64,000 nucleotides of DNA from assembly GCA_001599295.1 (NCBI GenBank), contig BCGN01000004.1:66138-130137 (forward strand), given 5' to 3'. Within the stretch, counting starts at the first letter, position 1; each line of letters begins with the position of its first letter. Position numbers and translations under genes: made by a program. Origin of the DNA: Sporopachydermia quercuum (taxonomy: Eukaryota). This document shows, piece after piece, positions 1-64,000 of the stretch. The notes under the pieces were generated by a model that saw only the letters and a list, made by a program, of their open reading frames with translations, was not told where the DNA came from and ran no database searches.

Positions 1-1
1 T

Positions 2-3000
2 GTCACCTTCCTACAGGATTTTTGCTTGAGGTCTCTAACGAACGCCAGCCAGATTCCCTGGGACGATTTGATATCAACAGACAACGAGGACGTTCTACGA
101 GAGGTAGAGGTAGTTGTAAATGGTCTACGAGCATCATGTGTGTTGCTAAGGATATTTCTGAGTTCTAGAACGGAAAAACAAGTTTTTATGGATGAATATG
201 TAAAAGCTATGATTGACTATGTGTTTGCTATAACAGAATCGTTCTTCATCCCAATTATCACCAAACCTAAATCAGACCTCGGCCGGTTTATTACTACGAA
301 AGAACTACGAATGGCAATCATATCAGATTTTGCAAAACTGCTGGATCAGTTGAAAGAATTCTGCTTGAGAGATGAAGTTGACGATATGGCTATCACAAAG
401 CTTGAGTACACGTCGTTGATGATCATTTTCGCTGACACGTCTGTCAAAGACAAAGATTCAGCGTTGGGTTCTGCTAATGTTGATAGACTGAAATTCTCCA
501 TGCAGGAGCTTTTATTCAATGTATTCTCGTCTAAAGAAGACCAAAGAGTGTTCCTGTTGACAGAGATTCTGACCAGTTTAGAGAAACTTCCTGAAGGAAA
601 ACTGAACGCTAGGAATTTTCGTATTCCCAGCGGGGAGAACGTTCAATTAGTGTCATTCCTTTTAATGCGTTTAGTCCATTCTGTTGCTAAAGTTCAAAGA
701 GTTGATTTCTCGATAGGAGCCCAACCTGATAAAGACTCTGATTTGCGATCTTTATCTCAGACTGGATCTACAGGTGAAGAAATGGCCCTGGAATTGTTGA
801 AATTTGAATCAGTATGCAGCAAATCAGAAGCAGAGGCAACGGAGTTCGCTAATCAGGTATTCAGCTTCATACTGGAAAAGCTACTGAACCCAAACCCTGG
901 AGAACATAAATATAAACGGATTCTTGACCTGCTAGTTGAGGATTTCCTAACTCTACTGCCGTATCCCGAGTGGGCTGCTTCAGAGACCCTACTATTATCT
1001 CTAATGAGAGCTTTAATGAACCTAACAGATATAGGACCTAGCGATGAAAATAAAACTCATGTGAACGTTAATATGCAGGCATATGCATTGGAATTGATGG
1101 GAAATATTGGTTACAGGTTAGTAGCATTGAAGAAGAATCTCCCGGTTATTGAGATTAATGTCAACGTATCATTTGAAGATTTTTCCTCAATTCAAAGAGC
1201 AGTTAATAATATCCTGCAGTACCTTCAATGGCAGAGCACAACTTCTCAACCAGCAGCTGAAGCATTATCGTTTTGTTTCTGTAAATGGGCCAATACAATC
1301 TGCCATTTATTAGAATCATCTGATAATATTACAGAAGGTGCTGTTGCTGATGCTGTACCGGCAGAGTTCCAGAAATTCAACTCTTATGTAATAGAAGGTG
1401 TCTGGCATTCTCAAATTGAATCCAGGCTCAATAATAACGAGGCCACTATTGCTGATATCGAGAAAAGTGCTAAAGAATGCTATGCTACGTTTTTAAGATC
1501 AAGGCCTTTGCTGAAAACCTATGATCAGTTCCTCAATCTAATAGTGAGATCATTAAACCATCCAAAAATTAAATCTCGTAGTAAAGCTATTAGGACATTA
1601 TCTCAACTAATCATCAGAGACAACTCCTTATTTACGCACCCTGAAATCCAGGCCTCGATTATTGGAAAACTACATGATTTATCACCTTTGGTTCGTGATA
1701 GTGCCTTAGATCTAATAGGCACATACATTGCCAGAGATAAGAAATTTATAGACACTTTAGCTCAGGCAGTATGTGAAAGAAGCAATGACACCAGCATTGG
1801 AGTAAGAAAAAGAGCATTGAGAATCATAAAAGATATGTTCAATGAGTCGGAGGGTATTCCACTGAAAGTGGAAATGACTTCCTCTTTACTTAAACGGTTA
1901 GGAGATGAAGAAGATACAGTGGCCGATCTGGCACGTGACACACTGATCCATCTGCTGTTTCACGTGATCTATACTGTTAATGTCACAGATGGAGACGTCA
2001 AGTACGCAGTTAGTCACGTGACAGAAGTACTAATAGCACTAAGAATTAGAAACGATAAAGCTGAAGCATTATTTGAATCGTTCTTGAAAGAAAGCATGCT
2101 GGAAATTGAAGATAACAAACTGTATAACGAAGTTATTGTTTCAGTGAAGCTGATTTCAGAACATTTGTTTGATCGCATTATTGAAAACACTTCCACAATG
2201 CAGCTAGTACAGACCTCATTGAGTCTACTAGCTATTATATCCATATGCAATGGGAAACTCATTACTCAGGAACAGTTGCAATTCATTCAACCATTTTTAC
2301 TGGAAGAATCAGATAATGTTGTATCCTATCATGTTCTAGTAATTTTCCGTCATAGCCTGCAATTTGCTCCTACATTAAGAGCAGGGTTTGTTGCTGACAC
2401 TCAAATGGCAATTTTAAAACGTCTGACAAAATACAGTATTAAGGAATTAGGAGAGGCTGTACCTTGCGTTTGGCTACTATCGACATTAAGGAAAGATACT
2501 GCCCGTGTTGCCACTATGGCTCTTTCGTGTGTGAAACTACTTCGAACCTATGTTGTCCGATTGAACAAGATAGGTCTTGAGGAGTTTGATGCCAAACTAG
2601 TACGATTATTGCATCTGGTAGGAAATCTAGGTAGATTCTGCGACTTAGAGCCTAATCGTGATCTGTTTTTGAAAGGAGAAATTGGTATGAAAGATAAGGA
2701 ATCGGTCACTGGTGTATTGGCTAAACATCTTCTATGTTTCTGCAATGGTAAAACCAATCTTGCTATAAGAAGAGCAGCTATACGTAATTTACTCAACATA
2801 TGCGTCACTCATGCAAAGCTCTTTCTTTCTGATCCTATCATGAAAGTATACGAAACGGAGCTCCAGGGATCAAATGCTGAAACGAAGTTGGTGATAGTGA
2901 AAGGATTTATTGACTTTATAACTCATGAAGCATCAAACAGCGAACAGGATAACCAAGCAGAAAGATCCAAACAAAAGAAAGAAAAAGCCAAAACAAAATT

Positions 3001-4174
3001 AGATATCGCAGTTTTCCATGGTACAAGTTCTGGCTTTGTTAATGATGGTATATGTGCATCTCTTGTTCAAAGATTCATTCCTATCATATTGGAGTTCTGC
3101 TTGTTAGACAACGAGTTAGGATTTGTCTCCATTCAATTTCTAAAATTGGTGGTGAGAGAAGGATTTGCTAATCCTAGAATGTGTGCTCCTACCATTATAG
3201 CTTTAGAAGCTTCAACAAGAAGACCAATCAGAATCATGGCATGGGAAATGCACCAATCATTACATGAAAAATACGAATCTCTCATTGAGAGCTCCTATAT
3301 TGATGGTATTAGTTCAGCTGTGAGCTATAGAAAATCTCTCACTGGGAGCCCAACTAAATTTTTGGCTGAAACACAATATTTGTCAAAGTTCTACAATATC
3401 CTAGGGACTTCTAAAATAAGCAAAAGAAAATTCTTACAGCATATTACCAAGTCTTTCAATGTCACTGCTGTATCAACAAGTTTACCTGATGCCAAGAGAC
3501 ACTTGGATTATGTTGCGTTTGTTTGTATAAACCTTTCGAATCTCAGTTTTGCTCTGCAAGAAGAGATTTATTTAGTCACGCATAATATTGAAAAGATCCT
3601 CTCTGGGGAAGGTGTCAGTATTGCTTATATGGTGAATGAAGCAAAGAAAGGGGAATCAAATGGGGGTATAGCTTTAGCAGATGGTGTTAATAATCATATT
3701 GATATAGCTGGTAGTGACGTTGGGGATAGTAATACTGTCGATTGGCAAAGATTAGCGGTTTTCTCAATGATAATGTACACGTTAGCTAAAGTAAGAGATT
3801 ACTTGGTTAGAAAATATCATTTGGATGAGGCCAAATCAAGAGAATTTGTTGTCAGTAAAGCAAGCAAAGACTTAAAGGTAGCTCCTAAAGTGAAATCAAA
3901 TATCGAACCGTTCAAAGTGCCAGAAATAATGTGGACAGAAGACGGTGATACTACTGGTGATATTGATAAATGTAAACTAGTATGCAGTATGTTTCTCGAG
4001 CAAATTCCCGCAGCTTCAACTGAGGAAGCTTTTGATGATGGAATGCATAGCACTGCCAGTAATGAGGTATATCATGGACATGAATTCGACCCTGAAGGTG
4101 ATAGTGAGATAAATTATAGTCAGCTTGATAATCTGACTCAGTTGGATGATGATGATACTGTTGCTCAGGTGTGA
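2..4174 (+). CDS. SCC2: Cohesin loader Scc2/NIPBL (5' end lies upstream of the window)
   Basis: The frame is open from base 2. It is a HEAT-repeat protein with Scc2 motifs: 'IKSRSKAIRTLSQL', 'DLSPLVRDSALDLIG', 'DTSIGVRKRALRI', and in the Nipped-B C-domain 'GFANPRMCAPTIIALEAS...LHEKYESL'. Confidence 0.93.
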   Translation, partial: VTFLQDFCLRSLTNASQIPWDDLISTDNEDVLREVEVVVNGLRASCVLLRIFLSSRTEKQVFMDEYVKAMIDYVFAITESFFIPIITKPKSDLGRFITTKELRMAIISDFAKLLDQLKEFCLRDEVDDMAITKLEYTSLMIIFADTSVKDKDSALGSANVDRLKFSMQELLFNVFSSKEDQRVFLLTEILTSLEKLPEGKLNARNFRIPSGENVQLVSFLLMRLVHSVAKVQRVDFSIGAQPDKDSDLRSLSQTGSTGEEMALELLKFESVCSKSEAEATEFANQVFSFILEKLLNPNPGEHKYKRILDLLVEDFLTLLPYPEWAASETLLLSLMRALMNLTDIGPSDENKTHVNVNMQAYALELMGNIGYRLVALKKNLPVIEINVNVSFEDFSSIQRAVNNILQYLQWQSTTSQPAAEALSFCFCKWANTICHLLESSDNITEGAVADAVPAEFQKFNSYVIEGVWHSQIESRLNNNEATIADIEKSAKECYATFLRSRPLLKTYDQFLNLIVRSLNHPKIKSRSKAIRTLSQLIIRDNSLFTHPEIQASIIGKLHDLSPLVRDSALDLIGTYIARDKKFIDTLAQAVCERSNDTSIGVRKRALRIIKDMFNESEGIPLKVEMTSSLLKRLGDEEDTVADLARDTLIHLLFHVIYTVNVTDGDVKYAVSHVTEVLIALRIRNDKAEALFESFLKESMLEIEDNKLYNEVIVSVKLISEHLFDRIIENTSTMQLVQTSLSLLAIISICNGKLITQEQLQFIQPFLLEESDNVVSYHVLVIFRHSLQFAPTLRAGFVADTQMAILKRLTKYSIKELGEAVPCVWLLSTLRKDTARVATMALSCVKLLRTYVVRLNKIGLEEFDAKLVRLLHLVGNLGRFCDLEPNRDLFLKGEIGMKDKESVTGVLAKHLLCFCNGKTNLAIRRAAIRNLLNICVTHAKLFLSDPIMKVYETELQGSNAETKLVIVKGFIDFITHEASNSEQDNQAERSKQKKEKAKTKLDIAVFHGTSSGFVNDGICASLVQRFIPIILEFCLLDNELGFVSIQFLKLVVREGFANPRMCAPTIIALEASTRRPIRIMAWEMHQSLHEKYESLIESSYIDGISSAVSYRKSLTGSPTKFLAETQYLSKFYNILGTSKISKRKFLQHITKSFNVTAVSTSLPDAKRHLDYVAFVCINLSNLSFALQEEIYLVTHNIEKILSGEGVSIAYMVNEAKKGESNGGIALADGVNNHIDIAGSDVGDSNTVDWQRLAVFSMIMYTLAKVRDYLVRKYHLDEAKSREFVVSKASKDLKVAPKVKSNIEPFKVPEIMWTEDGDTTGDIDKCKLVCSMFLEQIPAASTEEAFDDGMHSTASNEVYHGHEFDPEGDSEINYSQLDNLTQLDDDDTVAQV

Positions 4175-5053
4175 GTGTGACAATAAGGATTGGGCTTTTA
4201 AAATGAACAAAAGAACAGGAAGGCGAAGGAAAGTAAGAGAAAGCAAAGAGAGTAAAGAAATGGAACGAAGTGTCGAAGGAGACTACTATGTATCATACTA
4301 TCAATTAACTGATACTCTCCGTATATTGACGGGTATCTATGTAGGTAATGTAATTAGATTATGTTCTTAAGGTGATGTATATTAATAGACAATAAATATA
4401 TTTCTATAAGATTACTTAAATTTTATTAGAATAAATCTAATAGCCATCAAATCGTCCAAATCTACCATCAATCAATCAGTTCTCGTTCATTCAATTCAAT
4501 CATTTTCATGAATCATCATCCATGCCTAGCCTCGAGTATCATCACATAGACCCTTCATAAGACTTTACATCTCATCCCAAAAACAAATATACCTTCAGGC
4601 TTTAAGTCTCATCTCGAAATTATATCCCTACAAACTTCACGTCTTATCTAATAATCTGTCCCATGAAAGGTAATATAATTCCTCTCTCAATTCTACCCTG
4701 TTTGTCCTCATCCAAACATCCATATTCTTCGCGAACTTTCAATTCTATCGCTATCTCATCTCCTTATCATCAGTGTTGAGCAGATAGTTGATATTTTGCT
4801 ATCAGTATCATTTTATCAAAAATACGTTTAGATAGCTGTACTAAATGATGAAGCTTATAATCAATTGAGAGGGCCAGCTGATTTATTGTTTCAATTGATA
4901 CGTTCAAGTGGATGTGTATCTGTCTCAAGCCCTAGAACTACAGTTATAGACAGAAAGTAGTCAGGTCGGTTCATTTACATTATAGTATATCCTACAGCGT
5001 AAGAGCTCATTGAAATAAAATCTATATTTTGATTAGAGAATAAAGCAGCAAAA

Positions 5054-8000
5054 ATGAGCTTGTTTGAGCTTGATCCAAGCATACGCAGTCTGCTAACGAT
5101 TGACAACTTTCTGGTATGTATTGGATATAGCTTGATGATTAGAAAGAGATGACAGTGGTTGTTTTAATTGATACTACGTTGCCGCTGAACTTGCAAGGAT
5201 TATAGTTGCTATTGCCAATTGTGTGAGACTAACAAGCTTATTATCAAATCAATAGGGTAATTATACAGTAACAGAGTTCGTTGAATTACTGAGTAAATCA
5301 CATGAACTACCATCAACGGATTTCGAATCCCTGAAATGTATGTATTATATAATGATCAAAACTTTGAGTTGCTTGAAGGGAAGAGATAAACAGCTACAGG
5401 AAAATAATATGGTACGCTTGAATACTGTATCATCTTGACAAGCGTAGTGAATATGGTATCAAGTGTTTCTGTTAATTATTGCTATTCAACTTATAGTGCT
5501 ATAATACGCATAAATCGAGAGATTCAAGACTGGATTATGATGAGTGTTCTATTTTAGAGTACCAAATGTCATTAGGATTACTGGTTTAATGCCTGACTAA
5601 AAATGTTGCATGCTTGTTGCATAGTTCTAGCTGTTACTCTCATTTGACATGTTAATCATGTTAACTATCAATAACAGCCAATCTATTACTTCCGATCTAG
5701 AAAAGCTTTTTACTTTCTTTTTGTTATCAGCTCATCGTTTTTCTTTGCAAGATCATCAAAATTATTTTCTGCTAGCTCTTTCCTTGCTCATACCATTATG
5801 ACCTAATACTAATACTAACTTTGTTAGCACTTGACCCTAAACCTTATATCCGGTCTTTTGAAGCAACCTTAGAAGAATTGAGAAAGCTGCGCAGCGAAAT
5901 CCAACAACGAAAATCAAAATCAAAACAATCTGCCGAAGTCGTCGAATATGAACACAGTAAAAACGTGCTACGGCTAGCCTCTCATAGCAATGACCTTATG
6001 GACCAATTCAATCAATTAGATGGGCAACTATCTACAGCTTCTTCAGTAACAGTACCCATGAGCGACCGTTTAGAGAGAATTGCTAATTTGCGAAATAAAG
6101 AAAATGAGACTATATTTCTTATATCTTGTTATAAAGACTTCATGCAGGACGGAGGCAGCCCTGAGCTGAATAAACTGTGTACAGGTAATCTAGAAGAGAG
6201 AAAAAGATGTGCAAAGTTAGTGCAGGATCTCATGACGATCGCTGGGAAAGTGGCCATTGATGGTGTTGAATCTATCAAGAGTTCCGTTGAGAAGTTCGCG
6301 GAAAAGATGGAAAACGATTTGCTAAGTGATTTTGATCAAAGCTATCAAAACGGAGATCTCCTCATGATGAAGCAAGTAAGTGATATACTCTATGAATATA
6401 ACGGTGGAGGAAGCGCAGTCCAAATGTTTGTTAATCAACATGATTTCTTTATTGACACCAGTGAACTACAATCTGTTGACTCTGTGGAAAAGGATAGTTC
6501 ACTATATTGGGATAAACTGGCTGATCCATTTCAAACCGATTGGAAGTCACGTGATGAGCTCTTTTTAGGGACCGGAAATAGAGCTGAGAACGGCGGAAAC
6601 GATAATAACAAGAGTGAAACAACTGATAAAAGTGAGAAGAAGAATAGTAGTGATATGGGAAACAGTGATTTCTTAGGATTAGACGAACTTGTTACTACAA
6701 TCAAGTCGGAAACCCAAATCATCAAAGATATCTTCCGGAATCCGGCAGATGTGTTGAACGTTTTCATCCAAAGAGTGTTTGTTCAGAGAATTCAAGTGAA
6801 ACTAGCTAGCATTTTATCAGTAGCCCGATCGTATTCTGATTTGGCTTATCTCCGTTTATTATATGCTTCCTATGTCTCAGTAAGCAACTTCATTCAAGTA
6901 CTTAAAGACTTTATGAGCGCTGATGAAGATCTGGAGCCAGTTCTACGTGCTTTAGACCAAAACCTAATAGAACTATACTGGAGTTATGTTGAAGATGGCA
7001 GGTACTTTCAGCACGAAAAACAGACATTGCAGGATATCATCATCAAGATTCTTGAGCCGTTTAAAGAGAAATATACTTCTGTTAAGAAAGATAAGTACTC
7101 TCATAGCAGAGACAACTCTTTGGATAGACCGAACAGCATTGATGGCGGTGGAAGCTTCACTGACTTACAAAGTATTGGACGTGTGAACAGTAATTCTGGC
7201 AATAACGGTAATAGCAATGGCAGCAACAACAATAATAACGGTAACGAGACTAAACGTTCCTTCAGTCATTTCTCCCAGTATATGAAATCAAAACTCGATA
7301 GGGGAGCCTCCATGAAAAGAGATCGGATGCATATCAAAGGATATCCTGATTTCAACTATGACACAGTTGAAAAAATACTGAAAGCTGCAGTTGAATCTAC
7401 AGCACGTGGTGTTGAATTAGACCAGATAGCTGACCCTGAAGGAATCTACCTTTATAACCGAGGCGTAGAAATTCTAGAGCTATTAGTTAATGCGATTGGT
7501 TATGCTTATGTTAACGTGATGCTTCAGGTAGCTGTCACTCAGTCAAAACAAGATCCAAAAGCTGGATATGTTAGTCTGGCATATCTCCAGATAGTTGATA
7601 CCGTAGCTGGTATTTTGCATATTTTCTCAGTAACTGTTAGAACACTGTTTATGCCTTTGGTTGGTGATGCTCCAAATCTTAAAAAGAAAATGGCTTCAAT
7701 GGTTAATGAATTTGTTAGCCAAAGTGAATTTACTATTAACAATATTATCAAAGACACAGTTAATCTTTGCTTAGGCAGAATTGAAGTTCTATTAGGAAAA
7801 CAGGGTAAAAAGGACTTCTCAGGAAGTTCTAACGATACCATTGAAGATGATACTGTTGCATGTGAAGAAACTGTTATGTTCCTGACAGACGTCTATAATC
7901 AAGTACGAAGCTCAAATGCTTTGAATGGTAGAAATTTGAATAGATTTCTGTTTAAAATTGGACAAGGGTTCAAGGAGATTTTGTTGGAACATTTCACTAA

Positions 8001-9023
8001 GTTTCAGGTTTCCTCAAATGGTGCTTTGACTCTTATGAAGTAAGTATTAGAAGGAAATGTTGAATTTGATCGCTGTTATGTTGGACCTGTATTAAGGAGC
8101 TAATGTTTTATGGCGTTTTATGATGCTTTTTGCTATGCTTCCGATACCGATAACGGAAGAGGGCAGTTTTGCTGACTTGTGATAACGTAATCAGAGTGGC
8201 TTGCTCTTCTTTTCGAAAGTTTATTGATATTGACAATCTATTGTTATTGAAAATTGTTATTGAGGTCCTTTAGAATCGATTCAAGCTGGCTCTTAGCACC
8301 TTTTCATGATTCAGTTGGGTAGGGATGTATCAAACTAGCAAACTACCAAATAGCCTTTCATCAGGGACGTACTCTCCCCAGCCACAATGGCTGTTTGACG
8401 TCTTTTACTTTCACTTTACTAACTGTTACNTCTAGGGATATTCGTTCTTATCAAACTGTTGTAAATGAATGGAAGATTCAAGAATTGAAAGAAGAGTTTT
8501 ATGTATTTGGTGAGATTGGTACATTATTTACTGTTCAGTAAGTATATCTTTGTTAAACGTTTGACTGTAGTGGGAATTGAATGGAAAAGTGACAATGGAA
8601 TAGATGTGCAGGCAGCAATTTACACCGGTAATTGCTTGGGCGATGTATCGAACGGGTTCTGAAATACATTTTGATGGCTTACTATCGAGAGGAACTGATA
8701 TTGTTACCCATAAATGTTCAAATAACATTAGTATCAGATATTTTGTACTGTGACTCATGCAGCATTTGATAGATATTGAAATAAGCTCTGTCTTTTCTCC
8801 ATTATTCGATCCATTTGCTGAGCTTCCCTATTTTATTTTACTCACTGTTGTTTACTGTTACTAACATTATGCTACTAGACCCGAATTATTACCATCGCTA
8901 ATAAAAGAAGGACATCTGGCGTCAATGAACCCTACAATGCTTCAAACGTACATCATGAAACGATCAGACTTCAGTACTGGGTTCATGGATAAGCTGAGAA
9001 ATCAAGCTAGTAGTCTGCGTTGA
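5054..9023 (+). CDS. SEC10: Exocyst subunit Sec10; 5 exons: 5054-5113, 5256-5337, 5828-8039, 8436-8537, 8879-9023
   Basis: Four GTATGT/GTAAGT...(T/G)ACTAAC...TAG introns join in frame. The product runs MSLFELDPSIRSLLTIDNFL-GNYTVTEFVELLSKSH...LDPKPYIRSFE...KDIRSYQ...LFTVQPELLPSLIKEGHL, matching both termini of yeast Sec10. Confidence 0.93.
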
Positions 9024-9338
9024 GGGTATTCGCCATAAATACATAAGTGAAATAAAATTAAAACGTTCCACTGAGGAGATTATGCCTGGTGATGTAACAC
9101 TGATATGAGATTAGAGTTCGGAAGTTAGGATATACATCGTAGGCGGGCAAATTTTACTAAATCAAACTCGGGGTAGTTATGCAATTAATAAAAAGGAATT
9201 CCAACATAAAAGGTCAAACATTCAAGTTGATAATGTTGAATTGTGAAGCAGAGAACCATTACTACCTCTTTCAATGGTAGATCACTGTTTTATCCATTGT
9301 TCTCTACAATCCAATCCCTATGATTTCTTGTTGTCCAA

Positions 9339-9387
9339 TTCATTGTTCATTGTTCATTGTTTATTGTTTACTGTTTATTGCGTATTG
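9339..9387. repeat. Degenerate 7-bp tandem repeat (TTCATTG/TTTATTG) x7
   Basis: Read directly in the convergent SEC10/CDC1 intergenic region. Confidence 0.75.
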
Positions 9388-9805
9388 TTAATTTTGGTAA
9401 TCCAAGTTGAATGTGTTCCCTAGATTTTTCGTCTATAGGAGCTGTTCCAGGACCATATCCAAACTTGCGTCAGACCACATTGAAAGCTGAACATTTACTA
9501 TCTGATGGCAGCAATTAACTCTTCCCAACAGAAGCTTATCACCCCCTACGGTTAGTCCTTACAGAGTAATCCACATTCCTCTTTATCATCATAAGACAAA
9601 ATACTGTACACATAAAATTCTTTTAGATATACACGTTCAAAATATGTAGAACCCTTTGTTCAACTTCGTCCATTGGCATTCCATTCTTATATTCAAATTC
9701 ATACGAATACCAAAACCTAGACATGTCACTTGTACATAGTCTATTTGCTTCTCATNTTCTTAGATACTGAAGATATTATGCACGTTCACGAATATAACTC
9801 CATGC

Positions 9806-11446
9806 TTATATCTCAGAGGTGTAGTACCGCCATAGAACAGCCAAACACATAGCACTGAAAATAATCCAATTAGTAAAGAAAGTCTTCAATTTATATTTGG
9901 AATATAATTTATTGCTGCTATCAATTGACTCTATCATTGATCTTCTAGCTCTAACGCTCTTAGGAGCCCATTTATCGTCTATATCATCCTGCTGATCACT
10001 ATTACGTTCAGCCCTGTTCCCAGTATGCAGAGGAAGCAAGTCTAACTGATCTTCTGAATCATCAACGTTTGAAACAAGGAGAAACGAGAAGTGTCTTTTC
10101 AGCACTGATGGTAATTTATCTGAATAAACCAGAACTAATAAAAATGCTATACTTAANCCGTAGACGGCAGCATAAGTACCTATTGCTTTAAATGGTGATG
10201 GCATATAGCAAAGCTTTGTTTGATAAGTAGAACCTCTTGGGAATCCATCCCCATTATCAGTCTGAGGATTATTTAATGACAATAACTGTATAGCGGGATA
10301 TCTGATTCCCATTGCCATTGAAGCAGATTTAACCGTGAATTCATCACTACTAAGAGTTTTCCCTTGAACTGCAAACTGGTGCTCTATTTGACATGCGTCA
10401 TGATCATCACCAGCAAAAATAGCTATGGGCCTAACCTTTGCTAAGATCTCTTGACTTAAATCATGATCCAACACCGTTTGAAACTGAGGGCCCCGTACTA
10501 ATGGGAAGGGATTTTTGGATTCCCTGTGCGGGCCACAAGTTTGTTGGTCGGGGAACCGGTACAACGGAACGTGAGTTAGTAGGATTCTGGGAGAAGCTTT
10601 CTCCTCCGCTCCTAGTGGGAAAGGAGCAAGTTTCTGCAGTATGTCACGTGACAACTCAGCAATCTCAGTATTTTCGTAAAACGATAGTGAAATGGCATCT
10701 AGCTGAACAATTGAGTGATTTCCTAGAGATAGAACTTGGGAATTTGGACCAAAATATGTTTGGAATCTTTTCCAAGCATTGATTTTAATCTCATCTCCGT
10801 ATCCTATATCATGGTTCCCTGGTAATGAGTAGATAGTTTTCCTATTTTCTCTAGGGGGGAATATGCTCTTAAACCTGTTGTATTCTGCAAGCCACTCATC
10901 ATCTTCCCATTCACGACCACCATCAAACAAATCACCCAAAAATAGTGTTGCGTCAGGATCTAGAACTAAATTGGTATAGCCATAATTACGTCTCAGATAA
11001 TTGTCGGCTATCTTTTGACTAAAATAGACATTGAGCCTACTGCGATTAGGATATGAGAATCTATCCATCACTTGGGGATCAGCTATAAGAGCTATATGAT
11101 AAGGAGGATTATCAGCAAACTCTTGATGTGTTTTCCAGGTTTCCCAATTTTCCCATTGGCATCTTGCTAATGTCTTATATACTAAAAACCTTTCAAGAAA
11201 CTGAGTTAGGAGAATCCATAGCAGAAACAGCACTAGCAAGCTATTATAAAATATCCTTATTCCTGCGACAGTGGAATTTAGTTGTGGCAGTCGTAGGTAA
11301 GGACCTAGGCCTGCTTTCTTATCCTGGTATCTATTATAATATGTGTTCGCGCTCAATCCACTTCGAGGTTTAAGCAATGATCGCATGATCCCCCTTGAAG
11401 CAGCTTGCAGTGACGATGATTTACCTTCCATTGCAGAAAATNTCAT
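9806..11446 (-). CDS. CDC1: Cdc1 (PGAP5-type) Mn-dependent metallophosphoesterase, GPI remodelling
   Basis: Motifs ADPQ..D..SYP, LGDLFDGGREW, PGNHDIG, LLTHVPLYR and GDDHD, with an N-terminal and two C-terminal hydrophobic segments. Confidence 0.9.
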   Translation of the reverse strand: MXFSAMEGKSSSLQAASRGIMRSLLKPRSGLSANTYYNRYQDKKAGLGPYLRLPQLNSTVAGIRIFYNSLLVLFLLWILLTQFLERFLVYKTLARCQWENWETWKTHQEFADNPPYHIALIADPQVMDRFSYPNRSRLNVYFSQKIADNYLRRNYGYTNLVLDPDATLFLGDLFDGGREWEDDEWLAEYNRFKSIFPPRENRKTIYSLPGNHDIGYGDEIKINAWKRFQTYFGPNSQVLSLGNHSIVQLDAISLSFYENTEIAELSRDILQKLAPFPLGAEEKASPRILLTHVPLYRFPDQQTCGPHRESKNPFPLVRGPQFQTVLDHDLSQEILAKVRPIAIFAGDDHDACQIEHQFAVQGKTLSSDEFTVKSASMAMGIRYPAIQLLSLNNPQTDNGDGFPRGSTYQTKLCYMPSPFKAIGTYAAVYXLSIAFLLVLVYSDKLPSVLKRHFSFLLVSNVDDSEDQLDLLPLHTGNRAERNSDQQDDIDDKWAPKSVRARRSMIESIDSSNKLYSKYKLKTFFTNWIIFSAMCLAVLWRYYTSEI

Positions 11447-12467
11447 GCACTAAAAATAAAATCAAATAAAAATGCAAATCTTCTGCTCAATTCCACCATA
11501 TTCATGCATGAATGTAGTATGAGGTAGTTGATAATACTCAATATACGGATATCCACTCCTAAAATAAGTGTGGTTTGGGGTTGCGTTTGTTTTGATCTTC
11601 CCCCAGCTTAACTGTAGACAGGACGGTTTCTAATATTCAGGGGCAGTGGAAAAACCCAACGATAATCCAATTACGTCTCCTGCTGCTTAGCACCGTATTC
11701 GCAACAATAAGAGAACACTTAAGCCTGTAATCCCCAATAATAAAATAATAAATCCCCATGTTGCTTATATATAACCTGACGATATCTTCAAGGAGGAAAA
11801 TAACGGAAAGAGGAAGTAATCAAATAAGCGAGAAAAAGTGTTATCATGTGACGTCTACAGAATGCCCCTTTCATATGCACTCCACGTCTCCCTTTGTTGG
11901 ACTCTGCCTGACTTCGTTTCTCCATTTATGTCTCCAGAATCTCCTCTTCTTCAACATCACAAACATAATACATTATAAGCTCTTTATTATTCATATCTTA
12001 GCTGTCATCAAGGATTAAAACTGCTATTTGTTACTATGCATATAAGTATTCGAGTACATATTATTATAGGAAACTTCTTGCTAAGATATCACGATTACTG
12101 AAGCGATATCCCAATATTGTCAAGGACGTTTTAGGGAGCAAAATTCGCTCTGAAAGGCACCCACATATTCATACGCATACACATACCCACTCTATACTTT
12201 GTATAGTATTTTACCACAGCTAAAGGTTTCAATCATCAATTGATTGATCATCTAATGAAACAAACCGACTGAGAAATTACCAAGCAAGGATCCCAGGGAG
12301 TAAATAGATTATTTATTCTTATGGTAGAATTCTACTGGGCAAGATGATCAAACAATCGCTATAAGCATCAAACAGCATTCTCTGCTCTTTCCCTAAATTA
12401 TACATTTTCATAACAATTATTTAATCATCCAACCTCAATCCCAGTTGACAGTCAAATCACAATTGAA

Positions 12468-15400
12468 ATGTTACCCAGAGGGAATCCATTGATAACAAGT
12501 CTTCTTCAACAGGATGCCGGACAAACTGAAGAGAAACCGTTACCCGGGGCTTCGGGGTTACTGAAACCTCAACCAGAAATCCTTGTACCTGTTCAGTACC
12601 CAGCTCTTCCTGATCTACCAGCAGTATCTAGTCCTATACAGTATAATGACTTGTCAGATAAACGAATGATCTTTTCATCTGAACCTGCGAGATCACAGCA
12701 CTTTAGTCGTTATTCTGAAGGAGATCTCTCGGATTCTGATGTCTCGGATATGTATAATATTTCACATGAGCCACCAGAGTCTCGAACAGGATATTATGAT
12801 CCTGTTAAGGACGTAGTAGAAAGAAGGGTTAAAGCTGAGATGACAACAGCTGTTGGAGGAGCTTCTAGAGCGAAACTTGATCCGCTGAAGATTACAAGCC
12901 TACTTTCTGATCCTGATATAGAACATGATGAAAAGGCTGTAAAGAGCCCCGGATTTGGAAGCAGTTCTCTGGTACCAATTGAGTTTCCAAAGACCCCTAG
13001 AGCAAAGTCACAAGTAGCTGATAAAGAACGCTTAACTAATGAGCCACTGGTATCCTATTCTACGCTCGAGAACTCTGCTAATGGGCAGAAGACTGTTAGC
13101 GAAGCAAGGGTTCAGTCGCAATCTTTAAATTCACTCTTGGAGGTTGATCCTACCACAAGTAGATTCAACATTTCAGAAAAGAAATCTCTCCAGCATAGAT
13201 TTGAGCAACGAGAGCTTCAATTCTTTAGTATTGATGCGTCACAGTCATCAGGGATTGATCTGTTGCTAGAAGCGGCGGAAACTGATAGTAAGCCACAACC
13301 AGACGGTTCTAATGCAACTATAGAAATTTATAACGAGGCCAACGACGAGGGTAATGGTAATGGTAATAATAATGATTATGATAATGATAATGATGATAAT
13401 AACGATGGTAATAATGATGTTCAACTACAAATTGATAATGTTTCCGAAGATTCCAAATTGTCTACTGCGCCATCTGAGCCTCCAAAAGTTAAGCGGGTAA
13501 TAATTNCTATTGAGGATGATGATCCCGAGCCACCTACAAAGTCTGATATGTTTGAGGAAACCTTTGAAAAGTCTCATCAAAATACCGATATAACTCAATC
13601 GAGGCGGCAACTGGAACCACTGTTGGAGTCACGAGAAAACCCCCAACTAAAGGCTCCGAGACAAGCCACGAAGGCTATTGCCACACCAAAAGCTGTCCCA
13701 AAACGTCATACAAGAAATGCACCGCGCTCGGTGTCTCCACAGCAACAAACAGACGTGTCTTTAAATGAATCCCCAAACAAACGTTCAAAACGAAAATCAA
13801 GAGCCCAAACAAGAGATAATTTAAACTCGGAAATCTTATTTGATTTCAATCACCAACACGAACTTATCCCTTTGAAAGAAGATTTGCTGATTACATCGTA
13901 CAAATCATTACCCATAGACACTCAACGACGAAAGGCATCAAGTTCTAAGAATAGAATAGCCCTACCTGTCAATCTGAGAATATTCTCGTGGTCAGATGAC
14001 GAGGAGACAAGTGGGGATGAAAAGCGAGGTATAAAGAAAGAAGCGGAGCGAGAGGGGTATGGGGGGTATGGATCAGTCGATGTCAAGAGTGAGATTACAA
14101 CGGAAAGCTGTAATGACTTTAGAAAAAGTGAAATTAATACTAATGATTGCGGTATAGATATTACTATTAGAGGTAGCGATGAGGCTAGGACTGATGTTAT
14201 ACCTGGTAAGGAGAGTAGTACTATACTTGAATCTAGTAGTTCTGGCGGTGGCAATAAGAGTACTAGCTCGAATACTAGCTCTAATATGACTTTTGATACT
14301 GTTTCTGTTGCACATTTGGATATTGAAGGTGCTACAGTGACTACCTTGAGACAGGAAGAAAACCCCATAGCAACTGGCGTTATCGATTCTGCTGCATTTT
14401 CTACTGTCATCAACAAAAGAGCTTTTGCTGTTAATGTTGGTGGGAACCATAATTTTCATACTGCTAGCTCAACTAGTATCAACGATTCAACGATTACAAC
14501 CTCCACAGCTGCTAGCAATGATTTATCTGTTGATCGTATAAATGTTTTTGGTTCTAAGGCTCTATCAGCTTCGAATAGCCCTAACAGTGATAGCAGTAGC
14601 ATTAATTCTGCACTTTTACGGCCAGTTACATTTTCTAATACTAAGCCTGCTGGAAACATACAGGTAACCACATTTTCCACCAAAACGCCAAAAACTCTTA
14701 ATACTGATGTTCAGAAAGCTCCCTCTACGCAGTCTACTATCAACACATCTATTACACGTTTGACTCCTGATAAAAAACATTTACCTAGAAATACCAAACG
14801 GAAGAATGTTCCTTTACACGATCCTCTCGGTGATGACGTATATTTACCTTATCACAGGCAAATGCTAAGAAGGGAAGCACGGCTGGTATCAATAGAGAAA
14901 GCCACAATTGACTTGGAAATGCAGAACTATGAAAATATTTTGGCAATACTAACAGAAACTGATGATTGGTCAAAAATATGCAAAATACTGCCAAAGTATA
15001 CTGTTATCAATGGCCTTAGTTATGAAGATGATGGTGATAATGATAGTAGTAATATTAGCATAGATAAAACTACTGATAGTATTAATACTGCTAGCTCCAG
15101 TCACGATAAAGGAAGCATTACTTGTACTAATTCTTTAGCTAACAAGAATAATAATGTACCTGCTTCATCTGCTGACACTGCTACCAAACAGAACGCTCCT
15201 AGTACCATCAATTTGCAAGAAGAAATGGAAATTAAGTACAATAAAACAGTCGAAGAACTGAATAGAATCATCAGTAAGTTCAAAGAGTTTCGGAAAACTG
15301 AAAAGCTGTTTAACGAAGTGTATAAATGTATTGAGAATGGTACGTTTGATCTTGAGAATAAACAGTACAGTAAATATGCAATTCTATCTGGTATTTATGA

Positions 15401-17495
15401 GGATTTAGAGCGATTTGTTGATACAGTAGTAAAGAGCAAAAATGATACTAGGAAGAGGACTCCTAAAAGTTTAATTGCTAGTGGAAATGCCAGTAGTAAT
15501 GGTACTAGTAGTTCTATTAGCAGTATTAGTGATAAACATACTAACGGTACCAGTAATAATGGTAACATTAGTGGCAATAGTGTATCTAGTACTGCTGGAA
15601 CTCCTGCTGGTGGTAGAAATTCAGCTGCTGGTTCTTCTAGTACCCCTAGCAGCGCATCTAAGTATTCACAGACACCATCAGGTAATTCGCATGCTGGCAA
15701 TGGTAGTAAACAGAAGCAAAAGGTCGGGAGAAGTGTGTTTGGTTTCAAATTACCAAGGGGGTTTAGAAGTTTCAAGCAAGGAAAGATGTCTGCTGATAGT
15801 GCTGGTTCGGTGATTGCAAGCCCTTGTAGTTCTGGCACTAGTACTGCTGGTAGACGTAAGCGTAAGACGAAAGCTATGGAAGAGAACCATTATGCGTTTG
15901 GTTCTTGGATTCCTGATCCATTGGAAGAAAGCCATAGTAATTTTGGGAACTATTTGGGCAGAAAAAGTGGAGTTAACGGAGGTTTCATTACTAATGTTGC
16001 TATTGATGGTAGAAATAGTATAGGTGTTTCTGCTGCTAGTAACACCAATAGTGCTAGTAGTGTTATTCATAATGACAGTACACACAGTGAAAATAGTACG
16101 TTGAGAAGAGTTCGTGATGTTACAGCTAGTATTGCTGGCCCTGTTGACAATGAGCCTGGTTCCGGTGGTACCTCAATTGCTTCCTCTAATGAACCGTCGG
16201 GAAATAGCAGAAATGATAATATCATCAGTCCTAAAAAAATTAATGAAATCAAAGACAAGGCTATTGTTATCGACGACGCAAATCAGCTACTATGTCCTAT
16301 TGAACTAACTGTTCCTACTAATGTTCCTACTAGTGTTCCTACTGTTCCGGCTGCCCTTGCTACTCAGCCTTTAGCCACACAACAGAAAATCTCCTTTCTA
16401 CCATTTACTCTTCCTCAAAGATGGATTTCTGATTATTACAGACCAAATATTTTCATCCATAACGGGAAAAATTTCCATGGGCTGTCTGCCACCAAACTGA
16501 GCGAAGATTTCCGAGCGGTTATTGTCTCCTCTGGCTCCCAACAACGGCTAGGCTATAAAACAAAGAAACAAACAAAGAAAAGATCAGTCTTGAAACTGTC
16601 ACCAGTTCTCAGAAGAATAGTAGAAAAGAATATAAAGGATAGAAGGTGTAAAAGCTTTACTCATTTTTTTGGTCCCTCTCTGAATGACTTTGATGAGGAC
16701 GTATATAATTCTTACTCTATCTGGGATAGTTCTAGGGGACGGATTGGTGGTGCGCCCGGTAACGCAGGTATAGGAGATAATGGGAACGATTCAGGGGAAA
16801 TTAGTACAGAAGTTGGAACAGGAAGTCGAAGGATAATAATTACCACGGATGGTAAATATGGTACCAAGTCTTCTAGTTCAAGACTATCCCAACGAATCTC
16901 ACCTAAGAGAGCTAAGAGTCTAAAGAGTTCACCCAAGAAACGCCGAAGAAGCCTCATAGAACAGAAAGAGGTTTCAGCCGAGCCAAAGAAAAAGAAAAGG
17001 CTTGAACTTAAAGTTATTAAATCAAACAAATACCATGAAGAAACTACCGTTTCCGGCAGCTCCAGCAGCAGGATGAAAAGCAGCAAATTTCTAACAAAAA
17101 AATGCCTATTGCCGATAAAACTTGTGATACGAGAATCATCGGTGTCTCCGGGTGGTGACGGAAATAATAATGGGGCTACCAATATTGCAAAGAAATCTAA
17201 AGGTGTTGCTTTTGATGGGGGATCTAGCTCTTTTAAGGTTACACCCAGTCGAACCAAACCAAGGAAAGCGAGTATCAGCTCTAAAATGAAGAAGACAACA
17301 ACTGAAGGAGAACCACCGGAGAGCAGTGAGGATGATGGGGCATTCGAAGGTGAAGCCGCTGGGTCGGCCAATACATCCGAAAGCGAGTGTTACGAAACTG
17401 CCGGCGAGAAGGAAGAAAGCCTAAATGAGCGTGAGAGCGATTGGGGTCCTGAAGAAATTGAGAACGATGGAGTAACACCTAAAGAGAAACCGTGA
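12468..17495 (+). CDS. SAS4: Large low-complexity protein containing a Sas4 (SAS acetyltransferase complex) domain
   Basis: Around 14820-15305 the sequence 'DPLGDDVYLPYHRQMLRREARL...DW...LPKYTVIN...EMEIKYNKTVEELNRIISKFKEF' resembles the Sas4 domain. The remainder is S/N/T-rich with basic NLS-like tracts. Confidence 0.7.
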   Translation: MLPRGNPLITSLLQQDAGQTEEKPLPGASGLLKPQPEILVPVQYPALPDLPAVSSPIQYNDLSDKRMIFSSEPARSQHFSRYSEGDLSDSDVSDMYNISHEPPESRTGYYDPVKDVVERRVKAEMTTAVGGASRAKLDPLKITSLLSDPDIEHDEKAVKSPGFGSSSLVPIEFPKTPRAKSQVADKERLTNEPLVSYSTLENSANGQKTVSEARVQSQSLNSLLEVDPTTSRFNISEKKSLQHRFEQRELQFFSIDASQSSGIDLLLEAAETDSKPQPDGSNATIEIYNEANDEGNGNGNNNDYDNDNDDNNDGNNDVQLQIDNVSEDSKLSTAPSEPPKVKRVIIXIEDDDPEPPTKSDMFEETFEKSHQNTDITQSRRQLEPLLESRENPQLKAPRQATKAIATPKAVPKRHTRNAPRSVSPQQQTDVSLNESPNKRSKRKSRAQTRDNLNSEILFDFNHQHELIPLKEDLLITSYKSLPIDTQRRKASSSKNRIALPVNLRIFSWSDDEETSGDEKRGIKKEAEREGYGGYGSVDVKSEITTESCNDFRKSEINTNDCGIDITIRGSDEARTDVIPGKESSTILESSSSGGGNKSTSSNTSSNMTFDTVSVAHLDIEGATVTTLRQEENPIATGVIDSAAFSTVINKRAFAVNVGGNHNFHTASSTSINDSTITTSTAASNDLSVDRINVFGSKALSASNSPNSDSSSINSALLRPVTFSNTKPAGNIQVTTFSTKTPKTLNTDVQKAPSTQSTINTSITRLTPDKKHLPRNTKRKNVPLHDPLGDDVYLPYHRQMLRREARLVSIEKATIDLEMQNYENILAILTETDDWSKICKILPKYTVINGLSYEDDGDNDSSNISIDKTTDSINTASSSHDKGSITCTNSLANKNNNVPASSADTATKQNAPSTINLQEEMEIKYNKTVEELNRIISKFKEFRKTEKLFNEVYKCIENGTFDLENKQYSKYAILSGIYEDLERFVDTVVKSKNDTRKRTPKSLIASGNASSNGTSSSISSISDKHTNGTSNNGNISGNSVSSTAGTPAGGRNSAAGSSSTPSSASKYSQTPSGNSHAGNGSKQKQKVGRSVFGFKLPRGFRSFKQGKMSADSAGSVIASPCSSGTSTAGRRKRKTKAMEENHYAFGSWIPDPLEESHSNFGNYLGRKSGVNGGFITNVAIDGRNSIGVSAASNTNSASSVIHNDSTHSENSTLRRVRDVTASIAGPVDNEPGSGGTSIASSNEPSGNSRNDNIISPKKINEIKDKAIVIDDANQLLCPIELTVPTNVPTSVPTVPAALATQPLATQQKISFLPFTLPQRWISDYYRPNIFIHNGKNFHGLSATKLSEDFRAVIVSSGSQQRLGYKTKKQTKKRSVLKLSPVLRRIVEKNIKDRRCKSFTHFFGPSLNDFDEDVYNSYSIWDSSRGRIGGAPGNAGIGDNGNDSGEISTEVGTGSRRIIITTDGKYGTKSSSSRLSQRISPKRAKSLKSSPKKRRRSLIEQKEVSAEPKKKKRLELKVIKSNKYHEETTVSGSSSSRMKSSKFLTKKCLLPIKLVIRESSVSPGGDGNNNGATNIAKKSKGVAFDGGSSSFKVTPSRTKPRKASISSKMKKTTTEGEPPESSEDDGAFEGEAAGSANTSESECYETAGEKEESLNERESDWGPEEIENDGVTPKEKP

Positions 17496-17787
17496 ACGGA
17501 AATCTGAAATAAAACGTAGAAGTGCATCTGGAAGTGGCAAGAAAAAGGTCAGCAATGGGGTTGTTGGTGATGAAGCAGATGCTTATATTGAGAGTGATAG
17601 CGATAGTGATAGAAGGAGTAGGAAAGGACAAAATATTGATTTTGTTGTCGATGATGAAGATCAAGTTAAATTTTATGATGATGAGGAAATGGGAGATAAG
17701 TTAATTCGTTTAGAGAAACGGCTGAAGAAAAAAAGAAAGAGTAGCCTGTTTAAGGTAAGGCTTTCAAAGTCGTCAAATAGGCTGTGA
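17494..17787 (+). other. 97-codon +1-frame continuation of the SAS4-like ORF, starting at its stop codon
   Basis: Reads ERKSEIKRRSASGSGKKKVSNGVVGDEADAYIESDSDSDRRSRKG...RLKKKRKSSLFKVRLSKSSNRL*, with the same composition as the ORF tail. Confidence 0.6.
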
Positions 17788-18882
17788 GCGCTGTGGTATG
17801 GGGACAGCAATTTGATAGTCGTCCGATAAGCTTCAACTCACACGTCAAAATGGAACCTCAATTGTACTTATTTACCCTCTACTAACTGTTCATTGATATC
17901 GTTTGATTACACACTTAGTTATACATTTATATCTACAAAATTTCTGGCAATTCTCTCATTCTATCGACTTTCATGAATGAACATTATTACCTCCGAAATA
18001 GAATATAAATCGGAAATATAACTGGATTGTCCTTTCCGGAATTTCATCCTCTCTTATCTAAGCCCTTGAAGAACTCATAATTACTAATCCATCTTCTCAG
18101 ATGAATATAAAAGATAACAAATATATCACTAGCAAATATTCACTTTTAGCATTAAACCTACATAAACTAGTAATAAACTAACTCTATATCTTAATTTATC
18201 TGCCAAATCCATCATCTTTCACGTATATATCTCACTGTTAATACCATCCGCTCCTCCCCTTGTAACTTATGGTAATCTTGGCCAAGCCTGGGAAATTCCG
18301 GAAATTATCCTCCCTTTTTTGTCGGACGTAGAAGATTCCAATATAACACTATTCATCACCTAGCAATGTCAGAATAAATGCGGTATTACAAGCAAACGAG
18401 GAAAATCCCCTCATCAGCAGTTTAATATAGTCATAACCTTGTCAACAATTTAATATAATCATGACCTTGTCAATAATATAAATAGGATCAAATAATCCTT
18501 TAATCTTTTGTTCGTAGTACAGTTATATAGCGGAAGTATAAAATAGCTTCAAGGCATGCAAATATATCGGAATATATTAGAGTTTCCATAGTATAGCATT
18601 TGTCCGATAAAGACAAGTGTCCGAAAACAAAATGTCAGAATCAAATTATTATCACTAACCAAGAAACACAAACATGTACTTTTAGCCAATGTACGTAAAT
18701 CGTCTTTTTGGCTTATCATCATATTTATTCCGACAATGCTATTATAATAATAGAAATGCTCTGATTTTAGTGGTAATAACGGCAGAACTTCCAGGGACTC
18801 AATTGAAAGGAATTGAGCTAAACTAGGAGTTAATAGAATGAATATGATTATGCAAAAGTAGACAAGAACACATTATTTCATT

Positions 18883-20327
18883 ATGCTGCGAGACAGAACA
18901 GTGGTAGAGGTAAGTGGTGGATGTTGAAGAATGCTAAGAAAGAAAAGAAAAGAAATAGAAAACCGGTTTTTACTGTTAATGCTGAAAATGAAAAAGAATA
19001 AATAAAGTATTTGATCGATTTTATATTTTTTCTTCTTTTATAGGGTAGAATTGGGTTTTATATTAACTGATGTGATCAGATCCCATTTGCAAAGCTGCCA
19101 ATTGCTTGTGTGTCATTTGAATATGGTGAGTGCTTCTTTGATTGAAACGTTTGGCTCTGGTTAATATATGCTGAAGAGAATAAGGAGAGTAGAATTACAG
19201 ATCAGCAGAATCTCAGGAATAGCAAAAAGAATTTCCATTGTAACTGTTGTTTAGTCAGTCTTTGAAGCACTGTGTACTAAAAAATAGGTGTCAACTGATG
19301 GTCTATTCAGTCTTTATACTATACTAACTTTACATTTGTCAGCCGGTTATATTCTGGCTTTGTTGATAGGGCTTATATTCCATTATAATGATATTCTGAA
19401 GTTTGAACACGTTAACGAACAGGAAGAATGGTATGTGCTAAATGTGCTCTGGATTAGGTAAAGCAGGATATATGGATGGTATCAGATATGATGTATGATT
19501 GCTTCTGTCTGCTAAGAATACTAATTGTTTGAATTGAAGGTTTCCTTCTGTTAGCTTGGTTATCGGATACAAGTATCCTATCAAAAGTCTTATACAAATA
19601 TCTATGGCTTTAATATCAGGTATGTTAAGGATCTTCTTTGCTGATTGTTGCGTTTTAACAAGGCAATACAGTCCATAAAATGGCTCTACTGTTAATAATA
19701 GTAACGAAACATCTTCTAACTTAGAAAAGGGCCCCGAATTATATTTGTATTAATATGGAGTGTGATTGTTTCGAGAAAGAGTAATAGAAGAGCAGAGTTT
19801 ATACTGGCTTTTGGTCTTTTGAGAGCCATCTGCCATTTAGGATTCAGTAAGTTAGCTATGATATGATTTGGAGGGTCTCCAGGCATACTTAGATCATTAA
19901 TTTCCATGTAGCTTCTAATTGATAGTTGTCGACTAACGACNACCTTATAGCTAATATCTCTGATTTTGATGATGGCAGAACTCATCACAGACTATTTGTG
20001 ATATACACACTAGCAGGAGTCCCATGGATACATTTGAATTTAAGGCTCAAGAGAAGTAAAGAATCAAAGGTAGAATATGCAGAGCTAAAACGCATTGGAT
20101 ATTTATCATACGGACTCATTCTTATAATGTACTATTGTTTTTATAGACATCAGATTTTAAGATTACCTGGAGCATTCTCATGGTTTGCATTGGCACAATG
20201 GGTTTACATTGCTGTTGATATCAAGTTCAATTACATTATTGCTAAGACCATGACAACAATCTCTGCTTCTGTTGAGAACCTTGGTATAAAANCAGTTCAT
20301 AAGCCGACGAACAGCCATATTGTATAA
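18883..20327 (+). CDS. Frag1/PGAP2-family membrane protein (CWH43 N-terminal domain only), about 244 aa; exons 18883-18909, 19080-19125, 19343-19430, 19540-19619, 19730-19846, 19951-20327
   Basis: Five introns join in frame. The product contains 'EEWFPSVSLVIGYKYP...ALISGPR', 'GLLRAIC...NISDFDD', 'HQILRLPGAFSWFALAQW...DIKF', which parallel Cwh43-N motifs (EWFPSVSATIGDRYPER, GAY..YAFFEW). The first two exons are less certain. Confidence 0.78.
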
Positions 20328-20826
20328 TGTTTGAAATGCATTGGCTTAGGCTCAGGACTAGTACTGCTGGAGATTGTGAATGAAAGGGGAGATATACTTT
20401 GTACTGTTTGGATTCGATAATGTTAATGTTTATGTATTCTTTTATATATGCAAATGTAAACAGATTTGTTTAATGTAAAATACAATACAACCAATAGCAA
20501 ATATATCGAATACTACTAGGAAATAATATGAGTATATAAAATCATAGATGGAAGGACGATTGCAATGATGAAATTTCGGATATAATACCCAGACAATATG
20601 TGAAACTTCGGAAAAGATGTCATTAATTACTCAAACGTTATTTTACGTTCCACATCCCTAAACGCCAAAAACTAAAGATTTTATATCCTTGAATATTAAA
20701 CCTTTTCTTTATCTAATCAGCTACTTCTGGAAAGATTATTTATGTTTCAAATTCACTGTATGTATATTTGATATTACGAAACTTTATTCCGGCAAAGGTG
20801 ATTTGTATCGTTGGAAAAGCGTCAAG

Positions 20827-21339
20827 ATGTCGGAAAATGTGAATAAGGAATCAGCTGAAGCTGAAATTAATGAAGAATTGAAGTATGTTCTTGAAATGGG
20901 TAATTACACTCTACGACTATCAGAAGGAAACTGTTGGTCCCCTTTCTTGATAAATTCTAAGGATCCATACTAATGAGCGTGAAATTCTACTCTCTGATAG
21001 GAATGTGAGTGAAGTGCAGAAAAATATTCTGCTGGAACTGTCACGGATTTTGCAAACAAGTCGTCAAATGTAAGTGTTGAAGTGATTTTTGAAGCAAGAG
21101 AAGATTTGGCAGATATTGAAACCAAATTGAAGCCTGATTCAATCATTAGAAGAAAAGTATTAACAAACCGATTTAGAGAAACNTTGTCTGCAAAGATCTT
21201 AGATCTAGTTCGGTATGATGCACTAGGAAACACCAATCCCAAATACAGAGCAACACTAATACGTACGATGGATGGGTTGAGAAGTCTGCTTGCCACATTG
21301 GGTTTTGAAGATATTAGAAAAAGTATTGAAGGTATATAA
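20827..21339 (+). CDS. Hypothetical 104-aa protein; exons 20827-20882, 21001-21069, 21150-21339
   Basis: A GTATGT..TACTAAT..TAG intron and a GTAAGT..TAG intron (weak branch point) join three segments in frame. No family was recognised. Confidence 0.45.
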
Positions 21340-21686
21340 ATTATAGAGACCGAGGGAAGATGATGATTATGTATGGATAATGTATTGTAAGGAAAGGTAG
21401 GTAACCTGGATATTATATTGATCAAGAATTNTAGGTATTATGATGACTATGGAAAGGTGTCGGATTGTGAGTTTAAGAACGAATTCTCACCATAAAATTG
21501 AACCAGCTGGAATGTATGATACAATCTTTAGTTTTTAGTTTGCCCGCTTTATTATTCAAGTGGAATATGATCTAGTTGTTTATAGAAGGTGCTATAAATT
21601 CAGATATACCAACTTCCGCACAATAGAACCAAAATGGAATGTAGCAATATAATATAGAGTGCATATTCTGAACTTATTGAAAACAT

Positions 21687-21759
21687 GGTTCTGTGGTGTA
21701 GTGGTTATCACATCTCATTCACACTGAGGAGGTCCTGAGTTCAAACCTCAGCTGAATCA
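21687..21759 (+). tRNA. tRNA-Val(CAC)
   Basis: 73-nt cloverleaf with A-box TGGTGTAGTGG, anticodon arm TCTCA-TTCACAC-TGAGG and T arm CTGAG-TTCAAAC-CTCAG, followed by a T7 terminator. Confidence 0.95.
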
Positions 21760-22572
21760 TTATTTTTTTCACTTCTTTTATTAGAGTTTTGAACCTTATA
21801 TTACATTCTCCAATCTCAAAGTTTATTAATGATTGCCTAAGAAAAAATTGGAAACATATGATATAAGAACTTCAGTTACTTTGAAATCATCTCTGATGAT
21901 CCGATATCTACTACTTCTGTTAAGTTATCAGCATTACTGTTACTAAACATTAAATGATCTATATATTTTGTGCCAATAGTATAACAAATAGGAAACATGC
22001 ATAACATTTGTATGGGTCTTCGATGATCGTATATCAAACTAAAGCTTAGGAACGAAAAAGAAAGAGATCAAATCTCTGGCAGAGAACGAGAATCAAAGCT
22101 TCAGCAAAATAATTTCACTACTCTTTATCCCTCTTGTGTGTGTCTTATTTGTTGTATATATTGTTACAAAGGCCAGTACTGGAAATCTAAATGATATCTT
22201 CAAGAGAGATTGGCACAGATCAAAATTCGAAGAAAAAAGCTACTAAGGTACTCATTGGTATCTTAGATAGATTATATCAGTACTAATTAGCTGCATCATG
22301 TAACACCGATCAGAAAATGCTTTTTTATTATAACCAATTGACAGATAAAATAAGCTCTAACTCTATGAATCTAGATTCGAACCTAATGTCATTTTTACTA
22401 TAAACAAAGTTCAACTAATTTCAACTTAAACTAGTAGAGCATTCTAAACATACTAGAGAAAACAAAACTTCGAAAAGCAAAAATAACACACGACATTTTC
22501 ATATAGTCAGAAGGTTAGGAACAGAAAATAACAGTTACCAAAGATTACCAACAAAAAGAAAATAGAAAGATA

Positions 22573-22644
22573 TGAGCGATAGGAGAATCGAACCCCTGTC
22601 ACTTGCTTGGAAGGCAAGTATGATAACCACTACACTAATCGCCC
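22573..22644 (-). tRNA. tRNA-Gly(TCC), downstream copy
   Basis: GGGCGATTAGTGTAGTGG...CTTGC-CTTCCAA-GCAAG...GGTTCGATTCTCCTATCGCTCA, followed by TTTTCTTTTT. Confidence 0.96.
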
Positions 22645-22712
22645 GATTGTTTGCTCGCAGCTTGAAATTAGTTGATATTGTAATTAAAGTTTCAAGACTA
22701 AATAGAAAGATA

Positions 22713-22784
22713 TGAGCGATAGGAGAATCGAACCCCTGTCACTTGCTTGGAAGGCAAGTATGATAACCACTACACTAATCGCCC
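22713..22784 (-). tRNA. tRNA-Gly(TCC), upstream copy
   Basis: Identical 72-nt sequence, offset 140 bp from the other copy. Confidence 0.96.
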
Positions 22785-22957
22785 AGCTGTTGGGAACATA
22801 CTGTCGCAGAAACTGATACTGCGATATTACACGTTTAAAATGTTTTTCTTTCTTGGGCCATAAATACTCATACTTAGAATATATCCCATTAAACTGACAA
22901 TTAAATGTAATAAGAAATTGGTACTCGAGATCTTACAACTGCCCTTTGGTTTCCTCA

Positions 22958-23519
22958 ATCACATGAAAGTTACTGAGAAGCGATATAGGAACGTGATAGC
23001 TAGTGAGACATCATCCCACGGAACACGCTTGGCCTGAACCGCATTCAATCCAAACGTGATAATAAACGAATTCATGTGATTGTATACTACTTAGCAACCA
23101 GCAACCTATATTTCAACACATTTTTCTTTATCTGAAACGCTGCAACTAATTTTCATTATTTTAGTAAACGTTCTATCTGTCACCTTCAGTTTTATCTTAT
23201 TCTTTATCTTATTCTTTATCTCTATCTTCATCTCCATACAGTCAGTCAACCCTCATATCTCTTCCTCTATAAACACCGACTCTCGGTTCACTTATCACTT
23301 CTTTTTGTCAATGAAAACAAAACCCGAACACACTGCTTCTTCCATCAACTTCCCATCTTTTCTATTCTTCAATTGTTTCTCATAACCCTTAGAAATCTCC
23401 TATATTGTAGCATCCTTTCTTATCATTAATTATTATTCAATTATCTGATCAAATGTTCCCCTGCACAGCACTTGCACGTGATAGTGATTCCCCACAAAAC
23501 AAAAATGCATTATCACATG
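22958..23519. promoter_or_regulatory. Cluster of six ATCAC[AG]T E-box-like bHLH sites upstream of the lipase gene
   Basis: Sites at 22958, 22990, 23053, 23073, 23475 and 23512, in both orientations. Confidence 0.45.
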
Positions 23520-24016
23520 AAAATTATTCCAAACTTTAAACCGAAGTTTAAACCCTCCGCCTCACATTTATGATGTAAAAGAGTTTGTAAAAGCAAAAGC
23601 AATAATCCAATCATCTTTATCTTTTATTGCATTCATTGCTTCTCTCAAATTTATTCTTTTCTTCGTATGAATTCATAAATAATGTATTAGTTAATACTAT
23701 CTAGTTTGCAATGGATTATTATGAATGGACATCTTAGATTCTTTTGATTGATTGGCCGTGTTTTTGTTTACTCTACTGTAACCAAATATCAGAAAAGTTA
23801 AGCACACTCAAAGATTACTGGGAACTTCTTTCTAGTAACAATCAATAATCTAGCAATACAATTGTATTTTATGTCATAATCATTGCAACCACAACAATTT
23901 TAATACATTTTGCATCAACATCTGGTTAAACCTGAATTGTTATCGCGTGTTGATCTCTAAATAGAGGAAGAAATCGGGGTTTCAAATCAAAAATCTACTA
24001 GCTCTCACAATTCACT

Positions 24017-26428
24017 ATGATCGACGATATAGTCGGCAGACCATCTTATTTTTTCAAGAAGTACCAGGTGCTTCTAGTAACATTATTCTGGATATCAGCA
24101 CTAATCAAAGGTCCTCGACATGGGCCTAAAATTCTAAATATTGCAAAGCTTTCTCAGATTTTCACAAAGAGATTTTCAGCTTGGCAGATATATGTTCTGT
24201 CAATGACATCTTACTATGTAATGAAGAATCTAGATAAGGTGTTTTATCTATTTCCACCACCACCTCTCAAAGATACATATTCAAGAAGTTTTTACAGAGT
24301 TTCTTGGATCTTAACTGCGTTGGATGCTGGATTCTGGACTGCCATGAATATTAAGCCTGCTCCATTGAAACACATTTGTTCGCTATTATTTACTCTTTAT
24401 TATATGGTGTTTGCTGAACAGGCCGAGTCAAAAGTAAGAAAGTACAACTCGATCTTGTCAGTAAAGCTGGCAAGAATTTCATGGAATAAAATGAATAATC
24501 CAGTAGTTAAGTTTATTGTTTGGTGTGCTACACCAAAGACAAAAATGAGAGAACATTTTCTTATTCCGAGACCAGAAGAGTCAAAATACCTTGATCCAAT
24601 TGAGTGTTACATGTGGTTTGATGGAACACCAACAGAATTAGAATATCAAACAAAAATCCTGCTTGATTTTCATGGCGGAGGATTCATTGCAATGAGTCCT
24701 GAAGAAACAGAACCAAATCTTGCCCAATGGGCTAAGAAGTTCAAGATACCCGTTATATCCATCAACTATAAAAAGGCTCCAGAATATCCGTATCCTTATG
24801 CGTTGCACGAGTGCTTTGATGCTTATGCCAGTATCATCAACTCCAAAGGAAAATGCGTGGGGCTAAACGGTAACTCTGTACCCGAGATCGTCTTGATTGG
24901 TGATTCAGCTGGTGGTAATTTATGTGCAGGTACTACATTGAAGATTCTAACTAATTTCAAATATGGTGTTTTACCTAAACCTAAAGGTTTGATTTTGGTT
25001 TATCCAGCGCTCGATCTCAATTATGCATGTGCTTTGACAGTTGAACAGTTACAACTAGTTAGGCAAGAGTCAATTGCTGAGAAGAAACCTGAACTAATGA
25101 ACCAAAAATCAGACTTCATTGGCCAGTTGTCAAGCGGAATACAATCAGTGACAAGTCTAGCGTCTTTGAATACAGGCTCTAAAAAGTCAGCATTTGCAAC
25201 AAAATCTTATTCTTCAAATCTATCCGCATTAGTTGAGGGTAACAGTCATGCTAGTTTGAATGATACACCGGAGTTACATTCTACATCTCCATCTCATATA
25301 AATCAAAAACAAAAAGATCTTCTGAAAACTCATTCATCAAGGAATATAGGAGTAGCTGCAGAATTACAACACAAGTTGGAAAGAAAGCATAACATCACAT
25401 CGACAGCTAAAGAAGAGGGAAATACAAATGACGAAAGCGATTCTGATGAGGGAATTGTATTAACACCATCACAAGATGTTTCGAGATCACTAACACCGCT
25501 TAGTCATAGCCCTCAAAAGGACCTCCATATACATCCATCAATATTATCTTCAGAGACTACAGCAACCAACGCACCGTTAGTAACCAGAGATGATGATTTA
25601 CCATTGATTGTAAACTCATCAGACCCCGACTATCCAGAAGAATTTGAAAGAACAAAGGAGCATTTCACCTTAAGCTCCAAAATTTCTTATGCAAACGATA
25701 GAATTCTAACCCCAGAAATGTTACGAGCAGTTTTATTACTATATATCGGTCAAGAAAAGGCACCAGATATTAATAAGGACTATTTTTTCTCACCTATTTT
25801 AGCACCATTGGAATTATTGAAACATTTCCCAAAAGTATGTTTGATATGTGGTGAAGCTGATCCGTTTGTTGATGACTCTATGCTATTTGCAGCTAAATTG
25901 CGTGAAGCAAAAAAAGATTTCTTCGTTCCAGAAAAGTCATTTGTTGAAACTTCCATCATCAAAGGAATCTCTCACGCTTTCATGCAAATGGAAAGTTTCT
26001 TACCCGAAGGTAAACTCGCTTGTAAGAAAATAGAATACTGGATTGAAGAACTGACCAATGTGAAGATGGTTAATGGTAAAGCTGTTCCAGTAGAAATACC
26101 AGATGTTGACAAGAAACCTGTAAAAGAAACTGCAGGTTTTAGGCAACTACTGGAAACTTTAGCTTCCGAAGTGAAGTCAACAGGTATATTCGCACCTATA
26201 CAACCGCCAACTTATTTTAATTCTGCATACTCACATGAACTCTCTAAAGAAAAACTAAACAAGACCGGGGGGAATCTCAGTGATATTGAGAAGAAGCGTT
26301 ATATAAGACGTTTAGCAAGAGAACAACTATGGAAAGAAATGACTTTCAAAGCAAGTGGCGATGTGATTTCTGAAAGAAATGTTCATACTGTTATGGGTGT
26401 GACAAGACAAGACCATGCTGTACTATAA
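24017..26428 (+). CDS. Hormone-sensitive-lipase-like alpha/beta hydrolase with an N-terminal membrane region
   Basis: HGGGF oxyanion motif, YKKAPEYPYP, GDSAGG nucleophile, and catalytic Asp and His motifs in 'GEADPFVDDS' and 'GISHAF'. Confidence 0.88.
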   Translation: MIDDIVGRPSYFFKKYQVLLVTLFWISALIKGPRHGPKILNIAKLSQIFTKRFSAWQIYVLSMTSYYVMKNLDKVFYLFPPPPLKDTYSRSFYRVSWILTALDAGFWTAMNIKPAPLKHICSLLFTLYYMVFAEQAESKVRKYNSILSVKLARISWNKMNNPVVKFIVWCATPKTKMREHFLIPRPEESKYLDPIECYMWFDGTPTELEYQTKILLDFHGGGFIAMSPEETEPNLAQWAKKFKIPVISINYKKAPEYPYPYALHECFDAYASIINSKGKCVGLNGNSVPEIVLIGDSAGGNLCAGTTLKILTNFKYGVLPKPKGLILVYPALDLNYACALTVEQLQLVRQESIAEKKPELMNQKSDFIGQLSSGIQSVTSLASLNTGSKKSAFATKSYSSNLSALVEGNSHASLNDTPELHSTSPSHINQKQKDLLKTHSSRNIGVAAELQHKLERKHNITSTAKEEGNTNDESDSDEGIVLTPSQDVSRSLTPLSHSPQKDLHIHPSILSSETTATNAPLVTRDDDLPLIVNSSDPDYPEEFERTKEHFTLSSKISYANDRILTPEMLRAVLLLYIGQEKAPDINKDYFFSPILAPLELLKHFPKVCLICGEADPFVDDSMLFAAKLREAKKDFFVPEKSFVETSIIKGISHAFMQMESFLPEGKLACKKIEYWIEELTNVKMVNGKAVPVEIPDVDKKPVKETAGFRQLLETLASEVKSTGIFAPIQPPTYFNSAYSHELSKEKLNKTGGNLSDIEKKRYIRRLAREQLWKEMTFKASGDVISERNVHTVMGVTRQDHAVL

Positions 26429-26953
26429 TATAACTTTGCAAATTTCAGTAAATATTACTTACTTTGCTCTGGAAAGATAAATATCAGAACCTTCAAACCA
26501 CTGGCCATTGATTGCTTACTGTTCTTCACTTCTTTACTAACAAATATTGCTTCTAGTTGTGGCAATGCTATACTGGCTTATGGTATGTGTATATTACTGA
26601 AATGGAGAGAAAATGCCTAACGATTTACAGCGTAAACGATATGACAAGTAGAGAATAACGTAGTCATATCTTGAGAATACTGTCGGCTTTCTAGTACATT
26701 TAACCTGTTCATAAATTCGTTTTTCATCTCTTTGATTGAATTCATTATCTTCCTTTGGGAGGTAATACTTTCTGTTTATATTTAGCTGTTCTGACAATAA
26801 ATCAAACATAATGATAGCATAGCCCAAACTAGTGAAGGTTTCATTGTTTCATTACCGTTATGTTGTNATTCATTTTCATCCATAAGAAAATGATTCTATC
26901 TGCATTATCTCACAGCTGCTGTTCACCTAGCTCCATATGGACTAGGCCTTTAT

Positions 26954-27398
26954 TCACTTTTTGAACCCCAGATCCTTTTTTAGCTCCTCTATAAATAGTG
27001 TACTAAATTTCTTTGACTTATGCAAAACTCCATCTTCAAACTCTCTACCTAAATAGAAAGCTGTTAGTAACGCTTATTTCCAAACATGAATTCCAAACAT
27101 CAGTTCGTAATACCACCATCCTTATCAACCTACTTGTTGCCCTTCGGTGCTTATGATAAGGGATACCATGAACATAGGCATGTATCCTCCTGACGATAGC
27201 ATGGAAACCCTGCGATTCTAATAACTAATAAGAAAATTAGTAACTAGACTTTTGTTTCCACCTTTTCAAAAAAAAATTTCATATCAATAGCAAAAACCAT
27301 CAAGAATGTATAATCAGTGCTGTTGTAGCTATATCTTGCAAGAACACACCGAATCGTACCTTTTTAGTTATAAATTGCTGCAGGACACTAAACACCAT
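26954..27398 (-). CDS. MRX7: MIOREX component Mrx7-like 74-aa protein; exons 27398-27360, 27224-27134, 27048-26954
   Basis: Spliced product MVFSVLQQFITKK-LLESQGFHAIVRRIHAYVHGIP...KKFSTLFIEELKKDLGFKK* resembles yeast Mrx7 (LLSSPGFHRFVRKVYRKVNGI...LFWDEMRSTFGF). Donors are GTACGA and GTAGGT; branches are TACTAAT and TACTAAC. Confidence 0.78.
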
Positions 27399-28897
27399 CT
27401 TGTATTTAAAAGTAATGTAAGAGTGCGCAACAAGTACTATAAATTGCGGTTGCCGTGGCTGGAAATAATATCAAAAGTGAATCTGATCAGCCAGTGTATC
27501 AATACTACCTGTTTGAAGATGATTCCTCTGCTCCAATTCTCATTCGTTTTGCTGATTGGATTATCTTTTATAAATCTTACTTCGTCGTGTTGAAAATCTG
27601 AGAAGGCTCCTCAAATATTTTGCCATAAGTTATTAAGTACCCAAAAGGGACAAATAATAGCAGGATATCCAGTCATTCTGGCCCATCTTTAGGGTCACTT
27701 TATATTAATGATAAGAAGAAAAGAAAGAAAAGTTGTTCGTTTATGTCGTACAAAGAACAATCTGTAAATCGGATATAAATAATTCAATCAGATCAGAACA
27801 ATATTATCCGAGATTTGACATTACCATCTCCGCTATGACATTAATTCAAAAGGGGAATTAATGCACCTTAGAAAGCCAATTAATGTCACCAGCTCACTCA
27901 AAGCATTTATTATTATCAAGATAAATTCATAACTATAGAGCAACATAAGTGATTATTTAACTCCTTAATAACTGAAGATCTATCTCAGAACATGAGTTTT
28001 AATGAAATTTAGCCAGTCTTCATATATTCCTCCCCGTACAATAATACAATGATAATACTTGTCCTCGACAAGAACTCAATAGCACTACAAAAATTACATT
28101 TATTGAATACCTCTCAATTTTTGCATGAGACAATAATTCGTTTTCCTTTTTTTGACTTTTCCCTTTTATGCAAATAATCTTCGTGTTNAGTTCGTTCATT
28201 CAGGTACATTATCTTCTGTTATCGATGAATAAATTAAGCTGGAATTGTCCAAAATAATAGTGAAGTAATAGTGGAATATATATTGTTCTTTCCTCCAACT
28301 GATGACAATAAGTTCTGTCCTTTTTCATTGGTAGCTTATCGCATTAATATATCATTCACTATCTTGAAAAACGATCATAGAGGATATCGAATTGATTTAT
28401 ATTATTCTCAATTGATTTGGAAGCAGATCCAACTGATAATTTACTTTGAATGCATGTTATTTAGGTATGTTGATAATAATCTATAGGCGGACAGCGGTGG
28501 AAACATATTTAATAATATGATAATTGTTGTTGTAATCTATGGATTGATTGATTTATGGGTCATTATGTGCAGATGATAATAGCAAACATTCAATAATAAT
28601 ATGGGAAGATACTTTTACCATTCTATTTCATTTATTGTTTTTCTATAAAAAATACAAATATTGATATTTGTTCGGACAAAACATAGATGAATAGTACTGT
28701 TGGTTGTGAATAACATAATGAGGTATAGCTCATGGTTATTTCCTATCTGACATATCTTTCTGCATACTAGCTGTTCTAGTAGTGTATGGATAACTTATCA
28801 ATATTTCTATACTTTTGATCGATATGCTAACAATAACATAAAGGACTGAAATAAAGAATTCACAACTAAACACTTTCAAATCTCTCAAAAGTTTTCA

Positions 28898-29062
28898 ATG
28901 ATTACCGATTCACAACTGAACAGCTTGGCCATATCATTAGGTGTCCTCACTATGGGTTTGATAGTAGTCTATCAAGCATTTACGGTTAACGTCAAATCAT
29001 TAACTGGTGAAGAGAGTGAAACTCATGGTAATAGCAAGAAAGTTGATAATGGCAAAAAATGA
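28898..29062 (+). CDS. OST4: Oligosaccharyltransferase subunit Ost4 (54 aa); probable 5'-UTR intron 28465-28843
   Basis: MITDSQLNSLAISLGVLTMGLIVVYQ matches the Ost4 signature MI(S/T)D.QLNSLAI..G. Confidence 0.92.
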   Translation: MITDSQLNSLAISLGVLTMGLIVVYQAFTVNVKSLTGEESETHGNSKKVDNGKK

Positions 29063-29784
29063 ATAATTGGAAATAAGATAATATAAAGTATAAATAAATC
29101 ATTGGTAATTGAAACATATACTAGAAGTAAGCAATAAACAATGGACATAGGAATAGAAGACGAACTTTATAAGTAAACAATTGATAGAACCTATTTATGT
29201 ATGAGATATTGACGACATCTGATTGAACAAGATAATCGAGAATAACAGCTGAAAATTCGCAGCTAACTCATATACAAACGATACTATATTTTATTTATTT
29301 CAACGACTTATTAAACTGGTAACGATGAATTGAGATTACACTACAGTATACAAATATAGTACCAAATTTGGTAGAATGCTCAAACCATCAAAATATCTCA
29401 TTGATGACACCTTTTTTTCCCTTCCTGTATCAATAGTCTCTTGTAGCTGCTGTCTCACTGGAAAGCAGTGCAAATATGGAAACGAACCTGTTATCATATG
29501 TAAAAACAATCATTATTGCTTGATAGAAAAGCTAGCATCTCAATTATGTGCGATGACATTTATTTCATCGTAACATTTTACTTTTCGTAATAACTGTTCT
29601 AAAAAATAGATGATTACAAAAAATCGGCAAAAACCATGCCACAACAGGCTATCTGTTATATTGAATGTTACTATTACCACTATACTTAACATTAATTAGT
29701 TGTTGTTATACTACCATATGAATAAACTGTCATCAACTAGTTTCCGTCTTCTTTTTATCTTCTATTCACCTTATGAACCATTTC

Positions 29785-32700
29785 CTATATATCATTCTCA
29801 CCAAGAATCTGTTTTGACAGTATAACAATTCTCTCTAATTCCCTCGTGACACCAGTGAACTCTCTAGAAAACGCCATACCATAGACTGTACGCCAATGCT
29901 CATATTCATACTTGGCTTCCCTTTCTCTATCAGCAACATCTTTATTACTATCTCCCAACGTCTCGTAGATACTGTTGCGATGACTGTTGTTAGCACTATC
30001 ATCAGCAGTACTAGGTGTATTACCTTTACTATTACCATCGACCAAACCTCCAATCACAGTAGCAACTTGCTGGTCAGCTTTCCATATTTCCAGATCTGCT
30101 ATAGCATCAAACAATCTTTTTCTTGCCATAACAACCCCTGGCAGATATCTAGGCACTGAGCATCTCATAGTGAAACAATTGCCTAAACAATACAGCACAA
30201 ATATAACAGATGCTACAGCATCTCTTCTATAAGATAACAAAGCTCTTGTTGTTTCTTCGTCTTGGTCATTCTCATAAACGTGAAAATATGATCCTGTGAT
30301 ACGTGCTTCTATCATTTGCTGTAGAACATTCTCACAGGAATTCAACAAATGCCTATAAGGTGTAATATTAAATGTACCTCTTAACGAAAACTCATGTTTG
30401 GTGAGTCTCAGCAAATCTCTAACAGCAAACAAATACTGAACAGTTCTGACTTCTCGAATATGGGCCAGTTCTAATGTTAACCCCGTTGGATCATCATCGT
30501 GATCTCGATATAAATATCTATCAGCAATAGATCTATAACTGTGAGATAAATGATTCAACGTAGCAGCTATACCATCCATCAATTCAAGCCGTGGCACAAA
30601 TGGCCATACCATCCATCCGGATAGAACAGCAATAACCATGCCAATAAATACTGCCAATGACTGAGTCCAAACCTGAGTAATTAACGTTTGATGCGATTCA
30701 TTATCAACTATTATATTTACTGTGACTATTGTAAATGTCAATAATCCCAATAACGCTGACCTTGGATACGCAGTTAAAATGTATCTATAAATCAACGGAA
30801 CAGAAATAATTAATGCAAATATAGAAACCACATATCCATTTGCATTAATTATTCCATCAGAATTTTTGTAATGAAATCTTGCCCTAATACTTAATCCCGC
30901 CCAAATAGCGGAAACGATCCAAAATGCGCTTCTCACCAACAAATCATACCAACTGCCAGAAACAATTTGTTTCATAAACAATAAACCCATCAAAGGGGCA
31001 ATCCAGCAGCGATATTTTTCATACCAACCATAACTCTGAGGTAGGAAACCAGGAAGTAGAAGTAGGATTTCGATTACTGCGAATTTGATCGANAATTTGG
31101 ATTCTTCACCGTTTAGTGTATGGAAAATCAACCATAATTTATATGAGAACGTAGTTGTATCTAGCGCTCTCGCATCGAAATCACTACGATCAACAGCTCT
31201 TATCGCAGGGGTCGCAGTTGCAGCGCCAGAGCTATGAACAACAGGAATCTCGGTTTCTGCGTGTCTTGATGTATTCACGTTATAAATTCTTTCAATAGCA
31301 TCTTCAACGTCCCTTTGAGACTGTCTGAAATTAAACGCTGTTTCACTTCCCTGATCGTGTAGTAATCTTCTGGACACTCTATTCAATGATCTTCTCAGCG
31401 GATAATAGGGAATATTTAAATAGTACTTGCCAATCTTAATGCTTGTGTTTTTATGATCTTCTTCGCATATTTTGATGAATTTCTTACCAATAGCTACAAT
31501 TTCCTTAGCTGATTGACGGCAGTATCTTACATACAAAAAGATATCAACGATTGTTGGATCTTCAGTGAAACTAGTACTGAACATGTCACTTTTGGTGAAT
31601 TCGAGGTATGCTTTATCAAGGATATGTACCTTATCGATTAGACGCTTGATTGTTTGTTGCAAATCACTAACTGTTGGGTCCTTGGAAAGATTAGTAGCCT
31701 TAGGCAGCTTTTTCATTAATAGGATTGATTTGCATAATTGAATCACAGCAAGCATTAATTCAATCATGTGAATTGTTGGTGATTCAAAAATCGATTTCAG
31801 TTCTGTAATGACTATCATATTGGTTCTTGCTTTCGTTTGAACGGTAGTGTCATTAAGTGAAGATACGTTGACATACGACTGGTTTCTTGATGCTGCTGGC
31901 GACCCAATTGGCGAATTAATGGCAGAATTGATGGGGGAATTCTTAGAAGAGAATAAACCAGATTGACTAGGAGATAAGGGGAAAAAATGATCATGCAGTA
32001 AATATGAACGTTCCATTTTGAAGTTTCTTCTATTTTTCTCGTTATTAATCAATCTATCACCAACCGTTTCGTTTGGATTAGAATTAGTAGTATTTCCATC
32101 ACCAATATTACTAGAGTAAACATCAAATCCTCTAAACAGTATACATCTACTAGGTAGAGCTCTTAGTGGGCCAATCAGCACTTGGATGCTATTTCTGATC
32201 AATTTCAAATCATCCTCTGAAATTATAGTAAACGTGAACTCGTTATTCAGATCACGGAACTTCTCAGAAATAGTAACAGAGACCCAATTTAACTGTTTCT
32301 GAGAATTAAACATTCGAATATCACCTTCATCTTGACTCATACTAGTAACAATTGCTTCTTCTAGTATAGAAAAGGAGTTATGTAAACCTGTTATTATATC
32401 TGTATTACCAAANTCTGGTACTGCCAAATTGACAGCCAAAGACAGAATTACACCAAACACGTATGGNACTACAGAATCAAACACTGAGCTTCTCCAATAG
32501 ATTTTTCCTGGTTCAATGGAGTAAGTATCCCTGCTATTAGATACACCACATATGAACAAAAGCATGAATAAGGCCGAGGTCAGAAGATGGAACAGTCTGG
32601 GATAATGACATCTAATCCAGCAGAAAACAAAAGCTCCAAGGACAAACGAACTGGCTTTGATTCCCATATTGCCAGAAATATGCCCAGCAGTGTGNGAGGC

Positions 32701-33987
32701 AATTAAAAGTGTGATGGAGCTCCAGCAAGTACCTACGGCTGTTCCAATGATCGACTGCAGTGTTAGTTCTATTTGAGAGCCGGAGGTGTGAGCAGGATGA
32801 TGAAGAATGACAGATAAAGGTAGGATGAAGCTATGGGAGCCAAGCCATGAGTTGACAGGTANTATAACAGATAGGATGAAAGCAACCATATAGGCTATGA
32901 TGAATTTCAGTAAGAATAGCAAATTTTGTATTCTTGGTTGGTAGATAGAAGTGTTGACGTAGAAATCCAGGGATGGGAAATTATGCTGCATGTTCTTTCT
33001 GAACGATGCAAAAAGGCTAGTCAGAAAGGACTCTGAGGACGGAGGCTCATTTGGAGGCCCATTTGGAGACTCTTTTGGGGGCTCATTTGGGGGCTCATTT
33101 GGGGGCTCATTGGAATGCCTATTAGAATGCTTATTAGAATGCTTATTAGGAAGTTTAAATGGAGAGTCACCAGCANACTTGGTAGTATTAATACCAGCTT
33201 TATCATTATAGCCCGTACTGTTCCGCCTGTTNTTTCTATGCCTCAATCCATGATTTGCATGCTTCCCATTCCTATCAGCCTCTCTATACTCTTCCACCTT
33301 ATTGATAGTCCCACTCTTGTGTGGTGGATATANAGCATCAAAAAACCCATCTCGTAGTTCTTCCAACCCGTATTGATTGAGACCTTCAGTATCTATTTTC
33401 AAGCCGAGCACCAGCTCATTCAACTGAACCTGAGAAGCTGATGTCCTTGGGGAAACTCTCCAGCCATGCTTTTTATGAAAGGGAACTGCGGGCGACGCGA
33501 ATCTTGTATGCACAGCATTACTGTTGATATATAGGTTATCGTAAGATGAGGCTCTACTTGGAAAAGCGCTATCAGATGCATTCGTTGAGAATCCTGATTG
33601 GAAATTAGCCATACTATTGTCTGCAGTAAGGGGATTTATATACCCAAAATTTGTATGGCTGCCGTTGTTGCTATTGCCAGGGAATGAAGGATGTAGAGAC
33701 AGGTATGATCCTGCATGATAAGAGCCAAGATGAGACGATAGCCCTGGTCTATCAGATTGGTTATTCAATTGTAGGTTTTGGAAAGAGCTTCTAGCTGAAC
33801 TTAGTAGTCTTTTATGCTGATGCTGATGTAAGTGAGAATCGTTACTTTCATTGGAAGCACTATTGATATCATCGCTTTTGCTCTTGTTGTCTTGTCTATT
33901 GGCACCGGAAACTGACTGAAGGATGTCGCGCGAAGAATCATCGCCAAGCTCAAACTTGGCCTTCCCCAGTTTTCTTTGTTTATCCAT
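29785..33987 (-). CDS. BRE4: Bre4-like FUSC/aromatic-acid-exporter family membrane protein
   Basis: 'YGLEELRDGFFDA', 'ILHHPAHTSGSQIE', two transmembrane blocks, and 'YRRDAVASVIFVLYCL...VPRYLP'. Confidence 0.82.
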   Translation of the reverse strand: MDKQRKLGKAKFELGDDSSRDILQSVSGANRQDNKSKSDDINSASNESNDSHLHQHQHKRLLSSARSSFQNLQLNNQSDRPGLSSHLGSYHAGSYLSLHPSFPGNSNNGSHTNFGYINPLTADNSMANFQSGFSTNASDSAFPSRASSYDNLYINSNAVHTRFASPAVPFHKKHGWRVSPRTSASQVQLNELVLGLKIDTEGLNQYGLEELRDGFFDAXYPPHKSGTINKVEEYREADRNGKHANHGLRHRXNRRNSTGYNDKAGINTTKXAGDSPFKLPNKHSNKHSNRHSNEPPNEPPNEPPKESPNGPPNEPPSSESFLTSLFASFRKNMQHNFPSLDFYVNTSIYQPRIQNLLFLLKFIIAYMVAFILSVIXPVNSWLGSHSFILPLSVILHHPAHTSGSQIELTLQSIIGTAVGTCWSSITLLIAXHTAGHISGNMGIKASSFVLGAFVFCWIRCHYPRLFHLLTSALFMLLFICGVSNSRDTYSIEPGKIYWRSSVFDSVXPYVFGVILSLAVNLAVPXFGNTDIITGLHNSFSILEEAIVTSMSQDEGDIRMFNSQKQLNWVSVTISEKFRDLNNEFTFTIISEDDLKLIRNSIQVLIGPLRALPSRCILFRGFDVYSSNIGDGNTTNSNPNETVGDRLINNEKNRRNFKMERSYLLHDHFFPLSPSQSGLFSSKNSPINSAINSPIGSPAASRNQSYVNVSSLNDTTVQTKARTNMIVITELKSIFESPTIHMIELMLAVIQLCKSILLMKKLPKATNLSKDPTVSDLQQTIKRLIDKVHILDKAYLEFTKSDMFSTSFTEDPTIVDIFLYVRYCRQSAKEIVAIGKKFIKICEEDHKNTSIKIGKYYLNIPYYPLRRSLNRVSRRLLHDQGSETAFNFRQSQRDVEDAIERIYNVNTSRHAETEIPVVHSSGAATATPAIRAVDRSDFDARALDTTTFSYKLWLIFHTLNGEESKXSIKFAVIEILLLLPGFLPQSYGWYEKYRCWIAPLMGLLFMKQIVSGSWYDLLVRSAFWIVSAIWAGLSIRARFHYKNSDGIINANGYVVSIFALIISVPLIYRYILTAYPRSALLGLLTFTIVTVNIIVDNESHQTLITQVWTQSLAVFIGMVIAVLSGWMVWPFVPRLELMDGIAATLNHLSHSYRSIADRYLYRDHDDDPTGLTLELAHIREVRTVQYLFAVRDLLRLTKHEFSLRGTFNITPYRHLLNSCENVLQQMIEARITGSYFHVYENDQDEETTRALLSYRRDAVASVIFVLYCLGNCFTMRCSVPRYLPGVVMARKRLFDAIADLEIWKADQQVATVIGGLVDGNSKGNTPSTADDSANNSHRNSIYETLGDSNKDVADREREAKYEYEHWRTVYGMAFSREFTGVTRELERIVILSKQILGENDI
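33041..33147. repeat. Coding 12-bp-period minisatellite in BRE4: (K/R)HSN x3 then EPPN-like x6
   Basis: ggrggctcattt-like units followed by gaatgcytatta units. Confidence 0.85.
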
Positions 33988-35981
33988 GATTATTAGATTA
34001 CGTCAGAAACGACACTTGATGAATATTCTATTATGTAAAGGTCATATTCTATGCATATTAATGTATGGTTTGAAAGGCACGCTTGCCATATAGTTGAGTC
34101 CTAGACTGTAATGATTCGGTGAAATCAGGACAATGAATCAAGACAACGGTCTATATAGATTTGACTGTCGTATGAAGTAGCAATTTGGCTCGATGTAAAT
34201 GCAGTATAGAGTAATGATTGGTCGCTGAATACGTTGTAGATGATATATGTTATAGATAATAGATTTGTTGATGCAGATTCGAGGAAGAGTTAATGAAGAT
34301 GCAAGGGATGAATACTAGCTGCAAATAAGGTTTAAAATTTAAAAAACTAAGGTTCAGGGTAGTATGAACTGTATTTTGAGTTTGATGTCAATCGGGTTAA
34401 AGTTCAGGGAATTGTGTGAGAAAGATGATGAATTATTAAAAGGATAGTTAGTGTGCTATGTTATAATGGTGTAAAAGCATAGTGCTGATTATGTTATATT
34501 CTGCTGAATAGGTTATCCAGGGGATGATTCTGACAGTAGGTGGCTGTTTTGGAGCCATCTGGTGAGGCCTCAAGTTGGAAATTAAACCAAAGAAATCTCA
34601 AGGCGGAAAAAGAGAAATTTAAGTGTTCGGCATAAGCCAGGCAGAAATCTGCAAATAGACTGCAGGTTAGTATTTGAAACGCCAGTTTCAAACAATGGTA
34701 AGCGATCATATCATGAAAAACGATCGACGGTTCAATTTTGGACCTTAAAGTGCTGGACTAGTGTCAATCAAATTTCCACAGTCTAATAAATCCTTTTATC
34801 ACTTCCTTTTTTTATGGCTCAGCAATTCTGCATAGGAAATTAATTCTTCAATTAAGTTCTAACCTAAAAAGCCTAAATATTAGCGTTTACACTTACATGT
34901 TTAACTACAAAATGTTTCCAGGAACATACCACTAATGAGACGATCGCCAAACCTGATTCATTCATTTTTCATTATAATTAGACGTCATTTTTTTACTAGA
35001 GTATAGCCAATACCACCAGGAAAACTGGTTTGCTATCAACAGTCTTTATTACAACCATAGCTACAAAAATAGTCAAACTTTGGCCCCATAATATCCGAAA
35101 AAGTGAAGTCTTCCTCTCATTCCTTGTCCATGAAACCCATAAGGATCGTTGGGAGGTTCTTACTTCCAACTCTTTTTCCCTACTTTCACCAAAAATCTGC
35201 AAATAAAATCTACCTATTTATATTACACCATTTCTCGTATTTCTATACTAATAATATACGTCTTCTATTCCCACATGCAAACCCAAGCCTCTCTATCCAT
35301 CATTAGTTTCAGAAAAGTGGAACCATATCTCTTACCTGTCAAGAGACAGTTAACCGATGAGACAAAACGAAGGTGATCCTCAAAACAATAATCATTACTC
35401 AACTCCATATATACCTAAGCTTGGATTGAACGATAAAATTGTTCAATGTATTGATTGTAAGTGGCTTAAATGGAATTTATGCTAATGAAGGATAGTTATA
35501 GAAATATAGGATAATTTTGACGGTCATCTATATCCTTTAACGTGATATAGATAAGTAGGTAGCATCACAGTAACAACAGATCATCCCTTATTAGTCCGGA
35601 ACTGATAGAGCAATTGAATTTTTTTACTGAGTTGTTATATCTATTGCTGATAGCAGTTAGTGATTTGATGGGTTAAGCCAGATAGTAGAAATTGAGGAAA
35701 AATTTTAATAGCTTTTCGACTACATCTTTCTGCTTAATATTAGACGTGACATGCATTATCGGGATAACTGGAACCTGGGAATCATAACGCGAGCTTCTAG
35801 TGCAATAGGTCATTGCGATCATCAGAAGTGCCCACAACCTTTTATAACAGACAAAATTCTTCAATTTACAACTTCTGAATCTTAGAAATTCTTTATTTCT
35901 TTTTATTTCTTTCCGTCATACAACAGAATTGAAGTTGAACGCAATAATAATTATCAGTAATAGCTATAACTACATATCAAA

Positions 35982-37755
35982 ATGGCTGGTAAGAATACAC
36001 CATCGTTGAGCATTGAAACAAACGAGATAAATGAAAGCACCGACAAGAGAAAATCACCAACTACTCAAACTTCACCATCTTCATCAGATCTACCTTCCTT
36101 ATCGATGCTGAGGTCCCTTTCACCAACAAGATTGTTTTCAAGACCCCATAAACCTATCCTATACATTCCTTGGTATATTGGTCAAAGCAAATATGAATTA
36201 GCAGAACAGTTTACTACAATTAAGTATATAGAAGATGAGAGAATGCACGATGCTTTAGTCAAGCAAGGAAAGTCCGATTGGAAAGGTCTCGTAGGGCTCA
36301 GAGCAATGTCAACTGGAAGAAATAGATATGCTAATATCATACCTTATGATAAGAATAGGGTGAAATTGACAAATATTCTAAGACCTGGTAATGATGAGGA
36401 GAACTATATCAATGCATCTGATATAAGTATTGATATGAGCTATTTAGATCCTGAAAGCTCGAGAAAACACTATATTGCGACTCAGGTATGATATTTTTTG
36501 ATTTCAGAATTTCACTTTTACGAGCAAAGTCTAACCAATTAATCTTTAGGGTCCCACTAGAGCAACTGTTGTTGATTTCTGGAACATGGCATTCCAATGT
36601 TGTCTCAAAGCTTCGGAGAGTAAATTCTATGCATCATCAAATGAAATAGTGATTGTGATGGTAACGCCTCTGAGAGAAAATGGGATGGAAAAGTGTTATC
36701 GTTATTGGCCGAGAAATATCAATGACTCATTCTTGCTAAATAATGACAGACGTGTGTATGAGATCAAAAGTTCCAATAGTAGTGGAGAAAGTAGTCGATT
36801 GATTTGTGATCCCCGGATGAACAGGGATGGCGTAATTGTTGCAGATGATGATTCAGACTCCGATGAAGGAGAAACGTCTGAGCTGAAGCCAGTATTTAAG
36901 GTGCCACTTCTACTAACATTGTTGGACTACGCTTATCATGAAGAGGGTAAGTTCCATGAATCAACATTATCTCTTATTCCTGTTGGCTCAAAAGATCCAA
37001 ACGATCTCAAGATCGTTCATCATGTCTATTTTGATCAATGGGCAGACTATGACAAACCTGACTCGCTTAATAGTGTTTTGAAACTCGTTGAAAGAGTGAA
37101 TCAGTTGAGATACTCTGTTTTACCACAGAACGATACATCTATTTCAAAAGGACATTCAGGCGATGAAGCATCACCGAAGCAAACCTCTTCTGCTTTTATG
37201 AGGAGGTCATCCAGTATGATAGCATTACCAGCATATGCATCTGATGAAAATATTGCCCCTCTGATTGTTCACTGTTCTGCTGGAGTTGGAAGAACCGGTA
37301 CCTATATTGCTCTGGATTATCTATTAACTCAATGTTCAGATTTCAAGAGAAGACCGGTTACCTCATCAGCTAGTGACACTGCTGGATCTTCACCTTCATA
37401 TTCACCCGTTATCAATGCAGCATTAGATCATAAAATAGACCACTTGCTTGACCAGGATCCATTGACAGCTGTAGCACATGAGGGAGCAACAAGTAAGGCA
37501 ATCCCGCAACCAAATACTCCAACCGAAAAGTCTCCAACTGTGTCTTCACCCACTATTATTCCTGTAGAAGAGTCTCATGCAGACGATCCTGATTTAATTC
37601 TCGAGATTGTTAAAAGTTTAAGGAGACAGCGGATGCAAACTGTTCAGAGTCGGAGTCAGTTTTTCTTCATTTATGAAACTGCTTCTAACTATTTCTTTAA
37701 CGTGCATAAAAAGACTGGTTTCATTCTCAAGGAACAGAAGAAGAGAAGCAAATAG
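35982..37755 (+). CDS. PTP1: Protein tyrosine phosphatase; exons 35982-36485, 36550-37755
   Basis: A 64-nt intron (GTATGA..CTAAC..TAG) restores YIATQ|GP...DFW. Also contains RNRY, NYINAS, HCSAGVGRTG and the QR..TVQ..Q loop. Confidence 0.9.
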
Positions 37756-38569
37756 TAAAGTGATCATGATTTTGTATTTATGTTATTTTTTCTGGGAATG
37801 GATTTGGGAGTTGAAGATCTTATAATGTACTTATATATTGACTTATAATGATATAGTTATTAATATGTTATGACATACGTACTCAATCTTTTTCGAACCG
37901 GCGATAGTTGAGTGTCAATTAATAGGTTAAGCCAACAATAAGTGCAAACGATATGTTTGATATTCAATTCAATTATGGACTCAAGTCTAGTCGAATTGAA
38001 CATTGGTAATACATTGTGCTCCAATATTTATCATATAAAAAGAAAAAAGTGAGTATATTAGTCTTCAAGCTAACTACCCAGTTATCCTCTTATCAACAAT
38101 CTTATCAGCCATAAATAATTGGCAATCTACTTGTTTATGGTGTAATGCTTCTGTGGTAATAACACACATTTGTATAATGCCAATATCATAGGACCACAAA
38201 TATATTTTTCTCTAATGCACAAACATAATAAACTTTTTTTTATAAAAACACAGTNTTTTGATGAAAAGTAGTTGCATGTTAAGCGCCGGAATTTACAACC
38301 AACAGATCAATCAAATGACCTAGTTTTGAACTAATTGACGTGTCAGATGTTCTGTTTAGGTAACGCTGTATTAATTAATAGATATGAATAACAATTCTCA
38401 GAGTAAAATAATTGTGGAAACGTGCCTTTTCTCTACAAGAAGATCGAAGATGAAACAAGGGATGGAGTTCAGCACGCATAATTCTTCAGTGGGACTCTAG
38501 AATATATCCACTTGACGTTCCAGACTGCATAATCAACAGTAAGATAGCACATTTAAAATACTGAATATA

Positions 38570-39878
38570 ATGGGAGATATTAAAAGCAAGACAGGATGCT
38601 ACTTGGTGTCCTGGAGTATTCCCTTGGAACCTTTGGAATTGAACCAAGGCATCAGTAACAATAATACATCAACAAGCTCAACAGTTGATGTTGATGCAGT
38701 GTACACAGGGTTGAGCTTTGTTGTGGAGAAATGGTATATGAAAGAAATATTATGTAAATGGAAATCAAACAAAGATCCAAAAATAAGGTACAAAGTCAAA
38801 GAAGAAGAAACAGTGATGATTGGGATTACGAAACAACCAGTTAATCTCTATGGCGAGATGTTTTGCCAATTAACGAAAGCTCACTGTAATTCATGGAATT
38901 CAGCAGTATTGTTGATAAGATCAACAGAAATACAGACAGATGTTCAAATTGTAGATGTTTTCACTAAGAGCAGAAAAGAACTCAAGCAAGTTAGTATTAT
39001 ACTCATAAATTAGTACATCGGCATCACTATAAAGCATCATTTAGTGTGTGAATTATGATTATGATACTAACATTGAGTAGATAATAAAAGAGTTTATGAT
39101 GATTGAAGTGTCAGACATGGCAGAACCGGCAAAAATATCCAGTAAAATCAGTTTGTTACGAGAAATTGAACTCTCAAATACGGATCAACTGTCATATATC
39201 CAGTATAAGTTGTGCGCCAATCGAACTTGGGTTCCATTGGGTCTAGGTTATGGGTATATTGTTAGCTGTGCAATTGAAAATACAGAAAAGATGATAAGCA
39301 TGATTATTCTTAAGTTCAGTACCATTTATAGGCAGGAAAATATCATGTATAAATTTGAACAAGACTTTTATCACTCAGGGACAACTTGGGATCTTCAAAA
39401 TCAAACTCAAGACGATGACTTTCAGTTGATATACTATGCAGACGAGCTGACATGGCAGGATTATGTAGATACTTTTGGTTTGGGTGATCCTTTTGATGTC
39501 GATAATGAAAAATTAGATATAAGCATTGATCCTGAACGTGATTCAGAGTACATTTTTTCGTATACTAAGAAACTAACGGATGAAATTCAACAGGAAGCCG
39601 ACACAATCAAACCAAAAGAGGAGGACATTGATCATCTGCGATATGAATTTCGATCAAACGATGTATCAGCAATTATAGGTCAGAAGGGAGCTATGATCGA
39701 GAGAATAAGAAAAGAATCACAATGTACAATCAAGATCCTACCTCATGACCTTTCCACTCAAACTGACGATAATTCATCTTCAAAGAAACAATGGATCCTA
39801 TTTACTGGTCCAAGGAAAAATTGCATGGTGGCTCTGAAGCTAATGTATGAGATCATTTGTTACAAGCGAACTGAATGA
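38570..39878 (+). CDS. MER1: Single C-terminal KH-domain RNA-binding protein, Mer1-like; exons 38570-38989, 39081-39878
   Basis: A GTTAGT..TACTAAC..TAG intron fuses two ORFs in frame. The KH domain 'IIGQKGAMIERIRKESQCTIKILP...QWILFTG' resembles Mer1 'LIGAKGTRIESLREKSGASIKIIP...QTILISG'. Orthology and the start codon are uncertain. Confidence 0.55.
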
Positions 39879-40445
39879 TGTTTGAGCTAACTCTTTTGGA
39901 CCCTCGTTTCATCAATCCCAAATCATAGTATCATCAACTAAGAAAATAATACACCGAATCCAAAACTTAAATCTTAAGTTCTCAAACTCTTCCACTATTA
40001 ATCCTAATCATCATTCAAACATAATCGAATCAAATCTCAACAGCTCAAGAGGCCTATTCAAAATCCCAACAGTAATAGTCGACTATATTACCAAAACACT
40101 CAACCATCAATGCATTCCCAAACTCTTTCAAAATCGGCACACTCATTCATCTATCACAAATATCGATACTTATGATATTTCATACTTTTTTTCGACATAT
40201 TCCAATCCTCAACTACTGCCAACACAATATATATATAGATCAATTGTTTCTTCCTTCATATTTAATCATCACATCAATACCAACATTTTTATGAATGAGG
40301 AAGTCAATTAATAACCAAAATTAGCTTTCCAGAATGCGTTAATCTTGCATTATCACGTGGAACTTAAAACCTTAACTCTATATTGGAAGCAGGGGCTGAT
40401 CACCTAATCCTTTATTAGCTACTTCACTCCACACCAAATCAATAC

Positions 40446-40558
40446 TTACCCGGCCCCAATTTATACTATTTGGGAAAGTGAAAAGTTTCCCTACGCTGTT
40501 TATGGGTGAAATTTTTTTTCGTTTTGGTGGGAATTGCTTAATCTTACAAAAATTTTCA
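40446..40558. promoter_or_regulatory. SSB1 promoter: Reb1 site and two RRPE-like elements
   Basis: TTACCCGG at 40446, TGAAATTTTTT at 40507 and AAAAATTTTCA at 40548. Confidence 0.6.
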
Positions 40559-40754
40559 TGGATTACTATGGCAAAGAGAGGAAATGCACTCTTCCTCTCA
40601 TTTATTTATTACCCTGGGTTCCCATAATAAAGGATTTCTCCTTCTTTACACAGAATTTCCCATTGATCATTAAAGAGATTGATACTGGGAGCAGTAGAAT
40701 TAGGGATAATTAGCATTATTCGCTTTAATACTATTAACATATATATACATAAAG

Positions 40755-42596
40755 ATGGCTGAGGGAACATTTCCAGGTGCTATTGGTATCGATTTAGGTA
40801 CTACATACTCATGTGTCGCTACCTACGACAATGCAGTTGAAATCATTGCCAACGAACAAGGTAACCGTGTTACCCCTTCATTCGTTGCTTTCACTGAAGA
40901 AGAAAGATTGATTGGTGATGCTGCCAAGAATCAAGCTGCTTTGAATCCTAAGAACACCGTTTTCGATGCTAAGCGTCTTATTGGTAGAAGATTTGATGAT
41001 GCTTCTGTTCAAAAGGATATCAAGAGTTGGCCTTTCACTGTTATCGACTCCAATGGATCTCCTTTAATTGAAGTTTCTTACCTTGGTGAAACCAAGACTT
41101 TCTCTCCTCAAGAAATCTCCTCCATGGTTTTGACCAAGATGAAGGAAATTGCTGAAGCTAAGATTGGTAAGAAGGTTGAGAAGGCTGTTGTTACCGTTCC
41201 TGCTTATTTCAACGATGCTCAAAGACAAGCCACCAAGGATGCTGGTTCCATTGCTGGTCTTAACGTTTTACGTATCATCAACGAACCTACTGCTGCTGCC
41301 ATCGCCTACGGTTTAGGTGCTGGTAAGACCGAACAAGAAAAGCACATTTTGATTTTCGATTTAGGTGGTGGTACTTTCGATGTCTCCTTGTTACACATTG
41401 CTGGTGGTGTCTTCACCGTCAAGGCTACTGCTGGTGACACTCATCTGGGTGGTCAAGATTTCGATACCAACCTTTTAGAATTCTTCATCAAGGACTTCCA
41501 AAAGAAGACTGGTAACGATATCTCTGGTGATGCCAGAGCTTTAAGAAGGCTTAGAACTGCTTGTGAAAGAGCTAAGAGAACTTTGTCTTCTGTCACTCAA
41601 ACTACTATTGAGGTTGACTCTTTGTTCGATGGTGAAGATTTCTCTGCTAACATCACCCGAGCTAGATTCGAAGACATTAACGCTGCTTTGTTCAAGTCTA
41701 CTCTTGACCCTGTTGAACAAGTTTTGAAGGATGCTAAGATCGCCAAGTCTAATGTCGACGAAGTCGTCTTAGTTGGTGGTTCCACCCGTATCCCCAAGGT
41801 CCAAAAGTTGTTGTCTGACTTCTTCGATGGTAAGCAATTAGAAAAGTCCATCAACCCCGACGAAGCCGTTGCCTATGGTGCCGCTGTTCAAGGTGCTATC
41901 TTGACTGGTCAATCCACTGGTGAAGAAACTAAGGACTTGTTATTGTTAGATGTTGTTCCTTTATCATTAGGTGTCGCTATGGAAGGTAACATTTTCGCTC
42001 CTGTTGTCCCCAGAAACACCACCGTTCCTACTATCAAGAGAAGAACTTTCACCACTGTTGAAGACCACCAAACTACTGTCCAATTTCCTGTTTACCAAGG
42101 TGAACGTGTCAACTGTGCTGAAAATACCTTGCTAGGTGAATTCGACTTAAAGGGAATTCCACCTATGAAGGGTGGTGAACCTGTGTTGGAAGCCATCTTC
42201 GAAGTCGATGCCAATGGTATCCTCAAGGTTACTGCCGTTGAAAAATCCACCGGTAGAACTGCTAATATCACAATCTCCAACTCTGTTGGTAGATTATCAT
42301 CCACTGATATCGAAAAGATGATCAATGATGCTGAAAAATTCAAAGGTGCAGATGAAGCTTACTCCAAGAAGTTTGAAGCTAAGCAAAGATTAGAATCATA
42401 CATTTCCTCAGTCGAATCTACTGTCACCGACCCTCTTTTGGCTACTAACTTAAAGAGAGGTGCCAAGGACAAGGTTGAAACTGCTTTGTCTGATGCTATG
42501 GCTGCTTTAGAATTAGAAGATTCGTCTGCTGATGACTTGAGAAAGGCTGAATTGAAGCTTAAGAGAGCTGTCACCAAGGCTATGAGCACTCGTTAA
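40755..42596 (+). CDS. SSB1: Ribosome-associated Hsp70 Ssb
   Basis: 613 aa, [13 protein letters not shown]-terminus '[11 protein letters not shown]' without EEVD, and strong codon bias. Confidence 0.97.
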
Positions 42597-43076
42597 GTCT
42601 AAAGTTCTTCATCTATAATGATTGATTAAATTCTTATTATATTATGTTAATTATAGTTGGGAAATTAAAATGTTGATCCATTGTCTCTTGATCAAATCAA
42701 AATTAAAATAATGTAATATCATTTTATTCTTGGGTTTCATTATGGGTCGGTTATATAATTTGTTATAGAAAAGAAACATGGTATCCATTTTATTAATATT
42801 GTTTGATTGTAGTAAAAGTAAATGATTATGAATACGAGTATGAATGAGGGTGGGAGTTACATGCATTAAACTTAGAAACCGACGTATATAGGACTTTTCA
42901 CTTATAATAATGCTGTGAGAATTAACTGTTAAAACGTTCGTACACTCTTAACTGTCATTTCTTCGATTGATTGATTGTATTACTTTCATTATTTTACTAC
43001 TATTCTACTCATTCTGAAGCCGTATAATCTTACATAACATATCACTGTATGCAATTAATATTTCTTATAACCCATT

Positions 43077-44486
43077 TTACTCTANAATATAATTACCAAG
43101 TTTATCCATTTTCAACTCTTTCACGCCTTTTTGAAGAATTTCAATGATTTTCTCATTCTCTTCTTCGAGGCTTTCGGCTTCTTCCTCTTCTTCCTCGCTT
43201 GTTTCGCATTCTTCTGATTCCTCTTCTTCCTCCTCTTCGTCACCTTCTTCATCACCTTCTTCATCACCTTCTTCATCACCTTCTTCATCACCTTCTTCAT
43301 CACCTTCTTCACCACCTTCTTCATCGTCTTCATCATCTTTCACATCATAATCTTCAGCTTTAGCATTAAACTCACCTTCCTCACGTGATTGAGAAATGGC
43401 ACTCTCGAACTCTTTTGCCTTCTTCTTACTGAAACCAGAAGCTTCTACCTCTTTATCAAGCTCAGCAATTCGTTGGATATCCCTTTTAAGCACGGGATAT
43501 GCATACTTGAATCCTTCACCGTATCCATCAGTGTCTTCGTATATATCAGAATCAACAGGTTCGTAGTTGAACTTCTTCTTGAAAAATAGCTTTATACAAT
43601 CCACATCACGGTCAAAGTATCGTTCAGCATCGACGTGATCAATTGATACACATTGCGGGAAATCAATAACAACAAATTGCTTACCAGATTCATCATTTTG
43701 CAGTAAGTCGGGTTTTTTCTTTTCTTTATCAATTTTTCCTTCATGTCGTTTAGCAACCATATCTCTACCTGTATCTTTGATCATAATATTGAATTCGTTA
43801 AAGTCACAGTGTATTAATCCATGATTAGCCAATGCAACTATAAACTTCATTAATTCAGAATATAACTGTTTATAATTAGCATGATCAATTAGCTGTCTCA
43901 TTGGAAACCCATCAATTCTTTCCATTAATACCATATGACGACTCCAATCAATAGGCCTTGGAACGCTGAAGCCATCGCGATGTAAAATGGTCATGAAAAG
44001 ATATTCCTTTTCAGCAGCTAATCTACTAAGATACATCCAATTCTTAGTTTTCTTATTTCTCAGATAATCTCTATTCTTTTTCACTGTTCTAAAAGATATT
44101 CTGCCTAATCTATGAACCTTTAATACGTTTTCTGCATTTTCCTCATCAGTTGCGCTGAAGATATCACTTTCCTTACCAATACCTATTTGATTGCCTAGAG
44201 CATAAAGATGACCTCTGTTCAAGAACGCTCGGAGACCTAGGTAATCGAAACCTAAGTATGAGAGTTTATAGCCATCATATTTCGCATTTCTTACCTTTGA
44301 AACCAGTTTGATCTTTGCAAGATCAGAGATACATCTGTTGGTGTTAGAAACAGATCTGAGACCACCGATTTGATGGATTAGTGCAGTAGGAACCACCTCA
44401 TGATTTCTTGATCCTATTTCGACAGCTGTGAGAATACGAAAATCGTCAGCAGTGACATATCGCATCTGGGAAGTGTCTAACTTCAT
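43077..44486 (-). CDS. RIO2: Rio2 atypical kinase (40S maturation)
   Basis: MKLDTS..RY, GSRNHEVVP, GIGKESDI, HCDFNEFNI, IDFPQ, and C-terminal 'LKMDKLGNY'. Confidence 0.96.
   Translation of the reverse strand: MKLDTSQMRYVTADDFRILTAVEIGSRNHEVVPTALIHQIGGLRSVSNTNRCISDLAKIKLVSKVRNAKYDGYKLSYLGFDYLGLRAFLNRGHLYALGNQIGIGKESDIFSATDEENAENVLKVHRLGRISFRTVKKNRDYLRNKKTKNWMYLSRLAAEKEYLFMTILHRDGFSVPRPIDWSRHMVLMERIDGFPMRQLIDHANYKQLYSELMKFIVALANHGLIHCDFNEFNIMIKDTGRDMVAKRHEGKIDKEKKKPDLLQNDESGKQFVVIDFPQCVSIDHVDAERYFDRDVDCIKLFFKKKFNYEPVDSDIYEDTDGYGEGFKYAYPVLKRDIQRIAELDKEVEASGFSKKKAKEFESAISQSREEGEFNAKAEDYDVKDDEDDEEGGEEGDEEGDEEGDEEGDEEGDEEGDEEEEEEESEECETSEEEEEEAESLEEENEKIIEILQKGVKELKMDKLGNYIXE
43240..43323. repeat. 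Coding 12-bp tandem repeat (TCACCTTCTTCA) x7, encoding the EEGD array of Rio2
   Basis: Six perfect copies and one variant copy. Confidence 0.9.
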
Positions 44487-45200
44487 CTTGGTAAACAGTA
44501 ATGATAGATGTAAATAGTGAGTGATACTATCTGTGACTTGTTATGTCAAAGGAGGGATGAAGATAGTGTAATTAAGGGTTTCTGCATTTATGTATGCAAG
44601 ATAATTTATTGAATAAATCACGTCTGTTACTGACTATAACTTTTAGTAGGAGTTTAGCAAATTAATATGAAGTTTTTCATTATATGTCATGTCTTTCCTA
44701 GCGACAGATTAATTCTTTCTCAGTAAATAAATTTTTTCTTTAATAGTTCAATCATGCGCGTTTATGCAAGAAATATGCGAGGTTATGTTTAGTGAGATTT
44801 AAGGTATGACTACCTGTGATGAGACAAGAATGCATTAACTGATTATGTGATATTTTAGTTTGAATATTCATGTCTCCTGATATGGGACTATCGATAGTAT
44901 ATCGAATATTAGTAAAATGAGAACAGTTATCATTAAATCTCTGAACGAGCCAGAAAAAAATAGAACTACAATTATTTGATGATTTACATATCAATTATCT
45001 TCAAAAAGTGTTCGGGAAAGTTTGGTACGTTTATTTAATACGTTTATTGAAGGATTCACCGTAGAGTACTCATCCTCAAGTAACAGGCAGAAGAGTTGCT
45101 GTATGGTACCAATATGTCATGTCATTATGCATGGTTTTGCTTATACAGTTTCTAGTAAATAATTATACTGATTATGATAAAAGTAGCTGTGGCACTTGTT

Positions 45201-46680
45201 CTATGAATAAAGATAATCTTCTTCTTCCTCTTCTTCTTCATTGTCATCATCCAGTGATTCGTTCACATTTTGTTCATCTTTGATTTCTGCTTCTGGAGAT
45301 TCTTCTTCTTCCTCTTCCTCTTCACTAACTTCATCATTTTCTTTTTCCTTTTCACTTTCGGACTTCACCTTCATTTTCTGAATCTCGTCAGCTGCTTCTT
45401 CCTCTTCTTCCTCATCATCCTTCTCTTCTTCCCCACCGTCTTCTTCACCGTCGTCCTCTTCACTATTACTATCCTCACTTTCACTGTCGGATTCAGCATA
45501 ATCTTCGTCGTCGTCGTCGTCATCATCATCATCATCATTACTATTACCTGAATCCGCTGACGCAATATCAATGTTGTCACCAGCATCTTCTCCTGTATCG
45601 TCCTTTTTATAACCAGTTTGTTTTAATTGAGGCTTTGCTTGCAACTCTTCACTCAAACTCTTATTATTGAAATCCTTAGCTTGGACATACTCATCGATCT
45701 TCGAGAAATCGTCCTGATCAATCATACTGAATTCAATCTGTTTGCTGTTTTGTTTCTCCTCGTTTCCCTCAGTCGATTCTTTATCTGCTATCTCCAGATT
45801 CAGACTAAATGTTCTTCTGGTGATCGTACTATACACAACTGACCTTATATCAGCGTGCTGAAAATTGAGAATAGGTTTCCGCATACCAAATATTATACAG
45901 CTTGGGAANAAGAACAGGGATCCCTCTCTAGTACCGAAATGAGCACCAGCAAAAAAGGAACTGTTTTTTCCGTCATAGAAACTGGTATCCACTTTAATAT
46001 TAGCCTTCCGAAACTTATCTAAAACAAAGATTTGACAGTTCTTAGATGGTACCGAGGAGTAGGATTTAATGAAAGAAGCTTCAGTCAGCGTAATTACAAC
46101 TGGATTGCTATCGTCATTTCTGAGTAGTATAAGATTGGAGTGTTGTTTAAAATCGGGTACTGGCGTCACTGTCGCTAGGTAAATTGCAGTGTTAACATCA
46201 GGGATATATATTTCAGGCTTGCTGTCAATTGCCTTAGTGCCAGCCAAAGATAGTATATTATTGTTGTTCTTATCAGTAAATAATATCAAATTGAGCTTCT
46301 TCCGTACAGGAGATGTAAAAGTTACATCCTTCAGATGCAGCAGTATTTGATCTTCGGCTTTCATGATTTGTGCTAACGTTTCTGGTGTGGTGACAGCTGC
46401 AGTCGTCGATGAGGAAGAGCCGCTGGACGAACTGTTGAGCTTCCTTTTCTTCCTATCTGCTTCATCCTGCAATGAAAAGTGTTTTATGACATTCTCAAAC
46501 GCTGGCTTAGTTTCAGGATAATTTTCTATTGGAGATGAGCTTCTGTTAGTATTATAAGTGTAGGATTCAACAATTTGACGAAGTTATGTCATCAGCTGTT
46601 AAACTGCAGGAATAGCTCATACTAATGATAGAGTTGACCTCTTCAGCTATCTTAGCTGGGAGTTGTGAAATCAAGGTCAT
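45201..46680 (-). CDS. RTT106: Histone chaperone Rtt106; exons 46680-46623, 46525-45201
   Basis: A GTATGA..TACTAAC..TAG intron gives MTLISQLPAKIAEEVNSIIKNYP. PH-domain motifs 'FTSPVRKKLNL', 'GTREGSL...FGMRKPIL', 'YSTITRRTFSL', 'EFSMIDQ' and an acidic tail follow. Confidence 0.9.
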
Positions 46681-46835
46681 ATTTTGGTCTCCAGAGAATA
46701 GAATTGAGTACTTTGTTAATATCCACTAAAAAAATCCTTTAACCGATATTGTAGTATTTTTTTTTTGATTTTCAGATGTATAAAAGTGAAAATGATGTTA
46801 ATAAGAAGAAGAAAGCAGCAATGATGTAATTGTTC

Positions 46836-46841
46836 ACGCGT
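46836..46841. promoter_or_regulatory. MCB element (ACGCGT) in the divergent RTT106/DDC1 promoter
   Basis: Exact motif, with ACGCG and GTCACGTG nearby. Both flanking genes act in S-phase or DNA-damage functions. Confidence 0.45.
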
Positions 46842-47376
46842 CCTCATTGTTTCCGGTTTATGCCAGTCACGTGTTTGAAACGCGGAGATTATTAGTACCA
46901 CAATTACTATCAAACTTCAAGAATAGTGCAAGAAATTTTCTTCAAAATTAACAATTAACCATTAAATTACTAAAACTTAAATGGTTTCAATATAATAACG
47001 CACCTTTTTTGCCTAGAACTATCTCGATCTCTTCAGGCTTGCATATTCTATCAACTCACAAGGGTTTGGGAATACATGTTTCGGAAATTATACCCATCTC
47101 CTTGTAGTACAATCTCCGAAATTATCGCATCTTATCGTCTTCTTATACTAAACGGACCGATCATGATATTTCATTCCAATCAGCAACAACAGCATAGATC
47201 TCCAGTTTACAGTCCTTTTTACACTCAAAATGATGAATAGACGTTTCATGAATAACCGGACAGATTTTGTTGCGCACTAGAGCTGTAGAAACTGAGATAT
47301 ACATCTTGTGTTTCTCTTATTGATCATCTAAGAGACTACTTGATTTATCTCATAAAGGTACTTGTTGACATCCAAG

Positions 47377-50127
47377 ATGACCAATATTAAAGCCGTTATT
47401 AATGGAACAGACAGAAGAGGTATTTGGAGTAAAGCAATTGCCTGTTTAACATCTGTAGGACGAAATATCAGATTTGATGTATCAGAAACTTCAGTAAGTT
47501 AATAGCACATGGCACATTTATGAGCACATTTGCGTGATAGGCGTAAGATACTAGATTTGTACTTTGTGATATAAAATGATTTATTATGGATTTATTTCTA
47601 ACAGAAATAGATTTCTTTGTCAGCTATAAAAGACTCTAGGACATCTTATACTGAAGTTATATTCTATGATACGTATTTCAGTCACTACAATGCCAATATT
47701 GGTGGGAATGCTGATATCTATTCATTCCTGCTCGATGGGAAAGTAAGTACCCAAGAAACTGTTCTCTGGGCAATCACTATAACTTCTAATTTGCTTATTT
47801 TCTTTTATTCTTTTATTCTCTTTTATCCTTCTTTACTAACAATAGGCTAGTCACTGCTTCCACTGTTCAGAAGACTAGAAGGTGTAAAGGATATTGAGAG
47901 TATCATTCTTTCAGTCAACGATACATCAGATGAAGCAGTACCCAATCAACAATCATCAAGAGAACCAACAGCAACAGCAGATCATCAAGAAAACTCTTCA
48001 AATGCTTCCCCAAAATACGATTTGACCATTGAAATCAAATCCATATATGAACTAAAGAAAGTATACTCAATTCCTTACGGTATAAGCCACAACGCACGAA
48101 TGAGAACTAATAAATCGGTTTATAAGAAACGGCAAGAGAAGAGTTTGATTCCCCCTTCAAGTATTGATCCTCGTGATTTGACATTTGAAGATCTGGACTG
48201 CAATTATTTTGTCATTGAAACGTCAACAATAAAAAAGCTGTTGGAAGCATCGTCAAATGCAGTTGAAGAGTTTGGGATTCACTTTACACCGGAGAAGGTT
48301 GTTTTCACTGGCCAAACGAAATCAATCAAATCTGATGATGGAGGTAAGTGCTTTTGAATTAGGAGATATATGATATATGATGAGGAGTGCAGTTGTAGCA
48401 GACAATATGGTATTTGATAGTAATTGAACTGCCGTATCTGTTGATTAGCGGGCTTGGAATGAATGAATTATTACTAACTGAACGATGATTGCATTGTGAC
48501 AGATGTGTTGAAACATCCAATGGGAACAACGATTCGTGTAGATATAAGTGAATTTTTCAATTGTTCAGTTGAGAACGGATCAGGAGTTAAGTTCCAATTA
48601 AAGGATTTCAAGGTATGTTGATCTCTTTGATAAATGTAGATGGTAATATGGTAATTGGTGATAAATGGATGATAATATGTGGCATGACGTTAATTTGGTC
48701 ACCCGACTTGAAGCCTTTGCTGCATGCCTATGGTTGATGGATGTTATCATTAGAAAGGTGCAATAATAAAGGCAAGGGGTTCATAAAATTAAATACAGGA
48801 TTTTGTGCTTTTCAATGCTATGGCCAAGTACAGCAAGTGTTCAGCAAGTGCTCGGTTATTACATTACTACAGCAATCCAAAAGAAATTGGCTCTTGCAGA
48901 GAGAAATAATAACATGAACCATTAGCACCAATGCCGGCATTCTATTGATGCTTTTGTTGAAGTTGACTCAACTTTTTAATGCTTGTTTTCTGCTAGCGTT
49001 AGCCTCAGCATCAGCACTAGATTAGCATTAGCGTTAACATAATTATTACCCTAATCATGGCCATATCATAAGTCAACACCTCTCTGGCATTCATTCTTCT
49101 ATTAACACATCTCAAGACATTTGTTAATATAGTGGTAACATTCTCTAATCTAATGGACGTTTATTATAACCAGCCTAACGAACCAATCTGTTTTGAAATC
49201 AACGATATGGAAAAAGGATTCTTTATGCAGTTGGTTCAAGTGACTGATACTAATGATCATATAGACGTTACTTCTAAAGCTGGTGTGAATAGTATTAATA
49301 GTATTGATAGCTCTAACAGTGTCACCGCTACTTCTGCTGCTAATAGCAGAATTGACATTCATACGACAAGAGGACTGAATCTAGAGAGAATTGAGCCTAA
49401 ACGAAGGAAGTTAAGAGAATTAAGCTCGCCAAAATCTCAATCTCAGTCTCAGTCTCAAGATCAATCTGATACTGAGGAAGAAGATGTTGTCAAAGGCTTG
49501 AATCCTTATAAACCTGCCGACGAGTTGTCTCAATCTGTTGGTAATAATGATGGTAATAATGACGGTGACGATGGTGGTGATACTGATGAAGATAGGAGAA
49601 ATGACAGTACTAACAATAGAATGGAACATCAACAGAATGCGAACAGCACGGAGACGCTCAGAAAAGAAAGCGTAAGACCAGTGAGAAAACAGCAGGAGGA
49701 GTATTCTATCAGTTGGGATTCAGGGCATAGTAATAATAGTAGAAATGGTGATAGTAATAGTACTACCAGTAATAATAATATCAATAATGCCATTGGTAAT
49801 GCCCGACAGACTGGAGCTATTCGCCTACCAATTCTCACTAGACAAAAAGCAAATGTTCAGTCATTTTATAAGAAACAGAATACTAGAAGTAAAAGCAAAG
49901 GAGATGGTAAAGGAGGTAAAGGGAGTTCACCGTATGATGATAATAGAAATAAAAGTAATAATGGTACTGGTGATGATGATAGTAATAGTAATGGTAATAA
50001 TGCTAATATGGTTAATGGAATACCAGAAAATGAAAAGATTGATGATTCTGCTGAAGANAGTACGCAGAGAGATCAAATAGGACCGACCCAGGATATTAAT
50101 AAGCCTAAGGGTGTATTTGATTGGTGA
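47377..50127 (+). CDS. DDC1: 9-1-1 checkpoint clamp subunit Ddc1/Rad9; exons 47377-47493, 47611-47742, 47851-48343, 48503-48612, 49117-50127
   Basis: Four introns join in frame: 'IKAVI...IWSKAIACL', 'VLKHPMGTTI...FQLKDFK', 'YYNQPNEPI', and the C-terminal 'IGPTQ...PKGVFD' typical of Ddc1. Confidence 0.85.
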
Positions 50128-50393
50128 TCATGGTGACAAGATCATATAGCATGTAGAGCTGATAGAAATAGAAATAACAGGTAATAGGTTACTATAATAT
50201 TGTATATAATTTATGACTAACACAGTAAACAAACAGATTTGAATGCTGCTGAATAACAATTAATGTATAATATAACCTATGTACCAAAACACAATAACAT
50301 TAGCTTTCTTTTCAGTAAGATTTCAATTAAACATGTCATGAGAAAATTGAAGTATACTACTTCTCTAGAGTTACTAACTTTCAACTATAACAT

Positions 50394-51764
50394 CTAAGCA
50401 GTAGGTGCAGGTTTAGGCTAGTATGAGAGGTTAGCAAGAGCTGCAAGTCGCGACTGGTTGTATGCTGGTTTGTAGATAGATCGGAGGTTATGGAATGTGA
50501 ACTCAAATACTTACAGGTTCGGAAGCAGCTGCTACAGCTTGAACTTCATTCTTTTCTTTACCACCGAGGCTGTACGATGTGTTAGTAAAAGAAATGGAAA
50601 AGGAGTGTAAACAAATTGATTGCAAGAGTAGAAGAATACATACTACCAATAGTTGAGCCATCTTGAACCTTGGATTAATTGAGATGTTTCATTGATTGCA
50701 TGACAAGCAAATAATAAAGGATTGACTGGAGTAATAGAGACCCTATGACAGTTAGTATTGGTTTTGAAGTAAAACATAAGAGAATAATACAGGGTGAAAT
50801 GACAGTTAAATAGGGAAGACGCTAAGCAGCTATTAATGAAGCTACNCAGTCATCAACAGTATTTATATCAAATCAGCATGAGTTTCAAATCGTCGCATAC
50901 GAGTATTTCATGAAAACCAAAGAGTAAATGATCAATGAACCTGTCATTGGACCAGAAATCAACTGAGGGTCTTTCTTGATATCATAAATTGCAGCCAAAG
51001 GAATACCAAAATTAGAGACAGGTCCTGATTTGGCTAGTTAGTATTAATGATAGTAGGAAATAAGTGGATGTTTGTCGTGCAATCGGTTATGTTTATTATA
51101 GCAATGGTATAGCAGCGACAGATAGAGCTTTTTGCAGGTTTGAAGAAGTTTATCAGTAGACCTGAATTTGTATCAAAGGAGCATGCTCTCATGATAATAA
51201 TTAATATAAGGTATTCTCAGCTCATAAGTTGTCTCAAACATTGAGTTTACATTTGAATAAGAGTATAGCAAAAAAATACTGATAGCTCTTAATGCCATAT
51301 CGAACCTGTTCTTATCTACTATTGGTATCTTCTCACATATGGTGCCCTATTCCTTTCTTTCACTATCTTGCTGTTTAATATAACCTTTCAAAGAATTTTC
51401 CACAGCTCACCCTCTACCATTGCAATATACAGCTCATCAATTCTCTCACGAACGAAACACTTGTTATTTCAACATACCCCAAAAATGTGTGGAGCAGATG
51501 TCTATCAACAAAAAAAGCACAGAAGAGACATCAGTAGTTAGTAATCAAACTATTAAACTTCTTTTTGAAAGCTAAGCCGTTATTCCTATATTATTATGTA
51601 CATCATTCACATACACCTTGAGCATCTGTTAGTACAACGTCTACCAATCAATTAATTGTACAGTAACATTCAGTTACACTTCAACTCCATGACCAAAAAA
51701 CATACTTCACAAAATCCTTGCTGAATACAAAGTTCTTTGCTTTATTGAAAAACTGTGATGACAT
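50394..51764 (-). CDS. MPC1: Mitochondrial pyruvate carrier Mpc1 (128 aa); coding exons 51764-51706, 51616-51615, 51501-51478, 51024-50901, 50742-50644, 50569-50515, 50417-50394, plus a probable 5'-UTR intron about 52035-51826
   Basis: Spliced product ...[40 protein letters not shown]...FMKYS...[19 protein letters not shown]. All six coding introns have GTATGY/GTAAGT donors and TRCTAAC branches. Confidence 0.93.
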
Positions 51765-52862
51765 TTTGCAGAACTATAGAAGGCAATTGATGGAATTATG
51801 ATATAACTGTCTTGATCCTAAGCTGCTGATGCGGTTAGTAAAGAAAATAAGGATGTGAATGCTAAAGTAAAATTCCTCTGTTGGGTGCATAATGCTTATT
51901 ATTATTTGTGGTAGAATGACAATGGATAATGTTACAAACTAAATGGTGATTATTACACAATCATATCATTCACAAACGAAAATTAAACCAACCACAAAGC
52001 ACAATCATTGAGCAATACAGAAATAACAAACATACCAATTAATTACGCCCTTGAATACTGATATATCTGTGCTCGGTCAATTCATACACTGCACTCTGCG
52101 TTCCTTTTCAACATAGTATAGCTTCGACTACAATATATCAAAAGATACATTTGACTATCTATACCTTGAAAATTGTTCCTTCCCCATATATGTTACATTC
52201 ATCTGGATAAATAAATCATGTTGCAAAACGATTGAGGGGCATTCTTACTACTTTCAAATGTTTGAAGACTATTAGCTTGATAAATTTGTGTTCACATAAT
52301 ATCAATATAGATACTTATTCCGGAAACGATATTCTGGTACTGGTTCTTTTACTCAACATATGATCTCCGTTATTTGTTATCATCTATTCTTTGGCCAAAC
52401 AACCTCCAAGGATAACCAACAACAATATTAACCAGAGTAGCCTGCTTATATCCTGCCATTTTCATTGCAGTGATGTTGTTATGGGATTATTGAACCTATT
52501 AAAGTGATATTGGTACTTTCTGGTTAATTCGACGAACTGAATATGCTCCCAATTCTCAGCTATCATATCCTCTATTCTCAAACCTAATCAGCCATTCTGT
52601 TGTATGATGAGATAGCAAGCTGTATAATTACATTAGAACTACGCTCAACAATTAAACAAGAACGCGGGAGACTACTCAAAGGAATAAGTTATAATCAATA
52701 GACACTTTACTATTAAATAGAGTTAAATCGAACCAGTGAATGTGGAATAGCCCCATCCATAGCAAGCTCATCAACAGCATAACTTTGTCTCTTACTATGC
52801 TACATCACTCCACCGAGTAAATCACAACATCAACAGTACAATTCACGCAAAAAAGATCAACA

Positions 52863-54695
52863 ATGGATCGCGTGTTATCAGTTAAACAATTAGTGGAGAT
52901 TGGAAACAATTATGAATTTGATCCAAAGATTCCCTTTCGAATGTGGATAGAAACAGCCTACAGGGTTCTGATTAAGGTATGCTATGACAAGGCAGACGAG
53001 GAAGTGGATTATTGATTGAGATAGGAATATTACTTGAAGTATCACTAGTTCTTTGGTATTGATTTGCTTAATAAAATTGCTGTCAAAACAGCTATCAGCT
53101 GATAATTACTATATAACAACTTCGTTTCTTGAAATACAGTATTACACAGTTCAATAACTGACTTCCTATCTCTGTTTTCTCTTTATAACCTACTAACATT
53201 AACTATCAGGCTGAAGAACTATTGATTGAAAGATCTTATAGTGAAGCATATATTCTGTTTGCAAGATTCTGTGAGTACGTACTATTGTTAGTTTATTACC
53301 AAGTACTCTATTGTTGATACTGTGGAAAAGGAGAAACTATACCCATAGCACCACAATAGATAAGTATCTGGTGGTTGTAACAGCTACCAAATCTACTGCA
53401 ATCACCAATCATCAACCGAATATGCTTCCTTGTATACATTCTAACATCTATCTAGTCTAGTGTTAAATAAACTACCATCGCATCCTTCGGTTGATTCAGC
53501 GGCTCTCAAAAAACTTGTGAATGTATGGAAACTCATTGCTATCTCTCTTATCTCTTCTATCATGCCCATATACTAACACACTTAGGAACTACCAAATGCC
53601 CTAGCACGTATGGAATTCATCAAGCCTATCATTCAGCATGAATTCAATGAATTCACAAGACACAAGGAAGAACGCAGACGTTTACTCGTGCAAAACATCG
53701 AACAGAGTAAAAAGAAAAAGGAACTTGATGATGCTAGAGAGAAAAGAAGCAAATCACCTTTCAATGCTCAGAGTAATAGGGCTATTGACATTGGAAATAC
53801 GGTTGGATCTGAATTGACAGAATTGAAGAAGCTGCTGTCAAAATTGAATAGACCACTCAATGGCAGTATCCAGAATTCAACTAACACTTCAGTGAATTCG
53901 CGATTTGATTCAAATTCAAATGCCTATCAATACAGAACAGCTAATCAGCTCAACTATCCTACCATTCCTATTTCCCAGCATAATCTATACAATTCTGATG
54001 TTTCTCAGCTATCAATTGATCTTCCTCCTAAGATAAATCTTCCTGGCTTTGCTCCAGACAATAATGTTTCTACTTCATCTACAACCTCCAAGTCTACCGC
54101 ATCCACTGGCAATGTCTACCCTACAAAAGATCAAACGGAAGCAGGAAAGCCTCTGAGGAGCGTATTTATACCAAAACTCTTGAGAGAAAACTTCCTAGCT
54201 TTGGCGAGACCAAATACAAGGAAGAAGATAGAAACCTGTGGTATTCTATGCGGAGTTCTCAACAGAAACGCTTTTTTCATAACTCATTTGGTGATTCCTC
54301 AACAAGACGGTACTTCCGATACTTGCACAACTAGAAACGAAGAAGAACTCTTCGAATTCGTGGACTCCAATGAACTATTTATCATTGGCTGGATCCATAC
54401 CCATCCTACCCAGTCTTGTTTCCTCAGTTCAATTGATATCCATACTCAGAACTCATACCAGATTATGCTTCCGGAAGCTATAGCCATAGTGTGCTCTCCG
54501 CAACATGAACCCAGCTGGGGTATATTCAGGCTTACCGATCCACCAGGTATTGGAATCATTACTAAATGTACTAAGAGTTCGTTCCATCCTCACCCTGAGA
54601 AGAATATATACAAGAATGTGTATATGGGAGATAATACCGGAGGAGTTGTTTTGAGGGACGATGTTCCTTTGAAAGTAAAGGACTTTCGAATATAG
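52863..54695 (+). CDS. AMSH/STAMBP-like JAMM deubiquitinase; exons 52863-52976, 53210-53274, 53456-53522, 53586-54695
   Basis: N-terminal USP8-dimer/MIT-like segment (YEFDPKIPFRMW...DLVLNKLPSHP) and JAMM motif 'ETCGILCG...GWIHTHPTQSCFLSSID'. Confidence 0.9.
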
Positions 54696-57613
54696 AATTG
54701 CGTGGTAAAGTTGATAGAAGAGTCAACTGCTAATCAAATTATAGTGTAGGTGTTGTAATAAATTCATTGCTAAATGAAAAGAAAAAAAGAAAGAAAAAAA
54801 AAGTGAGAAAGGGAAGAACCACGGTTGCCCTATTTTCAATGGCAATTAACATTCTAACAGGAATGCTGGCTTGCTAGAATTCTTCAAAGAGTTCGCGTAA
54901 GAAGACTATGGCGATGATAGTAATGAGTGCTATCCAATCATTAGCCATGATTCTTCTCTCGAAAGCACAGTTGTTCGCTTCATACAACGTGTTGACTATA
55001 GATATCATCGAAACTAACACTCTATTGCAACGAATTTTCCTTGACTAAGATTTCTATCTTTTATCCGTATTTTCAGCTTTTTTTATGATTAGTCCAAGGT
55101 ATCTCACGGTCTGGCAATTCTATCCATACTGCTGTCGCTGACTGTTTGATAAGAGCACTTTGGAAGTACAATGATTATTTTTACAGATAAGAGTACGCAA
55201 AGGTTGTGTGAGAAGATGCGCTATAGAATACAAGATGATAAGACAGTCGAAGTTCAAAGCGCGAAGCATTGATTGAACAAATAAAGCGATACAGTCAATT
55301 GAGATGGTGTTGCTGTTAGCGAATAATACTTGTTATCATCTTGTTTGGATGGTATAACATGACATACGGAAACAGACACCCAAAATTGATTGCAGTATTT
55401 CGATTTGAATTTAATCTGCTTATCATATCTTGGCACATTCTTCAACCATTCATTGCTGGCAGCAGGACATAGGATCAAATTGTTAAAAGATGCTTGTATT
55501 ACGATTATTTATTGCAAAAACGGGAATATACTACTAGGTGAGAAAGACCTGGTGGTATGTGATGTATGGGCTTTTCGTATACTGTGTTACACAATATATT
55601 ATTAATAGATTTGCATGTCATATCCTTGTATAGCATTAAATCTAAACCGATATCAAATTTATATGATAATTTACACGCTTTATTATAATAATCATTATTA
55701 TATTACTTTCTATCGCCTACAGGAAGTTAGATTATTGAATTAGAGGTCATCGGTCTTTTAAGATTAAAGGGAGGCTGATAATGCATAATGCTTCTGATAT
55801 TGTTTTAACTGGAAAATGATAACATGAAGAGTAACGGATATTTATATTATATATCATTGATGCTAATGATAATAATGATAACATTAACGATAACAATTGT
55901 ATCCAATACTAATAATACCATCTGTGTTGCTGAACAATTTGTTTGTGATAGTTTAAACAAATATATAATATTATTTTTGTGGAAGAGAGTAGTTATTGTT
56001 TATGGTAAGAGGACAAAACCCTAACAGAGAATATTTAAGATTTCTGATTTATGTGATTGATATAATTGTTGTAAGTTATGTTGGGCCTAATAATGTATTG
56101 ATGCTTCTTATCAACGCTCTTTTGCTGATGCTTTCTCGTTATTGCTTTTATTACAATTGCTCTATCATTTACTCTTACTCCTTCTATAGAAGATATTGAA
56201 TAGGATTAGAACTTATAAGCCTTAGATTAGTCAATCAGCTTTTCAGAGCTATCATTCTGATCACAATCAATCGATCTTCCATTATACAGGCTGATACACC
56301 GAAAATGTATCAAGCATGGAACCATTTGAAGACTTCAGCAAAAAAAAAAGAAGAGGATTTGGCGTTTTCATATAGTGCAAATGCATATTGTATGGCATAT
56401 TGCATTATAGTATGATCTACATTGTATTCTTCTGTTCTTAATTTCCAGGAAGATATATAATATATCTATATCATAATTTTAACAATGAGTTTTATAATAA
56501 TAGTTATTATTATAGTAAAGGTAAGGACATCGGAAGACCAGCTGAAGTGAATTCACCGAAATGCCAATATTGGTTAATAAATAGGCTGTTAAGGTTGTTG
56601 GTAATCCAACTAACCAATAAAGAAGAGTCTGAATCATCTAGTTAACTACGGTATGGCAAGAACAATGTTTGAGAGTGAATTTATTATATTGATTGACTAG
56701 TCAAATGAGTGGTTACATAGATGATCTGTTTTATTGATTGAACAAGACCCAACTCTTTTTTTGGATTGCTATTTGCACTATAGGAAAGAAGAATTGAAAT
56801 TGTTTTGATTTAATTAAATGAGTGAATGAGTGAATGAGTAAATGATTAATAAATGAAGTATATATGATTATGTTGAACAGGAATTAGATACAATAGTTGA
56901 TATTAACAATTTGTTGTAAAAGTTGATAGTTAGTGAATTATTATCATCATGGTTCTGAAATTCATTCTTGATAAACCAGATATAGTCCGAAGAACCCTCA
57001 ATTGAATGAAGTTTGATCTCATTCCTATCTATTGTTCTACAGTATTATGTTATGCTGATAACACTCATACTAAAGGACCTTGTACCTTTTGATCATCTCA
57101 CAGTATTCACACAACAGTCCACTTGCCTTTGTTATTTCCCTCAACATTTGCTATTGATTCTAATTATGAATTAACTTATATCATAAAATATCATTGAATG
57201 TTATAAAAGAGTCTTAGAGATCATCAAGTGGCTATTATCAAGTATTATAATACACTATCAATAATCATGACATATAACTCCCTCTAAAATTCAACGCATT
57301 TCAGCAAGTAACACATTATAACATATAAATATAACATAATACATGCAATGAACACCACTATATTTTCTTCTTCTTCTGTCACCAGCAACACAGTAATTTT
57401 CTTGACTAGTACGCATTGATAGTACTATCATCCTACTGGTAGCTCGAAGTTTGCGCTATCGTTGCTTCATCAATCTCTTTGTTAACCGCACTGCAACTGC
57501 TATTCATCCATCAACTATTTTGTTCACAACGTTAAATTCCTTTTCATTCTCATCCTTTTCATTTTCTTTCTGCTCCACGTATGATCTTCTCCTAATACAA
57601 CTCATTCACCACT

Positions 57614-59482
57614 CTATTCATTCCATCCAAGACTCTCCAGCTCTCTTCTAACATTCTCCTCGGTATTAATCTTCATCACCTGCGTATCTTCTAATGTCTC
57701 ACCAACAGCTTGACGTTCTTTTAACTGTTGAATAGCACGTAACTTCTTCAACAAAGCCCTGATCTTCTTTTCCTCTAAACTAATTGTAGCTGGTCCTGCT
57801 CCTGTGTTGGCAGCATTACTGGCGATGTTGTTAGCAGTGTTGCTGGTGCTGTTTCCGTTTGCTACTACTGAAACAAACCCTGGAGGTGAATTAGACCCGC
57901 CAGGACGGTTGGATGGCTGAGGATTAGAATCACTGGAATGTTCAGAGTCCCCAGCGTTGTCCTTGCCTTCTTTCTTCTTTTCCTTTCGTTTCCTATTTTT
58001 GTTAGGCTTCGCAGCAGGAGGAGTGGCTCCTGGAGGTAAACTGCTTCTCACTGGTGGAGCATAGGCAGAAGTTTGCAAAGAAAGAGAAATGCTAGAAGAC
58101 GCTGCACTCCCAGTGCCAACATTGCCATTCCTGGCATGGGGAGGTCTATAGGCACCAGCCGGCTTTGAAGTCTTCACTGTGTTGGATTTAGCCAGCAATG
58201 CTGAAGGATGCGCATCAGGAATACCTTCATTGTTACTCCAAGGAAACTGCTCAACAGGTTGAGGTCTCCATGCAACAGTAAATAGCTCAGGGTACTCCTT
58301 AGAAAACATTAATTTAGAAGTCCAATGCCAAATCTTGATTCCATTATCAACCCTTAGACGGGGAGATGTTGTAGCTGTGAGAACGTATCTTCCATCGGGA
58401 CTCCATTTGCATACAGAAGTGTTTGGAGCTTCAAACGTGCACACTTTCTTGAACTGGCCGGCCCTATCATATATATCAACGGTTCCTTGCAAATTGCCAA
58501 ATCCTGCAACCAAAACAAATCTTGCATGGGGAGAAAACTTGATGGTGTTCCGCGGGGCGGGCATAAGCGAGAAGGTCTCATTGCCTCTGGCGTCAAAAAT
58601 AGTAGTCTTAGCTGGCATATAGCCATACACAACCCCGAACTCACGAGCATTCGGGGACCAGCTGATATCATGAATGGGACCTTCTTTATCCAAAGTGATT
58701 CGGGTGTTGAAATTGCCAGCAATGCCCAGTAAGTATAAAGTAGATTCACCATAATACGACTGGTTGGATTTATCAACGTCAGTAGAAACAAGAGCCAAGA
58801 CAGAAGTCCCTAGCGCGTTCCATTGGAATTGACAGCTATCAGCTTTAAAAAAAGACTGCTGAGCAATCGGTTGTTTGAAATTGGTTAAATCATACACTTT
58901 GACAGAACCCGGCTTGCCTGATTTTTCTGCAACAAAAACAGCTAATGAGTAGTTCTTTCCTGGTGATAACGAAAACACTTTCAGGTTATCGAGTCGTAAC
59001 TTTGCATACAGAGAGGAGAAATTGCTAGTGTTGTAAACTTGCACATCGTCAGTGCCCATCCGAGCGGCAAATTTTTCGTCATAGGAAAACTGAAACTTCC
59101 AGTTGTTTTGGTTCTTGGAAATAAATGATGAGAGAAACTCGCTGGTTTGAGAGTTCCAAATTTTCAGGTTTCGGAACCAATTTCCAGACTCTCTGTCGAG
59201 TTTTGGTCGTTCCCAGGTACATAGAAATGACCCCAGAGGTGAAAAGCTGATATCATACACTTCTGGGACTTGGATTGTGTTGACAAATTTGCCGCTGAAG
59301 GTGTCAGAGATGACGATTGAATCGTTTCCGAGAGTAGCTAAGAACTTACCATTGCCGGAGTATATCACCGAACGGATGTCTGAGTCTTGGACAATAGAAG
59401 ATTCCAGTTTTTCGAATCCTGGAGCACCATTAAAGATGTCAATCCCTTTGGACAAACGGCCAATAAATTGTGTTTTGTTCAT
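57614..59482 (-). CDS. Translation initiation factor eIF2A (YGR054W-like)
   Basis: WD-like body with 'SYYGE..LY', 'GFGNLQG', 'TTSPRLRVDNG', 'GAYRPPHAR' and 'LLKKLRAIQQLK...LEDTQ'. The first ATG (MNKTQF) is at 59482. Confidence 0.93.
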   Translation of the reverse strand: MNKTQFIGRLSKGIDIFNGAPGFEKLESSIVQDSDIRSVIYSGNGKFLATLGNDSIVISDTFSGKFVNTIQVPEVYDISFSPLGSFLCTWERPKLDRESGNWFRNLKIWNSQTSEFLSSFISKNQNNWKFQFSYDEKFAARMGTDDVQVYNTSNFSSLYAKLRLDNLKVFSLSPGKNYSLAVFVAEKSGKPGSVKVYDLTNFKQPIAQQSFFKADSCQFQWNALGTSVLALVSTDVDKSNQSYYGESTLYLLGIAGNFNTRITLDKEGPIHDISWSPNAREFGVVYGYMPAKTTIFDARGNETFSLMPAPRNTIKFSPHARFVLVAGFGNLQGTVDIYDRAGQFKKVCTFEAPNTSVCKWSPDGRYVLTATTSPRLRVDNGIKIWHWTSKLMFSKEYPELFTVAWRPQPVEQFPWSNNEGIPDAHPSALLAKSNTVKTSKPAGAYRPPHARNGNVGTGSAASSSISLSLQTSAYAPPVRSSLPPGATPPAAKPNKNRKRKEKKKEGKDNAGDSEHSSDSNPQPSNRPGGSNSPPGFVSVVANGNSTSNTANNIASNAANTGAGPATISLEEKKIRALLKKLRAIQQLKERQAVGETLEDTQVMKINTEENVRRELESLGWNE

Positions 59483-60085
59483 TAGAACTAATGATTTGAC
59501 AAGCAATGATAGTATAGACGATTATATACAAAGTGATCAATTAACAGTCGTAGGAATTCTAAGTCACAATGAGTAACCAAAAGATTCACTGTAGGTCACA
59601 AGTAGCAAGATAAAACACGGTAGCCACTAAAAGCAGAAAATATACACAATGGACTTTTTTTTAATCCAATTGATCACTTGAAGTGTTAGTTGCAGAGTCA
59701 AATAATTGAAACTACAAGAAAACGAAGCGATCTGATTGTTGACTCGGATGAATTCAAGTACGGAAAAAAAACTCTACTTGACACCGGTTAAAGAGCAACA
59801 GTGCAACCTATATGCATAAAATAGGCTTGATTTCTTTGACGATTGGAAATTTTTTTTTTTTTGGCTGTTTTATAAGGCTTTTCTGTACCTTTTCATTGAT
59901 TTTCTAATGGAAGAAAGGACAGAATAAGAGTGAAAGAAAGCATTGAATCAAACATACACGAAAAAACACGCACAGTGAGGTTAGTTTATGTTCAGGAATA
60001 AAAGATGAGATAATCAAGATATATGATTGATATTTGCACCCATACATCTTGTAAAATGAATGAATATGAAGATCTTGTGATGATG

Positions 60086-60154
60086 CACGTGATGCCCCAT
60101 TCATATCCGGGTAACCACAATCTAATGATGATTTATAAATAACTAATTACCCGG
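60086..60154. promoter_or_regulatory. CACGTGA site plus an inverted pair of Reb1 sites in the eIF2A/RIM101 divergent region
   Basis: CACGTGA at 60086, CCGGGTAA at 60107 and TTACCCGG at 60147. Confidence 0.55.
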
Positions 60155-62412
60155 ATGAACCAATCAGATTAGTTAGTCATCTGAAGGTCCACTTTTAGAA
60201 TACGCCAAGAATACTCAAGACTCGTAGTAGATTGCTGTATTGAGATAAACCTGGTTTCTTATGACATGCGTTTCAATTATTGTCTCTAGGGTGTTTTATA
60301 CAGAAATCTGTCCGAAAAGGTCGGGTGGGGCCGTCCATACTGAGATAGAGCTGATGGGGACAATATGAGTTTCCTGGAAGTTTGTTAATGGAATTCAACG
60401 AACATTTCGGCTTCTGAAATATGGAAAGGATAAGTGGAAAATAATTAAGGATTAAAGTAAGACTGCGTGGAGTAGTTTAGTCTATATAGGCTATTGTTCG
60501 TGTTGATAATAGTTTGGTGATTGATATTATGTTGAATGCTGGTCGTTTGGCAGTCAAAGAGTAAGTAAGGAACATCAGACAACTGACGGATCACTAGTGT
60601 ATTAATTAAGAATGGGCTGGAATGTATAATCAAGAATGTACTGTCAAGCAGTCGATATATACTTGTCAGATTATATAGAAATGTCCAGCAAGAGGAGGAG
60701 AATATGATATTTCTGCAAGTACCTTTTCCTGGTTTTTAGATAGGCATGAATTAATTAAGCGAGCAATAACATTATCTTAGCATCTTCTTTAATTCAAACT
60801 GTCTGCACGTGACACACAGTAAAATTTATAATTATCTACTCAAACAACGCAATCATCAGACATCAGGGATTCTTCCCAAATAGACGAAGATCAATGAACC
60901 AGAATATCTTCCCGTTAAGGAAACAGAACATATGTTTCATTAAGCTGATAGACATCTCTTCTACTTAAATTCTACCTCCCAAAATCCATTGATTGAATAG
61001 GAAAGTGAACATAGGCACAATGGTAGTTTAGAATAAGTATTATCAATGACAAATTAGAAGTAATTTATAAGACAAGGAATTCTTCTATTTAGACCAATAA
61101 ATAGTATCTAGTTATGAAACGCTCCCTGTGAATAGAGAACCAAATTATCTAGATGGCTACTTAACATTAATAGCAATTATTTCGGTGATTGGTTCGGCAT
61201 CTAAGAGACATAAGATTTTCAGAAGTTACTTTGGTTCTACTTAGAATCTACTTCCTAATATAACCTATGTCCTCTAACCTCTCTAGTACCAGCTATTCTC
61301 ATAGTATCGCTATCATTATCATCCTATTTTCTCCATGTTTTCATACAGTTTGTATAACATGTCTTNAAAGAAAACACTTTCTCCTCCTCATAGAAAGGAT
61401 TCTTGGTAATGTCATATTCAAAATTATTTTAACTTTAAGTGAAATAAGGTAAAACCTAATATACTGAAATAGACACTGCCCTTCAAGTAACTGAAACTTA
61501 CAGAACCCTGAATGAATGAATGATTTAGGAAATTTATCATACCAACGGTATGGTTGAAATGTTTTTAGGCATATGCCCAAAAGTTAGTTAGATTTTGAGC
61601 TTATAACTAATAACTAAACAGTTATCATCTTAGAAGGTTTTTATTAGGTTTAGATGGTGCAATAGAAGTAGCTACCATTGCAATAGCTCTTGATACTTCA
61701 CCACCAATTTCGGGACATGTCTTACTTTGAACTGTATTGTACAAACTTACTTTGCGTACTTGATATACTATGCAACTACCCACGGAACATCCATGTTGCA
61801 ATCGTCACAGACAAATTCTGCTTTTCTATAAACCACTGCAAAATCCAATCACTTAATCATCATATTTGACATTTTATTTTTCTGTTATCAACCTGGAAGA
61901 TCCAAATTCTCAGCCATTTTTCGCATTTTACTGCTCTCATCCTTGTCCTGTCCCAATACAACCCCTCTTCCAATCTCTAGTCCGTTTGAGAACCCCTAGT
62001 CCTTTCTTGTTTGTTAGTCCTAAATTAAACTCGACACTGGTCTACCCTTCCCAAACTCTATTTCTAACGCTCAACCTAAACCCTATGTTTTAGCTCTAAA
62101 AAAACTTAACACATTTCTTCCCTGTTTTAATCAATAAAAGCGTCCACTTCTCCTCCAATTTAGCTTTAGTTACCTCTTTCTACCTCTTTATTACAACTAT
62201 CAACGCATTCCAAATTTTTAAACCTGTTTTCAAGTCGGATTTGTAGATTTTGTAGGTGTATTGGACTCCCGTGATCTTCACACACTCAACAACGGACATC
62301 ATAACAACTGTTGCAACTCTATTGGTCACCTCCCAATAATAACACTACATAAACATCATACACATACACAGATACATATACAAGTAGTATCAAAAACTTC
62401 TGCAACTATATA

Positions 62413-64000
62413 ATGGACAACCACCATCTTTTACTAAACAACAGTAACGCTGGGCCTATTCAAGCAATGAATATTCACCAAATGGCTTCAAATGCAAGAA
62501 CCAACTCATACGACTCTGTGGAATCGAGCTCGGTGTCTCCTGCTTCTATTGCCTCACCAGAATCATCGGTCTCATCGGCATCTTCGAACTCGGATACGGA
62601 AGTGAACACACAACCTTTGCTCAAGTTCACCAACGATGATGTTGAATCTTTGCTTCAAGCTGCAGGCGCTGTCGGCGTCGTGGAGCATTCCAACGGACAG
62701 GAGACCCTCATGGGATCTACTCAACACAATCAGCTGCCACTAGTTCAACAGGGGCACCACAACGTTGCAAACAGACAAATCCTGAACCCGGGAGCAACTG
62801 GAGTTTCTTCTACCGGAACCACAGCCACCGGAGCCACAACAACACAAGCCTCAGCCACCTCAGGACCCGCTACGACTTCCTCCTCTTCATCTTCCCTACC
62901 TTGCAAATGGGGTGAATGCACCTTGGTTTTCGATACCGCAGAAGAACTATATACCCACTTGTGCGACCACCATGTCGGCAGAAAATGTACCGGCAATTTA
63001 TCTCTAAATTGCGGCTGGGAACACTGTAAAACCTCCACTGTTAAACGAGACCATATCACGTCCCACATCAGAGTCCATGTTCCATTGAAGCCCTATGAAT
63101 GCGATTTTTGCAAAAAGAAGTTTAAAAGACCTCAGGACTTGAAAAAGCACATTAAAACTCATGCCGATGAAAGTGTTTTACTTGGGCCTGATGGTTCAGC
63201 TTCCCGTATAAGGCCAACCCGCCATTCGGGTCACAACGGGTATGGAAATATCTACAATGAAACGGATTATGGTTTATATTACAATAGAGGTTATCCTGTT
63301 GGGATTCCTGCGTATAATGCAGGAGGTGCAGCTGAACTTCATGTGCCTGCGACAGGAGCTGGAAACAGACAGTACATTGTACCTGTTCCCAATATGCCTA
63401 CTGGATACAGCGGTATTTATGCTGGCAATATTCAAGGACAGCCACTTTCTTATGTTTCTATGCCGGTTGAAGTCAATAGAAAGAGAAAGCAAGATTCCGT
63501 GCTTCAATTTTATAATGATGTTAAGAAATCAAAAGTGCTTCCACAATATACACCGGAGATGGCTAATAGGCTTGCGTCTCTAGAGTATAATTTAGCGTCC
63601 GGTGTTGGAGCCGCAAATGGAGCTAATGTCGGAGCTGAAAACGAGAATTCAATGCTGGCTTCCACCGGTTATGTTAATAGCAGTGTTAATCCTATTAGCC
63701 ACCACGCTAGTATTGCAGCCCCTGGCGGTATGTATAACGTGAAACATGGCCATAACCACGTTCAAGAGCTGTATGAAGCTGACAGGTTCTTCACTCAACT
63801 GTCTGCCAGCTTGGATCAACAGCAGCAGCAACAACAGCAACAGCAACAGCAAACAAACACTGGATACTATATTCCAGCAAATCAAACCCATATTGCTTCT
63901 GGTGCTCCTATTTCTGCTTCAGCTAGTGGCCCACTCCCTGGAACTACCGCTACCGGTGTTCTACCAGAAGTCCGATCCTCTTCCATCTCTTCAGCTTCAG
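62413..64000 (+). CDS. RIM101: pH-response C2H2 transcription factor Rim101/PacC (runs off the window end; absent from the ORF track)
   Basis: Three zinc fingers: CKWGEC...[18 protein letters not shown]...[12 protein letters not shown], and [25 protein letters not shown] polyQ tract lies near 63817-63853. Confidence 0.96.

Follow-up and report, generated by a model that had tools for sequence, protein, structure and literature searches.

The stretch of DNA analysed here, a 64-kb window taken as a whole, carries on its minus strand a gene that is identified from its sequence as MPC1, encoding mitochondrial pyruvate carrier subunit 1, with five coding introns (Table 1). Exon 4 alone scores 53 bits against the Pfam family PF03650 (MPC; cut-off 27 bits, E 4.5e-14), and exon 5 alone reaches a score slightly below the 27-bit cut-off. 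Exon 4 is 79-90% identical to yeast MPC1 proteins, and its best matches bear the names MPC1 or YGL080W-like. When the coding pieces are joined with the 2-nt exon discussed below, the spliced model encodes a protein of 124 residues, which retains 41 of the 42 columns found to be invariant in an alignment of 17 yeast MPC1 proteins and shows 53-73% identity to them. The Pfam score, the retention of residues conserved among orthologs and the names of the best matches all place the product among MPC1-type proteins.

The product of exon 1 aligns without gaps with the N-termini of the 17 homologues. Introns 3, 4 and 5 were placed by their GTATGT or GTATGC donors, TACTAAC branch-site motifs and YAG acceptors, and after splicing of intron 5 the C-terminal tail reads Tyr-Leu-Gly-Gly-Lys, like the tails of the homologues. 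The intron density of MPC1 is very high for a budding yeast gene. Judging by splice signals, the gene probably has a further intron in its 5'UTR, approximately 60 nt upstream of the ATG, the acceptor of which is uncertain, with several AGs lying 6-21 nt past the branch-site motif and the first of them at 51827-51826. At the other end of the gene, a sixth coding intron is possible from its signals; its removal would swap the last three residues of MPC1 for seven others, in a tail that is not conserved.

Table 1. Positions of MPC1 features and neighbouring genes in the 64-kb window
Feature	Position	Strand	Details
Start codon (ATG)	51764-51762	minus	In-frame TAG four codons upstream
Coding exon 1	51706..51764	minus	ATG start; 19 codons in all plus AA (51707-51706), the first two bases of Lys20
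Intron 1 (89 nt)	51617..51705	minus	GTATGT; TACTAAC 51634-51628; AAG acceptor 51619-51617
Proposed 2-nt exon (GT)	51615..51616	minus	G would complete Lys20 (AA+G), T would begin Tyr21 (T+AC)
Intron 2 (113 nt)	51502..51614	minus	GTATGT; TACTAAC 51543-51537; TAG 51504-51502
Exon 3 (24 nt)	51478..51501	minus	AC + Ile-Cys-Ser-Thr-His-Phe-Trp + G; followed by GTATGT of the third intron
Intron 3 (453 nt)	51025..51477	minus	GTATGT; TACTAAC 51043-51037; CAG acceptor 51027-51025, proximal TAG bypassed
Exon 4	50901..51024	minus	MPC domain core; Pfam PF03650
Intron 4	50743..50900	minus	GTATGC; TACTAAC 50757-50751; TAG; one N near 50846
Exon 5	50644..50742	minus	Pfam PF03650, 25.9 bits
Intron 5	50570..50643	minus	GTATGT; TACTAAC 50587-50581; CAG
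Exon 6	50503..50569	minus	TGA stop 50505-50503
Candidate 5'UTR intron	51826..52035	minus	GTATGT 52035-52030; TACTAAC 51840-51834; splice signals only
Optional sixth coding intron	50418-50514	minus	GTAAGT 50514; TGCTAAC 50436; TAG 50420
JAB/MPN (AMSH-like) deubiquitinase gene	52863-54695	plus	At least two introns: 52977-53209, and another ending at 53585 with TACTAAC at 53571
331-codon open frame	49132-50127	plus	Asn/Asp/Ser/Gly-rich; no Pfam match

The neighbourhood of MPC1 includes a gene for a deubiquitinase of the JAB/MPN type and, just downstream on the opposite strand, a long open frame (Table 1). For the neighbouring eIF2A gene, the best named matches, from Trichomonascus, Nadsonia, Wickerhamomyces and Geotrichum, are about 50% identical, and the DNA is therefore taken to come from an early-branching budding yeast to which nothing annotated in the collections is closely related. 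The window contains 25 isolated N bases, suggesting an assembly with ambiguous base calls; none of them falls within 51478-51764, the segment that extends from the start codon to the end of exon 3.

Splice signals and reading frame around the GT dinucleotide

The first-pass annotation had described, between exon 1 and the 24-nt exon, two introns separated by a GT dinucleotide, each with a donor and a branch point of its own, and had proposed that this GT is an obligatory exon supplying the Lys-Tyr of MPC1. On a reading of the minus strand, its coordinates and anatomy at 51478..51764 prove exact to the base. Each of the two introns has its own 5' splice site (GTATGT), its own branch site (TACTAAC) and its own 3' splice site (AAG in intron 1 and TAG in intron 2), which is the set of signals looked for on either side of an ultra-short exon. 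The AAG of intron 1 lies at an offset of 9 nt from TACTAAC, 12 nt past the branch A, and the favoured model bypasses a CAG that abuts the branch site at 51628-51626. In intron 2, the TAG ending at 51502 is the sole AG downstream of TACTAAC.

Across both strands of the 64-kb window, the pattern TACTAAC-N(5-30)-AG-NN-GTATGT is matched once, by the local string TACTAACAGATGCTCAAGGTGTATGT, and no match was found in any of 100 dinucleotide-preserving shuffles of the window. TACTAAC itself occurs 30 times, against an expectation of 7.85 +/- 2.74, and 6 of its 13 minus-strand copies lie inside the 1.3 kb of MPC1. Because the shuffles yielded no match and the branch-site motif is in excess, a chance origin of the arrangement is excluded.

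To establish what the signals allow, all GT..AG paths leading from the start codon through exon 3 were enumerated. This gives 48 two-intron solutions, and exactly one of them, that with the 2-nt exon, yields the conserved Lys-Tyr junction. All 17 homologues aligned to the 2-nt model are free of gaps at the junction. A wider search returned 106 homologues, of which the 93 with at least 12 residues before HFWGP were judged: the Tyr stands five residues before the His in 89 of them, and 77, for example P0015, have the exact spacing of the window, [STN]K-x3-[KR]Y. The proposal of an obligatory exon made up of the GT at 51616-51615 is thus borne out at the level of sequence, as this is the sole canonical path to the conserved junction. 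Its companion claim, that skipping the GT frameshifts MPC1, also holds, since exon 1 spliced straight to exon 3 runs into a stop 12 codons later; both the reading frame and the conserved residues require inclusion of the two bases. Taken together with the signals, these findings make it very likely that the GT is kept as a constitutive 2-nt exon between two complete, independent introns of 89 and 113 nt.

One signal departs from the pattern of the window. Intron 1 ends in AAG, whereas all nine other introns of the window with an acceptor fixed by frame or homology end in TAG or CAG, and this AAG is probably a weaker 3' splice site.

Some further properties of the segment were looked at. In three minus-strand introns, namely 46525-46622, 51617-51705 and 51502-51614, the donor and TACTAAC start exactly 71 nt apart. 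A derivation of intron 2 from intron 1 by duplication, which this shared distance would fit, was rejected: global alignment of the two gives z = 0.33, the local score of 13.5 falls inside the range of shuffled sequences (mean 11.5, sd 2.1), and MPC1 introns 1 and 2 show no sequence similarity beyond their signals. A special RNA structure at 51764-51478 was likewise rejected (fold z = +1.63, with 193 of 200 shuffles folding at least equally well). The minimum-energy fold places an 8-bp hairpin with three G-U pairs over the 5' splice site of intron 2 (51595-51616, minus strand).

Alternative readings of the junction

With both donors required to match the consensus, only three of the enumerated solutions are left; their internal exons measure 2, 11 and 26 nt, and the choice among them is decided by the homologues. 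In the path with the 11-nt exon, intron 1 would end at the CAG at 51628-51626, which abuts TACTAAC, and the protein would read K-C-S-R-Y. The product is in frame and free of stops, and this principal rival deserves attention in view of Yarrowia lipolytica, whose introns have branch site and 3' splice site juxtaposed, on average 1 nt apart (PMC2911113); the yeast of the window belongs to an early-branching lineage. Against this stands the insertion of three residues at a place where 17 of 17 aligned homologues are gapless and 77 of 93 have the exact spacing of the window. In addition, the window itself argues against the use of AGs so close to the branch site, as those lying 0-3 nt past TACTAAC are bypassed in all three introns in which frame or homology allows a decision. 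In MPC1 intron 3, the proximal TAG at offset 1 would put three residues into HFWGP, whereas the CAG at offset 10 restores the motif, and the latter is taken as the acceptor used because HFWGP is invariant. In the intron at 46622 of an Rtt106-like gene, offsets 0 and 3 lead to stops at residues 23-24 and offset 17 opens 460 codons; in a plus-strand intron at 47743, offset 3 leads to a stop and offset 8 stays open for the 188 codons of the test construct. The offsets taken as used in the window range from 6 to 33 nt past TACTAAC, and no window intron with an acceptor fixed by frame or homology has one below 6. The first-pass annotation had itself set the upstream CAG, with its K-C-S-R-Y product, against the 2-nt exon; that alternative depends on a branch-abutting AG of the very kind passed over in the three testable introns, and it is judged very unlikely. 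The 26-nt exon calls for an upstream, non-consensus branch site combined with the TAG at 51643-51641. Although its product is in frame and without a stop, TACTAAC would become exonic, so that a perfect branch-site motif would lie inside an exon, and the eight added residues are seen in no homologue; we regard this path as scarcely credible.

The two introns could also be replaced by a single one. Only one in-frame GT..AG intron exists that keeps the frame open, and it requires exon 1 to continue to 51686, a GTTGAA donor at 51685 and the TAG at 51502, which adds six residues absent from the homologues. A gene model of this kind is what an automatic predictor would build. Its donor is off consensus, the other introns of the window beginning with GTATGT, GTAAGT or GTATGC, and a perfect TACTAAC, an AAG and two GTATGT motifs would be left without explanation, which makes it highly improbable. 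A non-canonical AT..AG intron spanning 51703-51502, with no microexon, would produce a mature mRNA identical to that with the GT exon, so that the mRNA alone cannot separate the two. However, the internal TACTAAC-N9-AG-NN-GTATGT would then be a coincidence, although the motif is matched in none of the 100 whole-window shuffles, and all other introns inferred in the window begin with GT; its probability is put close to nil. A different kind of objection is that the structure is not productively expressed, whether as a decaying copy, as an assembly error, or with exon 1 mostly joined to exon 3 and the transcript degraded. The 25 isolated N bases, the unusual AAG acceptor and the room for a second, simpler MPC1 copy outside the 64-kb window analysed speak in its favour, whereas the six coding pieces are all open and in phase, 41 of 42 invariant residues are kept, every splice signal is intact and 51478-51764 is free of N. 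We give this objection only a slight chance of being correct.

Intron removal and known ultra-short exons

Under the favoured model of a GT exon, two complete spliceosomal introns, each with a consensus 5' splice site and branch site, would be removed separately and the GT would stay behind. Counted upstream from the 5' splice site of intron 2, the 3' splice site of intron 1 comes after 2 nt and the branch A of intron 1 after 15 nt. In view of what is generally known of spliceosome footprints, simultaneous occupation of both introns by two spliceosomes is not plausible at such spacing, and we infer that they are removed one after the other. Removal of intron 1 first would leave ...AAGT/GTATGT (the slash marking the remaining splice site), and removal of intron 2 first would leave ...CAAG/GTAC. 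Either order would be workable and would give the same product, because the signals of the other intron stay intact in both cases. In the productive mRNA, AA+G would then be read as Lys20 and T+AC as Tyr21. The skipping of the GT, with exon 1 joined to exon 3 in a frameshifted mRNA, could conceivably tune pyruvate import, or act on it as the on/off switch suggested in the first-pass annotation, a possible role that is unsupported.

Two terms had been attached to this splicing beforehand. The description 'stwintron-like' does not apply as a claim of membership. In the stwintrons of fungi, including Lipomyces, one of the splice elements of an external intron is split by a second intron lying within it, and no base is left behind (PMC7138796, PMC12403724). 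The MPC1 arrangement would share with them two consecutive reactions on adjoining intron units, and abutting splice sites occur in early-branching yeasts, whereas here the donors, branch sites and acceptors of both introns are complete before splicing and 2 nt would be left in the product. The description 'recursive-like', in the sense of a ratchet point, also falls away, as the sites are 2 nt apart rather than abutting. Splicing would create a GTGTAT there, which does not match the donor consensus and the use of which would frameshift MPC1.

Exons of 1-2 nt are already known in plants and mushrooms, and the yeast MPC1 exon would add one more case. Long reads revealed exons of 1-3 nt in Coprinopsis cinerea, among them 57 that measure 2 nt, distributed over 50 genes, and 13 that consist of a single nucleotide (PMC12230235). 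These exons are likewise fungal and their omission breaks gene models (PMC12230235), but C. cinerea, a basidiomycete, is rich in introns and its splice signals are degenerate, and the passages of that report concerned with such exons do not mention an MPC1 case. In Arabidopsis, APC11 contains an experimentally verified single-nucleotide exon (Guo and Liu 2015, PMC4674806). The APC11 exon resembles the one proposed here in being constitutive, shorter than a codon and indispensable to the reading frame, and in having been mis-annotated in APC11; it differs in its length of 1 nt, its plant host and its gene family. Among budding yeasts, Y. lipolytica YALI0E34170g has a 4-nt internal exon, supported by two cDNAs and the shortest of that genome (Mekouar et al. 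2010, PMC2911113). The likeness lies in an internal exon of extreme shortness in both budding yeasts, whereas the exon has 4 nt there versus a proposed 2 here, and Yarrowia fuses the branch site with the 3' splice site, which the yeast of the window does not. YALI0E34170g was considered as an MPC1 gene and set aside, the MPC1 of Y. lipolytica being YALI0F00264p. If confirmed, the GT exon would be shorter than this 4-nt Yarrowia exon, the shortest internal exon that we found reported for a budding yeast (PMC2911113); a literature search, with most subscription journals outside its reach, brought up no budding-yeast exon reported to be 3 nt or shorter.

A closer parallel by gene family is found in human MPC1, whose exon 2 is a constitutive 4-bp microexon, TACG (Koh, Shin and Kim 2023, PMC9929638). 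Splicing persists when this microexon is cut to 2, 1 or 0 bp, and separate lariats were obtained for the 4-bp and 0-bp constructs (PMC9929638). The human and yeast exons belong to the same gene family, lie in the N-terminal coding part and have lengths that are not multiples of three, so that inclusion is obligatory in both; the human exon, however, is embedded in long introns with distant branch points and exon-definition signals, whereas the yeast exon is flanked by short introns with strict GTATGT and TACTAAC. A solved MPC1 chain, which we take to be human, aligns without gaps to P0015. If TACG encodes a Tyr followed by the G of a Val codon, a placement deduced from the protein, it fits Tyr12-Val13, eight residues upstream of the Tyr that matches the yeast one, which speaks against an identical position. 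By sequence, the human and yeast microexons thus seem to be independent.

The spliceosome is best understood, in structure and kinetics, in Saccharomyces cerevisiae. If confirmed, the GT exon would offer, in a context of S. cerevisiae-like signals, a clean natural test of how closely a 5' splice site can follow a 3' splice site, and of which of the two introns is removed first.

The Lys-Tyr junction in other yeasts

Comparative evidence was drawn from nucleotide loci and from public protein models. Of 81 fetched MPC1 loci, 80 come from metagenome contigs and one from a mis-binned genome contig, and no intron at the Tyr site was found in the 79 that could be read there. The Tyr codon is uninterrupted in all 79: in 30 the sequence continues without a break through this codon, and the other 49 are instead interrupted within the His codon by an intron. 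The latter 49 loci look to us like those of filamentous ascomycetes.

The protein models present a different kind of record. Around the Lys/Arg-Tyr junction, MPC1 models from Lipomycetaceae, Babjeviella, Sugiyamaella and others are truncated, extended or devoid of the HFWGP exon (P0002, P0003, P0006, P0007, P0010, P0026, P0032, P0056, P0057, P0061, P0230, P0237, P0239 and P0242). The Lipomyces models P0026, P0056, P0057 and P0061 are irregular at the junction, and eight further MPC1 protein models begin at or shortly before it. For a Myxozyma model, P0013, a plain frameshift within the 24-nt exon was considered, an explanation that found no support once the codons had been worked through. MPC1 is probably mis-annotated in many early-branching yeasts. 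Exons such as the 2-nt GT are beyond the reach of gene predictors, and it is at this same junction that the public MPC1 models of several early-branching yeasts fail.

A more specific pattern is displayed by seven protein models in which an Asp replaces the Tyr directly before [VIL]-[CF]-[ST]-T-HFWGP and is preceded by unrelated sequence, namely P0006 (Kockiozyma suomiensis), P0242 (Lipomyces kononenkoae), P0232, P0234, P0050/P0054, P0053 and P0082, the last three entries representing three further lineages. P0232 and P0234 are Logan-derived members of the Yarrowia MPC1 cluster and read TNTD, corresponding to ACT AAC ACA G/AC. An Asp in place of the Tyr is what would be expected from read-through of an AG/AC acceptor (G+AC = Asp), and these apparently mis-built models suggest that a phase-1 intron in the Tyr codon is probably shared with other early-branching yeasts. 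A further step would be to regard the GT exon as old, with a phase-2 intron in the Lys/Arg codon and a phase-1 intron in the Tyr codon having coexisted since before the split from the Lipomycetaceae, and with the exon conserved across early-branching budding yeasts and systematically mis-annotated there; we put this forward tentatively and consider it rather unlikely as a whole. If the exon were old, it would provide a natural substrate on which to study how a spliceosome working by intron definition, with strict yeast signals, deals with two introns that it cannot occupy at the same time.

The Kockiozyma model P0006 (KYVFFFDRAFPKRRRDVCSTHFWGP) bears on the donor side of the junction as well. 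After the Lys it continues with KYVFFF, which matches read-through of an AA/GTATGT donor and hence the donor phase seen upstream in the window, the window's own read-through being KYVFW. Joining a phase-2 donor to a phase-1 acceptor takes two additional bases, so that an exon like that of the window may exist in Kockiozyma, and this one protein model is suggestive of a 2-nt exon in the MPC1 of K. suomiensis.
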